DNA of 64,000 nt, from assembly GCA_965208835.1 (NCBI GenBank), contig OZ242358.1, forward strand, positions 1,792,001 through 1,856,000, in the 5' to 3' direction. The translations under genes were made by a program, and so were the position numbers. Position 1 is the stretch's first letter, and the number at the start of each line of letters is the position of its first letter. Shown here piece by piece: positions 1 through 64,000 of the stretch. The notes under the pieces were generated by a model. That model was not told the DNA's origin, searched no databases, and was given only the letters and a program-made list of their open reading frames with translations. Origin of the DNA: Candidatus Latescibacterota bacterium (GTDB lineage: Bacteria; Latescibacterota; UBA2968; GCA-2709665).

Positions 1-1223
1 CGGATACGCCGCGTCGGTCCGGCTGGATCCGGCGGCATCCGAAGGCGCTTCTCCCCGTTGCGGTCGTCGCGTTTGGGGCGCTGAGCGCCTACGTACTCAT
101 CAGCGCACGCTCCGAAGTCGTGGTGGCCCCGCCTGAAGTACCGCCTCCTCTGGTACGGGCGATGCCGGTTGAAATAAAAGACGTACAACTCAAGGTTCTT
201 GCCCAGGGCACCGCCGCGCCGCGCACCAGGACCAGCCTCGTATCACAGGTCGCCGGACAGATCATCTCGGTCTCTCCTGCCTTCGCGAACGGCGGCTTCT
301 TCAAGGCAGGGGACGTACTGGTCACAATCGACCCGCGCGACTACGAACTCGCGGTGGACCGCGCGAGGGCGGTGGTGGCCCAGGCCGAGGTGCGACTGGC
401 GCGGGAGGAGGAAGAGGCAGAACTGGCCATGCAGGAATGGCAGCGCCTGGGCAACGGTGAAGCCACCGACCTGGCCCTCCGGAAGCCTCAGCTGGAAGAC
501 GCCCGCGCCGCCCTGCAGGCAGCGCGCGCATCCCAGGAACAGGCCCGGCTCGCGCTCGAACGGACCCGCATCCGCGCGCCGTACGAGGGGCGGGTACTGT
601 CCAAGATCGTGGACCTCGGACAATTCGTCAATCCCGGCGCTCCGGTCGCCCGCATCTACGCCGTGGACTACGCCGAAATCCGGTTGCCCGTACCGCACGA
701 GCAACTCGCCTATCTGGACCTGGTCTACAACGCTCGAAGCGAACTCGAGCCTGCTTCCCGCCCGAAAGCCCTGGTGCATGCGGTTTTCGCGGGAGCGCCG
801 CAGACCTGGGAGGGAGAAATCGTACGGATTGAAGGGGAAATCGACGCCCGCACGCGGATGGTCAATCTGGTCGCGCGCGCCGTCGCGCCGTACGACCAGG
901 ACGACGACCCGGGCCGCGCGCCGCTCTTCGCGGGGCTGTTTGTCGAGGTTGAAATCCTCGGTCGCGTCGCCAGGGACGTCGCTGTCGTGCCACGAACGGC
1001 CCTCAGGGACACCGATCAGGTCCTTGTCATCGACGAGGACAGCAGACTGCGTTTTCGTCGCGTCGATCTGTTGAGGCTCGAAGCGGAGAACGCCCTCATC
1101 CGTTCCGGCCTCGACGGAGGCGAGCGGGTTTGTATTTCCACGCTGGACGCCGTTGTGGAGGGGATGCAGGTACGTATTCTCGCGCCGGAGAACACGGTCC
1201 CGTCTGAAGGAGGCGCCGGATGA
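1..1223 (+). CDS. RND efflux periplasmic adaptor (MFP), 5'-partial
   Basis: Frame is open back to the window edge (hydrophobic anchor ALLPVAVVAFGALSAYVLI). Lipoyl/hairpin MFP motifs (QVAGQI...GDVLVTIDPRDY, TRIRAPYEG). Overlaps the RND permease start (ATGA). Confidence 0.92.
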   Translation, partial: DTPRRSGWIRRHPKALLPVAVVAFGALSAYVLISARSEVVVAPPEVPPPLVRAMPVEIKDVQLKVLAQGTAAPRTRTSLVSQVAGQIISVSPAFANGGFFKAGDVLVTIDPRDYELAVDRARAVVAQAEVRLAREEEEAELAMQEWQRLGNGEATDLALRKPQLEDARAALQAARASQEQARLALERTRIRAPYEGRVLSKIVDLGQFVNPGAPVARIYAVDYAEIRLPVPHEQLAYLDLVYNARSELEPASRPKALVHAVFAGAPQTWEGEIVRIEGEIDARTRMVNLVARAVAPYDQDDDPGRAPLFAGLFVEVEILGRVARDVAVVPRTALRDTDQVLVIDEDSRLRFRRVDLLRLEAENALIRSGLDGGERVCISTLDAVVEGMQVRILAPENTVPSEGGAG

Positions 1224-4200
1224 ATCGCGCTATCGCCTGGTTCGCCGAAAACAGCGTCGCCGCGAATCTGCTCATGGTCGTCATCCTGGCAAGCGGGCTG
1301 ATTACCATCGGCGGCATCGAACTTGAGATCTTTCCGGAGTTTTCCGCTGACGTCGTTCAGGTCTCCGTCGTTTACCGCGGCGCGGCGCCCGAGGAGGTGG
1401 AAGAGGGCGTTTGCGTGCGGGTCGAAGAGGCCGTTCAGAGCATCGAAGGCATCAAACGCATCCGCTCGACGGCATCGGAAAACCGGGGCAGCGTGAATAT
1501 CGAGCTTATACCCGGCACCGATGCGCGCAGAGTCCTGGAGGACGTCAAGTCAGCCGTCGATGCAATTGACACGTTCCCGGACGAAACCGAACAACCGGTC
1601 ATCCAGGAAGTGGTCCTGCGCCGCCAGGTGATCAATGTGGCCGTATCGGGCGACGCCGACGAGACCACCCTGAAGTACCTGGGCGAACAGGTCCGGGACG
1701 AGATCACCGCCATCCCGGGAATAACCCAGGCGGAATTGAGCGGCGCGCGTCCGTACGAGGTCTCCATTGAAGTCTCGGAAGCGGCGCTTCGTCGTTTCAA
1801 CCTCACTTTCGACGAAGTCGTGAGGGCGGTGCGCCGTTCCTCGCTCGATCTGCCCGGCGGCGCCATCAAGACGGAAGGCGGCGAAATCCTTCTGCGGACA
1901 AAAGGACAGGCCTACCGGGGCGCGGCCTTCGAGAGTATCATCTTACGTACCCGTCCCGACGGCGCCGCACTCACCGTAGGGGACGTGGCCACGGTTGTGG
2001 ACGGATTCGCCGACGCGGACATTTCGGGCAGGTTCGACCAGGAACCGGGCGTTCTGGTGCAGGTCTTCCGTGTGGGTGAACAGGACGCGCTGGACATCTC
2101 CCGCAAAGTCAAGGAGTACATCGAGTCGGCGGAATCCCGCATGCCCGAAGGCATTTCACTTACCGTCTACTCGGATTTCTCCAGGATCCTCGAGGGCCGG
2201 CTCAACCTGATGCTGAAGAACGGACGCGGGGGTTTCATCCTCGTCCTCGTCATCCTGGCGCTGTTCCTCAGGCTCCGCCTGGCCTTCTGGATCGCCCTGG
2301 GCATCCCCATCTCCTTTCTCGGCGCGATCGCGATGATGCCGACCATCGGCGCCTCCATCAACCTGATCTCGCTGTTTGCGTTCATCGTGGTGCTCGGTAT
2401 CGTTGTCGACGACGCCATTGTCGTCGGTGAAAATATTTACAGGAGGTTCCAGCAGGGTGAGCGCGGCCTGCGCGGCGCCATCGCGGGCGCCCAGGAAGTG
2501 GCCGTGCCGGTCACCTTTGCGATACTCACGTCAATCGCCGCGTTTTCGCCGCTGCTGATGGTCCCCGGCACCTCCGGCAAGATTATGAGGCTGATTCCGG
2601 AAATCGTCATTCTGACGCTGGTCTTTTCGCTGGTTGAATCCCTGTTCATCCTGCCCGCCCACCTGGCGCACGCCAGACTGAAAGCCAGAAAGAAAACAAC
2701 CAGCCGCATCGGCGGGTTGTTGAGACGGTTTCGAGACGGTTTCTCATCCCGCCTGGAGTGGATCATCCACCAGGCCTACCGTCCTCTACTCGATCGATGC
2801 CTGGCGTGGCGATACCTGAGCGCGTCCGTGGGGGTGGCAGCACTGACCCTTACGGCCGGGCTCATTCTCGGCGGCTGGATCGGCTTCGTGTTTCTGCCCC
2901 AGGTCCCGGCCGACAACGTAGCGGCGATCCTGACCATGCCTCAGGGCACGCCCGCCGAGGTAACCGCCGGGGTCGTGCGCCGGCTGGAGTCATCCGCGAT
3001 ACGGCTGCAGCAGGAACTGGAATCGGAAACAGACGAGAGAGTCTTCACGCATATGCTTGCGCTGGTCGGGGACCAGCCCCTTCGCGCGGCCCAACGCGAG
3101 AACCGCGGACGGAACGCATCCTATTCAGGCGCGCATCTCGGTGAAGTCAACATCGAGCTCACGCCGGCCGAGGAGCGGAGCATCAGCAGCATCGAAATCG
3201 CCAGACGCTGGCGCGAACTCGCCGGACCCATTCCCGATGCCACGGAACTGACGTTCGCCTCTTCGCTCTTTTCCGTGGGCGAACCGATCAATATCCAGCT
3301 TACCGGGCCGGACTACGCCGAACTTCGCATCGCCGCGGAGAAACTCAAGAGCAAGTTGTCCGAGTATCCGGGCGTCCTGGACATCGCCGACTCGTTTCGC
3401 CCCGGGAAGAAGGAAGTGAAACTTGCCCTGACCGAGGAGGCGCACCTGCTCGGCCTGACCGTGTCCGATCTGGCGCGACAGGTCAGACAGGCGTTCTACG
3501 GCGAGGAGGCGCAGCGTATCCAGCGGGGAAGGGACGACGTCAGGGTGATGGTCCGCTATCCCGAGAGCGAGCGACGGTCGATGAACAACCTGGAGACCAT
3601 GCGTTTGCGCACGCCGGAGGGCGTCGAGGTGCCCTTTTCCGTGGCCGCGCGGACAGAGCTGGGACGGGGATACGCCGCCATCCGCCGCACCGATCGGCAG
3701 CGGATCGTCAGCGTTACCGCGGACGTCGACGAGGGCCGTGCCAACGCCAACGAGGTCCTGGCGGACGTCACCGCAAACGTGCTGCCGGCAATCGTCTCGG
3801 ACCACCCCCGCGTCCGGTTCAGCCTCGAAGGCGAACAGAGAGAGCAGCAGGAGACCATGGAGGGCCTTTCGAGGAGCTTCGGCATGGCCCTCTTCGTGAT
3901 CTTCGGCCTGCTCGCGATTCCCTTCCGCTCCTATCTTCAGCCGCTCATCATCATGGCTGTAATCCCCTTTGGATTCGTCGGCGCCGTGATGGGGCACATC
4001 ATCATGGGCCTCAATCTCACCATTTTGTCGGTCTTCGGGCTGGTGGCGCTATCCGGTGTGGTGATCAACGACAGCCTGGTGATGGTGGACTTCATCAACC
4101 GCCGGCGCAAGGAGGGCAAGGGCCTGCAGGAGGCCATCCGGGAGTCCGGAATGGCGCGTTTCCGGCCCATCCTCCTCACGTCCCTGACGACGTTTGCGGG

Positions 4201-4420
4201 CCTCACCCCCCTGCTGTTCGAAAAAAGCCTGCAGGCGCAATTGCTCATCCCCATGGCGACCTCACTGGGATTCGGCGTCATCTTCGGCACCGCAGTCATT
4301 CTGATTCTCGTTCCCGTCACCTACGCCATCCTGGAAGACATCAGGCACGGCGTCAGCACGCTGTTCCGCCGTCAGCCGGCCGACCGGCGGGACGTCGCGC
4401 CCGAAACGGGGGATGACTGA
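1220..4420 (+). CDS. RND efflux permease, AcrB/AcrD/AcrF family
   Basis: 1066 aa with two large periplasmic loops and the motifs GIVVDDAIVVGEN and RFRPILLTSLTT. Confidence 0.95.
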   Translation: MNRAIAWFAENSVAANLLMVVILASGLITIGGIELEIFPEFSADVVQVSVVYRGAAPEEVEEGVCVRVEEAVQSIEGIKRIRSTASENRGSVNIELIPGTDARRVLEDVKSAVDAIDTFPDETEQPVIQEVVLRRQVINVAVSGDADETTLKYLGEQVRDEITAIPGITQAELSGARPYEVSIEVSEAALRRFNLTFDEVVRAVRRSSLDLPGGAIKTEGGEILLRTKGQAYRGAAFESIILRTRPDGAALTVGDVATVVDGFADADISGRFDQEPGVLVQVFRVGEQDALDISRKVKEYIESAESRMPEGISLTVYSDFSRILEGRLNLMLKNGRGGFILVLVILALFLRLRLAFWIALGIPISFLGAIAMMPTIGASINLISLFAFIVVLGIVVDDAIVVGENIYRRFQQGERGLRGAIAGAQEVAVPVTFAILTSIAAFSPLLMVPGTSGKIMRLIPEIVILTLVFSLVESLFILPAHLAHARLKARKKTTSRIGGLLRRFRDGFSSRLEWIIHQAYRPLLDRCLAWRYLSASVGVAALTLTAGLILGGWIGFVFLPQVPADNVAAILTMPQGTPAEVTAGVVRRLESSAIRLQQELESETDERVFTHMLALVGDQPLRAAQRENRGRNASYSGAHLGEVNIELTPAEERSISSIEIARRWRELAGPIPDATELTFASSLFSVGEPINIQLTGPDYAELRIAAEKLKSKLSEYPGVLDIADSFRPGKKEVKLALTEEAHLLGLTVSDLARQVRQAFYGEEAQRIQRGRDDVRVMVRYPESERRSMNNLETMRLRTPEGVEVPFSVAARTELGRGYAAIRRTDRQRIVSVTADVDEGRANANEVLADVTANVLPAIVSDHPRVRFSLEGEQREQQETMEGLSRSFGMALFVIFGLLAIPFRSYLQPLIIMAVIPFGFVGAVMGHIIMGLNLTILSVFGLVALSGVVINDSLVMVDFINRRRKEGKGLQEAIRESGMARFRPILLTSLTTFAGLTPLLFEKSLQAQLLIPMATSLGFGVIFGTAVILILVPVTYAILEDIRHGVSTLFRRQPADRRDVAPETGDD

Positions 4421-4477
4421 AGCGCTACTCTTCTGACACGGTGACGCCGCTTTGAGGCAGTGGTTTCCGAGCCGCTC

Positions 4478-4500
4478 CCTGAGCCTGTCGATGGGTCGAA
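4478..4500. repeat. REP-like element (CTGAGCCTGTCGA family)
   Basis: CCTGAGCCTGTCGATGGGTCGAA. Related copies near 12015-12080, 12890-12930, 38850-38980 and 42810-42860. Confidence 0.55.
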
Positions 4501-4649
4501 CATAGATCTCGGCGACGGCTGATCGTCGGTGGGGGGATTCAGCGCCCTTCCGTATGCAACCAACAACGTGAATTGACATGCATTCTGCGTTGGAGTCCTG
4601 CCGTATGGTCTGAACCGGCAATTCTACAGCGAAATCCAGTATCAGAGTG

Positions 4650-4713
4650 TTGACAATTTTGCAGTCAATTGCAAAATTGTCTTGACTTTTTTGCAGTTTA
4701 GTGCAAATTTGTC
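4650..4713 (+). promoter_or_regulatory. Tandem palindromic operator/promoter of the AAA-DUF4143 gene
   Basis: GACAATTTTGCA-N6-TGCAAAATTGTC (perfect) followed by GACTTTTTTGCA-N6-TGCAAATTTGTC. Each overlaps a TTGAC(A/T) -35-like hexamer, and the second ends 2 nt before the ATG. Confidence 0.7.
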
Positions 4714-4715
4714 AT

Positions 4716-5900
4716 ATGGCTGAACTGAGATCCAGATACCTCGAGACCGCTGCGGCCAGCGATCTGGTCGACAGGATGGTGTTCGTAGCCGGTCCACGCC
4801 AGGTGGGAAAGACAACGCTCGCTACGCTGCTGGCGAGGCGCTATTCAAACAGCGTCTATTTGAACTGGGACAATCGAAACCATCGGGAACGGATTCTGCG
4901 GCAGGAATGGGACCCCGAAAGTCAGATTCTCGTCTTCGACGAACTTCACAAATTCGATCGCTGGAAAGGACTGATCAAGGGCATCTGGGACACAAGACCG
5001 AACAATGAGCGGATCATCGTAACCGGGAGTTCGAGGCTGGACACGTACCGACGAGGCGGTGACTCACTTCTGGGTCGATACCACCTGTACCGGCTCCACC
5101 CATTCAGCGCGACCGAACTTGAAGGGGATCGGAAAAAGAGCAACGCGCCTGAACCCTTCGAATTGACAATCGGGAAAGGCCGTCCGGACAACGTCCGGCA
5201 TTTGATGGCATACGGAGGTTTCCCCGAGCCGTGCCTCTCGGGACGGTCGCGTACCCACCGCCGCTGGCTTCAGGAACGTTTCGAACGGGTCTTCAGGGAA
5301 GACATACGGGACACGACCGTCGTCAGGTCGCTCTCACAGATCGAACTTCTGGGTGCGATGATGCCTAAACGCGTCGGGTCTCCGCTCTCGTTGAACTCGG
5401 TTTCCGAAGATCTGGAAGTCAGCCCGCACACGGTTCGAAACTGGGTGGACCTGCTGTGCCGGAACTATTACACCTATCCCGTAGCTCCGTATCACCGCCG
5501 CATCGAACGGGCCGTGAAAAAATCGGCCAAATACTATCTGTGGGACTGGTCCGAGGTTGCCGACGAAGGCGCACGATTCGAAAATCTCGTCGCCTCCCAC
5601 CTCCTCAAATTCTGCCATTTCCTTCGAGATGCCGAAGGGATTAAGGCGGAACTGCGTTTACTGCGAGACCGTGAAAAGCGTGAAGTGGACTTTGTGGTTC
5701 TGCTGGATGAAAAACCGTGGTTCCTGGTTGAGTGCAAGCTGACTGCATCCCGAAACCACGGGCACCTCGTTCGTTTTGGCGATCTCCTGAACTTGAAACA
5801 GAGATATGTCGTAACGCTTTCCGAAAGAGACGACTACCAGGATCGTCATACGGGCGTCCGTGTTCTGCCTGCATCCAGGTTTCTGACGGCATTCCCGTAG
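4716..5900 (+). CDS. AAA_14 ATPase with DUF4143/PD-(D/E)xK-like C-terminus
   Basis: Walker A GPRQVGKTT, Walker B VFDE, VTGSS, GGFPEP, FENLVA, C-terminal EVDFVV...LVECK. Confidence 0.88.
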   Translation: MAELRSRYLETAAASDLVDRMVFVAGPRQVGKTTLATLLARRYSNSVYLNWDNRNHRERILRQEWDPESQILVFDELHKFDRWKGLIKGIWDTRPNNERIIVTGSSRLDTYRRGGDSLLGRYHLYRLHPFSATELEGDRKKSNAPEPFELTIGKGRPDNVRHLMAYGGFPEPCLSGRSRTHRRWLQERFERVFREDIRDTTVVRSLSQIELLGAMMPKRVGSPLSLNSVSEDLEVSPHTVRNWVDLLCRNYYTYPVAPYHRRIERAVKKSAKYYLWDWSEVADEGARFENLVASHLLKFCHFLRDAEGIKAELRLLRDREKREVDFVVLLDEKPWFLVECKLTASRNHGHLVRFGDLLNLKQRYVVTLSERDDYQDRHTGVRVLPASRFLTAFP

Positions 5901-6012
5901 ACAAACCCGAGTCGCCCGCCTGTTTCGCGAGGCGTTCGGTTACAGAAGCGACCTGACAAAGCCCCCGTCCACCTACAGGGACGTGCCGGTGATGTAGCTC
6001 GAACGCACCGAC
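5859..6012 (+). repeat. Left copy of ~150-bp imperfect direct repeat
   Basis: Aligns to 8022-8175. Holds the intact AAA 3' end and a dead copy of the SDR 3' end (CAG>TAG). Confidence 0.92.
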
Positions 6013-6504
6013 GGTGAGTTTTATTTAAGAGTCGTGGATGGGGCAATAAGGATCGAATCCTTAAATATCACAAATTACCCGAGTGGGCCCTCAGACGAGG
6101 GAGAAAGGATTCGCTCGATGAGCCTAGGTCAACCTGCCCATGCCTCATGCTGCGAAGGGTTAAATTGAAAAGAGTATCCGAGCACTGGTTGTTTCCCGAT
6201 GTGCCTTAGCATACCTTGGCACGAAAAAAGAATCCCCTGTACTCCACAAGCTAGGGGTCCTATTTTTGCATTATTAACGGGAGCATATTATAGTTTACAT
6301 CATCCTACTCTGACGTAGCCGGGCATAGATGTCAACCATTCGCCGCTCTTGGTAATTAAACGTTACCCTCAGGTCCCATTCCTGCGCCACGCCGCCCTCT
6401 AATGCTGTCAACTATTTGACGCTCCCCGTAATAATTCTCAATTTCAAATCTCGGTATGTATTATCCGTTCTGCAAGCATCAGTCCATTTAACGGGAGAAT
6501 TCCA

Positions 6505-8016
6505 ATGGCTGAACCTGAACATATCGATTTACTCCGTAGTCTAAGTGTTGCAGAGTGGAATGCTCTACGACGAAAAGACAGAAAATTCACGCCAAATTTG
6601 AGAGATGTAGATATTTCAGAATTATTAGAAAACGAAAATAACCAATTCAATGACGATACATTGCGTGAAGCCTATCTTGGACGTTTGTGCGATAAAATCA
6701 ACCTTGAAAATGTCGATCTGAGTGGTGCCGACCTTTGCAACGCGGTACTTTCCGACATTAATCTTTCAAACGCCAATCTTCGTTGTGCCGACCTCAAAGG
6801 ATGTGATTTTAGTGGAGCTATTCTCAATGGCGCAGATTTGGATTTTGCAGATATTCGTGATGCCGATTTTAGCACTACACAATTGCAAGAAGCCCATATT
6901 TCGGGAGAGGCGTCATTTTCGGATGAATTCAATAGTTCATCGGCAGTAGGTACTAATTTCAGCGGGGCCGACCTCACCAATGCAATGCTTGTAAATCGAA
7001 ATTTCGAGGGTGCTTGTTTTTCTTCGGCAAAACTCGAAGGTGCGAATTTGTATCACACACAACCGTGGAAGAGCCCTAATTTTCCTGGATGTATACCCTA
7101 TATAGGATTAGGCGAATATCCCAAAGCAGGAGTGAAAATTGAAGGTGTTCAAGATTTCATAGGAAAGTGTATTGAATTTAGGAATAATCATCCCCAATTG
7201 ATCCTATACTTTCGTGGGGAATCTCGAATATTTCCAGAATTACGACCCTCGATAATGAGAATAAAAAGCGGAAAATACCCATACCTAGAATCAGAAGCGG
7301 AGATGATAATCGACCTAATGTCAAGACGGCCAGAGGAATTTAGTAGCTTGAACTCAGCAATAGCAGATTGGGTGTTGGCCAGACACCATGGATTGCCAAC
7401 GCGCTTGCTCGATATTACTCGAAACCCCCTAGTCGCCCTCTTTCACGCATGCGAGGATAATCTTACCGAGTCAGGACAGGTTCACGTCTTTGGGGTACCT
7501 AAACGGCTGATCAAATCCTTCAACAGTGATTCAATAAGCATCGTCGCAAATTTCGCCAAACTTTCATGCAAGGAGCAAAAACAACTGCTTGGGAAGAAAA
7601 AAGAAGATCCACCCGATCATGTCGACCCCGGAGACGTGGCGATGGGTGGCAACTATCCCACAGCACTGGTCCGACTTTATCATCTAATTCGTCAAGAAAA
7701 ATCCCATTTTCAAAAAAAGATCGATCCGAGGGACTTTTTTCGAGTATTCGTTGTTGAACCACAACAATCATTTGAACGAATTCGAGTACAATCAGGAGCC
7801 TTTTTTATATCGGCGTTTCACGAGCAATTTGACCCAGATAGAATACGAGAAATGGATAATGGTGTCTCAACTTATGAACATAACGGATTCCACGTACGTT
7901 GTGGCCACAAAAGCCGCATTATTAAAGATCTGCAACTTTTAAGAATCACACCTGAGACGCTATATCCCGGCTTAGATGCTGCCTCCACAGCGATTAAAGC
8001 CCAATATACAAGGTAA
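6505..8016 (+). CDS. Pentapeptide-repeat / FRG-domain fusion protein
   Basis: N-terminal ADLxx/ANLxx repeats. FRG motifs YFRGE and ARHHGLPTRLLDITRNPLVALFHAC, then RIRVQSGAF and ETLYPGLD. AT-rich relative to flanks. Confidence 0.9.
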   Translation: MAEPEHIDLLRSLSVAEWNALRRKDRKFTPNLRDVDISELLENENNQFNDDTLREAYLGRLCDKINLENVDLSGADLCNAVLSDINLSNANLRCADLKGCDFSGAILNGADLDFADIRDADFSTTQLQEAHISGEASFSDEFNSSSAVGTNFSGADLTNAMLVNRNFEGACFSSAKLEGANLYHTQPWKSPNFPGCIPYIGLGEYPKAGVKIEGVQDFIGKCIEFRNNHPQLILYFRGESRIFPELRPSIMRIKSGKYPYLESEAEMIIDLMSRRPEEFSSLNSAIADWVLARHHGLPTRLLDITRNPLVALFHACEDNLTESGQVHVFGVPKRLIKSFNSDSISIVANFAKLSCKEQKQLLGKKKEDPPDHVDPGDVAMGGNYPTALVRLYHLIRQEKSHFQKKIDPRDFFRVFVVEPQQSFERIRVQSGAFFISAFHEQFDPDRIREMDNGVSTYEHNGFHVRCGHKSRIIKDLQLLRITPETLYPGLDAASTAIKAQYTR

Positions 8017-8021
8017 ATTCG

Positions 8022-8175
8022 CGTGTCCCCCCAGCGTCAAGATTTCTGACCGCATTCCCTTTGACAAACCCGAGTTGCCCGCATGTTTCGCGAGGCGTCC
8101 GGTTACAGAAGCGACCTGACAAAGCCCCCGTCCACCTGCAGCGACGTGCCGGTGATGTAGCTCGAACGTTCCGAC
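8022..8175 (+). repeat. Right copy of ~150-bp imperfect direct repeat
   Basis: Diverged AAA-tail copy (RVPPASRFLTAFP) plus the intact SDR 3' end. Confidence 0.92.
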
Positions 8176-8891
8176 GCCAGGAACACGACGTAATCCGACA
8201 GCTCCTCCACGGTCCCCAGCCGGCCCAGCGGAATGTCCTCAACGAGCGGCCGCATGGCTTCCTGAACGGAAATACCCCCGGTCCTGGCGGTTTCCTCGAA
8301 CTCCTCCCGCAGAAGTTCGGTATCGATAAACCCGGTGCACACATTGTTCACAAGTATCCGGTCCCGCGCGTATTCGTTCGCGAGGGTCCTGGCCGCGCCC
8401 GCAACTGCCGTCCTCAACACGTTCGATACCGTATTTCCGGCCGGCTGCTTGACCGCGAACGCGCACAGGTTGATGATCCTGCCGCCGCCCCTCGCCTGCA
8501 TCAGCGGAACGGCGCGCCTGCACATCCGGAGCACGTAGTTCAGGATCAGGTCCGTATACTCCCGCCACATCGCTTCCGTTACTTCTGCGAAAGGCATCGC
8601 GTCCGGACCTCCGGAGTTGTTCACGAGGATATCGATACCGCCAAACGCCTCCACGGTTTCCCTGGTCAGTCGATCAACGGTCTCCTCAACGGAGAGGTCT
8701 CCGACCACGGTTAGCACTTCCGATCCAGTAAGGTCCCGGATCTCCGCGGCGGCAGCCTCCAAACGACCCTCGTTCCTCGCGCACACGGCAACGCGCGCGC
8801 CTTCCCGGGCAAGCGCCATCGCGCACCCCTTCCCCAGGCCGCGGCTCGCGCCCCCGACAATCGCCACCCTGTCTTTCAGTCCCATATCCAT
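8103..8891 (-). CDS. SDR family oxidoreductase (FabG-like)
   Basis: GASRGLG nucleotide-binding motif, DILVNNSGG, ITGTSLQVDGG. GGGAGG RBS before MDMGLK. Confidence 0.9.
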   Translation of the reverse strand: MDMGLKDRVAIVGGASRGLGKGCAMALAREGARVAVCARNEGRLEAAAAEIRDLTGSEVLTVVGDLSVEETVDRLTRETVEAFGGIDILVNNSGGPDAMPFAEVTEAMWREYTDLILNYVLRMCRRAVPLMQARGGGRIINLCAFAVKQPAGNTVSNVLRTAVAGAARTLANEYARDRILVNNVCTGFIDTELLREEFEETARTGGISVQEAMRPLVEDIPLGRLGTVEELSDYVVFLASERSSYITGTSLQVDGGFVRSLL

Positions 8892-9095
8892 GCGAAAACC
8901 TCCCATTCGACAGAATTGATTTGGAACGTCCGTTTGTCCGGGCGTACGCCGCGGGCAACAGACTTGCTCATTTTGATTGACATTCGTTCGCGCCGCGCGC
9001 ATGATTGCGCTTGCGGCCGTCCGGCAGATACAGGCCCGCGGCCGGCATTTCCCCGGAGCCCGGAATCAACCCGCTAACGAACAAGAGGCAAAGGC

Positions 9096-10967
9096 ATGAG
9101 ATCGACACGGATTCTCGCGGACAATTTCCGCCATCACGGCCCCGCCACCCGCAGCAGCCATCCGAGAGGCACGGTTGCGGCCGCCGCCGGAGACGGCCGG
9201 AACGTCGTCCTCGTCTGGCTGTTCGACCATCGCGGCGGGTACGCGCTGCTGGTCATCGATGCCGCGACCGGCAAGAGCAGTGAATTTCCGGTACCCTTTC
9301 CACCCGGAGGCGATTGCCCCTACGCGTCGCTCCTGTCCAGCCGAAACTGCTTCTACACGCACTTCAATGGCTATTTCGTGGAGTTCGACGTTAATGCGAT
9401 GGACTATACGTTCTGCCACCAGACGGCGCCGCGAATGGCGATGGGACTGACCGAAGACGACACGGGCGTGATCTGGTCTTCGACATATCCACAGAGCGGG
9501 CTTGCGTCTTACGATCCACAAAACGGTGTGTTCAGGGACTACGGACACCTGTACAGGCAGAACTGGCGCCAGTATCCCACCACACTTGCCACCGACGACA
9601 CCGGCTGGGTCTACTTCGGCATCGGGACGACGCTGTGCCAGGTCATCGCGTTCGACCGTAAGGCCGAATCGGCAACACCGATCCTCGCGGAAGACGAACG
9701 GTCGCGCGGCAGCGCATCCGTCTACAGGGACCTCAATGGCAAGGTCTATGCCCTGCCGCCAACGGGAACCCCCTGGCCCGGAGACAACCCGGATGCGGAG
9801 ACATGGTACGAACTCCATGGGGGAGAGCGCAAGACAGTACCCCGGCGGGAACGGCACGATAAGCACTATATCGAGGGAGATGCCGGGCACGTCCATCCCC
9901 ATTTCCCGGACGGGAGCGAACTTCTGAAATGCTGCCTCGTCGACCGCGTGTTATCCGTGCAGGATCCCAACGGCGATCGATCGCCGGACGTGTCGTTCGA
10001 CTACACCAGCGAAGGCGCGCACATCATGGGCGTCGCTGCCGCGCCGGACGGCACGATCTGCGGCGGCACGTTCTTCCCAAGACGCACGTTCAGCTATCGC
10101 CCCGAGACCGACGCCTGGATCGAGCGGGAGAGTTTCGGCCAGTGGAATACCGTGGGCCGCCAGGGCGACCGGTTCTTCGTTGGCGGTTACGGCAGCGGCG
10201 CACTCCTGGAATGGGACCCGTACAAACCGTGGGTGACAACTGAAAAGGAGAACCCGGCTTCGAACCCCTTCTTCCACCGGACCTGTACGCCCACGATGCA
10301 TCGACCGCACAAGCTGCTCGTTCATCCCGACGGCAAGACGCTGGTGGTGGCGGGGACCCCCGGCTATGGCTATACGGGCGGCGGGCTGCTTTTCTGGAAC
10401 TGCGAGCGGCGAAACGGGACCCTGCTCGAACATACGGACCTGTTGCCGGACCACTCCACGGCGAGCCTCGCGGCGCTTCCCGGGAGCAAGCTCCTGGGAG
10501 GCACGACAACCAACCCCGGGACGGGGGGTGAGCAGAAGGCAGCCGAAGCCGAACTCTACATTCTGGATATGGAAACAAGAAAGCTGGAATGGCGACAGGT
10601 CCTCTTCCCGGGGGCGCAGGAATACACGGACCTGTGTATGGGGCGGGACGGTCTCGCTTACGGTTTTGTCGACCGGGCGTGTTTTTTCGTCTTCTGCCCC
10701 GACAGACGGGAAGTCATTCACCAGGAAGAAACGGAGCGGACTTTCGGTCCAACGGCGCACCAGCAGGGGCCGCGCGTCTTCGTGACCGCTCCCGACGGTG
10801 CGGTCTACGTCCTGTTCGAAAAGGGCATCGCCCGCATCGAGAGCGGTACGTTCGCGTTCGAAAACTTCGTCTCCTCACCGGTGCCCGTCAGCAATGGCGG
10901 AGACTGTCTCAACGGGCGCATCTATTTCACCAGCGACTCCCACCTCTACAGCTGGGAAATCCCGTAA
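9096..10967 (+). CDS. Hypothetical beta-propeller repeat protein
   Basis: 623 aa with repeated DGxxY/GGT blade-like motifs and high-GC3 codon usage. Confidence 0.65.
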   Translation: MRSTRILADNFRHHGPATRSSHPRGTVAAAAGDGRNVVLVWLFDHRGGYALLVIDAATGKSSEFPVPFPPGGDCPYASLLSSRNCFYTHFNGYFVEFDVNAMDYTFCHQTAPRMAMGLTEDDTGVIWSSTYPQSGLASYDPQNGVFRDYGHLYRQNWRQYPTTLATDDTGWVYFGIGTTLCQVIAFDRKAESATPILAEDERSRGSASVYRDLNGKVYALPPTGTPWPGDNPDAETWYELHGGERKTVPRRERHDKHYIEGDAGHVHPHFPDGSELLKCCLVDRVLSVQDPNGDRSPDVSFDYTSEGAHIMGVAAAPDGTICGGTFFPRRTFSYRPETDAWIERESFGQWNTVGRQGDRFFVGGYGSGALLEWDPYKPWVTTEKENPASNPFFHRTCTPTMHRPHKLLVHPDGKTLVVAGTPGYGYTGGGLLFWNCERRNGTLLEHTDLLPDHSTASLAALPGSKLLGGTTTNPGTGGEQKAAEAELYILDMETRKLEWRQVLFPGAQEYTDLCMGRDGLAYGFVDRACFFVFCPDRREVIHQEETERTFGPTAHQQGPRVFVTAPDGAVYVLFEKGIARIESGTFAFENFVSSPVPVSNGGDCLNGRIYFTSDSHLYSWEIP

Positions 10968-11184
10968 CCGGAGCCCGGCTGCGCAGGTGACAGCGGGGAA
11001 CGCAGGTTGGCAGCGTTCGGCGCGATCGTGTCAGCCTTCAAGGATTCCCCGAAGCCGGTCGCCCAGATCCGCCCTGACTTCCGGTTGCGGTTCCATCATG
11101 CGCCGGTCTCGCAGCGAACCTCCCGGTTCGCGCGCCGGAGCGCCCGTTTGGACGTCGGACCCCATTGTGGACTCCCGATAATGC

Positions 11185-11922
11185 CTATGAATTGGGACCA
11201 AATGCTTCTCTCTTCCAATTCTCGTAAAACGCCCTCGCATAGCCTCTGAAAACGTCCAGACGTTCGGTCACCGCCCGCTCGAAATCGTGCATGGCATCCG
11301 CTCCCAGTGTCTCGAGCAGGGCTTCGTGATAGGCGGGAACGGCGTCCCATTCCGCTATTGTCTCCGCCGTAATCTCGATGTGAAACTGGGCGGTGATCGC
11401 ATGATTCCCCATACTCATCGCCTGGACCGCGCACAGCTCGGACGACGCAAGGACTTCCAGATCTCCGGGAACGGTCTTCACCGCCGAACTGTGCCACTGA
11501 AGGCAGGGCAGCGTCTCCGGAAAACCACTGAAGAATCCACTGGCCATACCCGGTGGCGTCAGGCGAACATCCATCACCCCCACCTCCGGACTCTCGTTCG
11601 GGCCGACGTGACCGCCCAGTGCCGCGGCAAGCAGCTGATGGCCCAGGCAGATGCCCACGAAGGGCATCCTTTTCTCAACGACAGCGTACCGGATGGCGGC
11701 TTTCTCCTCCACGAGCCACGGGTGCGCGTCCTCCTCCCATACGTCCATCGGACCGCCCATCGCCCACAGCGCGTCGTAGGGGTCCAGATCCGGGATGCGT
11801 TCCCCGGCATCCAGCTCAACGACGTCCCACCGGATCCCGTCCTCTGCGAAGAATTCCCTAAAGAGGCCTGGATGTTCAACGTCAAGATGCTGGAAGACCA
11901 GCAGTCGCTCGAGGGCCATCAT
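11185..11922 (-). CDS. Type 1 glutamine amidotransferase (GMP synthase-like domain)
   Basis: MGGPMDV, GICLGHQL, QWH and QFHIE catalytic-triad motifs. Confidence 0.9.
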   Translation of the reverse strand: MMALERLLVFQHLDVEHPGLFREFFAEDGIRWDVVELDAGERIPDLDPYDALWAMGGPMDVWEEDAHPWLVEEKAAIRYAVVEKRMPFVGICLGHQLLAAALGGHVGPNESPEVGVMDVRLTPPGMASGFFSGFPETLPCLQWHSSAVKTVPGDLEVLASSELCAVQAMSMGNHAITAQFHIEITAETIAEWDAVPAYHEALLETLGADAMHDFERAVTERLDVFRGYARAFYENWKREAFGPNS

Positions 11923-12167
11923 TGCCTCCGGGGTTTTCCTTCTGGATTCCTGGCTGCGGATTCGATATCTTGAGCCTGCGGCCCCTGAGCACTCGCCCTG
12001 CCTGTGTTGCTTGCACTGAGCTTGACGAAGTGGCTTATCGAAGCAAGTCTGTCGATGAAAGCTTGTCGAAATGTCGAATGGCCGACGGGTGTAGAGGGGC
12101 GGAAAGACGCCGGGGGGCCGACTCAGATCTGAGCCACAACGTCCAACGAATCCGTGAGACGGATGCG

Positions 12168-12881
12168 ATGAATCTCCTGCGAAAATGCGGCGCGGAATTC
12201 ATCGGCGCCTTTGCCATCGTGCTGGGGGGGTGCGGCGCCGTTGCCGTGAACCAGATCAGCGGCGGCGCCGTATCCCACGTGGGCGTCGCCACGTCGTTCG
12301 GCCTGATCGTGATGACGATGGTTTACGCCACCGGCCACATCTCGGGCGCGCACTTCAATCCCGCAGTCACAATCGCCTTTTCCTTCACACGTCATTTTCC
12401 CAGGCGGGAAATCCTCCCATACATTGCTGCCCAGTGCCTCGGCGCGGTCCTCGCCAGCGGCATCCACCTCGCCACCCTGTCACCCGTCCTGGAAGCCAGG
12501 CTTCCCGGTCAGGAGCTCGATCTGGGCGTCACCCAGCCGCTGGACGGCGTGTGGACCACGGCCTTCGTATGGGAGTTCCTGCTCGCGTTTCTGCTGATGG
12601 TCGTGATCATGGCGGTTGCCACTGACTACCGCGCCACCGGTCAGGCCGCCGGTCTGGCCATTGGGGGCACGATTGGGTTCGAGGCCATGTTCGCAGGCCC
12701 CATCTGCGGCGCATCCATGAATCCCGCCCGCAGCCTGGGCCCGGCCCTGGCCTCCGGCAACTGGCTGCATTTTTCGGCGTATGCCGCCGGACCCATACTG
12801 GGCGCGCTTGCCGGGGCCCTCTTTTACGAGTTCATCCGGTGCCACCGCGACGGAGGGACGGAAGTCAAGGGCTGCTGCTGA
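12168..12881 (+). CDS. MIP/aquaporin family channel (NIP/AqpZ-like)
   Basis: HISGAHFNPAVT and GASMNPARS NPA boxes. Ends in GCC. Confidence 0.93.
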   Translation: MNLLRKCGAEFIGAFAIVLGGCGAVAVNQISGGAVSHVGVATSFGLIVMTMVYATGHISGAHFNPAVTIAFSFTRHFPRREILPYIAAQCLGAVLASGIHLATLSPVLEARLPGQELDLGVTQPLDGVWTTAFVWEFLLAFLLMVVIMAVATDYRATGQAAGLAIGGTIGFEAMFAGPICGASMNPARSLGPALASGNWLHFSAYAAGPILGALAGALFYEFIRCHRDGGTEVKGCC

Positions 12882-12945
12882 AGTGCGGCCTTTCGACAGG
12901 CTGACGCCGCCTTCGAGAAAATTCAGCAATTCACCGCGAGCCGGT

Positions 12946-13782
12946 TCATAACACCAGCGCAACCGCCAGAACGGCCAGCGCCACCCCGGCCGCGGCGGCC
13001 CGACTTAGCCGTTCCTTCCAGAGGAAATGGGCAGACAGGTTGTCAAGCAGGATTACGCTGCAACCCGTGGCCGGAAAAAACAGCGTTCCCGGAATTCGAC
13101 TGAGGGTAAGCATGATGACGGACAGGGCCAGGGCGTTGTACGCGCCAAGGCCGATCCCCGTCACGAGTTCCAACCGCTCGGGACGACGCAACCTTCCTGC
13201 AATGAAGATGTAGCCGATTGTACCGGCGGTGGCGCCCATCACCGTCAGTATCTGGACAAATTCCCCGTCGAGTCCGGCATAGTGAACCGAACGCAGGCAG
13301 GAGTGACTCAATCCCTGGGCGAGGAAAACCGCGATCAACAGGCCGAAGGTTCGGCGGCCCGTCGCGCGGACGTTTGCCCCTGCGCCCGACGTCATCAACA
13401 CCAGTGCGGGGAACGCGAGCAGGATTCCACCGAATTGTGAGGGTACAACCGGTTCCTGCCAGAGCCAGATTCCAAGGGCGACGGGCACCGCAATGGACAT
13501 GCGAAACGCCGTCAGCACGGCTCCAACGGATGCGATTTCCAGGACGCGCATCATCAACGACATTGAACCGATGAATACGGCGCCGGTGATCAGGCCGGTC
13601 TGCAATGCCGCGGCCGAAAACGTAAACCGGTCCGTGGCCAGGAGGTAGGTGGCCAGGACCGCGGAGAGTACCAGGTAATTGGTGGATACGACGGCGGGAG
13701 CGTAATAGCCGCGGCGCTGGGAGAATTTGCAGATCTGGACGAATCCGAAATCGAGCAGAATCGCGAATATCAGCCAGGACAA
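12946..13782 (-). CDS. EamA/DMT family transporter
   Basis: About ten hydrophobic segments in two repeats (LWQEP, LWKERLS). Confidence 0.75.
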   Translation of the reverse strand: MSWLIFAILLDFGFVQICKFSQRRGYYAPAVVSTNYLVLSAVLATYLLATDRFTFSAAALQTGLITGAVFIGSMSLMMRVLEIASVGAVLTAFRMSIAVPVALGIWLWQEPVVPSQFGGILLAFPALVLMTSGAGANVRATGRRTFGLLIAVFLAQGLSHSCLRSVHYAGLDGEFVQILTVMGATAGTIGYIFIAGRLRRPERLELVTGIGLGAYNALALSVIMLTLSRIPGTLFFPATGCSVILLDNLSAHFLWKERLSRAAAAGVALAVLAVALVL

Positions 13783-13876
13783 TTCAGGCGCCTCTTCCGT
13801 CTGGTGTTCTGTCCCAGAAACAGGATGTCGAATGGTTCGATATTTCTAGGACGGGACACCGGGTCGGGAAAGAAAG

Positions 13877-14647
13877 CTACTCTCCCCATGCCTTCCGGAT
13901 CCACGGCAGGGCCGCGCGCAAGGGCTCGACAAACAGTTCGACCTGGTAGTGGGTCACGTCCTGGACGACGATCATCTCAATCTGCACGTCCACTTCTTTC
14001 AGCGCCCGCACTGTCGTTTCCACGGGTTCGAACGCGACCACTTCATCGGCGACGCTGTGGATGACGAGCAGAGGAACCTGCCAGTCGACTTCGGTTGCAT
14101 CTTCCTCCGGACTCGCCGATATGGGAATCGCGGCCCGGAACACGTCCGGATGCCGCGCCGCAAGATACCAGGCGCCCCGGCCGCCCAAGCTGAAACCCGT
14201 CACAAGTGTTTTGGATTCGTCGATCGCGTAATTTGCCTTGATCTCCCGGATCAGATCCAGCACCTGCTTCTCGCTTTCCGCGTTGTCCCAACCCTGCGCC
14301 ACCGCTTCGGGCGCCACGATAATCGCTCCGAGATCCTCCAGCGCGGGCGATACGAGGACTTCCAGCAGCCGACTTCCGTAATAGGGCACGACGATACCGC
14401 CGTAATGCAGCGACAGAATGAGAGGCGCGGGTTGTCCGGCGTTGTATCCCGTCGGGATGAGAAGGGTGTATCGCTGGTCGGGGGACAGGACTCTGTTATA
14501 GATACCCGGTGCCTGCGGCATGGCGTCCTCTTCGGGCCCGGACGGATCGTCTGAACCGCAGGCTGCCGCCATGGATGCAAGCATTCCCGCCAGTAACCAG
14601 TGAGCCACTAGCGATTTTTTTCTTAACCCCTCGCGTGAGTTTGTCAT
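13877..14647 (-). CDS. Lipoprotein alpha/beta hydrolase (esterase/peptidase-like)
   Basis: Lipobox MAAAC, LSLHYGG, nucleophile motif GFSLGG, HSVADEVV. Confidence 0.82.
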   Translation of the reverse strand: MTNSREGLRKKSLVAHWLLAGMLASMAAACGSDDPSGPEEDAMPQAPGIYNRVLSPDQRYTLLIPTGYNAGQPAPLILSLHYGGIVVPYYGSRLLEVLVSPALEDLGAIIVAPEAVAQGWDNAESEKQVLDLIREIKANYAIDESKTLVTGFSLGGRGAWYLAARHPDVFRAAIPISASPEEDATEVDWQVPLLVIHSVADEVVAFEPVETTVRALKEVDVQIEMIVVQDVTHYQVELFVEPLRAALPWIRKAWGE

Positions 14648-14740
14648 ATCTTCCCCGTTGTTGTCCTCCAGAACGACTCGCCCCGCCTAAATATACGGTA
14701 TCGGCGACTTACAACAAAACATGATATCGAAGGAAATTCC

Positions 14741-16357
14741 ATGACAGGGGCCGACATCCTGATCCGGAGCCTCAAGGCACAGAACGTCCGCTGTATCGTC
14801 GGCATGCCGGGCAATCAGAACATCGACATCTACGACGCCCTGTTGCGCACCGGCGGAATCGAGCATTACCTCATCCGAAACGAGCAGGGCGCGACGCTGA
14901 TCGCCAATGGATTTGCCCGCGCATCGGGCGAAGTGGGGGTTGCGCTCACGGTCCCCGGCCCCGGCGCGACGAACGCGTCCACCGGAATCGTCGACGCCCA
15001 CACGGACTGCGTTCCCGTGCTGCTGATCACCGGAGGCACCGAAGTGGCCTATAACGGGCGAGACCGGAGCAAGTGCTTCCATGGCCTGGACCAGGCCGCG
15101 TTCTTCGCGCCGATCACACGGTTCTTCGCCCGCCCCGAACGCATCGAAGATATCCCCGATGCCGTCAGAGGCGCCTTCGCCGCCCTGCGCGCGCCCAGAC
15201 CCGGTCCGGCGGTGATCGAACTGCCCATGGACGTGGCCGCCGCGGAGGGCGATGCCGACGTCCCCGCGTACGTGGAGGGGAACCGTCCGACGCCCGATTC
15301 CCCGGACCTGCGCCGCGTCGCCGAAGTGATCGCACGAATGGAGCGGCCGGCCATCCTCGCCGGCGGAAATATCGCAGATGCGAACGCATCCCCTGAACTC
15401 AGGACATTTTCGGAAACGCTGAACGCGCCCGTACTGTTCAGCCGGCTCGGCAAGGGTGTTTTTCCCGACTCCCATCCACTTTCGGCGGGCCACTGCCGCG
15501 GCCGGCTGGCAAAGAACGTCCTCCGACATTCGGACGGGCTCATCGCGGTGGGTTGCCGATTCACCCAGATCGACACCTCCGGCTGGACCATGGAAATGCC
15601 GTCTCTGCGCGTACAGGTGGATCCCGACCCCGCCGAAATCGGGCGCGAAATCACCATAGACGCGGGCGCGGCGGGCGACCTGAAGCAGTCTCTGTCCGCA
15701 CTGCTGGAAGCGCTGCTTGAAATGGAAAAACCGGATTTCGCATGGAGGGACACTCTGGATCGAGCCAGGGGGGAAATCGCACAGTCACGCCGGCCGCTGC
15801 CTATTATGTCCGCGATGAGAGAGCACCTCGATGCGGACGCCGTCGTATCCGTGGACGTGACTTCCATCGGATACCGGTCCTTCGACGAATTCCCCGTGGA
15901 ACATCCGCGGTGTTTCATGTACCCCTGCCATTCGGTCACGCTCGGATTCGCGGCGCCGGCAGCGATTGGCGCGAAGCTCGCCCAACCTCACCGTCAGGTG
16001 GCCGCCTTCTGCGGCGACGGCGGGTTTCAGATGACCGCGTTCGAACTGGCAACCGCCGCCGAACATGGGATCGAGATTATCTGCGTGGTCATCAACGACG
16101 GCAGCCTGAGCGCGATCCGGGGCGCCCAGGCAAAGGCATTCAACGGACGGGTCATCGACACGGACATGCAGACACCGCGCGTCGCCGACCTCGCGCGCTC
16201 CATGGGCGCCCGGGGCGTTCGGGTGGACGACCCGGACCGTTTCCCCGCCGCTTTTGCCGACGTCATCGGCCTCGAGGGACCGACCGTCATCGAGGTTGTG
16301 ATGCAGAAACAGCGCGACGCCCTTATCAGGCAGGTGCCCTGGCTGTATCCCGACTGA
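14741..16357 (+). CDS. Thiamine pyrophosphate-binding enzyme (acetolactate synthase-like)
   Basis: RNEQGA, GPGATN and TPP motif GDGGFQM...VINDG. Confidence 0.9.
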   Translation: MTGADILIRSLKAQNVRCIVGMPGNQNIDIYDALLRTGGIEHYLIRNEQGATLIANGFARASGEVGVALTVPGPGATNASTGIVDAHTDCVPVLLITGGTEVAYNGRDRSKCFHGLDQAAFFAPITRFFARPERIEDIPDAVRGAFAALRAPRPGPAVIELPMDVAAAEGDADVPAYVEGNRPTPDSPDLRRVAEVIARMERPAILAGGNIADANASPELRTFSETLNAPVLFSRLGKGVFPDSHPLSAGHCRGRLAKNVLRHSDGLIAVGCRFTQIDTSGWTMEMPSLRVQVDPDPAEIGREITIDAGAAGDLKQSLSALLEALLEMEKPDFAWRDTLDRARGEIAQSRRPLPIMSAMREHLDADAVVSVDVTSIGYRSFDEFPVEHPRCFMYPCHSVTLGFAAPAAIGAKLAQPHRQVAAFCGDGGFQMTAFELATAAEHGIEIICVVINDGSLSAIRGAQAKAFNGRVIDTDMQTPRVADLARSMGARGVRVDDPDRFPAAFADVIGLEGPTVIEVVMQKQRDALIRQVPWLYPD

Positions 16358-16382
16358 TGATTTTGCGAGAAAGCGAGGCGAT

Positions 16383-17516
16383 ATGAAGATAACAGAGGTC
16401 AAGACTTTTCCCATATTCTACGGTTCCAGGAACTACCTCTTTGTCAAAATAGAAACCGACGAGGGCATCTACGGAGTCGGTGAGTTCGGCATCACGTGGA
16501 AGGAGCAGGCCGGGGTCGGCGCCATTCGCCACATGGCCTCAGATCTCGTCGGCCAGGACCCGCTAAACACTGAATACATCTGGCAGGTCCTCTTCAGGGG
16601 CGACTTTTTCCCTGGCGGGCGCATTCACATGGCGGCGCAGAGCGCGATCGATATCGCCCTGTGGGACATCAAGGGCAAGGCCCTGGGCCAGCCGGTCTAT
16701 ATGCTGCTGGGCGGCAGGCTGCGGGACCGAGTGGTCTGCTATACCGGGATCGGCGGCGGGACGCCCGAAGAAACGGCCCGTTCGGCGAAGGACCGTGCCT
16801 CTGAAGGGTGGAAATATCTCCGCATGTCCGTTCTCGACCGGGACGGCATCCTGGAGCCGTCGACAGCCGTTCGGGACTCCGTTGCGCATTTCGCCGCCGC
16901 CCGGGAAGCAGTCGGCCCGGAAGTCGAAATCTGCATCGACGTTCACACGCGGCTGGACCCGCCCGATACCATCCGGCTGGGCCGCAAACTGGAACCGTAC
17001 GATCCGTTCTTTATCGAAGACCCGCTCAGATGTGAAAACCCGCAGACCTACCGACTGGTCCGCAGCCACGTCAACTGTCCGCTGGCGGTTGGCGAACACT
17101 ATGCCACCAAGTGGGAATTCCGACAGCTCATCGAAGAAGAACTTGCCGACTACGCGCGCATCGACCTCTGTATTGTCGGCGGTCTTACTGAGGCTCGCAA
17201 GGTGGCGAACTGGGCCGAGACCCACTACATCAAGATTGTGCCGCACAACCCCCTCGGACCCGTTTCGGCCGCCGCCTGCCTCCACCTGGACGTTGCCACG
17301 GACAACTTTGCCGTTCAGGAGGGCGGCATGGTTGGTCGCACCGTCCTGGAGGACCTGTTTCCCGTACAGGTGCCCTACGAGTCGGGTTACCTCATCGCCA
17401 CGGACCGCCCCGGACTGGGGGTTGAATTCGACGAGTCCGCGGCGGCGAAGTATCCGTTCCGGTGGGGCCACGGCCCGCGCCTGCACCGGGAAGACGGATC
17501 GTTCACCAACTGGTAG
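16383..17516 (+). CDS. Mandelate racemase/MLE family dehydratase (galactonate dehydratase-like)
   Basis: SAIDIALWDIKGK, DVHTR, FIEDP, GE, PHNP, RPGLG. Confidence 0.9.
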   Translation: MKITEVKTFPIFYGSRNYLFVKIETDEGIYGVGEFGITWKEQAGVGAIRHMASDLVGQDPLNTEYIWQVLFRGDFFPGGRIHMAAQSAIDIALWDIKGKALGQPVYMLLGGRLRDRVVCYTGIGGGTPEETARSAKDRASEGWKYLRMSVLDRDGILEPSTAVRDSVAHFAAAREAVGPEVEICIDVHTRLDPPDTIRLGRKLEPYDPFFIEDPLRCENPQTYRLVRSHVNCPLAVGEHYATKWEFRQLIEEELADYARIDLCIVGGLTEARKVANWAETHYIKIVPHNPLGPVSAAACLHLDVATDNFAVQEGGMVGRTVLEDLFPVQVPYESGYLIATDRPGLGVEFDESAAAKYPFRWGHGPRLHREDGSFTNW

Positions 17517-17537
17517 GCATACAACGGCGCATCAACG

Positions 17538-17570
17538 AAAAAGGGTTACGCCAACAAGGCGTAACCCTTT
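17538..17570. terminator. Bidirectional intrinsic terminator
   Basis: AAAAAGGGTTACGCC-AACAA-GGCGTAACCCTTT between convergent units. Confidence 0.85.
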
Positions 17571-17577
17571 GATATAT

Positions 17578-17664
17578 TGGTGCCGAAGCCGAGACTCGAA
17601 CTCGGACGGGCATGCGCCCACTGCGCCCTCAACACAGCGTGTCTACCATTTCCACCACTTCGGC
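17578..17664 (-). tRNA. tRNA-Leu(GAG)
   Basis: GCCGAAG...CTTCGGC-ACCA acceptor stem, anticodon loop TT-GAG-GG, long variable arm, GTTCGAG T-loop. Lies downstream of secG. Confidence 0.96.
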
Positions 17665-17760
17665 ATCAACGAACCGTCCGTCTGCCCGGCCGATCACGGG
17701 CGAAACGGCCGAGATATGCACTCGTTCGAACGTTGACGTTCCGGGTGTCGGAAGGAGTCG

Positions 17761-18156
17761 TTACCGTACCGTATCGGCCGGCGACGTTGCCGGCGCGGTA
17801 CGTTCGGTAGCCGCGCCCTGTCCGGCCCGGTCCAGCGGCTGGGGCAGGCCCGACGGCGTGCTCTGGAGCGGCACGGGCTGTTCCCGGAGGGCCCGTTCCG
17901 CCGCGGTTTCGGGAGCCGTACCCGTATCCCTGGAAGCGTACCATAGGCTGATGCAGGTGAGAAAAAACACAACCGCCAGAACGGTCGTCGTCTTGCTCAG
18001 AAACGTCGCTGCACCGGCCCCGCCGAACATCGCACTGCCACCGCCGCCGCCGCCAAAGGCGGTGGAGAGGCCGCCACCTTTGCTGGCCTGCAACAGGATG
18101 GTTACGATCAGAACCAGGCAAACCAGAACATGTACGATCAGAAGAAGGGTTGTCAT
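17761..18156 (-). CDS. secG: Preprotein translocase subunit SecG
   Basis: ILLQASKGGGLSTAFGGG...FLSKTT. Follows tpiA. Confidence 0.95.
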   Translation of the reverse strand: MTTLLLIVHVLVCLVLIVTILLQASKGGGLSTAFGGGGGGSAMFGGAGAATFLSKTTTVLAVVFFLTCISLWYASRDTGTAPETAAERALREQPVPLQSTPSGLPQPLDRAGQGAATERTAPATSPADTVR

Positions 18157-18168
18157 GTTGATTCCCGC

Positions 18169-18936
18169 TCAAATTTCAGGCTGAAGTGCCGCTTTCACGA
18201 TGGCCGCGAATGAATCGGGCTTGAGTGAGGCCCCGCCGATCAATCCGCCGTCTATATCCGGCCTGTTGAACAGTTCGGCGGCGTTTTCGGGCTTTACGGA
18301 TCCCCCGTATTGGATTCGCACGTCCCGCGCGACGTTGTCGTTGTAGAGTTCCCGCAAGACCCGGCGGATGGACGTATGAACGGACTCGGCCTGTGAGGGC
18401 GTGGCCGTCATACCGGTGCCAATGGCCCACACGGGTTCATACGCGACAACACAGCCGACCGCCTCGGTTGCCGACACATTGGCGAACCCCGCCGTGACCT
18501 GCCGCCGCACCACCCGTTCGGTTGCCCCGGATTGACGCTCGTCAAGAGTCTCACCCACACAGACAATGGGCTTCAGCGCGGCGCTCAATGCAGCCCTAAG
18601 CCGCTGATTTACAGTTGTATCCGTTTCACCGAACCAGATGCGTCGTTCAGAGTGTCCTAATATAACGTACTCACATCCGCATGTCAACAGCATCCCAGCG
18701 GAAACCTCCCCTGTAAACGCCCCTTTATCCGCCCAGTGCAGATTCTGCGCGCCTAGCTTTACTGAACTGTCCCCCAGCACGTTACGTACCCGATCCAGAA
18801 CCGTGAAAGCGGGGCACACCACAACCTCAACCCTTGCCATGCCGTCCAACGAGTCCACAATGCCCCGCGCGAGTTGCTCCGCCTCCCCCGACGCCATGTT
18901 CATCTTCCAGTTTCCTGCCACAATGGGTACGCGCAT
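18169..18936 (-). CDS. tpiA: Triose-phosphate isomerase
   Basis: AGNWKMN, GHSERR, AYEPVWAIGTG, GGASL. Confidence 0.98.
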   Translation of the reverse strand: MRVPIVAGNWKMNMASGEAEQLARGIVDSLDGMARVEVVVCPAFTVLDRVRNVLGDSSVKLGAQNLHWADKGAFTGEVSAGMLLTCGCEYVILGHSERRIWFGETDTTVNQRLRAALSAALKPIVCVGETLDERQSGATERVVRRQVTAGFANVSATEAVGCVVAYEPVWAIGTGMTATPSQAESVHTSIRRVLRELYNDNVARDVRIQYGGSVKPENAAELFNRPDIDGGLIGGASLKPDSFAAIVKAALQPEI

Positions 18937-18976
18937 TCCCACCTCTCCACCAGGTTTTCGAATCAGACCGTGTGGT

Positions 18977-20170
18977 TCACGTCTGGCGATCGGCCAACGC
19001 GGCCACCCCCGGAAGCAGTTTGCCTTCGAGGAATTCCAGGAAAGCCCCGCCGCCGGTGGAAACATGCCCCAGCCTGTCCGCCAGACCGGACGCCGTCAGC
19101 GCCGCGACCGTCTCCCCGCCGCCCGCGAGGGTATTCGCGCCCCGCGACGAAGCCCTTGCCACCGCGTGCGCCACCGCCTTCGTGCCCCCGGCAAAGGCCG
19201 GGATCTCCGACACCCCCATCGGTCCGTTCCACACCACGGATCCGGCGTTGAGGATCTCGTCCGAGAATGTGGACCGCGTATCGGGCCCGATATCGAACCC
19301 TTCCAGCTCCCGCGGCATCCTGTCACGGGGTACGACCTGTATCGCCGTCTCGTCGCGGGACTCGGGCGCAACCACGCAGTCGGTGGGCAGAAGTAACCGG
19401 ACGTCTGCGTCTGCGGCCCGCTGCAGCAGGACTTCCGCCATCCCCACGCGGTCTGCCTCGAGCAGGGACCGTCCGATCTCCAATCCCATCGCCTTGTAGA
19501 AGGTGTACGCCATACCGCCGCCGATCAGGAGCGTATCCACGAGGGTCAGCAGGTGCTGGATGACGTCGATTTTGCCCGATATCTTGGCGCCGCCCAGTAC
19601 CGCGACAAACGGCCGGGCGGGCGCGGACAATGCATTCTCCAGACAATCCAGTTCCCGCTGCATCAGGAACCCGGCCGCACAGTCCACGAAGTGGTGGGTG
19701 ACGCCTTCCGTGGACGCGTGCGCCCGGTGAGCCGTTCCGAATGCGTCGTTCACGTAGGCCGAACCCAATTCACAGAGTCGCCGGGCGAATTTGGGATCGT
19801 TTGCCTCTTCCTCCGCGTGAAATCTCAAATTTTCCAGCATCACAACGCCGTCCGCGCGCTTTACAATCGCCTCCGCATCAGCGCCCACGCAATCCGGTGC
19901 CATTGCGACCTCCCGGCCCATCAGCTCGCCGAGGCGTGCCGCAGCGGGCTTCAGCGACAGTTCGGGAACGACGCTTCCCTTCGGCCTTCCGAGGTGCGAC
20001 ATCAGGATCGGCACGCCTCCCCGCTCCAGGATATACCGGAGTGTCGGAACGGCGGCCCGAATCCGCGTGTCGTCTCCAATCTCGCCGTTCTGGAGCGGCA
20101 CGTTGAAATCGACCCGCACCAGCACCCGCCGTCCCGCGAGCTCCAGATCCGTAATTGAAAGTTTCGCCAT
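18977..20170 (-). CDS. pgk: Phosphoglycerate kinase
   Basis: RVDFNVP, SHLGRP, NDAFGTAHR, STGGGA. Confidence 0.98.
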   Translation of the reverse strand: MAKLSITDLELAGRRVLVRVDFNVPLQNGEIGDDTRIRAAVPTLRYILERGGVPILMSHLGRPKGSVVPELSLKPAAARLGELMGREVAMAPDCVGADAEAIVKRADGVVMLENLRFHAEEEANDPKFARRLCELGSAYVNDAFGTAHRAHASTEGVTHHFVDCAAGFLMQRELDCLENALSAPARPFVAVLGGAKISGKIDVIQHLLTLVDTLLIGGGMAYTFYKAMGLEIGRSLLEADRVGMAEVLLQRAADADVRLLLPTDCVVAPESRDETAIQVVPRDRMPRELEGFDIGPDTRSTFSDEILNAGSVVWNGPMGVSEIPAFAGGTKAVAHAVARASSRGANTLAGGGETVAALTASGLADRLGHVSTGGGAFLEFLEGKLLPGVAALADRQT

Positions 20171-20347
20171 GTTACCTGTCCTGGCGGTTATAAGAGAGGG
20201 AGCCGTCCCGCGCGTGCATCCCGCGTGGTCTGGCTCCCGCATGCCCGCTTTCGGTACGGTTGCCCAAAAGCGGTCTTCCTGAATTCGTATCTGTTCAACT
20301 CCCGGGTGCGACGGACCGCACGCCGGTCGGCTGGGTCGCTTCCGAGC

Positions 20348-21361
20348 CTATTCGTCCGCCTGACGGGACGTCCCCAGCGTCTCTACGAGGTCCACACACC
20401 GGCAGGAATACCCCCATTCGTTATCGTACCAGCCGCACACCTTCACCAAATTCCCGCCCATGACCGTTGTCATTTCCGAATCGAGCACACAGGAATGGGG
20501 GTTGCCGATGATGTCCGCGGAGACAAGGGGCTCGTCCGAGTACTCCAGAATGCCTTTCAGTCGGCCATCCGAAGCCGTCCTGAACGCCTCGTTGACGGAC
20601 TCCACGGTCGCCGGATTCCGCAGTGTCGCCACAAAATCCGTATAGGAGCCATCGGGCGTGGGGACCCGCACAGCCATCCCGTCCAGATTACCGTTCAACT
20701 CTGGGATCACCTTGCCCACGGCGCTGGCGGCCCCGGTTGTCGTCGGGATCATGGACAGGGCCGCGGACCTGGCTCTGCGCAGGTCCGAGTGCGGCGCATC
20801 GATCATGCGCTGGTCGCCGGTATAGGCGTGAATGGTCGTCATCAGTCCCTTCTCGACGCCGAACGACTCCTGCAGGACGCTCACCATCGGGGCCAGGCAG
20901 TTCGTGGTGCAGGATGCATTGGAGATCACCCTGTCCTGTTCGGTCAACGTTTCATGATTGATGCCCATCACCACCGTCGGCACGTCGCCCCTGGCCGGGG
21001 CCGATATGATCACCCGTCCTGCGCCCGCGCCGAGGTGCTTGCCGGCGCTGTCTTTGTCCGTGAACAATCCCGTTGACTCGATCACCACGTCCACCCCGAG
21101 CGTGCGCCACGGCAACATGACCGGATCGCGCTCGGCCAGTACGATGACCTCGTTTCCGTCCACGTCCAGAGATTTTTCCCGGATTACCACATTGCCCGGA
21201 TATCTTCCGTGCGTCGAGTCGTACTTCAGCAGATGTCCCAGCGTCCCGGCGTCGGTCAGATCGTTTACCGCCACGACGTCGATGCTGGGTCTGCGCATCG
21301 CCGCGCGGAATACGAGCCTGCCGATTCGCCCGAATCCGTTAATGGCCACCTTGATCGCCAT
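20348..21361 (-). CDS. gap: Type I glyceraldehyde-3-phosphate dehydrogenase
   Basis: INGFGRIGR, ASCTTNCL, WYDNEWGY. Confidence 0.98.
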   Translation of the reverse strand: MAIKVAINGFGRIGRLVFRAAMRRPSIDVVAVNDLTDAGTLGHLLKYDSTHGRYPGNVVIREKSLDVDGNEVIVLAERDPVMLPWRTLGVDVVIESTGLFTDKDSAGKHLGAGAGRVIISAPARGDVPTVVMGINHETLTEQDRVISNASCTTNCLAPMVSVLQESFGVEKGLMTTIHAYTGDQRMIDAPHSDLRRARSAALSMIPTTTGAASAVGKVIPELNGNLDGMAVRVPTPDGSYTDFVATLRNPATVESVNEAFRTASDGRLKGILEYSDEPLVSADIIGNPHSCVLDSEMTTVMGGNLVKVCGWYDNEWGYSCRCVDLVETLGTSRQADE

Positions 21362-21730
21362 CTTGTCTACCTCCAGAGCAATTAACCTCAATCCGAAAAA
21401 ACAGCAACGCGGCGACGCGAAAAAACCTTCCGAATCGGGGCGTTATCGACGTATAGAAGGGCGTTTTTTCCCTTCACGTCCAGTGTCCTGGTGTATCCTG
21501 GTAATCCGCCGTCTAATCGCCTTTATTTACAAGCGCATTTTAGAATTAACGTCCCCGAAGACCTTCGAATCAAGGTTAAAAACCGGTCGGCCGATTGCCA
21601 CCGGGGCTATGCGGGCGTAAACCATTATGCGTCGTGCAATTGACGGATCGGCGCGCACCTTGCAAGGTTACTGTTTTGCGCACCAGGCCAGGACATCGGC
21701 ATCGAATTCCGTCGACACGGAAGTTCGTGG

Positions 21731-22768
21731 TTATCCGAAAAAGACCCTGGCGATATCGTAAAGATTCATATCCACGGTACGCAGCTTGGATACGGCGTCT
21801 TTCAACGGCACAGACACGATATCGGTGCCCCGCAGCGCCACCATATTGCCGAAATTTCCGGCGTGGACGAGGTCGATTGCGGCAATGCCGAAGCGGGTGC
21901 CGAGGACCCGGTCGAACGCTGTGGGGTTGCCTCCGCGCTGGATGTGGCCCAGAACGGTCACCCGGGTTTCGAAACCCGTTCGTCTTTCTATTTCTTCCCC
22001 AAGTACGATGCCAATCCCGCCAAGACGGACGTGCCCGAAGGCGTCGCGTTCCTCGGACTGAAGCACAAGAGATTCGTCGGACAGGCGGGCGCCCTCGGCC
22101 ACGACCACGATGCTGAAGGTCTTGCCGCGGTCGTGTCGTTTCTGGATGGAAGAACAGACCATTTCCAGTTCGACCGGCTGTTCGGGAATCAGGACCATAT
22201 CGGCGCCGCCCGCAATGCCCGCCTCCACGGCGATCCACCCCGCATGACGCCCCATCACCTCCACCACCATCACCCGGTTGTGTGACTCGGCGGTGGTGTG
22301 CAACCTGTCGATGGCGTCGGTGACCGTATTGATGGCCGTATCGAAACCGAAGGTCTGGTCCGTGCCGTCAAGGTCGTTGTCGATGGTCTTTGGCACGCCG
22401 ATTACGTTCACGCCGTCTTCGTACAGCCTGCTGGCGACACCGACCGTGTCGTCTCCGCCAACGGCAATCAGCGCATCCAGCTCCATTGTGACCATATTCC
22501 GTTTCACGGTGTCGGCGCCGTCAGGCTCGTTATAAGGGTTGGTCCTGGACGTGCCCAGGATCGTTCCTCCCCTGGGCAGAATACCGGAGACCGCATTCAG
22601 GTCCAGCGGCATCGAAACCGACTCGAGCATGCCCCGCCAGCCCAGCATCACCCCTACGATATCATATCCGTATGCGTCTGTCCCTTTCCGCGTGACCGCG
22701 CGGATGACCGCATTCAGACCGGGACAATCGCCGCCGCCGGTTAATATCCCGACACGCCTTCGCGCCAT
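21731..22768 (-). CDS. pfkA: 6-phosphofructokinase (actinobacterial/mixed-substrate-like group)
   Basis: TGGGDCPGLN, GGDDT, PKTIDND, MGRHAG, LGHIQRGG. Confidence 0.94.
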   Translation of the reverse strand: MARRRVGILTGGGDCPGLNAVIRAVTRKGTDAYGYDIVGVMLGWRGMLESVSMPLDLNAVSGILPRGGTILGTSRTNPYNEPDGADTVKRNMVTMELDALIAVGGDDTVGVASRLYEDGVNVIGVPKTIDNDLDGTDQTFGFDTAINTVTDAIDRLHTTAESHNRVMVVEVMGRHAGWIAVEAGIAGGADMVLIPEQPVELEMVCSSIQKRHDRGKTFSIVVVAEGARLSDESLVLQSEERDAFGHVRLGGIGIVLGEEIERRTGFETRVTVLGHIQRGGNPTAFDRVLGTRFGIAAIDLVHAGNFGNMVALRGTDIVSVPLKDAVSKLRTVDMNLYDIARVFFG

Positions 22769-22937
22769 GGGTGCGCTCCGTACATCGTTCGGTTGAACGC
22801 CATAACCTGTCGCGCGGACAGGGTCCGTTTGCACGGCATCCTATCCGCAATAATACTCGTTCGGAACCAGTAAATTTAAGGCATGCCTCGCTGGGTGTCA
22901 AGTTGTTTTTTTTGTCAAAGTGTTTGGAATCAATGCG

Positions 22938-23729
22938 TTAGATGAATAGATCGGTGCCAGTGTCGACCGCCAGGGCATGTGGTTTTTCCTCGTCGAGATA
23001 GGGACAGGCAACAGCCGCCACGTTGACTTCGGACGCCCCTGCGTCCAGCAGTGCCGCGGCGCAGGCGTTCGCCGTGGCCCCGGTGGTGACCACGTCGTCC
23101 ACCAGCAGGACAGGGTGTCCTCCGACCAGATCCGTTCTGCGTCCGAGAAAGGCCCCCTCCACGTTAGCGCCGCGTTCAGCCGAGTCCAGGTTCGTCTGTG
23201 TTTCCGTAGCGCGCACACGCTTCAGCACCCGTTCCTCAACGGAAAGCTCCAGCACCCGCGCCAGGGCTCGTGCAATCAATACGCTCTGGTTGTAACCGCG
23301 TTCCCTTAACCTGCTTCCGTGAAGGGGCACCGGCACCACAATCGGCCGGGCGGCCGCCAGCGATTCGCCGTCCAACATTCGACCCAATGCGCGGCCAAGG
23401 GTCTGGCCGGCAGCGGTCTGACCCTGGTATTTCAACATGTGGACCATGCGCTGCACCGAACGGCTGAACGGCGTGAGCGCGCACATCCGGGCGAAGACGA
23501 ATTCCTTGTCCGTGCAATTTCTGCAGGGTTTGGCGTGCCCCGGACAGCCGCATCGGCGGCACCGCGGCTCTTTGATGACACCCAGGCTCTCCCAGCACAC
23601 GGGGCAAAGCCCGTCGGTCTCGTCCAGCGGTGTCCCGCAGAGCAGACAATGCGGAGGGTATACGAATGCCTGAACGGATTCTACCGCGGTTTGAAGAAGG
23701 CGTATGAAAGCGTCCCGCTTCACATCCAT
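22938..23729 (-). CDS. comF: ComF family amidophosphoribosyltransferase-like protein
   Basis: Double Zn ribbon (CLLC/CPVC/CRRC), PVPLH, RGYNQS, VDDVVTTGAT. Start uncertain (up to 23789). Confidence 0.88.
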   Translation of the reverse strand: MDVKRDAFIRLLQTAVESVQAFVYPPHCLLCGTPLDETDGLCPVCWESLGVIKEPRCRRCGCPGHAKPCRNCTDKEFVFARMCALTPFSRSVQRMVHMLKYQGQTAAGQTLGRALGRMLDGESLAAARPIVVPVPLHGSRLRERGYNQSVLIARALARVLELSVEERVLKRVRATETQTNLDSAERGANVEGAFLGRRTDLVGGHPVLLVDDVVTTGATANACAAALLDAGASEVNVAAVACPYLDEEKPHALAVDTGTDLFI

Positions 23730-23882
23730 ACCTTCGGAATAATGAGAAATGGCTTGCAAAAGCCGCCTCATAGCGATACATTCTCCCACTCAACGCGATC
23801 GGTCGCGAGCGTCTGCGAAGCCGGCTTTGGTCGCGTAGCATCAGCCCTCCGGCACGGTCACACACGTTCCCAAACGTCATCT

Positions 23883-25859
23883 ATGAAAAATACCCGCGCG
23901 ATCATTTTCGATCTGGATGGTACGCTCTTCGACCTGGATCCGCTGGTTCAGGCCGCCCGTAAACGGGTCGCGCGGCATCTGTACGTCAATGGATTCTTCG
24001 CCTCCGAATCCTATGCTCTCAGCCGGATCAACGACCTGGAGCTTCGGCACGGTCCGTATTATTCTTCCTCTCCGTACTATTTCGCATTCTACGATATCGC
24101 AAAGGCCCTCCAGCGCGACAAGCCCGACCGACTCGCCGACTATATCAACAGACAGCGCCCCAATCATCGAAGCCTGGAAGACGCCGATTCAATCGAAGCC
24201 TTTGTGGCCGAGCTCGAATACGTCTACAACAGCGAAGCCGTTGAAGACGTCAGGCTATTTCCAGGCGCGGTGCAGACCCTGCAGGAACTTCGCGACGCGG
24301 GATGCCTGCTCTTTCTCGTGACATTCGGAAGAACGCTTCGGCAGAAAAACAAGATCGACCTTCTGAATATCGCGCCGTTTTTCCACACAATTGTCAACGA
24401 AGGCCCGCCTTCTCACGACTACTGGTTCGCCGAACTCATCAAGGCCCACAAACTCTCTCCCGAGGAGGTTGTCTGTGTAGGCGACCGGGCCCAGGATGAG
24501 ATTCGGGCGGGCAACCGCCTCGGATGCACGACGGTCTGGATGCGCCGCGGGAGATACGCGGAGGAGGAACCCGGAGAGGGCGACCGTCCAACCCATCAGA
24601 TCCGCCTCCTCCCTCAGTTGTCGACCCTGGTCCACCTGGCCCGCATGGATAAGGACCGGCGACGGCTGAAAGTGGCCGCGCTGGGCGGCGGCACCGGGCT
24701 TCCCATCGTATTGCGGGGAATTCAGACCTATACCGACAGCCCTACGGCTGTGGTGGCGGTGACGGACACCGGGGCTTCCTCGGGACGCATCCGCTGGAAT
24801 CTGGGCGTGCAGCCGCCCGGCGATATCCGCAACGCGCTGACCGCGCTGGCCGATCGACGTCGGGTCTCTTCCGGTCTGATCCGGGTATTCCAGCACCGGT
24901 TTCCGAACAGCGAACAGGAGGCGGGTATCTTCCGAAACGACAATATCGGAAACTTCCTGATCGCCGCGCTGACCCAGCAACTCGGCGACTTTCAAAAAGC
25001 CATCCAGACAGCCGGTGATATGCTGCGCATACGCGGAGAGGTCTATCCGGCTACCAACCAGAACGTGGACATCTGCGCCGAACTCGAGAACGGCGAACAG
25101 CGGTATACCGAGTGGATGGTGCGTAAAACCGGCAAGTCGCCCTTAAAGCAGGCGTACCTCGTCGCCAACAGCGACATCCTTCGTGAGCTGGAACAACCGG
25201 AGGGCGCGCTGTACCGTGAGGACGATTCACGAACGGGCCAGGTCGAGGTTCACGCCATGCCCGGAAGCGAGTTTCGCCCGGCCAGGAACGAAGCCCGCGC
25301 GCCGCGCGGGGCCCTTCGGGCCATCGCCGACGCGGACATCGTGGTTCTCGGTCCGGGCAGCCTCTTCACCAGCGTGATAACGAATCTGCTCGTGCCCGAC
25401 GTCCGGCGCGCGCTGTCAGGCCGCAACCACGGCAAGGTATTCTACATCTGCAATATTGTGACCCAGCCGGGGCAGACAGACGGGTTTCCGGCATCCGGTC
25501 ACCTGGGCGCTATCCTTCGGCACTTCCCTGAAAGAGACCGTGGATTCCTGGATCACATGCTTGTTCAGGATCCGGAAGCATTCCACAGGCCCGGTGGACG
25601 AAATTGGCGGCAGGTGCTGAATGCCTACCTGCGGGATGGCAAGGAACCGGTAACGTGCGATGCGGAAGCGATCCGCCCTCATGTGGCCTGTACGGTTACG
25701 GATCTTCTGGAGGACTACACGTCGGAGGTGAAGAGCCGCAGCGCGGGAGACTTTATCAGCCACAACCCCGACAGGGTGGCCGACGCTGTCTGCCGGATCT
25801 ACTGCGGTCTGGAAGTTCCTGACTACGGGGAGCAGGACAATGGATCGGCGCCGGATTGA
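23883..25859 (+). CDS. HAD hydrolase - YvcK/CofD-like (UPF0052) fusion
   Basis: N-terminal FDLDGTL...VGDRAQDEI. C-terminal LGGGTGL, DTGASSG, PPGDIRN, LGPGSLFTS, NIVTQPGQT. Confidence 0.88.
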   Translation: MKNTRAIIFDLDGTLFDLDPLVQAARKRVARHLYVNGFFASESYALSRINDLELRHGPYYSSSPYYFAFYDIAKALQRDKPDRLADYINRQRPNHRSLEDADSIEAFVAELEYVYNSEAVEDVRLFPGAVQTLQELRDAGCLLFLVTFGRTLRQKNKIDLLNIAPFFHTIVNEGPPSHDYWFAELIKAHKLSPEEVVCVGDRAQDEIRAGNRLGCTTVWMRRGRYAEEEPGEGDRPTHQIRLLPQLSTLVHLARMDKDRRRLKVAALGGGTGLPIVLRGIQTYTDSPTAVVAVTDTGASSGRIRWNLGVQPPGDIRNALTALADRRRVSSGLIRVFQHRFPNSEQEAGIFRNDNIGNFLIAALTQQLGDFQKAIQTAGDMLRIRGEVYPATNQNVDICAELENGEQRYTEWMVRKTGKSPLKQAYLVANSDILRELEQPEGALYREDDSRTGQVEVHAMPGSEFRPARNEARAPRGALRAIADADIVVLGPGSLFTSVITNLLVPDVRRALSGRNHGKVFYICNIVTQPGQTDGFPASGHLGAILRHFPERDRGFLDHMLVQDPEAFHRPGGRNWRQVLNAYLRDGKEPVTCDAEAIRPHVACTVTDLLEDYTSEVKSRSAGDFISHNPDRVADAVCRIYCGLEVPDYGEQDNGSAPD

Positions 25860-26532
25860 GGCCGTCATCTTCGACCTGGACGATACCCTGTTCGATTGCA
25901 CCGGGCAGTTGACCGAGCCTGCGCGCCGCCGGGCGGCTGAAACGCTCGCCACGGCCATTCCGGATTCTGACGCGTCGGCCCTGCACAGCATCCAGGCGAG
26001 ACTCGCCGGCCAATTGAGTTCCACGGACGCCATCCGCGAAATCGCCCGCCGTCACGATTTGTCGTCGGATGACGTGGAAAGCGCGCTTACGGCCTACAAT
26101 CGGGACCATGTCGAAGACATCACGCCCTTTCCGGACACGCTTTCTACGCTGAACGAGCTTGCGGCCAGGAAATACGGGCTTTGCCTCGTGACCACCGGTC
26201 GCCCGGAGAGGCAGCGACGGAAGGTAGACCGCCTGGGTCTCTGCAGCCATTTCAGCGAGGCGTCGGGCACGCTTGTCTTCCACGACGACAGGGAATACCC
26301 TGAAAAAGACGAGGCGCTTCAACGGGCGGCCCTGCGCTTCAACCTTGCACCCTGCCGGATCCTGTCGGTGGGGGACAAGCTGAACTCGGAAATTGCCGCG
26401 TCGAAACGCCTGGGCATGCGCACGGCGCGCCTGTGTTTCGGCAGACAAAAAAACCAGCACCCTCGAACCCCCGAGGAACGCCCGGACCACGAACTGAATC
26501 GCCTGAAGGACCTGCTGGAACTGCTGCCCTGA
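25840..26532 (+). CDS. HAD family hydrolase
   Basis: FDLDDTL, VTTG, VGDKLNSEI. Overlaps the end of the upstream gene. Confidence 0.9.
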   Translation: MDRRRIEAVIFDLDDTLFDCTGQLTEPARRRAAETLATAIPDSDASALHSIQARLAGQLSSTDAIREIARRHDLSSDDVESALTAYNRDHVEDITPFPDTLSTLNELAARKYGLCLVTTGRPERQRRKVDRLGLCSHFSEASGTLVFHDDREYPEKDEALQRAALRFNLAPCRILSVGDKLNSEIAASKRLGMRTARLCFGRQKNQHPRTPEERPDHELNRLKDLLELLP

Positions 26533-26545
26533 GATGCCCGCGCGA

Positions 26546-27331
26546 TTACGCGTACTCCGGTCCGAAATCCACGGTTATCCGATCACCCCGTTTCAATCCC
26601 AGGTTCCGCGCGGCATTCCCTCCGTTGATCGCAATCTCAAGCGCATTATCGCTTCCGTACAGGGCCAATGCCCTGCCTTCCGGAACGTCGGCGTAAGTGC
26701 GGCAGATCCTGTCGAACTTGAACTCTCCTGCCTGTACGCGGACATCTTCGTACCCCAGGCGCCGTTTTCCAAGATTGCTGATCGCATTCCCGAAACGATC
26801 CACGTGTACGATCCTCCCGACAACCGAGTTATCGCATTCCTGAACCGTCCAGAGGTTGAGGCGGACCGGATCGGCGACCGGCGGCCCCAGTTCGGCCGGC
26901 GGGACGCCGTTGCAGAGATGAGCCGCGACGGGACCGAAGACATCCCGGCCGTGAAAGGTGGGGCTCACCTCAGACCTGAAATACCCCGCATTGCGTATTT
27001 CAACGGCGGTCCAGGTCGATTCCCGCTGGAACACCGCACTGAACAGGCCGTTGTCCGGACCGACAAACCGATGGTCCGCCGTTTCAACCTCAATTGCGCG
27101 GCGGGCGCTTCCCACGCCCGGATCCACGACCGCGAGATGGACCGTACCCGCAGGAAAATAGCGGTACGCGCGGGAGAGGATATAAGCCCCGGAGGCCACG
27201 TCCTGCGGCGGGACCTGATGGGAAACGTCCACGAGCGAGACATCGGGTGCAATCGCGAGAATCGCGCCCTTCATCGCGGCCACGTACCCGTCGCGAAGCC
27301 CGAAATCCGTTGTCAACGTGATCACACCCAA
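26546..27331 (-). CDS. SAM hydroxide adenosyltransferase (DUF62, chlorinase/fluorinase family)
   Basis: TLTTDFG, VVDPGVG, GPDNG, TFHGRD, VDRFGN. TTG start after GGAGG. Confidence 0.9.
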   Translation of the reverse strand: MGVITLTTDFGLRDGYVAAMKGAILAIAPDVSLVDVSHQVPPQDVASGAYILSRAYRYFPAGTVHLAVVDPGVGSARRAIEVETADHRFVGPDNGLFSAVFQRESTWTAVEIRNAGYFRSEVSPTFHGRDVFGPVAAHLCNGVPPAELGPPVADPVRLNLWTVQECDNSVVGRIVHVDRFGNAISNLGKRRLGYEDVRVQAGEFKFDRICRTYADVPEGRALALYGSDNALEIAINGGNAARNLGLKRGDRITVDFGPEYA

Positions 27332-27370
27332 AACACACCTCCACACCTCACCCCCGGCCGCCCGACCACC

Positions 27371-27573
27371 GGGTGAGACGTAAGACGGAAGAGGGCAGAG
27401 AACCACACCTAGCCCCACCACCTGGTGAGAGGGGAGCCGGGAGACGGGAGAGATTACCTGCCTTGTGAGGATTCTTCTCGTGCCGAAGGCAATGAGGAAA
27501 GACATACCGGGCAAGGATTTCTTCTCCCGTCTCACCTCTACCGTCTCCCCGCTTTTGGTCTACCCTCTACCCG
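27371..27573 (+). mobile_element. Heptamer-arm MITE/REP-like element, copy 1
   Basis: AGACG(G/T)(G/A)-type tandem arms in inverted orientation around a core GAGATT.CCTGCCTTG.GAGG...GTGCCGAAGGCAA...GGGCAAGGATTTC. Confidence 0.75.
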
Positions 27574-27763
27574 CATTCAGGCTTTTTTGATTGAGGCTAA
27601 GTGCCGATATCCACAATATAACGCATGTCCGGCTGTCACGTGAAACAGGATTCAAGCCCGTCCCGCGAGACGGAACGGACGTCCACCTGCCCGCGTGGCT
27701 TGAGAGCGCGTGCGGGCAAGGCATGACGCCGGGCTCCCGACTGGCAGTTCCTTATCCCTGTTC

Positions 27764-28453
27764 TCAGAACAGGTCCGCTTCCTTCATGCTCAGGAACCGC
27801 TCGGCGCCAAGAATGATGTGGTCCAGTACTTCGATCCCCATGATTTCACCGGCCTGCACCATCCGGCGCGTCAGTTCAATGTCCTCCCGGCTTGGTGTCA
27901 CGTCCCCGGAAGGGTGATTGTGCGCGAGGATGACGCTGGCCGCGGATGTGCCTACGGCGGGGAAGAATACCTCTCGAGGATGGACCAGCGACGCGTTCAG
28001 CGACCCCACCGACACCTCCTCCCTGCAGATGACCTGATTCCGCGCATTCAGAAAGACCGCCACGAAATGTTCTCTTCGCCGATCCTTGAATTCCGCCAGC
28101 AGCCCGACCGCGTCGGCAGGTTTCGTTATGGACGGCTCAATGCCCATGCCCTGGTTCAGCGCCCGTCTGGACAGCTCGAACCCGGAGACGAGGCCCGCGG
28201 CCTTCGCCCGCCCGATACCCTTGATTGCCGTCAGTTCCGCCAGTCCCATCGTCAGGAGCACCTGCGGCGAATACTGTTTCAGGATCTCCCCGGCGACCTC
28301 CAGCACATTCTTGCCTTCATAACCGGTCCGCAGCAGCACCGCCAGCAATTCCTCGTTTCTCAGCGCTTCGGCGCCGAGTCGTTCCAGTTTCTCCCGCGGC
28401 AGATCCACGTCGGCGACGCCGTCGATTCCGCGGCCTCGTGCCTGTACATCCAT
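27764..28453 (-). CDS. radC: RadC family JAB-domain protein
   Basis: PREKL, ELLAVLLRTG, HPREVF, AHNHPSG, LDHII. Confidence 0.93.
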   Translation of the reverse strand: MDVQARGRGIDGVADVDLPREKLERLGAEALRNEELLAVLLRTGYEGKNVLEVAGEILKQYSPQVLLTMGLAELTAIKGIGRAKAAGLVSGFELSRRALNQGMGIEPSITKPADAVGLLAEFKDRRREHFVAVFLNARNQVICREEVSVGSLNASLVHPREVFFPAVGTSAASVILAHNHPSGDVTPSREDIELTRRMVQAGEIMGIEVLDHIILGAERFLSMKEADLF

Positions 28454-28827
28454 ATTGTCGCTATCCTTCCGCCTGTGCGCGTGGAGACGCCCGCTTACTG
28501 AAACGTTCGCCCCGGATGCAGACGTCAACCGTAACACGAACTGTTGGTCCGCGTGCTGTGACAACAAAGCAAACTGCGTTCCGGTAGAGCGACAAACGTC
28601 GATTCCCGTACAAACCGGGGCGCCAGGCGGCAACGCCGCTCCGATTTGCCGGCGCGTGTCATACATTCTGTTCAATGCTTCCGATTCGAAACGAAAGATT
28701 CGTCCATACGAGCGATGAATGCGAGAAACAGGTATTCGCGGAACAATACCTGAGAACGCGACCGTTTTACGTTATATTAAGGACCGCGCACTCTTCGATT
28801 GAAATCGAACAACCCGGGAGTGAAACA

Positions 28828-29931
28828 ATGGATACAGCACAGGCGGTGAGCCTGTTCGAGAAGAACTGGTTCCTGCGCCACGAAGAGAAACTGGAACTCA
28901 CGACCGTGGAGCAGCAGTTCATCGCGGCATCGATGGGGCCGGCGCCAAAGCGATGGGAAGGAAAGCCCGAGATCGAGCGGATGTCGGAGATCCTTGCCGC
29001 GGAGCCTCGCGTTCTGGAGCGCATTGGCGCCCGGTTGCTTCAGGTGCTGATCGGAATGAGGGGTTGCGGCCCCGCGGTTGCGTACCTCCTCGAACGCGAA
29101 GCGCCCCTCGAGATCGACACTTCGTCCTACAATGTGCTGCACGAGGCGGCGTGGGGAGGGATGGTCGATACGCTGCGGGCGGTCTTCGAGTCGGGCGCGG
29201 CAGACGCGACGTGCGTATCGATTAAAAAACCGCACGTGGGGTGGCCCGACAACCTCTCGCTGATGTACTGGGCGGCCGCCGGGTGGTATCCGGACTGCGC
29301 CCGCCTCTTCATTCAGTACGGCGCCGGCGTTCACCATGAACTTCCAATAAAGGGAAACGGCGAACGGGGAACGACGTCACTTCAGGAGGCGGTCGCGTCG
29401 AGTCCCGGGGGGAAGGACGGATCGTGGCAGGAACGCGGGTTGGCGGTCGCGCGGATCCTCATCGAGGACGGAGCATACTACGACGTGTACTCGGCGTGCG
29501 CCCTCGACGACACCTCGCGACTGAATGAACTCATTGAACGGGACCCGGACGTCGCAAACACCTCCGATGGCTATGGCATGACGCCGCTGCATTGGGCCGC
29601 GCGTGCCGGGTCGAAGGCGTGTACGGAGATATTGCTGGCCTGCAGCGTCCGGGTCGACGCGTTGAACAAGGCGAGACGAACGCCGCTGCAGCTGGCAGCC
29701 GAGCGCGACCGGGCGGGGATGATACGGCTGCTCGCGGAGCGCGGGGCCGACCTGAACACGCAGGACCGGAAGGGGCGCACGCCGCTCCATCGCGCGATGT
29801 ACGAGGGCCGCGTCGCCGCTGCCGAAGCCTTGCTCGACGCCGGCGCCGATCCGACGGTTCTCAACAAGAGCGGAAAGAATCCGTTTCAGATTGCCAGGAA
29901 GGAAGCGAAGAGATACAAAGAGCGGGCATGA
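28828..29931 (+). CDS. Ankyrin repeat protein
   Basis: GMTPLHWAA, RTPLQLAA, GRTPLHRAM, GADLN repeats. Confidence 0.9.
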   Translation: MDTAQAVSLFEKNWFLRHEEKLELTTVEQQFIAASMGPAPKRWEGKPEIERMSEILAAEPRVLERIGARLLQVLIGMRGCGPAVAYLLEREAPLEIDTSSYNVLHEAAWGGMVDTLRAVFESGAADATCVSIKKPHVGWPDNLSLMYWAAAGWYPDCARLFIQYGAGVHHELPIKGNGERGTTSLQEAVASSPGGKDGSWQERGLAVARILIEDGAYYDVYSACALDDTSRLNELIERDPDVANTSDGYGMTPLHWAARAGSKACTEILLACSVRVDALNKARRTPLQLAAERDRAGMIRLLAERGADLNTQDRKGRTPLHRAMYEGRVAAAEALLDAGADPTVLNKSGKNPFQIARKEAKRYKERA

Positions 29932-29986
29932 TCCGGGCCCGCCGTTGTCAACGTTTGAGTGAATTACGGGATGCATGGTTCAATGG

Positions 29987-31234
29987 TCATCCCGCCTGAT
30001 CCCTGAAGACCGCGCTCGCCCCGGACAGCAGGTTTTCAACCCGTTCGCCGGCCTTTATCACGCCTCGAACCCGTCTCAGACGGGACACGTCCTCAAGGGG
30101 GTTTCCGTCCACGGCGATCACGTCGGCCAGATAGCCCGGCGCGAGGCGTCCCAGTCGATCCGCCACACCCAACATGCCCGCGGTATTCGTCGTCACCGCC
30201 CTGATCGCGTCGGCGTTTGAGACGCCCAGGTCCGCGAGCGCTCTGGCCTCCCGCCATAGCGTCGCATGCGTGCTGTCCGTTCCGAGGCAGACCTTCACCC
30301 CAGCGCGAACGGCGTCGGGCAGGTGGCGCGCCGTGCGTTCCCTGGCTCGCTCCACGCGCCTCCGCCACCAGTCCATGCGCCAGGTTTCGAAGGACTCGAA
30401 TCCAACCTCCCGGTCAAAGAACAGCTGAAGGTTGGGGTCGCTCAGGTACGCGCCGGACCTGACGAACAGGTCCACGTCTTCGGGCTTCAGCAGATTGGCG
30501 TGCTCGATGCTGTCGATCCCTGCCTCCATTGCCCACCGCATCGCCGGACCGCCGATCGCGTGCGCGGCGACCGGAACGCCCAGGTCGTGCGAGACGCCGA
30601 TGGCCGCCTCGATCTCCTCCCTCGAATAGGCCGCAACATCCGTCAAATCTCCGCGGAGGTAGTCCTCGAAGGTATCGCCGTCTCTCACGTTGGTAATGAA
30701 CAGCTTCGTCCAGTCCGCGCCGTGCGAGACATTCTCCCGTATCCGGGCTTCCAGTTCCGCTGCGCCGTCGGCCGGAAATGACAGAAAAGGCGCTGTCCCA
30801 TGACCAGGGCGCAGCGCCCGAACACACACCTTGAGGCGGGGACCCGCCGCCTCTTTTCGATCGATCGCCTCCTGGAACGGCTTTTCGATGCCCTCGCGGT
30901 CTCCAAGCGTCCGCATTGTGGTGACACCGGTTGCGAGATCGCTCCGCAGGTTCATCGCCCCCCGAAGGACCGCGGTTGCGGTATCCAGTTCGAAATGGAC
31001 GTTGAGCGGTACCCGGAAACGGTTGTTGGCCGTAATGTGGGCGTGGCCGTCGATCAGGGCGGGCATCACCGTCCAGGAAGACCAGTCCAGCGTCTCCCAG
31101 GCCGGATCCACGTTCAGGGCCGCCGGCGGGCCCGCCCCCAGCACCCGCTCGCCATCGATGATGACAATCCCGCCGGAAATCGGTGGCTCGCCGGGATCGG
31201 CGATAAGCAGCTTCGATTTGATCAGGGTCGGCAT
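29987..31234 (-). CDS. Metal-dependent amidohydrolase
   Basis: PALIDGHAH, AAHA, SIEH, GTDS, GYLADVI. Confidence 0.9.
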   Translation of the reverse strand: MPTLIKSKLLIADPGEPPISGGIVIIDGERVLGAGPPAALNVDPAWETLDWSSWTVMPALIDGHAHITANNRFRVPLNVHFELDTATAVLRGAMNLRSDLATGVTTMRTLGDREGIEKPFQEAIDRKEAAGPRLKVCVRALRPGHGTAPFLSFPADGAAELEARIRENVSHGADWTKLFITNVRDGDTFEDYLRGDLTDVAAYSREEIEAAIGVSHDLGVPVAAHAIGGPAMRWAMEAGIDSIEHANLLKPEDVDLFVRSGAYLSDPNLQLFFDREVGFESFETWRMDWWRRRVERARERTARHLPDAVRAGVKVCLGTDSTHATLWREARALADLGVSNADAIRAVTTNTAGMLGVADRLGRLAPGYLADVIAVDGNPLEDVSRLRRVRGVIKAGERVENLLSGASAVFRDQAG

Positions 31235-31273
31235 GGGCGTGCGGTGAGTTCTTCCCGACGGCGACGTCCGGCG

Positions 31274-32212
31274 TCAGACACGGACCAGTTTGCGGAAGCT
31301 GCGCATTTCCCTGGGGGGATCCATCTGCGAGCCGAATGCGCTCCAGGACACTTCTCCGACATAGATGTCCCCGCGTGAATCCACCGCCATTCCATGCGGC
31401 GCCGTGAACTGCCCCGGGCCCTCGCCGGCCCGGGGGTCTCCCAGCCGGGCGAGGCGTTCGCCATTCAGGTCGTGAATGCTCACGCACGAGCCCACGTTGG
31501 GATAGGTCTCGTTGACCTCGAGTTGCGTGGGAAGCTGTCCGATGTAGACGAGGTCGCCGTCGATGTGAAGGCCGCAGGGGCGGTGGAGATTGTTCCACTG
31601 CGTAAGATAGTTGCCTTCCTGGTCGAATACCTGCACACGGTGGTTCTCCCGGTCGGCGATGTAGACCGAGCCACGTCTGTCCGTACAGACGCTGTGTACC
31701 AGGTTGAACTGTCCCGGGTCCGTACCGTAGTCTCCCCAGGAGAAAAGGTGTTCGCCGTTCGATGAGAACCTGTGAACCCGTGCGTTGCCGTAACCGTCCG
31801 AGATGAAGAGATCTCCCGTCGCCGGATCGAATGCCACTTTCGTGGGCTGGTTGAACGGCTGCCCGCTCTGTGCCGGGGCGCCCTCGCCGGGGGCGCCGAT
31901 GACCATCAACACCTCGCCGTCGAGCGTGCACTTGCGGACACAGTGTCCCTGGTCGTCCACGCAATACAGCATTCCGTCGGGGCCCATGGTCAACCCGTGG
32001 GGGCGCACGAACAGGCCTTCTCCCCAGGATTCCAGGAATTGTCCGTCCCGGTCGAACACGATGACCGGATGTTCACCCCGGTTGAACACGTAGACCCGGT
32101 CGTCCGGGCCCACAGCCACGTCCACCACCTCCTTAAACCGCCAACCGCCGGGCAGACGCGCCCAATCGGTTCGTTCCTCATACCGGTATTCGCCGCTGCC
32201 GAGTAGCGCCAT
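31274..32212 (-). CDS. NHL-repeat protein (peptidyl-alpha-hydroxyglycine alpha-amidating lyase-like)
   Basis: FVRPHG, FNQPT, SDGYGNARV, ADRENHRVQVF, FTAPHG. Confidence 0.9.
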   Translation of the reverse strand: MALLGSGEYRYEERTDWARLPGGWRFKEVVDVAVGPDDRVYVFNRGEHPVIVFDRDGQFLESWGEGLFVRPHGLTMGPDGMLYCVDDQGHCVRKCTLDGEVLMVIGAPGEGAPAQSGQPFNQPTKVAFDPATGDLFISDGYGNARVHRFSSNGEHLFSWGDYGTDPGQFNLVHSVCTDRRGSVYIADRENHRVQVFDQEGNYLTQWNNLHRPCGLHIDGDLVYIGQLPTQLEVNETYPNVGSCVSIHDLNGERLARLGDPRAGEGPGQFTAPHGMAVDSRGDIYVGEVSWSAFGSQMDPPREMRSFRKLVRV

Positions 32213-32233
32213 AGGTCAACCCTTTCGCCGTGG

Positions 32234-32410
32234 TTAATGGAAATACCGAACCGCGGTCGTCCGCCAGGCGTAATCACGGGATCCGCGTTGTTTCTGAGAT
32301 TCATACAACCATTCGATCACCGTCCAGTATACGCCTGCCCACTCCGGCGTGTCAACCGTTACCGGCGTCGCCGGCGCGGGGTCGGTCGCCGTCTCCGGGG
32401 TACGCGCCAT
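32234..32410 (-). CDS. Possible 58-aa small protein
   Basis: ATG ORF that ends 21 nt before the NHL gene start. Pro/Thr-rich N-terminus, Trp/Tyr-rich C-terminus. Confidence 0.4.
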   Translation of the reverse strand: MARTPETATDPAPATPVTVDTPEWAGVYWTVIEWLYESQKQRGSRDYAWRTTAVRYFH

Positions 32411-32526
32411 CCCGTTACGGCCCACAATTTCCTTGTCTGCGAAAATGCACGGCGCTATCTTTTGCCGCAGGACGTTTCGACAGACTCCGAATTGTTCAAC
32501 ACGGCTCAAGACCGGAAACCGAAAAC

Positions 32527-32799
32527 GTGAATATCTCACCTGTGCAGGTCGCGTACCGCGGATTCCAGTGCGACCTCTCCGACGCGCGCATTCTGAACCG
32601 CATCCAGCGGGCGCTGAATGAGGGAAGGGTAAAACGCCCCCCGTTCACGCGCTGGCCGGGGGGAGAACCGATTTCCGTTCACATCGGCGAGTCGCACCTG
32701 GCGAACTGGAGACGACAGTTTGAAGGTGGCGAGAAAGTGGACCTGCCTGCGGAACTGAAAGAAGAACTGAACGATATTCTTGGTGTGGTCCCGTCGTGA
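32527..32799 (+). CDS. Hypothetical 90-aa protein
   Basis: GTG-start ORF with protein-like composition that fills the intergenic gap. Confidence 0.55.
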   Translation: MNISPVQVAYRGFQCDLSDARILNRIQRALNEGRVKRPPFTRWPGGEPISVHIGESHLANWRRQFEGGEKVDLPAELKEELNDILGVVPS

Positions 32800-32851
32800 A
32801 GGGAAACGCGAGCGTAGAATGAATGGCTCCCGGCGTCGCTCATAAAATGGT

Positions 32852-32978
32852 GGTGAGAAGGAAGACGGTAGACGGGAGAGATTGCCTGCCTTGCGAGGAT
32901 TCGTTTCGTGCCGAAGGCAAAAAGGAATATTGTACCGGGCGAAGATTTCTTCTCGCGTCTTACGTCTTGCGTCTACCC
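32852..32978 (+). mobile_element. Heptamer-arm element, copy 2
   Basis: Same core and arms as 27424-27552. Confidence 0.75.
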
Positions 32979-33013
32979 GATTTTCTGCCTTTGATTTGGA
33001 AAAGGAGACCGCG

Positions 33014-33823
33014 ATGGATGACGAAGAGAGATATTTCTTCGACCTGAACGGCTATCTCGTGGTGGAGAACGCCCTCTCCTCCGAGGAAGTTGCCGCGTGC
33101 AACGAAGCGATAGACCGAAACGCCGACCGCATCCGGGAACGGCCGGAAGAACAATCCCTGTCGGGGAAATCCAGCACGCTCAAGGGCCAGCAGGGCCGCG
33201 GCGACCTGGGCGGAATGCTGACCTGGCCGAAGCCGTGGTGTCAGCCCTTCCGGGATCTCTTGACCCATCCGAATATCGTCCCGTACCTCAACGAACTGCT
33301 GCGTGAGGGCTTCCGCCTGGACCACGTCTACGGCATCATCATGCGCAAGGGTACGGAAGGACACGTGCTGCACGGCGGCGGCACCGCGGACGACCTGACC
33401 CATTTCTACCAGTTCCACAATGGAAGGATGCGCTGCGGTCTTACGGTTGTCGCCTGGATGTTCACGGACTGCGGACCTGGAGACGGCGGCTTTTCGTGCA
33501 TACCCGGAAGCCACAAGTCGAACTATCCCACGCCGCGGGGCGTGGCCCTGCTGGACCGGGACATCGGCGTGGTACGTCAGGTGGAAGCGAAGGCCGGCTC
33601 GGCCGTCATTTTCACCGAAGCCCTCACGCACGGCACGATGCCCTGGACGGCAGAACACCAGCGACGTTCCATCCTGTACAAGTACTCGCCAGGGCCGTTG
33701 ACCTATTCGAGAGTCCACGTACCTGTAGGCGTTGCCGAAGTGCTTGACGAGTTCACGCCGCAGCAGCGCGCCGTACTGGAGCCGCCTTACCGCCCGGCGC
33801 GCCCGACCGTATCGACCGGCTGA
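33014..33823 (+). CDS. Phytanoyl-CoA dioxygenase family protein
   Basis: FDLNGYLVV, LHGG, IPGSHKSN, FTEALTHGT. AGGAG RBS. Confidence 0.88.
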   Translation: MDDEERYFFDLNGYLVVENALSSEEVAACNEAIDRNADRIRERPEEQSLSGKSSTLKGQQGRGDLGGMLTWPKPWCQPFRDLLTHPNIVPYLNELLREGFRLDHVYGIIMRKGTEGHVLHGGGTADDLTHFYQFHNGRMRCGLTVVAWMFTDCGPGDGGFSCIPGSHKSNYPTPRGVALLDRDIGVVRQVEAKAGSAVIFTEALTHGTMPWTAEHQRRSILYKYSPGPLTYSRVHVPVGVAEVLDEFTPQQRAVLEPPYRPARPTVSTG

Positions 33824-33961
33824 GCCCTGTCACTCCGGGTTCGAACACCCGGGTTGACGTTTCGACCTCCGGCAGCACGCCACGCAAAGGGCCCCGGTCC
33901 TCTCAGACAGGGGCCCGAATCGTTGACTGACGGCGTCGAAGCCATTCTGTCGCCGATCAAT

Positions 33962-35110
33962 CTATAGATAGTTCACGCCGTACCACAGCGCGGGAATCGG
34001 GAACACCTCCGCCAGAACCTCGCCCGCACGACCTCCCGACTTCAGCAGGGCCTCTTCGGCGCCATCGAGCGTGCCGAATATCAACTGAATCGCCGCCCCC
34101 TGGTCGGGCGCCACCACTTGGTCGCCGCCATAGGAGAAGATCATCTCGTCGCCCTGCTGCCTGAAGACCAGGCTTTGCGCCTCCGTTTCACCTATTGCTT
34201 CAGCGAAATAGGGACGCATCCGCTCCATGAACTGCTCAAAGTTGATCAGCGTGACCGTCCCCGATGAATTTTCCGGCGTGCCGGTGAGTCCCCTGGACTG
34301 AAGGCATTCCTGGAACCATCTGTCGCAGCCCATGACGTGGACGCCGAGCGACTGGATGTCCAGCTCCCGGATGATCTTTCCAAGCGCACCGGTCAGGCAC
34401 CGGCGGTTTCCCGACGCCTCCTGCACGCTTATGCTGTCTCCCACTGCGCCGGGGTGCTGCACCATCACGTATCCGCGCATCATCCCTGCCTCACACACTT
34501 TGAACACCAGCGTGCGCCGGTTCATGACGAACCCGTCGAATGCGTGGGCGTAATCGGACAGCGGCCGCATCCACCGCACATGCTCCTCCCGGTATACGGA
34601 TGCCATCGCGGGCACGTCGTCGACGGTGGCCGCCAGCAGTTCCACGCCGTCGTCGTCAAAATCGCCGGCCCTTTCCGCGGGCACGGAGAATCCCCAGTCG
34701 CGGCCGACGTACCGGCAGCCGTACCGGTGGTACATCTTGCGATATCCGGATACCAGCATGAAATCCACCCCGTCCTCCCGGCAGACTCGCATCGTGTCTT
34801 CGAACAGGGCGGTTGCGTATCCCTTGCCGCGGTACTCTTCGTACGTGGCCACACCGCCCAGGGACGACGTGCGCACGGTGCATCCGAAAATGGACGCATT
34901 CCGCCGAAGCGCGCCGATATGGGACACGACCCGGCCGTCCACCACCACCACCCGCATTTCACCGGCGTGGGCCGGGGTGTAGAAGTGCGGGTATTCCTGG
35001 ACCAGTCCGGGCCGGAACACGGTGTGGACCAGTTCGGCGAGGCTCTCGAATTCATCGGGATGCAGGCTGCGCATGCCATCGCGCCATGAGGGTTCGGGTT
35101 CTCTGGGCAT
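33962..35110 (-). CDS. GNAT acetyltransferase (Eis-like)
   Basis: GGVATYEEYRGKGYAT acetyl-CoA motif, multi-domain length, GGGAGG RBS. Confidence 0.82.
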   Translation of the reverse strand: MPREPEPSWRDGMRSLHPDEFESLAELVHTVFRPGLVQEYPHFYTPAHAGEMRVVVVDGRVVSHIGALRRNASIFGCTVRTSSLGGVATYEEYRGKGYATALFEDTMRVCREDGVDFMLVSGYRKMYHRYGCRYVGRDWGFSVPAERAGDFDDDGVELLAATVDDVPAMASVYREEHVRWMRPLSDYAHAFDGFVMNRRTLVFKVCEAGMMRGYVMVQHPGAVGDSISVQEASGNRRCLTGALGKIIRELDIQSLGVHVMGCDRWFQECLQSRGLTGTPENSSGTVTLINFEQFMERMRPYFAEAIGETEAQSLVFRQQGDEMIFSYGGDQVVAPDQGAAIQLIFGTLDGAEEALLKSGGRAGEVLAEVFPIPALWYGVNYL

Positions 35111-35243
35111 TCTGGCCTCCCTATGCCGGGGGACCGGCGGTCCCCGACAAGTCAGATGGTCTGTCAAAAATGGTTTGCAAAAACGAACTCGCCGGGCTCC
35201 GGGATAAACAGATGGGAACTCAACCCGTCTCCCGCGCCGGCGT

Positions 35244-36191
35244 TTACGCGGCCTCGTTATCCATGAACCCCGGCACGCTGAAATATCGTTCCGCCGAATC
35301 GCAGATCACCGTGGCCACGCGCCTGCCCTCGCCCAGCTGCTCCGCCACCCGGAGCGCGGCCCAGACGTTCGCGCCGGCCGAAATGCCACTCAGGATGCCC
35401 TCCTCGGCCGCAAGGCGTCTGGCTGCCTCGAACGCATCGGCTTCCGTGGCGCAGATCACGCGGTCGTAGATCTCCCGGTTCAGCACCTCGGGAACGAACC
35501 CCGCGCCGATGCCCTGTATGTCGTGAAGCCCCGGCGCGCCGCCGGACAGCACGTTGGAGCGCTGCGGTTCCACGGCCACCACCAATAGCCCCGGCAACTC
35601 CGCCTTCAGGACTTCGCCCACGCCGGTGATGGTGCCGCCGGTGCCCACGCCGGCCACGAACGCGTCCAGCCGCCCCTCCACCGCATCCAGGATCTCGCGC
35701 GCGGTTGTGCGCCGGTGTACATCGGGATTGGCGGGATTGGCGAACTGCTGCGGCATGAACGTGTCGCCGGGGGCTTCCCGCACGATGCGCATCGCCTCGT
35801 CCACGGCGCCCTGCATGTCCTCCGCGCCCGGCGTCAGCACCACTTCGGCCCCGAAGCTCTGCAGAAGGTCCCGCCTCTCGCGGCTCATGGAATCCGGCAT
35901 GGTCAGGACCAGGCGAAAACCCTTCGCCGCGGCCACGAGCGCCAGGCCGATACCCGTATTTCCACTGGTGGGTTCGACGATCGTCATGCCCGGTTTCAGG
36001 CTGCCGTCCCGCTCGGCCGCATCGATCATGGCGTACGCGATCCGGTCCTTCACCGAACAGACCGGGTTGCAGGCCTCCATCTTTACGGCCACGTCCGCCA
36101 TGCCCGGTTCCACCATCCGGTTCAGCCGAACCATCGGCGTGTCGCCGATCAGTTCTAGGATATCGTCCACCACCGCGTTGGCCGCTGGCAT
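35244..36191 (-). CDS. cysK: Cysteine synthase A
   Basis: SVKDRIA, EPTSGNTG, GVGTGGT, IQGIGAG. Confidence 0.95.
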   Translation of the reverse strand: MPAANAVVDDILELIGDTPMVRLNRMVEPGMADVAVKMEACNPVCSVKDRIAYAMIDAAERDGSLKPGMTIVEPTSGNTGIGLALVAAAKGFRLVLTMPDSMSRERRDLLQSFGAEVVLTPGAEDMQGAVDEAMRIVREAPGDTFMPQQFANPANPDVHRRTTAREILDAVEGRLDAFVAGVGTGGTITGVGEVLKAELPGLLVVAVEPQRSNVLSGGAPGLHDIQGIGAGFVPEVLNREIYDRVICATEADAFEAARRLAAEEGILSGISAGANVWAALRVAEQLGEGRRVATVICDSAERYFSVPGFMDNEAA

Positions 36192-36346
36192 GTTGGTCCT
36201 TTGTTACAAGATGGGACTGAAACCTTCCCCACGATAGGCCTGATAATCAATACACCAACAGGCACAAAAACACAAAAGGCAAGGGGCTTATATACATGAA
36301 TGGCTGACTCGCTGCTGCTGCTGCCGGCCTGCCCCACGAACGATGT

Positions 36347-36868
36347 CTATTCCAGCGCCTTCCCGTTGTCCCCGGAATCTTCAGTGACGCTTGTGCCTCT
36401 TGTGGCCACTCCCCCGCTCTCATCGCGGCCTGCCACGGCCTCGATCGCCATCTTCCCCAGCCGCTGAATGTCTTCCGCGATCGTTTCGTCCTCCAGGTCC
36501 GCGGGGCCGCACCACCGGTATCCCTCCGCCTCTGAGGCCGCCACCTTGAGGCTGCCGCCCGTCACCCGCGCGAAATAGATCAGGTCGACATGCTGGTGAT
36601 CGTCCGAAATCTGTTCCAGGAGGATGCACTCGGGGCGGCTTAATACGTCCACCGTGCCCATGCGGTAGCGGGGCGACAGCAGGTCCACCTCAAGACCGCA
36701 CTCTTCACGGACCTCGCGGACGGCCGCGTCGCACGGCAGTTCGTCTTCGTCGATATGCCCGCCCGGCGGAAGCCACAGCCGGAGCCGTTTGTGAAACAGC
36801 AACAACGTCCGGCCATCCCGAACGACGAACGTGGTTGCGGTGAAATCCCGGGTCGTCATCGTTCCCAA
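36347..36868 (-). CDS. NUDIX hydrolase
   Basis: PGGHIDEDELPCDAAVREVREECG Nudix box. Confidence 0.9.
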   Translation of the reverse strand: MGTMTTRDFTATTFVVRDGRTLLLFHKRLRLWLPPGGHIDEDELPCDAAVREVREECGLEVDLLSPRYRMGTVDVLSRPECILLEQISDDHQHVDLIYFARVTGGSLKVAASEAEGYRWCGPADLEDETIAEDIQRLGKMAIEAVAGRDESGGVATRGTSVTEDSGDNGKALE

Positions 36869-36908
36869 TATACTCTGCGGTCAGGTTGGGAGCAAAGTCA
36901 AAAACGAC

Positions 36909-37110
36909 CAGGATTAAGCAGGATTAGATCAGGATTAAGCAGGATTAAGGCAAATGCGGGGACGGGGAAACCCACCGAGATCCTGCTCGTGATGTGAGTC
37001 AACTGGGAAAAGCCTGACAGTATCAGGAATCACTGGATTAAACAGAATTAAGGCAGAGGCGAGGACAGGGAAACCGTCCGAATTCTTCCTGCCGAAGTGA
37101 GTCAACGTGG
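36909..37110 (+). repeat. CAGGATTAA-type ~9-mer tandem plus ~80-bp local duplication
   Basis: Four CAGGATTA units. 36930-37006 is repeated imperfectly at 37033-37110, and both copies end in GTGAGTCAAC. Confidence 0.75.
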
Positions 37111-37206
37111 GCGACGGTTACGCTGACGACGCATCTCATGCCGGCTCCGGACTATGACCGCACTGTCCGTCATCCGCCTCGGCCAGTGAAGCAGCACATC
37201 CGCATC

Positions 37207-37228
37207 ACTCCCCCCTTGAGGGGGAGTC
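37207..37228. repeat. REP-like palindrome
   Basis: ACTCCCCCCTTGAGGGGGAGT hairpin. Confidence 0.55.
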
Positions 37229-37438
37229 GCAGAAGCCGAGCCGAACCCCTGCGGACACGCACTGGGTATGCCTGCGTTTAGCCGATCAAAGGGACCGGCG
37301 ACGGCTGATGCGGTGGAGGGAGTTCAAGGTCGAATTCTGTGACGCTTCAGGATCGGCTGTCATCCTGCCTATCCTGTTCATCCATGTAAGATTGGGTTTT
37401 GCCTGTGGAGGCGGTAGGGGGGTATCGTCGATCTCGGG

Positions 37439-37819
37439 TTACCAGATGGTCTGCGGATAGAACGTCCGGATTCTTGAATCGGATGTGACGATGGGGCAGG
37501 CGTTGAGGCTGGCGGTTGCGACGATGGTGCGATCGGCAGGATCGCGATGGTCCCAATCGAGTTCGAGGTTTCCGATCCATGTTCGGACGCATACCGGCAG
37601 GATTTCGACGCGGTCGACTTGCTCGAGTCTACTGGTGAATTCGCGAATGGGTGCCGGGATAACCAGTTGTTGTTTCTTCACTTTAATTCCGATTTCCCAT
37701 ATAGAGATTGCGCTCAGGGCAATCCTGTCGGCGTCAGTGATGGCCTGCGTTGCTGCCGTAGACAACCGATCACGATCCAGCGTCCAGATTACAAGGGCCG
37801 AAGTGTCCAGCAGCACCAT
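37439..37819 (-). CDS. vapC: VapC/PIN-domain toxin
   Basis: LLDTSALVIW, SAISIWEI, HRDPADR, VTSD. Coupled to the upstream antitoxin (TAATG). Confidence 0.92.
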   Translation of the reverse strand: MVLLDTSALVIWTLDRDRLSTAATQAITDADRIALSAISIWEIGIKVKKQQLVIPAPIREFTSRLEQVDRVEILPVCVRTWIGNLELDWDHRDPADRTIVATASLNACPIVTSDSRIRTFYPQTIW

Positions 37820-38049
37820 TACACGTCCGCCCATTCATCAGTGGTTGGCAGATTGATGTCTTCGTGATAGATCACGCCGCCCTGAATGTCGCCGAAAGCT
37901 TCTTCCACGGTCTTCTTGCGTGCAATAGGCAGAATGCGCAGCACCGGTCGACCGCGATCCGTGACGATCAGTTCTTCGCCGGAATCATCAAGTTCGCGAA
38001 AGATACGGAGCATTTGTGCTTTCAATTTGCTCTTTGAGATGGTTTGCAA
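37819..38049 (-). CDS. Phd/YefM family antitoxin
   Basis: ISKSKLKAQMLRIFR...GEELIVTDRGRPV. Confidence 0.9.
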   Translation of the reverse strand: MQTISKSKLKAQMLRIFRELDDSGEELIVTDRGRPVLRILPIARKKTVEEAFGDIQGGVIYHEDINLPTTDEWADV

Positions 38050-38072
38050 GGTTTCTCCTCAATTAAAGTTTA

Positions 38073-38096
38073 TGACTATGGTCATGACTATAGTCA
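38073..38096. promoter_or_regulatory. Antitoxin operator (tandem palindromes)
   Basis: TGACTATGGTCA-TGACTATAGTCA just upstream of the phd-like gene. Confidence 0.75.
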
Positions 38097-38284
38097 ATAT
38101 ACACAAATGCAAACATCCGGTCAACGAATTTTCTGACATGGATTGACTACAGAATACTTTCCTTGTTTGACTATGATTTACTGTGATTGGGACAATGGAG
38201 GGATAGAGGGGGCAGGATGTACCTGGAGTCCGGGCGGCGTTTCGTTTTCGGCCTTTGTCCTGCCTATCCTGTGCATCCATGTTT

Positions 38285-38545
38285 CGTACGTCTTTGCACA
38301 GGCCGATAGCCAGAACTTTGCGCAGACCCAACCGCCACCGGCGTCAGTGTCATCTGCATTTACTCGCGCAGCCGGATCTTGATTTCGTCAACAGAAGCCG
38401 TGTCCAGGAACAACGCCAATTCCTTCTTGAGGTTTTCCCTGGATTCGGCTGCGGTCTTTCCCTGGCTCGCGATGTCCAACTCTGGGCAGAGCGCGACGTA
38501 CCCATCGCCCACGCGCTCGATAACTGCCGTCAACTGCCTGCTCAT
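38285..38545 (-). pseudogene. hicB: Decayed hicB (premature TAA) with probable hicA N-terminal remnant
   Basis: QLTAVIER..GYVALCPELDIASQG. TAA at 38360 is followed in frame by ..TPVAVG. An overlapping LGLRKVL..CK reading is cut off by the 9-mer repeat. Confidence 0.7.
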
Positions 38546-38918
38546 CACCAACTCACGCAATCCCGACTCGATGAATTAACATGGATTCAACTGCATGAAG
38601 GAGAAGCATCCCGGCTTGCCAACGATTCGAGCGATTTCTGTATTATATATGATTATACGTGCGGTGGGTTCCCGGTTTTATCCTCTCGATCCTGTGTATT
38701 TTTTCTTGGTGGCCTTTCGCTACTAACAATGGCCTACATGGATGGACAGGATAAACAGGATTAGAACCTTGAAAATCGACTGCCCCAATCAAACCTATGC
38801 GACGGGAAAGCCAGTCAAAGCGGACCTTGAGCCCACTTAAACGTGGTCACTGAGCTTGCCTGCATTGCGTGTGCTGAGCCTGTCGAAGCAAGCTTGTCGA
38901 AATGTCGAAGTGTACGTG

Positions 38919-39148
38919 TTTCGGCACCCGTTCGACTCCCATGCACAGCCCTTCGCCGATCCCTTCGACAAGCTCAGGGAGCGGCTCCGGGCAAGGCTAA
39001 GGGCCTCAGTTTTGGAGACCACGGTATGGTTCACGTGCTACGGTGTCTCGGCCCCCACCATGTCTCGTGTCGTGCCCTGCCTGATTCCCCTGCTTGTCCC
39101 GCATTTGTGGTTTTCCGCCTTTATCCTGCCTATCCTGTGTATCCATGT
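38919..39148 (+). repeat. ~230-bp segment duplicated at 42766-43005
   Basis: TTTCGGCACCCGTTCGACT...REP...ATGGTTCA...CCTGATT...9-mer repeat is present in both copies. Confidence 0.82.
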
Positions 39149-39290
39149 TTATGGATCTATGAGTTGACATAAATGTGCGCGAACAGCCATAACGCGGCAG
39201 GAATGCGGCTGGCCAGCCGGCGATGTAGGTGGGGCTTTGATTCGGAGCGAAGAAGCGTTAAATTTGGCTAAAGATCCTGAGGAGATGAAT

Positions 39291-39581
39291 ATGCATATGA
39301 AAAATCCGCCGCATCCTGGACATTCGGTGCGTTACGATTGCCTGGAACCGCTTGGCTTGAGTGTCGCGGAAGCCGCACCAAAACTCGGTGTCGCCCGAAA
39401 ACACCTGTCTGATATCGTCAGCGGTCAGGCTGGCATCTCACCCGAGATGGCGATTCGCCTGGACAAGGCGTTCAGCGGCGGCGCGCAAACGTGGTACCGG
39501 ATGCAAGCCGCCTACGACCTCGCACAGGCCATGCAGAGGGCTGACGAGATACGCGTCGAGCGTCTTGTCATGCACGAGTGA
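39291..39581 (+). CDS. higA: HigA/VapI family antitoxin (orphan)
   Basis: [34 protein letters not shown]. No intact higB upstream. Confidence 0.9.
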
Positions 39582-39740
39582 ATTCTGACTGTACTGACGA
39601 ATGCTAGTCGTCCACCCTGACATTCCGCCCATCCCACCATTCCGCCTTCCTCAATTTGAGTCAGATCCGCACGTGGTTATACTGGCTCGCCAGTTTATTG
39701 GTTTTCCGCCTTTATCCTGCCTATCCTGTGCATCCATGTT

Positions 39741-40352
39741 TCATGCTTTGTTTTGCGGATTGTCGCCGGATTGTTCCCACGCTTTCGTGAACGTCTCCGG
39801 TTCGACGCCGAGCGCATCGGCCACGCGGTTGATATAGTTGAAAAAGCCGATGATCTGGACCGCGTCGTGGATGGCGCGGTCGTCGAAGCCGTACTCACGC
39901 AGCCCGTCGATGTCCGCGGCCGTTGAAGCACGCGGATCCAGACTGAGCCCCTCCGCGAAGGCGCACAGCGCGCGGTCGGCGGCCGGCAGGTCGGCCCGGC
40001 GCCAGTCCGCGGCCAACTGATGCACCAGCCAGTCGGCTTCCTCGCCGTCCTCGACGTCGAACTCTCCGGCGACCTCGGCACGGAGGTCGTGGGCGTGAGA
40101 GCGTATTCAGTACACGCAGTGGTTCGCGGCCGAGACCACCACGGCGAGCATCTCCCGCCGCGCGCGGCTGAGGGGCGAGGGGCCGTGCATCAACGTGCCG
40201 TAGAAATCCAGCGAAGCCTTCATCGCCGGCGGATTCGGGCTCATTACGGAGACGATGCCCCAGATCCTTCCGGCACGCTTCAGCGCCGCGTCATACAGCT
40301 TCTTCAACAGGCCAGTGGCCCTATCCGGAGGAATAACATCGATATACGGCAT
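39741..40352 (-). CDS. AhpD/CMD-family peroxidase-related selenoprotein (CxxU)
   Basis: ORF 40107..40352 ends NHCVY-TGA and continues in frame as IRSHAHDL...FNYINRVADALG. Hairpin CGACCTC-CGTGCC-GAGGTCG starts 17 nt after the UGA. Confidence 0.85.
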
Positions 40353-40736
40353 CGTAAGACCCCCATTCCGCCACAGTCAAATCAAAAGCAACTTACATGG
40401 ATGAACAGGATGAGCAGGATAAAACTGCAAGAAACCACGAAATCAACGGAAGCAGTGAAAGCCATAAGAGACATAAAACCCCAAATCAAATCCGCTAAAC
40501 ATTGATGGAAAGGATGTACAGGAGGAAACCGGCGGTACAGTCTGCCATCCATCTTGCCAGAGAGTGTCGTTCAGGATTGCGCTTCAGAAAAAACCCACGC
40601 TTAGCGGACGTGGGTGTCAATAATGCGTGAGCAGTTGCGTAATCTCAGAAACTGTCTACCACCGGATTCTTCGAATAGATGCGCCAATTCTCCTTGTTGT
40701 TCGTTCAATCTGTTCAGCGTCTAGGGGCAGTGATCA

Positions 40737-41345
40737 TTATAGTATTCGTAGAAAATCACGGACATTCCGGAACGTGTCATGATTTAGATCCCAATAGCCG
40801 TTCATCGCTGCGACGCCTACAGAGTAGTGGGGATCTGGTTTGGTTGTGAGATAGGCATGGACACGGGCCTTGTCGGTATTTTTAATTGATACGCTTGCCG
40901 AGTCTTCCACACAAGTAAAGAAGCCATCAATGCATTGATCCACTGAGGTATCTGCGAAGCTTTCACAGATCAATGTTTCAAGCATACCGCGACGATTTTC
41001 GTCGGGAAGTATCAGCACCGTCACTGCCGGGTTGGGGTTAGAAGGCTCTCCGGACTTCTGCGGGATAGGCAATTTGACCTTCTTTAATGACGAACGGACG
41101 CTCTGAAATGCGCTTTTTGCAGACATTTCTGCATCGCGTACGATGCCGATACTTTGAACGGCGTCAAAATCCGGCATTTTAACGAATGCAAGCAGAAATC
41201 CGCTGAGTTCGTTCACGCCTCCGAAATTTTGAATCTGAATATTCTCTATGGATAGGTGCTCTACGAATGCTCTAAAGAAATTCCTTTGGTCATTGCCTTC
41301 AACGAGAAGCTGAATATCTGACTCGATTTCCTCTGCTTTTGGCAT
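40737..41345 (-). CDS. DUF3226-like TOPRIM-fold protein
   Basis: LLVEGNDQ, FGG, IVRDAE, GMLETL, KARVHAYL. AT-rich. Confidence 0.75.
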   Translation of the reverse strand: MPKAEEIESDIQLLVEGNDQRNFFRAFVEHLSIENIQIQNFGGVNELSGFLLAFVKMPDFDAVQSIGIVRDAEMSAKSAFQSVRSSLKKVKLPIPQKSGEPSNPNPAVTVLILPDENRRGMLETLICESFADTSVDQCIDGFFTCVEDSASVSIKNTDKARVHAYLTTKPDPHYSVGVAAMNGYWDLNHDTFRNVRDFLRIL

Positions 41346-41347
41346 GC

Positions 41348-42391
41348 CTATCGGACCTCAAGATTGTGCCGGATTGCTCCGTCGATTGCATCAGGTTCAT
41401 AGGTGACACATCGACTCCCTTTGTCAGCGATTTCAAGTCTGTGTAAGCGAAATCTGTCCTTACTCAGAGAATCGTGCGCTGCCATCACGCACTCCATACT
41501 GTGTGTGGTTGCGAATAATTGGGTCCGAAACTGCCGAGCTGCTTCATCGATAACGCGCCAGACATCAGGCAGTACCGTGTGGTGTATGCCGTTTTCGAGT
41601 TCATCTACCATAACGACACCATCTGGTACGGAAGCGATACCTAATACAAGGCGTGCTATTTGGGTCATGCCTTCGCCCATTACGGATAGAGGCACCAGTT
41701 CAGACCACCCGATATCTCCCCAGATCATGGGCGACCCGCTGGAAGAATTATCCTCAATGCTTTGCAATCTGGGTTCGAAGACACGTAGTGCCTTTAGGAG
41801 CATATCTCCCTGCTTCTGTTGCCTCAACCGACCCAGTCTAACTGCATCTTCATGGATATTCCGATTGCGAGATAAGAGAATTATCGCCTGAAACGGAGGA
41901 TTTGTCGTAGGCTGGTTTACCTCAAAACCCTGTCCCTTCATACTTATCTGGCTCTTTACGGATTTACGGGAGGGGCCTGTATACTGAAACGCAAGAGAAC
42001 GTTCGTCAAGGAGGTTTGTAATTGAAGTGCCATTTGTACGGTCGAGAGGAATTTCAGTCGTGGGCTGTCGTTCTGAAGTAATCTTCAGAGTGAATTGTGC
42101 ACGCGATGATCTCTGCGCAATTATCTCAATTGATCGTCCCATGTCCAGATTGGAAAAAAGCTGTTTCCAAAACGGATCGGCGGTAGAAACCCCATGCGGG
42201 ACCAATCCTCGAATGACATTGTCATTCATTGCCAACTGGGTGTTGCCCGCTCCTGATAGCAGAAATACCGCTTCAAGCAAGCTTGTCTTTCCGGAGTTAT
42301 TTTTGCCGGCAATCAGGTTGATGCCACCCAAGTCGTCAATCTTCAGGGCATTAAACCCGCGGAAATTTCGTATCTGTAAGCGTTTCAACAT
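41348..42391 (-). CDS. ABC/AAA_15-AAA_21 ATPase
   Basis: IRNFRG, GKNNSGKT, MGEG signature, VDELENGIH, ATTHS. AT-rich, 2 nt from the next gene. Confidence 0.9.
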   Translation of the reverse strand: MLKRLQIRNFRGFNALKIDDLGGINLIAGKNNSGKTSLLEAVFLLSGAGNTQLAMNDNVIRGLVPHGVSTADPFWKQLFSNLDMGRSIEIIAQRSSRAQFTLKITSERQPTTEIPLDRTNGTSITNLLDERSLAFQYTGPSRKSVKSQISMKGQGFEVNQPTTNPPFQAIILLSRNRNIHEDAVRLGRLRQQKQGDMLLKALRVFEPRLQSIEDNSSSGSPMIWGDIGWSELVPLSVMGEGMTQIARLVLGIASVPDGVVMVDELENGIHHTVLPDVWRVIDEAARQFRTQLFATTHSMECVMAAHDSLSKDRFRLHRLEIADKGSRCVTYEPDAIDGAIRHNLEVR

Positions 42392-42556
42392 CGCTATCGC
42401 CCCTCAGTAGATCTTCGAATTGTGGCGAATATCATCGAGCGGATTCACCATCTATGTGGATGCGAGACTCAGGAATAATATCCAAAACCGATGCAAAGAT
42501 CAAATAGTTCCACGAAGTCATCGATCCTTCAGTAAACTTGGCGCATTGACCGGGGT

Positions 42557-42751
42557 TCAGTAAGCTTCCTCGCGCAGCCGTTGCTTGATTTCCGAATCCG
42601 AGGCCGTCTCCAGGAACAACTCCAATGCCTCCTTTAGATTCTCCCTTGCATCCGACACGGTTGTTCCCTGGCTGGCGACGTCCAGTTCAGGGCAGAGGGC
42701 GACGTAGCCGTCGTCCTCACGTTCTATAATTGCTGTCAGCTGTCTTGTTAT
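42557..42751 (-). pseudogene. hicB: Second hicB copy, decayed
   Basis: RQLTAIIEREDDGYVALCPELDVASQG. ATA at the expected ATG position and an early TGA after REEAY. Confidence 0.7.
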
Positions 42752-42765
42752 TGCAGGCTCACTTT

Positions 42766-43005
42766 TTTCGGCACCCGTTCGACTACCTTGCAAAGACCTT
42801 CGCCGACCCTTCGACCCTTCGACAGGCTCAGGGACCGCAGGCTCAGGGAGCGGCTCAGGACCGCAGGTTTAGAGGCCACAGAATGGTTCAAGTACTACAG
42901 TGGCTCGTCAACCGCGACGTCTCGAGTCGAGCTTTGCCTGATTTCCCCGCCTGTCCCGCCTTTTGGTTCTATGCTTTTATCCTGCTTATCCTGTTTATCC
43001 ATGTT
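42766..43005 (+). repeat. Second copy of the ~230-bp segment
   Basis: Aligns to 38919-39148. Confidence 0.82.
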
Positions 43006-43034
43006 CCCCGGCATCAATCCTCGATGGTCTCTCG

Positions 43035-43532
43035 CTACCACCCGCCAACCTGGGTCCTGTCCACGATATCCCGTGTCAGGATTTCGAACGCCGCGCCGAG
43101 GCCCTCCTGGCGTGCTTCTTCGCGCTGGCCGGCGGCACTGTAGATGCCGTATCCCTTCAGGCGCTTCTCTTCCCACAGCTGCTTCTTGTTCTTCACGTCG
43201 TAGCAACTGACGTCCACGAAGACCGAGATCTGGAACTGGTCCTCCTGTCCGCGGTACGTGAACGGGTCGTCCCGTACTTCCACGATGGTACCTCGCAGCA
43301 CGATGTCCGCGCGGTCTTCGTCCGTGACGCGCAGCGCCGCGTCCTGGAGAAACGCCTGGATCAGGCTGTCGGTGAGCGCCTGCTGGATTTCCGGCTCGAG
43401 GCTCTCGTTTTCCATCAGCGGAATGGCTACCGAGCGGATACCCGAGCCGCCGGTCGCTGACGTTGAATAGTACGCGCATCCGGCCAGCCAGAACAGGAAC
43501 AGCGCCGTGCAGGGGATGAGGGATCGCTTCAA
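43035..43532 (-). CDS. lptE: LptE family lipoprotein
   Basis: Lipobox LAGC-AYY, IRSVAIPLMENES, ADIVLRGTI, C-terminal GW. Confidence 0.78.
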   Translation of the reverse strand: MKRSLIPCTALFLFWLAGCAYYSTSATGGSGIRSVAIPLMENESLEPEIQQALTDSLIQAFLQDAALRVTDEDRADIVLRGTIVEVRDDPFTYRGQEDQFQISVFVDVSCYDVKNKKQLWEEKRLKGYGIYSAAGQREEARQEGLGAAFEILTRDIVDRTQVGGW

Positions 43533-44026
43533 TCCGATTCCTCCTTCGACTCCGACGCCGCCTCGTCCTTCGGCGCCTCCGCTTCGGCGGCTTCGGCAGC
43601 GTCACCGCCGCTCTGCTCCGCCGACGCCTCCTGCGCCTCGGCTTCGGCGCTCCCGGCGGCATCTTCGCCGCTCTCCTCCGCGGGCGCCTCGGCGTCGGCG
43701 GTTGACGCCTCGGCCTCATCGGAAGGCGCTTCAGCCTCGTCCGGTTCCTTGTTCGCTTCGTCGATGTAGTTCATCCTCAACTCGTACAGCGCGTGTTCCA
43801 GAAACTTCTGTTCGTTGTCGCTGAGATTGCCCTTCGTCTTCGCCTGCAGCATGCCCAGGATGTCAATCGTGTTCTTCGCCTGGGCGAGGTCCCGTTCCAC
43901 CTTGCTGGTGGCCGGGTTCATCACCTTGCCCAGATGCTGCCATGCCGCCCCCTGAAACATCAACACGATCTGCGTAAACAGAAATTCGTTCATCTGTTCC
44001 TGGGTAATCGGTTCGCCTTCGGCCAT
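43529..44026 (-). CDS. DUF1844 domain protein with acidic tail
   Basis: HLGKVMNP, AKNTIDILGML..KTKGNL, LYELRMNY. Ala/Glu-rich C-terminus. Confidence 0.85.
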   Translation of the reverse strand: MAEGEPITQEQMNEFLFTQIVLMFQGAAWQHLGKVMNPATSKVERDLAQAKNTIDILGMLQAKTKGNLSDNEQKFLEHALYELRMNYIDEANKEPDEAEAPSDEAEASTADAEAPAEESGEDAAGSAEAEAQEASAEQSGGDAAEAAEAEAPKDEAASESKEESD

Positions 44027-44098
44027 GAAGATAACCTCCTTGAAATGATTGACTTAAACACTTCGTGGCAATTGTCTGTGTAAGTTAAAACCTGGATG

Positions 44099-44272
44099 TG
44101 GGTAGACGGAAGACGTAAGAGGGGAGAGGAGTTCCTGCCTTGTGAGTTTTCCTTTTATACCGTAGGCAAGTGGAGAGACCAAATCGGGCGAAGACCTCAT
44201 CTCCCGTCTCCCGTCTCACCTCTACCCGCTCTTTGGATTTCATCTCCCGTCTAACGTCTTACGTCTCCCCAC
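44099..44272 (+). mobile_element. Heptamer-arm element, copy 3
   Basis: Same arms and core. Its end overlaps the DsbA-like stop codon. Confidence 0.75.
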
Positions 44273-44891
44273 TTAATGCTTTCTCCAGCTTTGCCATCGC
44301 GGTTTCGGCGTTGGCCCAGCCGCGGACGATGTCGGTCTGCGCGTCGCCGTGTCTCACGACCACGCTCGGGAATTCACGGACGCCCATCGAGCGGCGCAGG
44401 TTGAAACCCGCCTGCAAATCGGCCTCGATCTCCGGCGAACTGATATCCCGTTCGAAACGACCCATGTCCAGCGGTGGCGAAAGCGACCCGGCCACCGCGG
44501 TCAGCGTTTCGATGTCCGAGGGGTTCCGCGCCTGCCTGTAATACGCCCGCTGTATGGCGTCGAACATATCGGGAACGGCGTCTTCACGCTGCGCCCTTGC
44601 CGCCAGCACCGCGCGGCATGCGGGGTAGGTAGACCGGCGTGGCTTGCATTTTCGCCAGAAGTCCCAGTTGAATTCCGCCCCGGTCGTCGCCGCCACGTCC
44701 TGCCAGTTCCGCTGCACGTACGCGCGCGTTGCTTCGGGCATCGGCTCGTCCGAATCCTTCGCCAGCCCGCCCATCACATACACCACGGGAACGGCCTCCG
44801 GAAGCTCCGAGACGATCTGCTGCAGCACCGGCCTGAAGCCCCAGCACCACGAACACATCGGGTCTCCCACGTAATAGAGTTGCGGATCCAC
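44259..44891 (-). CDS. DsbA family protein
   Basis: DPMCSWCWGF, GVREFPS. Confidence 0.9.
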   Translation of the reverse strand: MDPQLYYVGDPMCSWCWGFRPVLQQIVSELPEAVPVVYVMGGLAKDSDEPMPEATRAYVQRNWQDVAATTGAEFNWDFWRKCKPRRSTYPACRAVLAARAQREDAVPDMFDAIQRAYYRQARNPSDIETLTAVAGSLSPPLDMGRFERDISSPEIEADLQAGFNLRRSMGVREFPSVVVRHGDAQTDIVRGWANAETAMAKLEKALSGET

Positions 44892-44953
44892 TATTCGTAT
44901 CCTCTATGGAGGGGATTTCAGTGACATAAGCCGATCAGGCGACGTGTCCGGAT

Positions 44954-45119
44954 TAGTGTCCTGTCCCGAAAATTCCTCACCATTCGACCGGCGATTCATC
45001 CCGTCTCGCTACGTTCCCCTCGCTCGCCGACCTTACGCAGGTCGTCTGCGCTCAGGCGCCTTGCGAGACGGGCGACTCGGCGGTCGAATTCAGGCAACTT
45101 ATTTCCTGGACAGAACACT
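44954..45119. mobile_element. Palindromic MITE-like element
   Basis: TIR AGTGTCCTGTCCCGAAAAT / ATTTCCTGGACAGAACACT with nested inner stems (TTCGACCG/CGGTCGAA, CCCGTCTCGC/GCGAGACGGG). Confidence 0.72.
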
Positions 45120-45388
45120 CGGTCGGCCCGGAACGCGAAGCGGGATTCCGCGTCAACGTTTCGGGTACAATATTAAAGACGGGAATCGAAAAAGGCAAGC
45201 ATATCGACCCTGTCCACGCCCGGGCGATTCCCCTGCAATTCGCCGTTCCCGCGGCCCGGTAGAATCCGCTTGCGGAGATGTATTGATTATGCGTACCTTC
45301 ATCCCCCCTAATTCTGCCAACTCCGTCTCGTGCGGAAAATCGTCAACGGGACCGCGATGTCGGGAAACACACAAAAAGGAGGTGGTCC

Positions 45389-45853
45389 GTGAACGTGGAA
45401 GTCACCATTAATGGCGAGTGCCACAGCCACGACGTGGAGCCCAGGCTGCTGCTTGTGCATTATCTGCGCGACGTCGTGGGCCTGACCGGCACCCACGTAG
45501 GCTGCGAAACCAGCCTCTGCGGCGCCTGCACCGTCATGCTCGACGGCCAGGCGGTGAAATCCTGTACGCTGCTCGCGGTACAGGCGAACGGCGCCGAAAT
45601 CACCACCATCGAAGGTCTGGCCGAGAACGGCGAACTTCATCCAGTACAGGAGGGCTTCTGGGAGTGCCATGGCCTGCAGTGCGGCTTCTGCACGCCCGGG
45701 ATGATCATCGCCGCCCACCAGTTGCTGGAGCGCAACTCGCGGCCCACCGAGGCGCAGATCCGGCGCAGTATCGAGGGCAACCTCTGTCGTTGCACCGGAT
45801 ACCAGCACATCGTGGACGCCGTCCAGCACGCAGCCAGGGCAATGAGAACCTGA
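45389..45853 (+). CDS. coxS: 2Fe-2S small subunit, CODH/xanthine dehydrogenase family
   Basis: [28 protein letters not shown]. Confidence 0.93.
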
Positions 45854-45866
45854 AAGGAGGTCTTCC

Positions 45867-48197
45867 ATGCCAGTCAGTAAATCAGTTGGCGCCAGAATCA
45901 AGCGCAGGGAAGATCCCCGGCTGATCCAGGGCCTTGCGCAGTACGTAGACGATATTCAACTGCCAGGAACGCTGCATGTGGCCGTCGTCCGAAGTCCTTA
46001 CGGGCACGCGCACATTCAGGGCATCGACACCGCTGCCGCCGCTGACCACCCGGGCGTGGTGGCCGTGGTGACGGGAGACGATCTTCAAGGCAATATTGGC
46101 ACGATTCCGTGCGCCACGACCGATCCCGAGGGCTTTCCGGGCATCCAGGTTCCCGACCATCCGGTCCTGGCCCACGGAAAGGTCCGGTTCGTCGGGGAGC
46201 CCGTTGTCGCGGTCGTCGCCGACAGCCCCTACACCGCCAGCGACGCGGCCGAACTCGTCGAGGTGGACTACGAGCCGCTCGACGCCGTTAACTCCGCGGA
46301 GGCCGCGTTGAAGGACGGCGCGCCCCTTCTGCACGAGGAATTCGGAAGCAATCAGGCCTTTACCTGGGCCATTGCGGGCGGTGACATCGACGACGCCTTC
46401 GCCCAGGCCGACCGCGTGGTCAAACAGCGCTTCAACCACCAGCGCCTGGTGCCGAACCCGATGGAGACACGGGGCGTGGTCGCGCAGTTTCAGCCGGGCG
46501 ACGGTAAACTCACGGTCTGGTCCTCCACACAAATCCCGCATCTGCTCAAAACCCAGCTCTCGGTTATTCTCAACCGGCCGGAACAGCTCGTGCAGGTTAT
46601 CGCGCCCGAGGTGGGCGGCGGTTTCGGCTGCAAGCTGAACGTGTACGCCGAGGAAGCCCTGGTCGGGCATCTCGCGATCCAGCTCAAAAGGCCGGTCAAG
46701 TGGATCGAGAGCAGGCGTGAAAATTTCCTGCACACGATCCACGGGCGCGACCAGATCGGCGACGTGGAGATCCCCGTCAAGAACGACGGGACCATCCTGG
46801 GCCTCAAGTATACCGTTGAGGCCGACGTGGGCGCCTACTACCAGTTGCTCACGCCGGCGATCCCCACGCTCACGGGGCTGATGCTCTGCGGCTGCTACAA
46901 GTTCCAGAACGTCTCGATGGAGCTCGTTGCGGCCTTCACCAACAAGATGGCCACCGATGCCTACCGGGGCGCGGGTAGGCCCGAAGCTACCTACCTCATC
47001 GAGCGTATGCTGGACTGCGTGGCGTTCGATCTGGATATGGACCCCCTGGAGGTGCGGCGCAGGAACTTCATCGGTAAGGACGAGTTTCCATTCGAGACCG
47101 GTACGGCCGTTGCCTACGACAGCGGCGACTATGAGATCGCGCTGAACAAGGCGCTGAAGAAGATCGACTATGAAGGCTTCCGCAATGAGCAGGCGGAAGC
47201 CCGCGAGCAGGGCCGGTACCTCGGCATCGGCTTCTCCACGTACGTGGAGATCTGCGGTATGGGGCCTTCGGCGGCCATGCCGGCCGGCGGCTGGGAGAGC
47301 GGCACCGTTCGTGTGGACCCCACCGGCAAAGTCACCGTTCTCACCGGCGTCTCGCCCCACGGCCAGGGCCAGGAGACCACGTTTGCGCAGCTCATCGCCG
47401 ACGGCCTCGGCGTGGACATCGACGACGTGCGGATCATCCATGGCGATACGGAAGCCGTGCAGTACGGTATCGGAACGTTCGGCTCTCGCGCGACCGCAGT
47501 GGGCGGCACGGCCATGGTGATGGCCATGGAAAAGGTGAAGGAGAAAGCCATCAACATCGCCGCGCACCTGCTGGAGAGCAACCCCCAGGACATCGTGGTC
47601 GAAGACGGAAAATACGGCGTCAAGGGGTCGCCCGACCAGGGCGTTACCCTGACGGACATCTCGATGGCCGCTCACGGGGGCGTGAATCTGCCTCCGGATA
47701 CCGAGCCGGGCATGGCTGCCACGCATTTCTTCGAGCCCTCCAACTTCACCTACCCGTTCGGCACCCATATCGCCATCGTGGAGGTGGACGCGGACACCGG
47801 CGAGGTGGACATTCTCCGGTACATCGCGGTCGACGACTGCGGACAGATCATCAACCCGATGATCGTCGAGGGTCAGATCCACGGGGGTATCGCCCAGGGT
47901 CTGGGCCAGGCGCTTTACGAAGAAGCCATCTACGACGAGAGCGGACAGATGATCACGGGCACGTTCATGGACTATGCCCTGCCCAAGGCACATAACTTCC
48001 CGCGCTTCGAACTTGACAACACGGTCACGCCGTCACCGGTGAACCCCATGGGCGTCAAGGGTGTGGGTGAGGCGGGGACCATCGGCTCCACGCCGTCCAT
48101 CGTCAACGCGGTGGTGGACGCGCTCAAGCCGTTCGGCGTGAGGCACATCGACATGCCGCTGCGTCCCGAAAAGCTCTGGAAGCTCATGCAGGGTTAG
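45867..48197 (+). CDS. coxL: Molybdopterin large subunit, form II CoxL-like
   Basis: VGGGFG, AYRGAGRPEA (form II motif), GQGQET, KGVGEAG. Confidence 0.9.
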   Translation: MPVSKSVGARIKRREDPRLIQGLAQYVDDIQLPGTLHVAVVRSPYGHAHIQGIDTAAAADHPGVVAVVTGDDLQGNIGTIPCATTDPEGFPGIQVPDHPVLAHGKVRFVGEPVVAVVADSPYTASDAAELVEVDYEPLDAVNSAEAALKDGAPLLHEEFGSNQAFTWAIAGGDIDDAFAQADRVVKQRFNHQRLVPNPMETRGVVAQFQPGDGKLTVWSSTQIPHLLKTQLSVILNRPEQLVQVIAPEVGGGFGCKLNVYAEEALVGHLAIQLKRPVKWIESRRENFLHTIHGRDQIGDVEIPVKNDGTILGLKYTVEADVGAYYQLLTPAIPTLTGLMLCGCYKFQNVSMELVAAFTNKMATDAYRGAGRPEATYLIERMLDCVAFDLDMDPLEVRRRNFIGKDEFPFETGTAVAYDSGDYEIALNKALKKIDYEGFRNEQAEAREQGRYLGIGFSTYVEICGMGPSAAMPAGGWESGTVRVDPTGKVTVLTGVSPHGQGQETTFAQLIADGLGVDIDDVRIIHGDTEAVQYGIGTFGSRATAVGGTAMVMAMEKVKEKAINIAAHLLESNPQDIVVEDGKYGVKGSPDQGVTLTDISMAAHGGVNLPPDTEPGMAATHFFEPSNFTYPFGTHIAIVEVDADTGEVDILRYIAVDDCGQIINPMIVEGQIHGGIAQGLGQALYEEAIYDESGQMITGTFMDYALPKAHNFPRFELDNTVTPSPVNPMGVKGVGEAGTIGSTPSIVNAVVDALKPFGVRHIDMPLRPEKLWKLMQG

Positions 48198-48292
48198 CCT
48201 GCCCGGACCGTCAGGGGGCGCGAAAACCGGCCGAAGAACGGTAGAATGCGCTCGCGCGGAAGTTCCAATATCCGATACGTGGAGAGACCAAA

Positions 48293-49159
48293 ATGATACC
48301 AAGCCCGTTCGACTATCATGCGCCGAAGACCGTGCGAAAGGCGCTCAGCCTGCTTCAGGAACACGGCGATGACGCGAAGATCCTGGCAGGCGGCCACAGC
48401 CTCATCCCGCTGATGAAACTGCGGTTCGCCGCGCCTGCAACCCTCATCGATCTGGGCGGCATTTCGGGTCTGAGGAAGGTCGTCGCCGGAAACGAAACCA
48501 TTTCAATCGGCGCTCTGGCGACGCACTACGCGGTGGAGAGCCACCGGCTGCTGAAATCCAAATGCGGCCTGCTTCCGGAGACCGCGTCCGCCATCGGAGA
48601 TGTGCAGGTGCGTAATCGGGGCACGGTGGGCGGCAGCCTGGTCCACGCGGACCCGGCCGCGGACTGGCCCGCGACGATGCTGGCGCTGGACGCCGAGCTC
48701 GATATCTCCGGCCCCGGGGGCGAGCGGAGCGTTGCCGTCGGCGATTTCTTCGAAGACCTGCTCACCGTCGCCATCGGCGAGGACGAGATTCTCACTCGAA
48801 TCAGGATCGCCACGCCGCCGGACAACTCGGGCGGCGCGTACGTCAAGATGCACCAGTCCGCCTCGGGTTTCGCAATCTGCGGCGTTGCGGCGCAGGTCAC
48901 GCTCGACAACGGCAACTGCTCGTCCGTCGGCATAGGCGTCACGGGCGTATCGCCGGTGGCCTACAGGGCTTCGGCCGCTGAAGCCGCGCTGCACGGAGGC
49001 CCGCTGAACGCGGAGACGATCGCCGCGGCGGCCGACAAGGCGGCCGACGGCGTGGAGGATTTCCAAGAAGACCACCACGCCTCGGGCGACTACCGTGCGC
49101 ATCTTGCCAGGGTCTTCACGCGGCAGGCGCTCACGGTGGCCGCCGAACGGGCAGCCTGA
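48293..49159 (+). CDS. coxM: FAD-binding medium subunit
   Basis: AGGHSLIPLMKLR, RNRGTVGG, ADPAAD. Confidence 0.93.
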   Translation: MIPSPFDYHAPKTVRKALSLLQEHGDDAKILAGGHSLIPLMKLRFAAPATLIDLGGISGLRKVVAGNETISIGALATHYAVESHRLLKSKCGLLPETASAIGDVQVRNRGTVGGSLVHADPAADWPATMLALDAELDISGPGGERSVAVGDFFEDLLTVAIGEDEILTRIRIATPPDNSGGAYVKMHQSASGFAICGVAAQVTLDNGNCSSVGIGVTGVSPVAYRASAAEAALHGGPLNAETIAAAADKAADGVEDFQEDHHASGDYRAHLARVFTRQALTVAAERAA

Positions 49160-49263
49160 CCAGCGCTTCACATCGAATTGACCGTTAAACGCGTGCGCTC
49201 GGTTCATGCCGCCGGGCGCACGCCCTCGCGTACCAACCCCGGGACATCGCGAAGGAGACGCTT

Positions 49264-49773
49264 TTGAAGATCAAGGGTACGCACACCATTGACGCGCCGC
49301 GTCAGCGAGTCTTCGAAATGCTCACCGACCCCGACACCCTCGCCAGGTGCATACCCGGCGCCCGGAAGCTGTTGCTTATTGGCGAGAACACGTACGAACT
49401 GGAGATCAATGCCGGCGTGGGACCCATCAGAGGCAGTTACAGCGGCACCGTCTGTCTGGAAGACCTGAACCCGCCCGAATGCTATCGCATGATCGTCGAC
49501 GCGAAGGGCAAGACCGGATTCGTCAGGGGCGAGGGCAGTATCGACCTCGCGGCCGAGGGCGACGGCACTCAGGTCACCTACAGCGGCGACGTGCAGCTCG
49601 GCGGGCCCGTTGCCGCGGTGGGCCAGCGGCTGCACCTGAGCGTCTCGAAAATGATGACGCGTCAGCTCTTCGGCGCCATCGAGGCCGAGGCCAAAGCCGC
49701 GCCGGGTGAAACCGTAAAGCACGGCATCCTGAGGGACTATCTCCGCGGCAAGAAGCCCGGGGCAGGGGAGTAG
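49264..49773 (+). CDS. coxG: CoxG/SRPBCC protein
   Basis: DPDTLARCIPG, GPVAAVGQRL. Follows coxSLM. Confidence 0.88.
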   Translation: MKIKGTHTIDAPRQRVFEMLTDPDTLARCIPGARKLLLIGENTYELEINAGVGPIRGSYSGTVCLEDLNPPECYRMIVDAKGKTGFVRGEGSIDLAAEGDGTQVTYSGDVQLGGPVAAVGQRLHLSVSKMMTRQLFGAIEAEAKAAPGETVKHGILRDYLRGKKPGAGE

Positions 49774-49837
49774 CGATTCCCGTCCGGACCGGCGGAGATA
49801 GCCAGAAAGAACTCAGTTCTATAACCCGGAATCCTGT

Positions 49838-50203
49838 ATGCCCCATATCGACTGGAACGACGTCCCCGTCAACGAACTGGCGCCCGGCGTACGCATCCGC
49901 GCACCCTACGGCGAAAATCTCATGATTTCCCTGCTGGAAATGGATGAGGGCGCGGTCGTGCCGCTGCATCATCATCCGCACGAGCAGGGCGGCATCATGC
50001 TCGAGGGACGGGTCGAACTGACCATCGGGGACGTCACCCGGACGGTTGAGAAGGACGCCGCCTATCTCATCCCTCCCAACGTGCCCCATCGCGCGGTCGC
50101 GGTGGACGGCCCCGCCGTTGTGCTGGACATCTTCAGCCCCGTCAGGGAAGACTACGTGGAACTGGGCAACCGCTACATCCCGCCCGAAGACAGAGCGGGG
50201 TAG
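49838..50203 (+). CDS. Cupin domain protein
   Basis: PLHHHPHEQ, IPPNVPH, DIFSPVREDY. Confidence 0.9.
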   Translation: MPHIDWNDVPVNELAPGVRIRAPYGENLMISLLEMDEGAVVPLHHHPHEQGGIMLEGRVELTIGDVTRTVEKDAAYLIPPNVPHRAVAVDGPAVVLDIFSPVREDYVELGNRYIPPEDRAG

Positions 50204-50238
50204 AAAATCGTGCCACTATGTCGTGGCACGAGTCGAAA

Positions 50239-50275
50239 AAACAGCGGGTCGGGATTTATTCCCGACCCGCTGTTT
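50239..50275. terminator. Intrinsic terminator
   Basis: AAACAGCGGGTCGGGA-TTTAT-TCCCGACCCGCTGTTT. Confidence 0.8.
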
Positions 50276-50351
50276 CATGCTATTGTATAGACACTATAAA
50301 AACCAAATCCACATCTCCCCAAATTCCCTGCCTACGGCGTGTTCCCAAAAA

Positions 50352-50482
50352 GCGGGGAGACGGAAGACGGGAGAGGGGAGAGATTGCCTGCCATGTAAGG
50401 TTTCTTCTCGTGCCGGAGGCAAGAAGGCATAAAGTAGCGGGCAAGGATTTCTTCTACCGGCTTCCCTCTACCTTCTTACCGC
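50352..50482 (+). mobile_element. Heptamer-arm element, copy 4
   Basis: Same core. Preceded by TGCCTACGGCGTGTT, which is shared with copy 5. Confidence 0.75.
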
Positions 50483-50994
50483 CTCTAGAAAAGTCGCCGC
50501 TGTGCCTGCCTTATGCATGGCGCGAATACCCTTACAGGACTCACCTGATACGTTGGCCTGCCAACGCCGGGAGATTTCGTAAGTTCGAGCGGGACGGAAC
50601 AACGCGCCCTGCTCCGAAAGTGCTCCTGAGCGGCATTGCGTTACGACAAACGAATGCCTGACCGAGGGCGAGCGATGTCGCGTTGCGAATTCTATCGGCG
50701 ATTTGCGCGCCATATCGCAGGCGACTCATGGGTCGCCTTTACAAATCCAAATACGGCGTGACCGGTAAAGGCTGCGGATCCTAGGTGCTCGATAATACAG
50801 CATCACTATCGGTTTGAATCTCGTGAGATCCGTTCACGCACCCGGTTGTGGTGCGGGGGGTTTTTCCACGCCATTCCGTCCAGCATCGAAGCCTGATTTG
50901 CGCATATGAGTACGCAGGGCACAATCGTTCGTCTACACCACGAAGGAGATTCGTGGAAAAACCGGCCCCCTGCCGAAGGGCGCGCTTCTTTTTG

Positions 50995-51148
50995 GTCCTT
51001 TTTCTTACGCGCGAGCCTGTGTAAAAAGGCAAAACCGAGCGAGATGACATACCATATATTGACCTAAAGAAAATAAAACCCCCATATATGGTATCCGATA
51101 GAGTGACAAACGGAGTTTTTACACACTCTGGCGCATAAGAAAAAGGAC
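50995..51148. repeat. Nested AT-rich inverted repeat
   Basis: GTCCTTTTTCTTA/TAAGAAAAAGGAC, TGTGTAAAAA/TTTTTACACA and ATACCATATAT/ATATATGGTAT. Confidence 0.8.
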
Positions 51149-51260
51149 GTAAATAAAATAAAAATAATGATTTGTTTCTAAAAATAGTCACCAGTATTTA
51201 GCAAACCCATCTCTTGTCTTTCTTTTCAAAATCATGCCTACGGCGTGTTTCTTGAAAACC

Positions 51261-51389
51261 AGGTAGACGTAAGACGGAAGAGGGTAGAGATCGCCTGCCT
51301 TGCGAGGTTTCTTCTCGTGCCAGAGGCAAGGAGGAATCAGATATAGGGCAATGATTTCGTCTACCGTCTGCCGTCTCCCCTCTACCCGG
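51261..51389 (+). mobile_element. Heptamer-arm element, copy 5
   Basis: Same core. Contains the TAG stop of the RND gene. Confidence 0.75.
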
Positions 51390-54300
51390 TTTTTTGCGGT
51401 TGAAGGATTTTTTTCGCAAAGCCCCTCAGAAAAACCCTCAGGTCGTCCAGATAGGTATAGAACAGCGGCACGACGAAGAGCGTCAATATCGTTGACGATA
51501 AGAGGCCGCCGATCATCGTGATGCCGAGCGGGGCATAGGGCGTTCCGAGCATGGTCGCGGAGCCGGCGGCCATCGGGAACAACCCGAAGATGGTCGTGAA
51601 GGTGGTCATCAGAATGGGGCGGAACCGGTTGAATCCCGCCTCCTCGATCGCCTCCATTCGGCTCATGCCGCCCACCCTCAGCCGGTTGATCATATCCACC
51701 AGCACGATTGCATTGTTCACCACCACGCCGATCAGCAGAATGATTCCCATCTGGGCCATTTTACCCATCACGGTATTCGTGAGGAAGAGGCCCCAGTACA
51801 CGCCCAGAAACGCGAAGGGGATTGACAGCAGCACCGCAAACGGCAGCACGAAGGACTCGAACAGCACGCCCATCAACAGGAATACGCAGGTGATCGCCAT
51901 CGTGATCGCGAACGACATCGTGTCGTCGGCCTCCCGGAACCTGGAATAGGTCTCTCCCTTGTTCCAGGAGTAACCGCGCGGCATGGCGAATCCCTCCATT
52001 GCGCGGTCGATCTGTTCCCACAACCCCTTCAGGTCCTCCCGGGTTGTGAACGCCCGCACCCGCATCCGCATCTTTCCGCCCTCACGTCGAATGTTCCCGC
52101 TGCCTTCCGTGACATTGAACGTGGCGAATGCCGACAGCGGAACCTGCGCGCCGGTTTTCGAGCGAAACGGAAAACTCTTGAGTTGGGCTAGGGTCTGGCG
52201 GTCGTCTTCGTCCATAAACAGGCGGACGGAAACCCTCCGGTCTTCCTCGTAATGCGGCGCCAGGTTGACGCCGCGAAGCTGATAGGAGATACTGCGCCCA
52301 ACGGTCCGGGCGGAAATCCCATAGGAATGCGCCTGTTCCTTGTTGATGAGTACCTGCACTTCCTTCTCCGCATATTCCAGGTCGCTGTCCACGCTGACGA
52401 CGTCCGGAATCGCCTCCATACGTTGCCGCACGGCCTCCGACAGCCGCCCCAGCAGATCGATGTCCTCTCCGTAGAGATAAACCGAGACTCCCGGCTCACT
52501 GCGCCAACGGGTCTGAACCATCACCCGCACACCGACGAATTGCGGAATGTGATTCTTGACGTCCTCGATTACCTCCGCCCGGGTCATCTGTCCCTTGACG
52601 GGAATACCGGCTTTCTTTCGAACGCTCTTGTAAAACTGGTACCACCAGTCCCTGTTTGGCTCTTCTTTCAGATACACCCGGATAAAACCCCGGATAAGAC
52701 TGCTCTGTCGCCAGTAACCCAGCCGCACCGTTTCTATACGGTAGGTCTCCCGTTTGCTGTCCAGGAATTCCTCGATCTGGGTTGCGACGCGTTCCATCTC
52801 CGCACGCTTGAAAAAGGGAGGGGCATTGAATCGAATGAAAAATTCGTTGTTTACCCGGGCGCGACCGGTGGTCTTCTTGACGTTCGAAACCGGATAGAAA
52901 ACCGAAACAAACAGGATGATGAAGATCAGGGAAGCATCACGCCGGTGACTCAGAATCCATCGAAGGCCACCCTGGTATTTCCGCCGCATCCACCGGACCG
53001 ACCCCGGATCCTTCCTGGCGGCGTGCCTGCCGAGAAGCTTCGCCGCAAGGGGGATGAAGATCAGCGCCACGAAGAGAGACCCCAGCAGCGACACGACCAC
53101 CGGAATACCGACCCTGGTGAGTTCGAACGTCAGCCCCATGTCTCCCGTCATAAACATCAACGGCATGAAGACCACCACCGTGGTCAGCGTCGCCATCGAT
53201 ATGGCCATGCCCACCTGGCTGGCGCCGGTAATGGACGCCTCGTGCGCGTCCATTCCCTTTGCCCGCATTCGATAGATGTTTTCCACGATCACGATCGCGT
53301 TATCCACCACCATTCCCATCCCCACCATCAGGCCCATCATGGTCAGCAGATTCAACGACCAGTCCAGAAAATAGAGCACGGAAATCGTCATCATGATGCA
53401 CAGTGGAATCGACAGGGTGATCAGGGCCGTCATCCGGACCGCACGGAGGAAATACAGCAGGATCAGCGAAGCGAACAGGGCGCCCCAGATCGCGGTCGTT
53501 CGAATATTGTCAATCGAATCGCGCACCGCCCGGCCCTGGTCCCACAAGACGTTGAATTGTGCTCCGGTTTCTTCGCCGATCCGTTCCAATTCTTCCTTGA
53601 CCCGGACCGATACGTCCACGACGTTGGCGCTCGATTCCTTGTATACGTCAAGCCCCACCGCTTCCTTACCGTTGATTCGCCACGACCCGAGCCGAGGCGG
53701 CATTCCGAAAAGCACTCCCCCGACGTCGGACACGCTGACCGGTCCCAGACCGTTCGACCGCTTGACCGGTATCCGGCGGATCTCGTCCATGTCCTTGAAC
53801 CGCGCCAGGGAGCGGATGAAGTATTTCTTACCGCCCTCGTGTAAATAACCGCCCGCCAGCGCGAAATTCTCTTCCTGCAACGCCTGTACCACGTCGGCAG
53901 GCCGGACGCCGAGCGAACGCATGCGCTCCTGCAGCACAACGACCGTGATCTCCTTCCTGAATCTCCCCCAGAAAGAGATCTTCGCCACCCCGTCGATTCG
54001 TTCCAGCCGTCGCTGAACCCTGTCTTCAATGAACGACTGGATATCGTCCAGTCCCTCCGGCGGGGCCACCCCCATCCAGATGATCTCCTGGTCGGTCTCC
54101 TCGTTATACTTCCAAACACCCGTCCTTTCGCGCTTTTCCTGTGGCAGTTCCAGTTTCAGCCGGTCCAGCCGGTCCATGACCTGGTTGTAGGCCAGAGACA
54201 TGTCGGTCTCGGGGCGAAACCTCAGACTGGCATTCGCCCAGTTCCTGCCGGCCCACGTGCGCATTTCACGGAGGTTTTTCACCGTGCCCAGATGCGACTC

Positions 54301-54519
54301 GAACAGCTGGCAGATTTCCTGATCGTTCTCCTTGGGAGAGGTATCCCGGCTGTCCACCCATACCCACAACCGTTTCCATTCCCATCCGGAAGGAAAGGCC
54401 TGCAGGCGTATCTTCATATAGGATACGCAACCAATGACCAGTAGCGCCACCAGGCACATGGCCACCGTCACGGGTCTGGTTATGGAAAGACGTGGGAGAA
54501 GCGCTTGTCGGTCCGCCAC
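51382..54519 (-). CDS. RND efflux permease (no adjacent MFP)
   Basis: 1045 aa. GMVVDNAIVIVEN, GVVVNNAIVL, RFRPILMTT. Confidence 0.93.
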   Translation of the reverse strand: MADRQALLPRLSITRPVTVAMCLVALLVIGCVSYMKIRLQAFPSGWEWKRLWVWVDSRDTSPKENDQEICQLFESHLGTVKNLREMRTWAGRNWANASLRFRPETDMSLAYNQVMDRLDRLKLELPQEKRERTGVWKYNEETDQEIIWMGVAPPEGLDDIQSFIEDRVQRRLERIDGVAKISFWGRFRKEITVVVLQERMRSLGVRPADVVQALQEENFALAGGYLHEGGKKYFIRSLARFKDMDEIRRIPVKRSNGLGPVSVSDVGGVLFGMPPRLGSWRINGKEAVGLDVYKESSANVVDVSVRVKEELERIGEETGAQFNVLWDQGRAVRDSIDNIRTTAIWGALFASLILLYFLRAVRMTALITLSIPLCIMMTISVLYFLDWSLNLLTMMGLMVGMGMVVDNAIVIVENIYRMRAKGMDAHEASITGASQVGMAISMATLTTVVVFMPLMFMTGDMGLTFELTRVGIPVVVSLLGSLFVALIFIPLAAKLLGRHAARKDPGSVRWMRRKYQGGLRWILSHRRDASLIFIILFVSVFYPVSNVKKTTGRARVNNEFFIRFNAPPFFKRAEMERVATQIEEFLDSKRETYRIETVRLGYWRQSSLIRGFIRVYLKEEPNRDWWYQFYKSVRKKAGIPVKGQMTRAEVIEDVKNHIPQFVGVRVMVQTRWRSEPGVSVYLYGEDIDLLGRLSEAVRQRMEAIPDVVSVDSDLEYAEKEVQVLINKEQAHSYGISARTVGRSISYQLRGVNLAPHYEEDRRVSVRLFMDEDDRQTLAQLKSFPFRSKTGAQVPLSAFATFNVTEGSGNIRREGGKMRMRVRAFTTREDLKGLWEQIDRAMEGFAMPRGYSWNKGETYSRFREADDTMSFAITMAITCVFLLMGVLFESFVLPFAVLLSIPFAFLGVYWGLFLTNTVMGKMAQMGIILLIGVVVNNAIVLVDMINRLRVGGMSRMEAIEEAGFNRFRPILMTTFTTIFGLFPMAAGSATMLGTPYAPLGITMIGGLLSSTILTLFVVPLFYTYLDDLRVFLRGFAKKILQPQKTG

Positions 54520-54658
54520 CTGAAGCTCCCGCAGGAATCGGATTCGAACAGCCGGTCAACCAAAAGCGTTAGTAACAAAAGATACACATCCGGCGGCTCG
54601 GAATGCAAACGATCAATTCGTGTTGGGTGGGGACCCATCCCAACAACCCCCAAGAATC

Positions 54659-54808
54659 GGTGAGACGTAAGACGTAAGAGGTTAGAGATGACCCGCCTCG
54701 GTAGGTCTCAATTTTCGCCGGAGGCGTAGAGGAGGAACAGATCGGCAAAGAACCCTCCTCCCGTCTACCCGCTATTAAGCTTTTTCTTCTACCCTCTTAC
54801 GTCTACCC
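54659..54808 (+). mobile_element. Heptamer-arm element, copy 6 (diverged)
   Basis: AGACGTA arms with a degenerate core. Confidence 0.65.
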
Positions 54809-54860
54809 AATTCCGGATGCAGAACGATGCCACGAAGTGAGTAAGTCAATTATTATAAAA

Positions 54861-55031
54861 GGTTAGACGCAAGTCGCGAGACGTTAGATGAAATCCTAGG
54901 AGCGGTGAGAGGTGAGACGGGAGCCGGTAGATGAAGTCCTTGCCCGATAGATTCCACCTGCGTGCCTTCGGCCTGAGTTGAAACATCTCAAGGCATGAGA
55001 TCTCTACCCTCTTACCTCTTCCGTCTACCCA
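54861..55031 (-). mobile_element. Heptamer-arm element, copy 7 (inverted)
   Basis: Reverse complement matches copy 3, including its extra GGATTTCATCT arm. Confidence 0.75.
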
Positions 55032-55070
55032 CATGATGATAGCCATTCCGCTAAATCCCTCGCTTTCTCC

Positions 55071-55099
55071 TTGACTTAAACCGTACAACAACCTATTTT
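55071..55099 (+). promoter_or_regulatory. Sigma70-like promoter of the T-box leader
   Basis: TTGACT-N17-TATTTT immediately before the T-box. Confidence 0.6.
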
Positions 55100-55106
55100 T
55101 TCAACC

Positions 55107-55420
55107 AAAGCGATGACGGAGGAAAGTAAGCCGTCCCCAACCGGAAAGGGAGGGGGCGCCCCGGACTGAAAGCGCCCTCGCGGCATGAACGGCTGAAGTT
55201 CCCTCTTGAGCTGCAACGCTGAATGCGATTGCCGGATTCAGCCCCTGGCTTCAGGGACGTTCTCGGCAATGGCTACTAGGCGAAGCCGGTGACTCTCGCC
55301 GACAATGAAGAGGGGCGGTTGTGGCCGCCTGCAAAGCGGCGCCTGCAAGGCGCAAATAGGGTGGTACCGCGGAAGACACCACGTCCTTTCGTCCCTATGG
55401 GGATGAAAGGTTTTTTTGTT
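55107..55420 (+). ncRNA. T-box riboswitch (Phe specifier)
   Basis: GCGATGA...AGTA, AG bulge and CTGAAA loop, GAAG-TTC specifier (55199-55201), AATAGGGTGGTACCGCG T-box, terminator CCTTTCGTCCC-TATG-GGGATGAAAGG-T7. Confidence 0.93.
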
Positions 55421-55489
55421 TCGGCGGCCCGGACGTGCGACCGCATCGTCTTTCGCCTGTCTCCAGCCCCGATTCCAGGGAGCAATACC

Positions 55490-57076
55490 GTGAGTCAACC
55501 CATCGACCTGTCGTCCCTTCACGCGCTCGAGATCAAGACGCTGCGCGCCTTCGAGCCCCGTGAGGACCACGAAGTGACAGACGCCGACCTTCCGCAGGCC
55601 GCGCGCATCGGTCCCGGCCAGATCCGGCGCGCGCTGGAATGGCTGCGTTCCAAGGGGCTCATCGTCGTGGTTTCGGAAGCCACGGTCTCGACGGTCAGCC
55701 TGACCGAGTCCGGTGCCGCGCAGGCCCGCATCGGCGCTACGCCGGAAGCCGCGCTTCTGGTTAGGGCCGGAAAAGAGCCCGCACCGACGCTCAGGAAACT
55801 GCAGGATGACACGCGCTTCGACAAGGGCGAATGGGGCAGCGCCTTCGGCGGGCTGAAGGCGGAAGGTACGATTCGGCAGGAGGGCGCGGCCATTCGCATC
55901 GCCAATGCGGACAGGGCCGCGTTCTACGCGGAGAGACTGGTACCCGGGCTCTTCGGACGCTTTCTGGAGGCCGGAGACGGGGCCGTGTTGAATCTTGGCG
56001 ACTTTACGGAAGAAGTCCAGTCATATATCCGGGAGCGATCGAGCAAACGCGGCAAGGGCAGGGCAGCCGTCCGCGTGGACGAACGCCTTGAGCGCACGTA
56101 CAGACTCGCCCCGTCGGGCGTCCGGACGCTGGCAGGCATTCTGGAAATCGATCTGACGGGTGAAGAGGTCTCGCGCCTGACGCCGGAGATGATCCAGTCC
56201 GGAGACTGGAAGAACGTGTCGTTCCGCCGTTACGACATCAGCATTAAGCCCCCGCGTATTCTCATCGGACGTCTGCACCCGTACCGCGCCTATCTTGACG
56301 GCGTCAGGCGCAAACTGCTTTCCCTTGGATTCGAAGAAATGAAGGGGCCGCTGGTAGAAACCGAATTCTGGAATATGGATGCCCTGTTCATGCCCCAGTT
56401 CCACGCAGCCCGCAATATCCATGACGCCTATTACGTCAAGGAACCCGTCCGTTCGAAAGCGGCCGAAGAACCCTTCTTTACGAAGGTGGCCGAAGCCCAC
56501 GCGAGTGGCGGCGACACGGGCTCCCGCGGCTGGCGGTACGAATTCAGCCCCGAGCGAGCACGCCGTCTCATCCTGCGCAGCCAGGGTACCGCTCTATCTG
56601 CCCGCACGCTTGCCTCGGGACCGGATATCCCGGGGAAATACTTCGCCGCCGCGCGCTGTTTCCGGTACGACGACGTCGACGCCACGCACGCGGCGGACTT
56701 TTTCCAGGTGGAGGGCATCGTACTGGGTGAGAGCATCAACTTCCGGAGTCTGCTCGGACTGCTCAAGCTCTTCGCGCTGGAAATCGCGCAGTCGGAGGAA
56801 TGCCGCTTTGTACCGGATTATTTCCCGTTCACCGAACCGTCGGTCGAGCTACAGGCCAGGCACCCCTCGCTGGGCTGGATCGAGTTCGGCGGCGCCGGCC
56901 TCTTCCGGCCCGAGCTTACGCGACCCCTGGGCGTCGACGTTCCAGTCATCGCCTGGGGTCTGGGCATCGACCGCATGGCGATGGTGGCCCTGGGGATCGA
57001 CGATATCCGCGACCTCTTCAGCACCGACCTGGATCTGATCCGGAACGAGAGAGAGAACGGGCCGGCGGGCAGGTGA
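55490..57076 (+). CDS. pheS: Phenylalanine-tRNA ligase alpha subunit, archaeal/eukaryotic type
   Basis: 528 aa with a long N-terminal extension. FWNMDALFMPQFHAAR, DATH..DFFQVEG, YFPFTEPS, AWGLGIDR. Confidence 0.95.
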   Translation: MSQPIDLSSLHALEIKTLRAFEPREDHEVTDADLPQAARIGPGQIRRALEWLRSKGLIVVVSEATVSTVSLTESGAAQARIGATPEAALLVRAGKEPAPTLRKLQDDTRFDKGEWGSAFGGLKAEGTIRQEGAAIRIANADRAAFYAERLVPGLFGRFLEAGDGAVLNLGDFTEEVQSYIRERSSKRGKGRAAVRVDERLERTYRLAPSGVRTLAGILEIDLTGEEVSRLTPEMIQSGDWKNVSFRRYDISIKPPRILIGRLHPYRAYLDGVRRKLLSLGFEEMKGPLVETEFWNMDALFMPQFHAARNIHDAYYVKEPVRSKAAEEPFFTKVAEAHASGGDTGSRGWRYEFSPERARRLILRSQGTALSARTLASGPDIPGKYFAAARCFRYDDVDATHAADFFQVEGIVLGESINFRSLLGLLKLFALEIAQSEECRFVPDYFPFTEPSVELQARHPSLGWIEFGGAGLFRPELTRPLGVDVPVIAWGLGIDRMAMVALGIDDIRDLFSTDLDLIRNERENGPAGR

Positions 57077-57122
57077 CCGCTCACGCGGCCCGACACAAGC
57101 GCGTTCGGATAAAGGAGCATGC

Positions 57123-58808
57123 ATGCCCACCATAACCGTTATCAGACACGACCTCGACCGACTCGCGGGCCGGGAGTACGACCTGCGCGAGCTCGAACGC
57201 GCCCTGGAGGCCGTCAAGGCCGAGGTCAAGGTCGAGGACGACTCCCTGTTGAGGATCCAGCTGAAGGATACCAACCGTCCGGACCTCTGGTCGTCCGAGG
57301 GAGTCGCCAGGCTGCTCAGGGGCCATCGAAACGGCAGCCACGAATCCTATCCCTTTTTCGAGGAATCCGCAACGGAGCTCGAACTGCGCGTCGAGGCGTC
57401 GCTGAAGGGCATCCGTCCCTACATCGCCGCCTTTGCATGCAGAGGAATTCCGGTGGACGCCGCGGCCCTCGAGCAGCTCATCGAGGCCCAGGAAAAACTG
57501 GCAGAGGGATACGGTCGCGGTCGAAGCGCCGTGGCCATTGGCATTTACGACGCTTCCGACGTTGTGTTTCCCGTCAACTTCACCGCCGCCGACCCGGATG
57601 CCGCCCGCTTTGTCCCGCTGGGCATGGAGAACGAGCTGACTCTTCGGGATATCCTGAGCGAACACCCGACCGGCCAGACTTACGCGCACCTGCTCGAAGG
57701 CTTCGACAGATTTCCCCTCATCACCGACAGCCGGGGCGAAGTCCTCTCCATGCCTCCGGTGATCAACAGCCGGAACCCGGGCGCCGTGGAGGTCGGTGAC
57801 ACGTTTCTCTTCTGCGAGGCCACCGGCACCGAACTCGACGCCGTGCTACTCTCCGTTTCCATTATGGCCGCGAATATGGCGGACCGCGGCGGGCGTATCC
57901 TGCCGGTGAACACCGTCTACCCGTACGATACGCCGCGCGGGCGAGAGATCCAGTGTCCTCTGGATATGACAGAACCCGTGGAAGTCGACCTGGACGAACT
58001 CCGGCGCGTCATCGGCGGCGGAATCGACAATGGAGAGGTCGAAGCCGCCCTCGCCGCCATGGGGTACCGTGACGTCTTGCTCTGTCAATCCCGTGTCCGG
58101 GCGCGGCCGGCACCATACCGGGACGATATCCTGCATCCCGTGGACCTCATCGAGGACGTTATCGTGGCGGTGGGCTTCGACAACTTCGAACCCGAACTGC
58201 CGCGCGACTTCACCGTGGGCAAGTCCGCGCCCGATGAAGATCTGGCCGACCGCATCCGCGGCCTGATGGTTGGCTGCGGGTTCCAGGAACTCTTCCTGCC
58301 CATTCTCTCGTCGCGCGCCGACCTGACAGGGCGCATGCGCGATGCCGACGCTCCGGTAGTAGAAATTTCCAACCCGATGTCCGAGAACTACAGCGCATTA
58401 CGGAACGCGCTGCTGCCCGGGATGCTGCGGGTGGAGGGGACAAGCCGAAAGGCCCTGTATCCACATCACGTCTTCGAGGTGGGCGAGGTCTCCGTTATCG
58501 CGCCGGACGACCTGTACGGCACCCGCACCGAAATCCGCCTCGCGGCGCTGGAGGCGCACGCCGAGGCCAATCTCTCGGGAATTCAAAGCCGGCTCGAAGC
58601 CATTGCCTACTACCTCGGTTTTGATTACCACCTCACGCCTTCGGAGCATCCCACTTTCCTTCCGGGGCGGGCCGGGGAAATCCGGGTGGGCGGCGAAAGC
58701 TACGGCATCATCGGCGAAGTCCATCCCGAAGTCCTGGAGCACTGGAGCGTATCGGTGCCCGTGAGCGCGTTCGAAGTCAACATCGACATCGCGGGGGATC
58801 AACGCTGA
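57123..58808 (+). CDS. pheT: Phenylalanine-tRNA ligase beta subunit, short archaeal type
   Basis: 561 aa. MPTI start, NRPDLWS, SMPPVIN, RDDILHPVDLIED, GEVHPEVL. Too short to carry the bacterial B2 and B8 domains. Confidence 0.95.
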   Translation: MPTITVIRHDLDRLAGREYDLRELERALEAVKAEVKVEDDSLLRIQLKDTNRPDLWSSEGVARLLRGHRNGSHESYPFFEESATELELRVEASLKGIRPYIAAFACRGIPVDAAALEQLIEAQEKLAEGYGRGRSAVAIGIYDASDVVFPVNFTAADPDAARFVPLGMENELTLRDILSEHPTGQTYAHLLEGFDRFPLITDSRGEVLSMPPVINSRNPGAVEVGDTFLFCEATGTELDAVLLSVSIMAANMADRGGRILPVNTVYPYDTPRGREIQCPLDMTEPVEVDLDELRRVIGGGIDNGEVEAALAAMGYRDVLLCQSRVRARPAPYRDDILHPVDLIEDVIVAVGFDNFEPELPRDFTVGKSAPDEDLADRIRGLMVGCGFQELFLPILSSRADLTGRMRDADAPVVEISNPMSENYSALRNALLPGMLRVEGTSRKALYPHHVFEVGEVSVIAPDDLYGTRTEIRLAALEAHAEANLSGIQSRLEAIAYYLGFDYHLTPSEHPTFLPGRAGEIRVGGESYGIIGEVHPEVLEHWSVSVPVSAFEVNIDIAGDQR

Positions 58809-58843
58809 ACGATGCCGGGCGAGAGACGGGGATCGAAACACAG

Positions 58844-58881
58844 AAACGGGTTACGCCAGATTGGCGTAACCCGTTGTTTTT
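58844..58881. terminator. Bidirectional terminator between pheT and tRNA-Leu
   Basis: AACGGGTTACGCCA-GAT-TGGCGTAACCCGTT-GTTTTT. Confidence 0.85.
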
Positions 58882-58970
58882 TGGTGCCGAAGGGGGGATT
58901 CGAACCCCCACGAGCACGAAGGCTCACTGCGCCCTGAACGCAGCGCGTCTACCAGTTCCACCACTTCGGC
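58882..58970 (-). tRNA. tRNA-Leu(CAG)
   Basis: GCCGAAG acceptor stem, loop TT-CAG-GG, long variable arm, GTTCGAATC, encoded CCA. Confidence 0.96.
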
Positions 58971-59040
58971 ACGTGAGCCCGGGGCCTGGGGCCGGAACCC
59001 GCAGACCGGACATGAAATATATAGAATCGCCCCGGGGTTG

Positions 59041-59475
59041 TCAAGATTCCTCGGCCGCGAACAGGCTCCTGAACCCTTCGGGCATCCGTTTCGGTTTCCG
59101 GGTGTCGTAGTCGAGAAAGGCGATCCCGGTCTTGGCACGGGCGACTTCGAGGCCCGAGTCCCTGTCGGTAATGCGGTAGAAGATGTCGCATCCGATGCGG
59201 CTCATTCCGTCAACCGCGATTTCGAAAGTCAGTGTCTGACCGTAGAAGGCTTCGGACTTGTACTGGATGACGGCGTCAACCATGATGACACCCACCCCGT
59301 CCACGTCCAGTTCGCTGTAGCCGTGACTTTCGAGAAATCGCACCCGCGCCTCGTGGACGAGCGAGAGGACGGCGTTGTTGTCCATGTGCCCACCGTAGTT
59401 GATATCGGCAACGCGAAGGCGGATATCGGTAGCGTAGTTGAAGGTCTCGGGCAGCCCGAGTTTGACGCGGGACAT
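59041..59475 (-). CDS. Hotdog-fold acyl-CoA thioesterase
   Basis: DINYGGHMDN...HEARV. Confidence 0.88.
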   Translation of the reverse strand: MSRVKLGLPETFNYATDIRLRVADINYGGHMDNNAVLSLVHEARVRFLESHGYSELDVDGVGVIMVDAVIQYKSEAFYGQTLTFEIAVDGMSRIGCDIFYRITDRDSGLEVARAKTGIAFLDYDTRKPKRMPEGFRSLFAAEES

Positions 59476-59548
59476 AGCGGGTGTGTCGTATCCTCTCGCT
59501 TGTGCCTGACGGAAGACGGTCCGTTCGCCGGACCGGCGGCATCGCGGC

Positions 59549-62500
59549 TCAGGGCAGGGTCAACCGCCAGACGTCGTTCACCACAGGCCAGGTATTGCCG
59601 GCGACAACCCAGAGGCTGCCCCGGAACACGTAGCACGTGGACTCGTGACGCGGCGAAAAGCGGGTTTCGGGTTTGAACTCGCGCCAGTCCCGGCCGTCTT
59701 CGGTGTACCAGACGTCCCCGAGGTTGACGTAGTTGGCATTGTCGTACCCGCCGATGATCCAGAGTCTGCCCGCATAGACTTTCGGAATGAACCACATCCG
59801 GGGCGACCATGGAGCGTGTTCGAGTATGCGGGTCCAGTGGACGCCGTCCTCCGAGCACCAGACGTCGTTGACCGTTGTATAGTGGGGGTAGCCCTTTTCG
59901 GGCGGGTCGTTAGGCTGCTCGAAGCGGCCGCCCAGGACCCACAGCCGGTCGCCGTACGCAGCTACGGCGGCCGCAGACCTGTCGCCGTACGGCGCGTTGG
60001 ACGTCGCGCGTGTCCACGCGATGCCGTCGCCTGAGTGCCAGACGTCGCCGCCGCTGCCGAGTTGCCACATGCGGTCCCGGAAAACCACCAGTTCGCCGTG
60101 ACCTCGCGGACCAAAGGGGGTTTCTTCCAGCACCCGGGTCCACTCAACGCCGTCGGTGGAGTTCCAGACGCTTCCCTTCACCGCCCACACGCGGTCCTTG
60201 TAGGCCACCAATTCGCTGTAGCCGTCGTACGGCGTGGCTTCGCTGACCAGATGCCAGCTGATGCCGTCGGGTGAGTTCCAGAGGTCCCGCGTAAGGATGT
60301 TGTCGTGGTAATAGGCATTGCTGATCCAGAGTTTGTCCTGAAACACCACGTCCTCGGACGTGTCGCGCGGCGTGAACGGCGCGTGGCGGACCAGGTTGAT
60401 CCAGTCCCCGGTTCTCGTGGCGTTGACGCCGGACATGTTGACGCGCAGGCTGGCCACGGTGGGGATTTCGACCCGCGCGGATCCCGTCCACGACCGCCCG
60501 GGGAAGAACAGGTGCCGGCCCCCGTCCGCCGTGATTTCATACCCCGGGTCATCCTTCAGTTCCAGCAGCGTGCCGCCGTCGTCAGGGTGGTGCAGTCTCG
60601 TGATCTTATGGCCGTACGTGAATCCGTCGCCGTCGGTGACAACGGCGGTGAGGCCGGCGAGGTCCACGCCGGTCGGAAGACCGGTATCGATGAGGAGCCC
60701 GTCCACGTTGTCTCCCGCGGCCTTTCGCGTGGTCCTCAGGACAGCGCCGCTGCGCGTGCCCCTGCCGCCGAGCTTGCGCTTGCCCTTTTCGAGCAGCGTG
60801 CCCCCGATCAGGATCATCTCTTCCACCTCGCCGTTTCGCTCCCGGATGAAGCCGACGCGTCCGCTGAAGCTGAGGTTTCCGGTTGTGAGCAACCGGTTTT
60901 CGTCCGTTGAGGACAGGATGTAGTCGGTAACCTCGCCGGATACGATCCTGAGCGCGATATCCGTTTCCGCGGCGGCGTCCACGTCGAGGCGTTCCGCGCC
61001 GGTAATGGCAGGACGTTCGCCGAAGGGTTCCAGGATGGTGCTGAAGAGGGTGGAAAGGTCCTTGCCTTCGCGGCGATGGACCAGCATCGGCATGGTAATC
61101 TCGTCCAGCCGGACGTCATCCTCATCGGCATTTCGGATGGAGGGCGCCTGTGCGGTGAAGAGTTCGCCGTCGGGGCGGGTCAGGCTGTGGACGCGGACCG
61201 ATCCGGCGGGCTCGGCCATGCTGGAGAACGTCGCGGCCCACGGACGGGTCACGTCGGCGCGGCGCACGTCGCGGATAAACGCGTATCCCAGGTTGTGGCC
61301 CCCGGCGTCGCCCCTGACGCTCTCGCCGGTGGGCAGGGTGGCTGTCACGCCCGCCGGAAGAAGCGTGTTCCCGTGGGGGGCTGCGGGCAGGTCGATTTCG
61401 ACCGCGCCGTCGTGGTCGGCGTCGCCGGCGAGGATGTATTCGTGGCGATGACCGCCGGCGACCCTGAACAGATCGACCACGTAGGTCTGATCGGACGAGA
61501 GGCCGACCTGGATCAGCAGCCGGCGGTAGTTCGACGTCACACCCGGATAGGCGCGGTCGCCCGAGGCTTCGATGGCCTGAAACGTGTCGCTGTGCGGCGC
61601 GAACAGAAGGAGGTTGCCGTCCGACGGCGCCTTTTCGGAACCGTATGACTGGTCTTTGCCGTCCACGGCAACCGTGTTGTGCGACAGCGTGGAGATGGTC
61701 CAGCACCGGTGGCGCGTGTGGGTATAGCCGATATCGCTCAGACGCTCCTGACCGCGCGCGTAGAGGGTGAGGCTCAGCAGATCCGCGTGCTGGTGGCCGT
61801 ATCCGCCCGAGAAGTGGAGGTACGTCTGGGTCTGGTCGTCGCCCTTTCCCATATCGAGGCGGGCATGACCCATGCCGGGCAGGAGCAGGGGGCCGGATGT
61901 TTCAGGGGGGTCTTGCCGTCCTTTTGCCCACGTGTCGTGGGTGGGTACCACGCGGCCGTTCGGATAGCTGAGAAGCTCGGGGATGCCCGCGGCTTTCAAG
62001 AGGATGGGAAAACGGGCGTTCAGGTCCAGATTATCGTAGCGTTCGCCGTCGGTGGGGTGGACGTATCCGTCGGGATCGCTGTAACCGTTCAGTCTTTCCA
62101 TCACCTGACGCAGGCCGCCGATGGTCTGGTTGTGATACGAGATCGCGCCTTCGCGCCACACGCCGTCCACGAAAAAGTTGGCGGTGATGAGTTTTTCGAT
62201 CCGGTCGACCGCGTCGTGAATATAATCCGGTTCCTCCAGGACCCTTCCGGCCGCGACCATGCCGCGCAGCAGCGTGGGGTCCATATTGCCCAGCGCGGGC
62301 GGGTAGCCCCGGATGAAGGCCACGCTGGCGTGGAAGAACCCGTCTTCAATGCGCCGGACCATCGTACTGTCGAGTTCTCCGCTGTCCCGGATGAGGTCGT
62401 ACGTGTAGATGAGATTCTCGGGAATGTCCATGTATGCCCACCAGTCCCACTTGGAGGCGCGGTAGTCCTGGACCGGATACGGAAACCCCTGGCTTCCGGG

Positions 62501-63094
62501 AAAGATGATCTTCTGCCGGAAGGGCAGGTCGTGGTGGACGCAGTACCCGGGATAGACTTCTGCGAACCGGTTCAGAATGAGAGCCGCGCGGCGGGCGAAG
62601 GACGTGTCTCCCGTTGCAAAGTAGACCGCCGCCAGGTCGTGGGCGGCGCCGGCGAAGTAGGCCCGCGCCCGGTACCACCCCTTGGCCTGAAAGAAATGCC
62701 TGTACCCGATTTCGTCCTCCCAGTACGGATATTCCTGGGTCTCATCCGCGGGATTGACCACGCTCAGGGTATCCGTATCCGGGAATTTTGCATTGGGGAA
62801 CTTGAGGCCGCAGTATTTGCAGAAGACACGGTCCGGGTCCTCGATGGTCCAGTCAATCTGACCCTCCTGAGCGCCTCCGTCGCAGTTGGGGCAGTCCACG
62901 AAGAAGATGCCCGCCCGATCTGGAATGATGCGCAGTATTTCGCTTTCAGAGAGTGTGAGAACCGGTTCGAGGTTCCGACGCAGGCGCGCCACGTCGGATT
63001 CGTCCAGGTCCGGCGGAAAGACGGGTTTTGCCTCCGCGGGTTCCGGCAGGAGTACGAGAATGATCAGGACGAGTGCCACGGCGAGAATCAGCAT
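59549..63094 (-). CDS. Secreted heparinase II/III-like protein with C-terminal Kelch-like propeller
   Basis: Signal peptide (AEA-K), CPNC/CKYC, WREGAISYH, GHQHADLL, SHNTVAVDG. C-terminal repeats APFTPR/APWSPR..LW..GG..DVW.S.DG..W. Confidence 0.8.
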   Translation of the reverse strand: MLILAVALVLIILVLLPEPAEAKPVFPPDLDESDVARLRRNLEPVLTLSESEILRIIPDRAGIFFVDCPNCDGGAQEGQIDWTIEDPDRVFCKYCGLKFPNAKFPDTDTLSVVNPADETQEYPYWEDEIGYRHFFQAKGWYRARAYFAGAAHDLAAVYFATGDTSFARRAALILNRFAEVYPGYCVHHDLPFRQKIIFPGSQGFPYPVQDYRASKWDWWAYMDIPENLIYTYDLIRDSGELDSTMVRRIEDGFFHASVAFIRGYPPALGNMDPTLLRGMVAAGRVLEEPDYIHDAVDRIEKLITANFFVDGVWREGAISYHNQTIGGLRQVMERLNGYSDPDGYVHPTDGERYDNLDLNARFPILLKAAGIPELLSYPNGRVVPTHDTWAKGRQDPPETSGPLLLPGMGHARLDMGKGDDQTQTYLHFSGGYGHQHADLLSLTLYARGQERLSDIGYTHTRHRCWTISTLSHNTVAVDGKDQSYGSEKAPSDGNLLLFAPHSDTFQAIEASGDRAYPGVTSNYRRLLIQVGLSSDQTYVVDLFRVAGGHRHEYILAGDADHDGAVEIDLPAAPHGNTLLPAGVTATLPTGESVRGDAGGHNLGYAFIRDVRRADVTRPWAATFSSMAEPAGSVRVHSLTRPDGELFTAQAPSIRNADEDDVRLDEITMPMLVHRREGKDLSTLFSTILEPFGERPAITGAERLDVDAAAETDIALRIVSGEVTDYILSSTDENRLLTTGNLSFSGRVGFIRERNGEVEEMILIGGTLLEKGKRKLGGRGTRSGAVLRTTRKAAGDNVDGLLIDTGLPTGVDLAGLTAVVTDGDGFTYGHKITRLHHPDDGGTLLELKDDPGYEITADGGRHLFFPGRSWTGSARVEIPTVASLRVNMSGVNATRTGDWINLVRHAPFTPRDTSEDVVFQDKLWISNAYYHDNILTRDLWNSPDGISWHLVSEATPYDGYSELVAYKDRVWAVKGSVWNSTDGVEWTRVLEETPFGPRGHGELVVFRDRMWQLGSGGDVWHSGDGIAWTRATSNAPYGDRSAAAVAAYGDRLWVLGGRFEQPNDPPEKGYPHYTTVNDVWCSEDGVHWTRILEHAPWSPRMWFIPKVYAGRLWIIGGYDNANYVNLGDVWYTEDGRDWREFKPETRFSPRHESTCYVFRGSLWVVAGNTWPVVNDVWRLTLP

Positions 63095-63164
63095 AACGGG
63101 ACGTCCTTTCGAATGGAGTCCTTCCGGACGCGCGCGAAACGCGCCTTCGGCGTACGGGTGCCGG

Positions 63165-64000
63165 TCAGCCCCCCGGCGAGGTGTTGCGGCGCAGCACCCG
63201 GCCCGGGAACGCGCCGGTGGGGACGCCGCCTTCCACCGCCGGCTCTCCATTGACCAGCACCCACGGGATTCCCACGGGACCCCCGGTGGGGTTCTCGAAC
63301 GTGGCGGTCGCGTTAACGGTCCGGGGATCGAAGATCACGATGTCGGCGGCCTTCCCGGCGGCGATCTCTCCGCGGTCGGCGAGGCCGAATCGACGGGCGG
63401 GGAATCCGCTCATCTTGTGGATGGCTTCCGCGAGAGAAATCACGCCCTTCTCGCGAACGAATACGCCCGGCACTTGCGCAAAGCAACCGAAACCCCGGGG
63501 GTGGGGATGGCGCACGTTGTAAACGCCGTCGCTCGCGATCATCATTCGCGGATGGTTGACGGTGTTCCTGATCGTGTTTTCGATGGTCTCCGGCGCATCC
63601 TGCCAGGGGAAGATGTAGGTGGACTGGCCGTCCTCCTCCAGGACGAGATCGTATGCGAAGTCCTCCGGAGCGACGCCGGCGCCTGCGGCCAGGTCCGACA
63701 GGGTGGCGCCGATGTAGCGCCCTGAGCGGGTGTGGCCGACCACCTGGTTGCACGCGCCCAGCCAGCCACGGAGATCGGGCAGGATCCGTTTCTTCACCGC
63801 GGGGTCCGCCAGGTGATCCAGAACGTCCGCCGGGGCGCCGATCTGGTCCTCGACGGGGAGCATGATCGTCATGTGAGACATCCCGGCGGGATAGAGGTAG
63901 GACTCGATGCTGAGGTCGATGCCCTCGCGGTCGGCGAGATCGAGAAGCTCGGCGCCCTCCCGGTCGACCCGTTCGTGGGAGTGGTGGACCGGGATGCCGG
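63165..64000 (-). CDS. N-acyl-D-amino-acid deacylase family, 5'-partial
   Basis: IASDG, HPHPRGFGCF, AIHKMSGFPA, GKAADIVIFDP. The frame runs off the window edge. Confidence 0.88.
   Translation of the reverse strand, partial: GIPVHHSHERVDREGAELLDLADREGIDLSIESYLYPAGMSHMTIMLPVEDQIGAPADVLDHLADPAVKKRILPDLRGWLGACNQVVGHTRSGRYIGATLSDLAAGAGVAPEDFAYDLVLEEDGQSTYIFPWQDAPETIENTIRNTVNHPRMMIASDGVYNVRHPHPRGFGCFAQVPGVFVREKGVISLAEAIHKMSGFPARRFGLADRGEIAAGKAADIVIFDPRTVNATATFENPTGGPVGIPWVLVNGEPAVEGGVPTGAFPGRVLRRNTSPGG

Follow-up and report, generated by a model that had tools for sequence, protein, structure and literature searches.

Gene Content and Repeat Copies of the NUDIX-lptE Interval

The window, i.e., the whole 64-kb stretch of DNA analysed here, contains an interval between a NUDIX gene and lptE in which toxin-antitoxin (TA) and candidate defence genes are interspersed with copies of a short repeat. 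The features of this locus are listed below in window coordinates.

36347-36868, NUDIX gene
36909-36949, minus strand, degenerate arm-like array detected by TRF (4 x CAGGATTAAG, 10-bp period), 41 nt upstream of the NUDIX start
37362-37387, plus strand, motif copy 1, with its TGT end 52 nt from the vapC stop
37439-38049, minus strand, phd-vapC TA module (Pfam; PIN/VapC at 37439-37834, Phd at 37819-38049)
38257-38282, plus strand, motif copy 2 (1 mismatch), with its TGT end 78 nt from the hicB-like stop
38360-38560, minus strand, HicB-like antitoxin ORF of 66 aa, paralogue of the ORF at 42557-42793
38736-38761, minus strand, motif copy 3, which is paired as an arm with copy 5 in relatives and in metagenome variants
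38762-39122, no strand, mosaic non-coding filler between arms, with a palindromic CTGAGCCTGTCGAAG/CTTCGACAAGCTCAGG element
39123-39148, plus strand, motif copy 4, with the TGGTTTTCCGCCTTT extension
39237-39581, plus strand, orphan higA antitoxin gene between direct copies 4 and 5
39714-39739, plus strand, motif copy 5, with the extension and with its TGT end 2 nt from the AhpD-like stop
39741-40352, minus strand, AhpD/CMD-like selenoprotein candidate (in-frame TGA at 40107-40109)
40395-40420, minus strand, motif copy 6, 43 nt from the AhpD-like start
40499-40524 (genome 1832499-1832524), minus strand, degenerate motif copy with 3 mismatches
40737-42391, minus strand, AbiL-like/PDC-M38 candidate defence pair between arms 6 and 7 (AAA_21 ATPase at 41348-42391, DUF3226 at 40737-41345)
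42557-42793, minus strand, second HicB-like ORF, with weak Pfam matches
42979-43004, plus strand, motif copy 7, 31 nt past the lptE stop, boundary of the hotspot
43035-43532, lptE, named from the LptE Pfam match of its orthologues

The 26-bp motif, ATCCTG-N3-ATCCTG-N3-ATCCATGT, was searched for in the whole window with up to three mismatches; seven copies were found, all within 37362-43004, and none outside these limits (0.00 expected from 100 shuffles of the window). A looser pattern, ATCCTG-N3-ATCCTG-N3-ATCC, returned the identical seven copies versus 0.03 expected. Five copies lie on the plus strand (37362, 38257, 39123, 39714, and 42979) and two on the minus strand (38736 and 40395). The copies at 39123 and 39714 carry an exact TGGTTTTCCGCCTTT extension, and those at 38257, 40395, and 42979 a similar one.

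An earlier interpretation, made from the letters of this DNA only (the sequence-only reading), had described at least seven copies clustered between NUDIX and lptE and occurring nowhere else in the window, several of them with a common extension, and these counts bear it out. Its statement that, on the minus strand, copies follow the 3′ ends of lptE, the AhpD-like selenoprotein gene, hicB, and vapC is also correct (31, 2, 78, and 52 nt, respectively). From its list of modules, phd-vapC, higA, the AhpD-like gene, and the ATPase/DUF3226 pair were corroborated by Pfam, while the HicB-like ORF at 38360-38560 has no family match and is assigned purely by its likeness to the 42557-42793 copy. A hicA-like remnant said to be cut by a copy showed neither a family match nor a recognisable HicA frame. 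As had been stated, no integrase or transposase domain was found in the window (13 ORFs scanned).

Distribution and Structure of the Repeat

The repeat is not peculiar to this array, outside of which the sequence-only reading had seen no copy in the window. The present genome (G000, 5.18 Mb) has about 30 copies (24-32), 8 of 32 lying within ~6 kb of the NUDIX-lptE region. Each of the other 14 genomes in the genus contains 12-102 copies (0 for a reversed control pattern), and the motif is found in many phyla, with 58-212 copies per genome, mostly as inverted pairs, in the five genomes tested (58 in G041 and 183 in G042, for example). Its presence or absence is polymorphic at orthologous sites. 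In G042 and G044, gene-less (-)(+) pairs occur at fixed spacings of 126 and 180 bp and are internally ~80-95% alike. Solo arms and gene-less inverted pairs are scattered through many phyla in the manner of MITEs or REPs. Two further arrangements were observed, a 1.37-kb arm pair enclosing a methyltransferase in G042 and a 650-nt purine-rich array of CAGGAT units downstream of a gene.

With regard to target-site duplication, no consistent direct repeat was found around 86 pairs or 25 complete units, whose flanks are inverted rather than direct (TTAAC...GTTAA and TTAGCC...GGCTAA). Since the gene-less pairs of G042 are embedded in larger repeated units and the inverted repeat of several elements extends beyond ACATGG, the ends of the element are not sharply defined.

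Each arm is comprised of three 9-bp subrepeats, in which the hexamer CAGGAT is invariant, the 3-bp spacer is free, and the end is ACATGG. The 20 fixed positions of the motif are 97% conserved across phyla, and the spacers drift. Paired arms likewise agree at 97% of fixed positions, with 54% agreement at spacer positions versus 46% with shuffled partners, and 41 of 66 arm pairs have non-complementary spacer triplets. Inverted pairs are capable of folding (-44.6 kcal/mol, z = -6.3), and the folding of solo copies is no better than that of shuffles (z = -1.2 and +1.4). This conservation pattern suggests that the arm may be maintained for recognition rather than as a hairpin.

As the sequence-only reading had held, the repeat is neither a CRISPR array nor an attC site. 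The former was rejected on the irregular spacing of neighbouring window copies (479-2559 bp), their mixed orientations, and the genes in between, and the latter on the three direct 9-bp repeats and the poor folding of solo copies. An RNA-level signal (a terminator or processing hairpin, a 3′-UTR element, or a protein sponge bearing GGA motifs) was also considered. It would accord with the folding of inverted pairs, with the sense-oriented copies that often follow stop codons, and with the purine-rich array, but it is hard to reconcile with unfolded solo copies, with the non-complementary spacers, and with copies that adjoin gene 5′ ends as well as 3′ ends, and Rfam gave zero matches to the repeat even at E <= 0.1. 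In addition, CsrA (PF02599) was not found in 5/5 motif-rich genomes, with matches in control genomes, and a CsrB/RsmZ-type sponge RNA was rejected. The RNA-level explanation is therefore highly improbable.

Association with PDDEXK_3 Nuclease Genes

The motif forms the inverted-repeat arms of units of ~0.43-0.66 kb whose sole gene encodes a PDDEXK_3/GxxExxY nuclease. These units belong to a family of small palindromic elements that have the 26-bp repeat as an arm; a complete element has two inverted arms around a single PD-(D/E)XK gene, the ATG often lying inside an arm. Both relatives and members of other phyla have a nuclease of the GxxExxY type flanked by the same repeat, for which the sequence-only reading had suggested a search. 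G041, G043, and G010 have the PDDEXK_3 ORF enclosed by a (-) and a (+) arm, and the ATG of ACATGG serves as its start codon in G012 and G010. Direct rather than inverted copies flank the nuclease gene of G012 and G008. The protein from the G010 hotspot matches PF13366 at 144 bits and TIGR04256 at 145 bits, above the curated cut-off, and its translation shows GFLESVY for the GxxExxY helix and D...ELK for the D...ExK motif.

An MDxQDxQD start, which is the motif read in frame, is present in 89 of the best 120 homologues (64-96% identical) and xQDxQD in 8 more, in a sampling of homologues and loci that favours motif-bearing genes because both the homologue word seeds and the peptide pattern of the locus scan (MDRQDRQD) lie in the N-terminus. 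Flanking inverted repeats exceed the 95th percentile of 300 control genes, all from G000, at 13 of 16 PDDEXK_3 loci in five genomes, and the control maximum at 10 of them. Both flanks were available for 67 of 80 metagenome loci, 48 of which exceed the 95th percentile and 39 the maximum; both arms are of the CAGGAT type in 12. Arm families vary by nuclease lineage and are always short-period repeats. A nuclease at least 75% identical was detected in 4 of 18 motif-bearing relatives versus 0 of 23 motif-free ones, always in the hotspot, and G042 carries a multi-copy, internally deleted derivative in which the 3′ end of the gene is kept. No gene other than PDDEXK_3 was found consistently between matching arms, nor was an autonomous partner with a known transposase.

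No arm-bearing PDDEXK_3 member was found within the window or elsewhere in G000, where the top PDDEXK_3 match has 47% identity and no CAGGAT arms. Because the cognate nuclease is absent, the arms in this genome are orphans and nothing here can act in trans now, contrary to the system acting in trans that the sequence-only reading had envisaged. Similarly, no PDDEXK_3 at all was detected in G003 and G009 despite 16 and 28 motif copies, and none of the four full-length PDDEXK_3 genes of G042 has CAGGAT arms despite its 183 copies.

Variation of the Hotspot and Breakpoints at Repeat Copies

The NUDIX-lptE interval is a hypervariable defence/TA hotspot throughout the genus, with a length of 3.2-28 kb and 4-21 motif copies in each of the 13 genomes examined. 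Among the cargo found in relatives are type I RM, CBASS-like SMODS sets, SIR2, a ThiF/multiubiquitin set, and AbiL-like ATPases, as well as TA genes, IS elements, and group II introns; many further repeats and IS elements share the hotspot. The lptE-adjacent copy is present in 12 of the 13 intervals (the exception being G001), and a (-) copy is found at the NUDIX end in relatives. In six relatives, the AhpD-like gene lies between a (+) and a (-) copy whose TGT ends point at the gene.

Structural differences among relatives and metagenome populations break at the copies. Of 378 non-coding homology breakpoints, 73 are no more than 5 nt away from a copy versus 25.2 expected, a value reached by 0 of 2000 simulations, which overstate the significance because genomes of one genus are not independent; the ATCCTG edge accounts for 70 breakpoints and the TGT edge for 28. 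Metagenome contigs from four runs of four studies are also joined at copy edges, including 38761->39713 (three runs) and 39740->42582 (two runs), with further joints at 38765->39091 and 42760->42978. The higA module, bounded exactly by direct copies, is present in G000 and G006 and missing from G011 and from contigs of 3 runs, and the AAA_21/DUF3226 pair is missing from G006 and from the contigs joining 39740->42582. The filler at 38762-39122, ~78% alike to 42760-42978, is missing from some populations (joint 38765->39091). The copies mark points where TA/defence modules are swapped between relatives. The earlier claim that they delimit modules holds, and indel breakpoints coincide with them, the reverse of what had been named in advance as evidence against it.

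Plain homologous recombination, or alignments that end at any common repeat, would also yield such breakpoints. The repeat may be passive, i.e., an old and inert MITE- or REP-like motif that offers 26-45 bp of homology for RecA-type or illegitimate recombination, with PDDEXK_3 as a mere passenger. This explanation fits the many copies retained by G000, G003, G009, and G042 without a cognate nuclease, the other repeats and IS elements of the hotspot, and breakpoints at both repeat edges, which homologous exchange predicts. However, it leaves unexplained why the motif forms the first codons in most of the best homologues, why other PDDEXK_3 lineages have distinct short-period inverted arms, and why the fixed positions are so conserved while the spacers drift. 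It is accorded an appreciable but minor chance.

It was also proposed in the sequence-only reading that the modules are captured in an integron-like manner, each being a cassette that ends in the repeat and is moved by a site-specific recombinase encoded elsewhere. Within 60 nt of gene 3′ ends, the TGT end faces the gene in 27 cases and the ATCCTG end in 3 (from crude ORF calls that left out 57 of the 123 copies), direct copies bound the higA module, and the lptE-adjacent copy resembles an anchor site. On the other hand, the direct triple repeat is unlike the imperfect palindrome of attC with its R and L boxes, copies occur in both orientations and, at up to 212 per genome in unrelated phyla, mostly form gene-less inverted pairs, and the PD-(D/E)XK nuclease is the sole consistently linked gene. 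No tyrosine recombinase was found, and across the 13 intervals no Phage_integrase-type domain or recombinase except ordinary IS transposases was detected in the 13 window ORFs, 150 ORFs of six large intervals, and 8 ORFs of G009, the ORFs of five other small intervals and two junction-spanning ORFs lying outside the scan. Integron-like capture is thus improbable; the observation behind the proposal is confirmed and its interpretation partly supported.

Comparison with Known Systems

REPtrons are RAYT (Y1 HUH transposase-like) genes flanked by REP/BIME palindromic repeats, which they are thought to spread. Shared with them are a single small nuclease gene between inverted copies of a short repeat, gene-less dispersal of that repeat in tens to hundreds of copies per genome, enzyme lineages matched to repeat families (here PDDEXK_3 instead of RAYT), and orphan repeats that remain in genomes without the enzyme. 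However, the enzyme here has a PD-(D/E)XK fold (PF13366) rather than HUH/Y1, with Y1_Tnp (PF01797) not found in G000 or G041; the arms are tandem 9-bp direct subrepeats rather than a GC-rich stem-loop with a GTAG-type tetranucleotide; and one arm sequence is common to several phyla.

Terminal inverted repeats, gene-less pairs of uniform size (126/180-bp spacings in G042/G044), a deletion derivative retaining the 3′ end of the gene, and presence/absence polymorphism at orthologous sites recall IS elements and MITEs, from which the present elements differ in their lack of a DDE, HUH, serine, or tyrosine transposase and of any observed target-site duplication, in their blurred ends, and in their many solo arms. 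Integrons likewise carry arrays of promoter-poor small modules, including TA modules, with a repeat toward the 3′ end of the module gene and a fixed boundary at a core gene, but here no IntI was found in the scanned ORFs, the attC architecture (RYYYAAC...GTTRRRY) is absent, orientations are mixed, and the repeat is genome-wide and multi-phylum.

The pdif (XerC/D) modules are known from Acinetobacter plasmids, and dif consists of two 11-bp inverted half-sites around a 6-bp spacer. They resemble the present array in their ~26-28 bp sites, which bracket small TA/resistance modules in both orientations with no recombinase in cis, and differ from it in that the motif here is a direct triple repeat with a 9-bp period, without Xer half-sites, in a chromosomal hotspot and with a linked nuclease gene. 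Free-standing homing endonuclease genes include PD-(D/E)XK examples such as I-Ssp6803I. Like these, the present elements place a small selfish nuclease gene within a split palindromic site, have gene-less pairs that resemble empty target sites, and carry their gene between conserved genes (e.g., hsdR and hsdMS), whereas the putative empty sites here are multi-copy and dispersed, and only the arms offer homology for the repair of a putative cut.

Proposed Mechanism and Significance

Taken as a whole, the best explanation is that these are nuclease-linked palindromic elements whose arms steer the exchange of modules, with a probability of about 60%. The nuclease would bind the 9-bp-spaced hexamers of the arms and then cut there, and the break would be repaired against other arm-bearing DNA; alternatively, the arms of 26-45 bp may serve simply as portable homology. 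DNA between or beside the arms would thereby be gained, lost, or swapped, with junctions at arm edges and mostly at the ATCCTG edge. The present genome has either lost its cognate nuclease or never had one, and the arms of the window form an orphan array.

No publication on arm-associated exchange was found in the literature. In a bolder reading, which is less likely than not, GxxExxY/PDDEXK_3 genes together with inverted arms of 9-10-bp tandem subrepeats would constitute an unrecognised, phylum-spanning class of nuclease-only mobile elements of ~0.5 kb. In this reading, the orphan arms would be portable recombination sites for the capture and exchange of defence and TA modules, so that a PD-(D/E)XK nuclease, and not a recombinase, would drive a cassette system of an integron-like kind.

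Occurrence of the repeat in the window and in its genome

The 26-mer ATCCTGCCTATCCTGT(G/T)CATCCATGT, which consists of three 9-bp subrepeats with an ATCCTG edge at one end and TGT at the other (ACATGG on the CAGGAT strand), matches the 64-kb window seven times with up to 3 mismatches, five times on the plus strand and twice on the minus strand. All seven matches fall at 37362-43004, and the rest of the window has none, which bears out the clustering between the NUDIX gene and lptE noticed in the sequence-only reading. No match was obtained in 100 dinucleotide-preserving shuffles, and the core ATCCTG-N3-ATCCTG-N3-ATCC returns the identical seven sites versus 0.03 expected. The features of the interval are as follows.

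Features of the NUDIX-lptE interval (window coordinates)
Bounding the interval: NUDIX gene (domain match)
Within the interval: Phd-VapC (PIN) module (domain match)
Within the interval: HigA (TIGR02607)
36909-36949: degenerate array of 4 x CAGGATTAAG
38360-38560: HicB-like paralogue (no family match)
39741-40352, minus strand: CMD/AhpD-like gene with in-frame TGA readthrough (TGA at 40107-40109)
40499-40524: degenerate copy of the repeat, 3 mismatches
40737-42391, minus strand: DUF3226 and AAA_21 ATPase pair (PADLOC: AbiLi and PDC-M38A/B)
42557-42793: HicB-like ORF (weak Pfam matches)

Most gene assignments made from the sequence alone (NUDIX, Phd-VapC, HigA, AhpD-like, DUF3226 plus ATPase, HicB-like) hold, as does the statement that no integrase or transposase domain lies within the interval; a proposed hicA remnant was confirmed neither by the domain scan nor by ORF translation. 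An integron-like recombinase system had also been suggested, every defining part of which is missing. The TGA of the AhpD/CMD-like gene occupies the C-x-x-U position, the NCBIfam matches are peroxidase-related enzyme and AhpD-related (seleno)protein, and the gene thus probably encodes a selenoprotein. The AAA_21 and DUF3226 pair, whose presence varies among relatives, is a candidate two-gene defence system.

The window belongs to a 5.18-Mb single contig with 59.5% G+C. A profile built from the seven window copies finds approximately 30 sites in this genome at E < 0.01, and scanning for the 26-mer with as many as 3 substitutions allowed gives 32 sites, 8 of them within the ~6-kb interval. Copies therefore cluster in the interval, as had been proposed, though they are not private to it. 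Some copies are followed by a conserved stretch of ~35 nt that ends in GAGG. At 5083175-5083830 of the same contig, a purine-rich array of ~650 nt with a 133-bp period begins 28 nt past a 406-aa gene and carries about two dozen CAGGAT(T/A)A(A/G) units on a single strand; similar tandem arrays of motif copies occur in the hotspot of the relative G010.

Several other repeats were observed in the window. The stretch at 37204-37243, with CCCCCCTTGAGGGGGAG, is another very common short repeat, with depth rising more than 10-fold and numerous loose contig ends in all four metagenome runs. A palindromic CTGAGCCTGTCGAAG ... CTTCGACAAGCTCAGG element is found at 38850-38985 and 42790-42870, within inter-arm fillers; five further loci of the genome carry a 41-bp piece of it. 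At 4650-4713, the 32-bp unit TTGACAATTTTGCAGTCAAGTGCAAAATTGTC, itself partly palindromic, is present twice in tandem. An interspersed family with a 7-nt period (GAGACGG, CGTCTTA, GGGGAGA, CGTCTAC, and similar) occurs at 27427, 32956, 44200, 44248, 50354, 51358, and 54659, and a palindromic array of this sort, at 4911890-4912190 of the contig, lies directly upstream of the only PDDEXK_3 gene of the genome.

Distribution and anatomy of the repeat

With one genome per species, the exact pattern matches at least 128 stretches. Among the matches listed are Candidatus Latescibacterota (relatives of the window's genome), Dehalococcoidia, Terriglobia, Pyrinomonadaceae, Opitutales, Verrucomicrobia, Pirellulaceae, Gammaproteobacteria, Nitrospirae, Calditrichaeota, Gemmatimonadota, Armatimonadota, Hydrogenedentes, and others. 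Five such genomes contain 58, 98, 183, 196, and 212 copies (reversed control, 0). The majority of copies form (-)(+) inverted pairs with conserved interiors, frequently at a fixed spacing of 126 or 180 bp. The 26-mer and a weak T-A-A-T-T right after TGT are all that is conserved across 172 copies. Phage was rejected as a vector of the motif, the exact form being rare in a viral contig collection (12 stretches).

Within a pair, the two arms match at 97% of the 20 fixed positions and at 54% of the 6 spacer positions, versus 46% for shuffled partners, and 41 of 66 distinct pairs lack complementarity in both spacer triplets. Since the fixed positions agree while the spacers drift, selection acts to preserve hexamers at a 9-bp spacing, as would be expected for repeated protein-binding sites, rather than a perfect hairpin. 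A role at the RNA level is disfavoured, because solo copies do not fold, spacers are non-complementary, copies adjoin genes in both orientations, the region of the repeat has no Rfam match at gathering thresholds or at E <= 0.1, and CsrA was not found in five of five genomes, a result that also disposes of a CsrA-sponge idea.

The Bacteroidetes -7 box is TAnnTTTG, which CCATG-TAAGTTTG at the TGT end resembles. A promoter reading was rejected: this end adjoins the 3' ends of genes no less often than their 5' ends, and phd-vapC has, by sequence reading, a promoter-like site of its own (TTGACC-N17-TATATT).

The NUDIX-lptE interval as a genus-wide hotspot

Each of the other 14 genus genomes carries the motif (12-102 copies, up to 1 mismatch), versus only 3 of 26 genomes of the same order outside the genus; the reversed control pattern gave 0 copies in every genome. 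All 15 genomes of the genus yielded the NUDIX gene, and 14 of them lptE. In the 13 genomes with both on one contig, they are 3.2-28 kb apart and each interval contains 4-21 motif copies. The interval is a genus-wide hotspot.

The cargo was surveyed with Pfam in six large intervals (150 ORFs). It includes type I restriction-modification (RM) genes, CBASS-like sets of SMODS with patatin or with HORMA and AAA, SIR2, a ThiF/multiubiquitin set, AbiL-like ATPases, toxin-antitoxin parts, and PDDEXK_3 genes, as well as group II intron reverse transcriptases and IS21, IS4-like, IS3-like, and IS1595 transposases. No use of the arms by these transposases was seen. In G015, from a second genus of the family, 11 of 13 copies lie inside one 26-kb region with hsdR, PDDEXK_3, and hsdMS.

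The order hsdR - PDDEXK_3 - hsdMS, with copies of the motif separating the genes, was observed in G012, G015, and G008 (L021:10795-16703, L217:1793-8127, L022:1148-9302), and in G013 and G001 the arms that bracket PDDEXK_3 in hsdR-hsdMS loci enclose different DNA. The G001 hotspot also contains an apparently ORF-less group II intron (L018:3814-4545; Rfam RF02003 and RF00029), which starts exactly at the TGT end of a motif copy (CCATG|GTGCG), and two genes for group II intron reverse transcriptases lie in the G008 hotspot.

Structural breaks at copies

It had been suggested that gain or loss of modules would have its breakpoints at the repeat, and this is what comparison of the 13 intervals and of metagenome contigs from four runs revealed. 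In pairwise alignments of the intervals, homology ends at motif copies. In G011, the (-) copy equivalent to that at window 38736 is only 56 nt from the (+) copy equivalent to that at 39714; in G006 there is an additional higA module, delimited by a second (+) copy; and the window's genome has a 361-bp filler on top of the higA module. All pairs together gave 482 unique breakpoints, from which 104 within ORFs were removed. Of the 378 non-coding breakpoints left, 73 are within 5 nt of a copy versus 25.2 expected at random non-coding positions (reached in 0 of 2000 simulations), a figure that is indicative only because the events are not independent and alignments tend to extend to the end of a shared repeat. 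By edge, the counts are 70 for ATCCTG and 28 for TGT. Independently of the relatives, contigs of four metagenome runs from four studies contain the following joints.

Joints in metagenome contigs (window coordinates)
38761 to 39713: inner edge of copy 3 to first base of copy 5; three runs
39740 to 42582: just outside copy 5; two runs
38765 to 39091: one run
42760 to 42978: one run
38048 to 38737: one run

Elsewhere in the window's genome, the site at 1714024-1714343 is empty in G007, G003, and G008, holds a short pair with a spacer of 57 or 41 bp in G002 and G013, and has bigger inter-arm fills in other genomes. The copy at 3199024 is absent from G014 and G002, and G010 and G013 have insertions of 0.8-0.9 kb immediately inside its ATCCTG edge. 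Plain homologous exchange at an inert repeat accounts for such breakpoints; it leaves unexplained the link of the arms to a nuclease.

Association of the arms with PDDEXK_3 nucleases

A GxxExxY nuclease flanked by the repeat, which the sequence-only reading had named as something to look for, occurs in the relatives G010 and G012 and beyond them in G041 and G043. The sole PDDEXK_3 (GxxExxY; PF13366/TIGR04256) gene of G041 sits between a (-) and a (+) copy, as do one gene of G043 and the hotspot gene of G010. In G012 (MDAQDKQD...) and G010 (MDRQDRQD...), the ORF starts at the ATG of ACATGG. An MDxQDxQD N-terminus is present in 89 of the best 120 homologues of the G010 protein (64-96% identical) in a word-seeded search that may favour such N-termini; another 8 have xQDxQD and most others decayed versions. 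The family is very large (7852 of 8000 scored candidates match at E <= 1e-10). Read from its translation against the family name, the nuclease appears to keep the GxxExxY helix and the D...ExK motif, and no Protein Data Bank chain matches it by sequence.

For a flank test, 170 nt upstream of each gene were aligned to the reverse complement of 200 nt downstream, with 300 small genes of the window's genome as controls. Flanking inverted repeats exceeded the control 95th percentile in 13 of 16 PDDEXK_3 loci from five genomes, and the control maximum in 10. Both flanks were available for 67 of 80 metagenome loci; the corresponding numbers are 48 and 39. In every case an arm is built of 2-4 tandem repeats of ~9-10 bp, but the families differ: CAGGAT arms flank the closest homologues (5' arm at 14 loci, both arms at 12), and other families are CACAGAT, CGCAGAT, CACGGAT, CACGAAT, CACAAAA, CCACGAAGG, and GCGCAAAGA. 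The 25 complete units delimited are 426-660 bp long. In G042, an internally deleted derivative common to at least 8 of 10 loci examined retains the last ~40 codons of a PDDEXK_3 gene, flanked by CACAAAA-type arms.

In the order as a whole, a nuclease sharing at least 75% identity with the G010 protein was found only in G010, G008, G015, and G012 (split in the last), that is, in 4 of 18 motif-bearing versus 0 of 23 motif-free genomes, and always in the hotspot. The single PDDEXK_3 of the window's genome is 47% identical to the G010 protein and lacks such arms. Several genomes keep many arms without a nuclease gene, and within the genus the number of PDDEXK_3 genes (0-4) does not track that of motifs (12-102), which weakens, without overturning, the reading of this nuclease as partner of the repeat. 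With regard to other partners, a RAYT was rejected (no Y1_Tnp in the window's genome or G041), as was an autonomous transposon, since a methyltransferase, not a transposase, lies within a 1.37-kb (-)(+) pair in G042.

Proposed mechanism and implications

A nuclease with cognate end-repeats is the most economical reading. PDDEXK_3 and its arms would resemble RAYT and REP, an enzyme paired with its own interspersed repeat, and transposases and MITEs, an enzyme with cognate end-repeats. Arm-flanked DNA might move by transposition-like excision and insertion; alternatively, a homing-like cut in a gene-less pair might be repaired from a filled pair. By either route, inter-arm DNA would travel and junctions would fall at the inner (ATCCTG) edges, matching the observation. 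Element ends are fuzzy, and no target-site duplication was found at the ends of arm pairs or complete units.

The window array is a record of arm-based exchange, not an active system, and is filed here as orphan arms of a system in which a selfish nuclease goes with an interspersed repeat. That a new class of nuclease-only mobile element builds cassette arrays is considered rather unlikely, at roughly three chances in ten. No literature was found on the motif or on PDDEXK_3/GxxExxY with flanking repeats in a search that left most subscription journals and ISfinder/Dfam-type databases outside its reach, so an earlier description is possible. A survey of the family lists the function of PDDEXK_3 as 'Unknown' and mentions 'multiple transfers' (PMC3424549).

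Tying PDDEXK_3 to cognate short-period inverted repeats offers this uncharacterised family a specific and testable function, in which the protein would act as a selfish or domesticated nuclease served by an interspersed repeat of its own, in the manner of RAYT and REP. The nuclease-arm link is also expected to explain many low-complexity ORFs in MAG annotations (for example, MDxQDxQD and ILSILSIH-type peptides). For defence islands, it suggests a route by which strains, and perhaps phyla, may exchange hotspot cassettes via a shared 26-bp arm.
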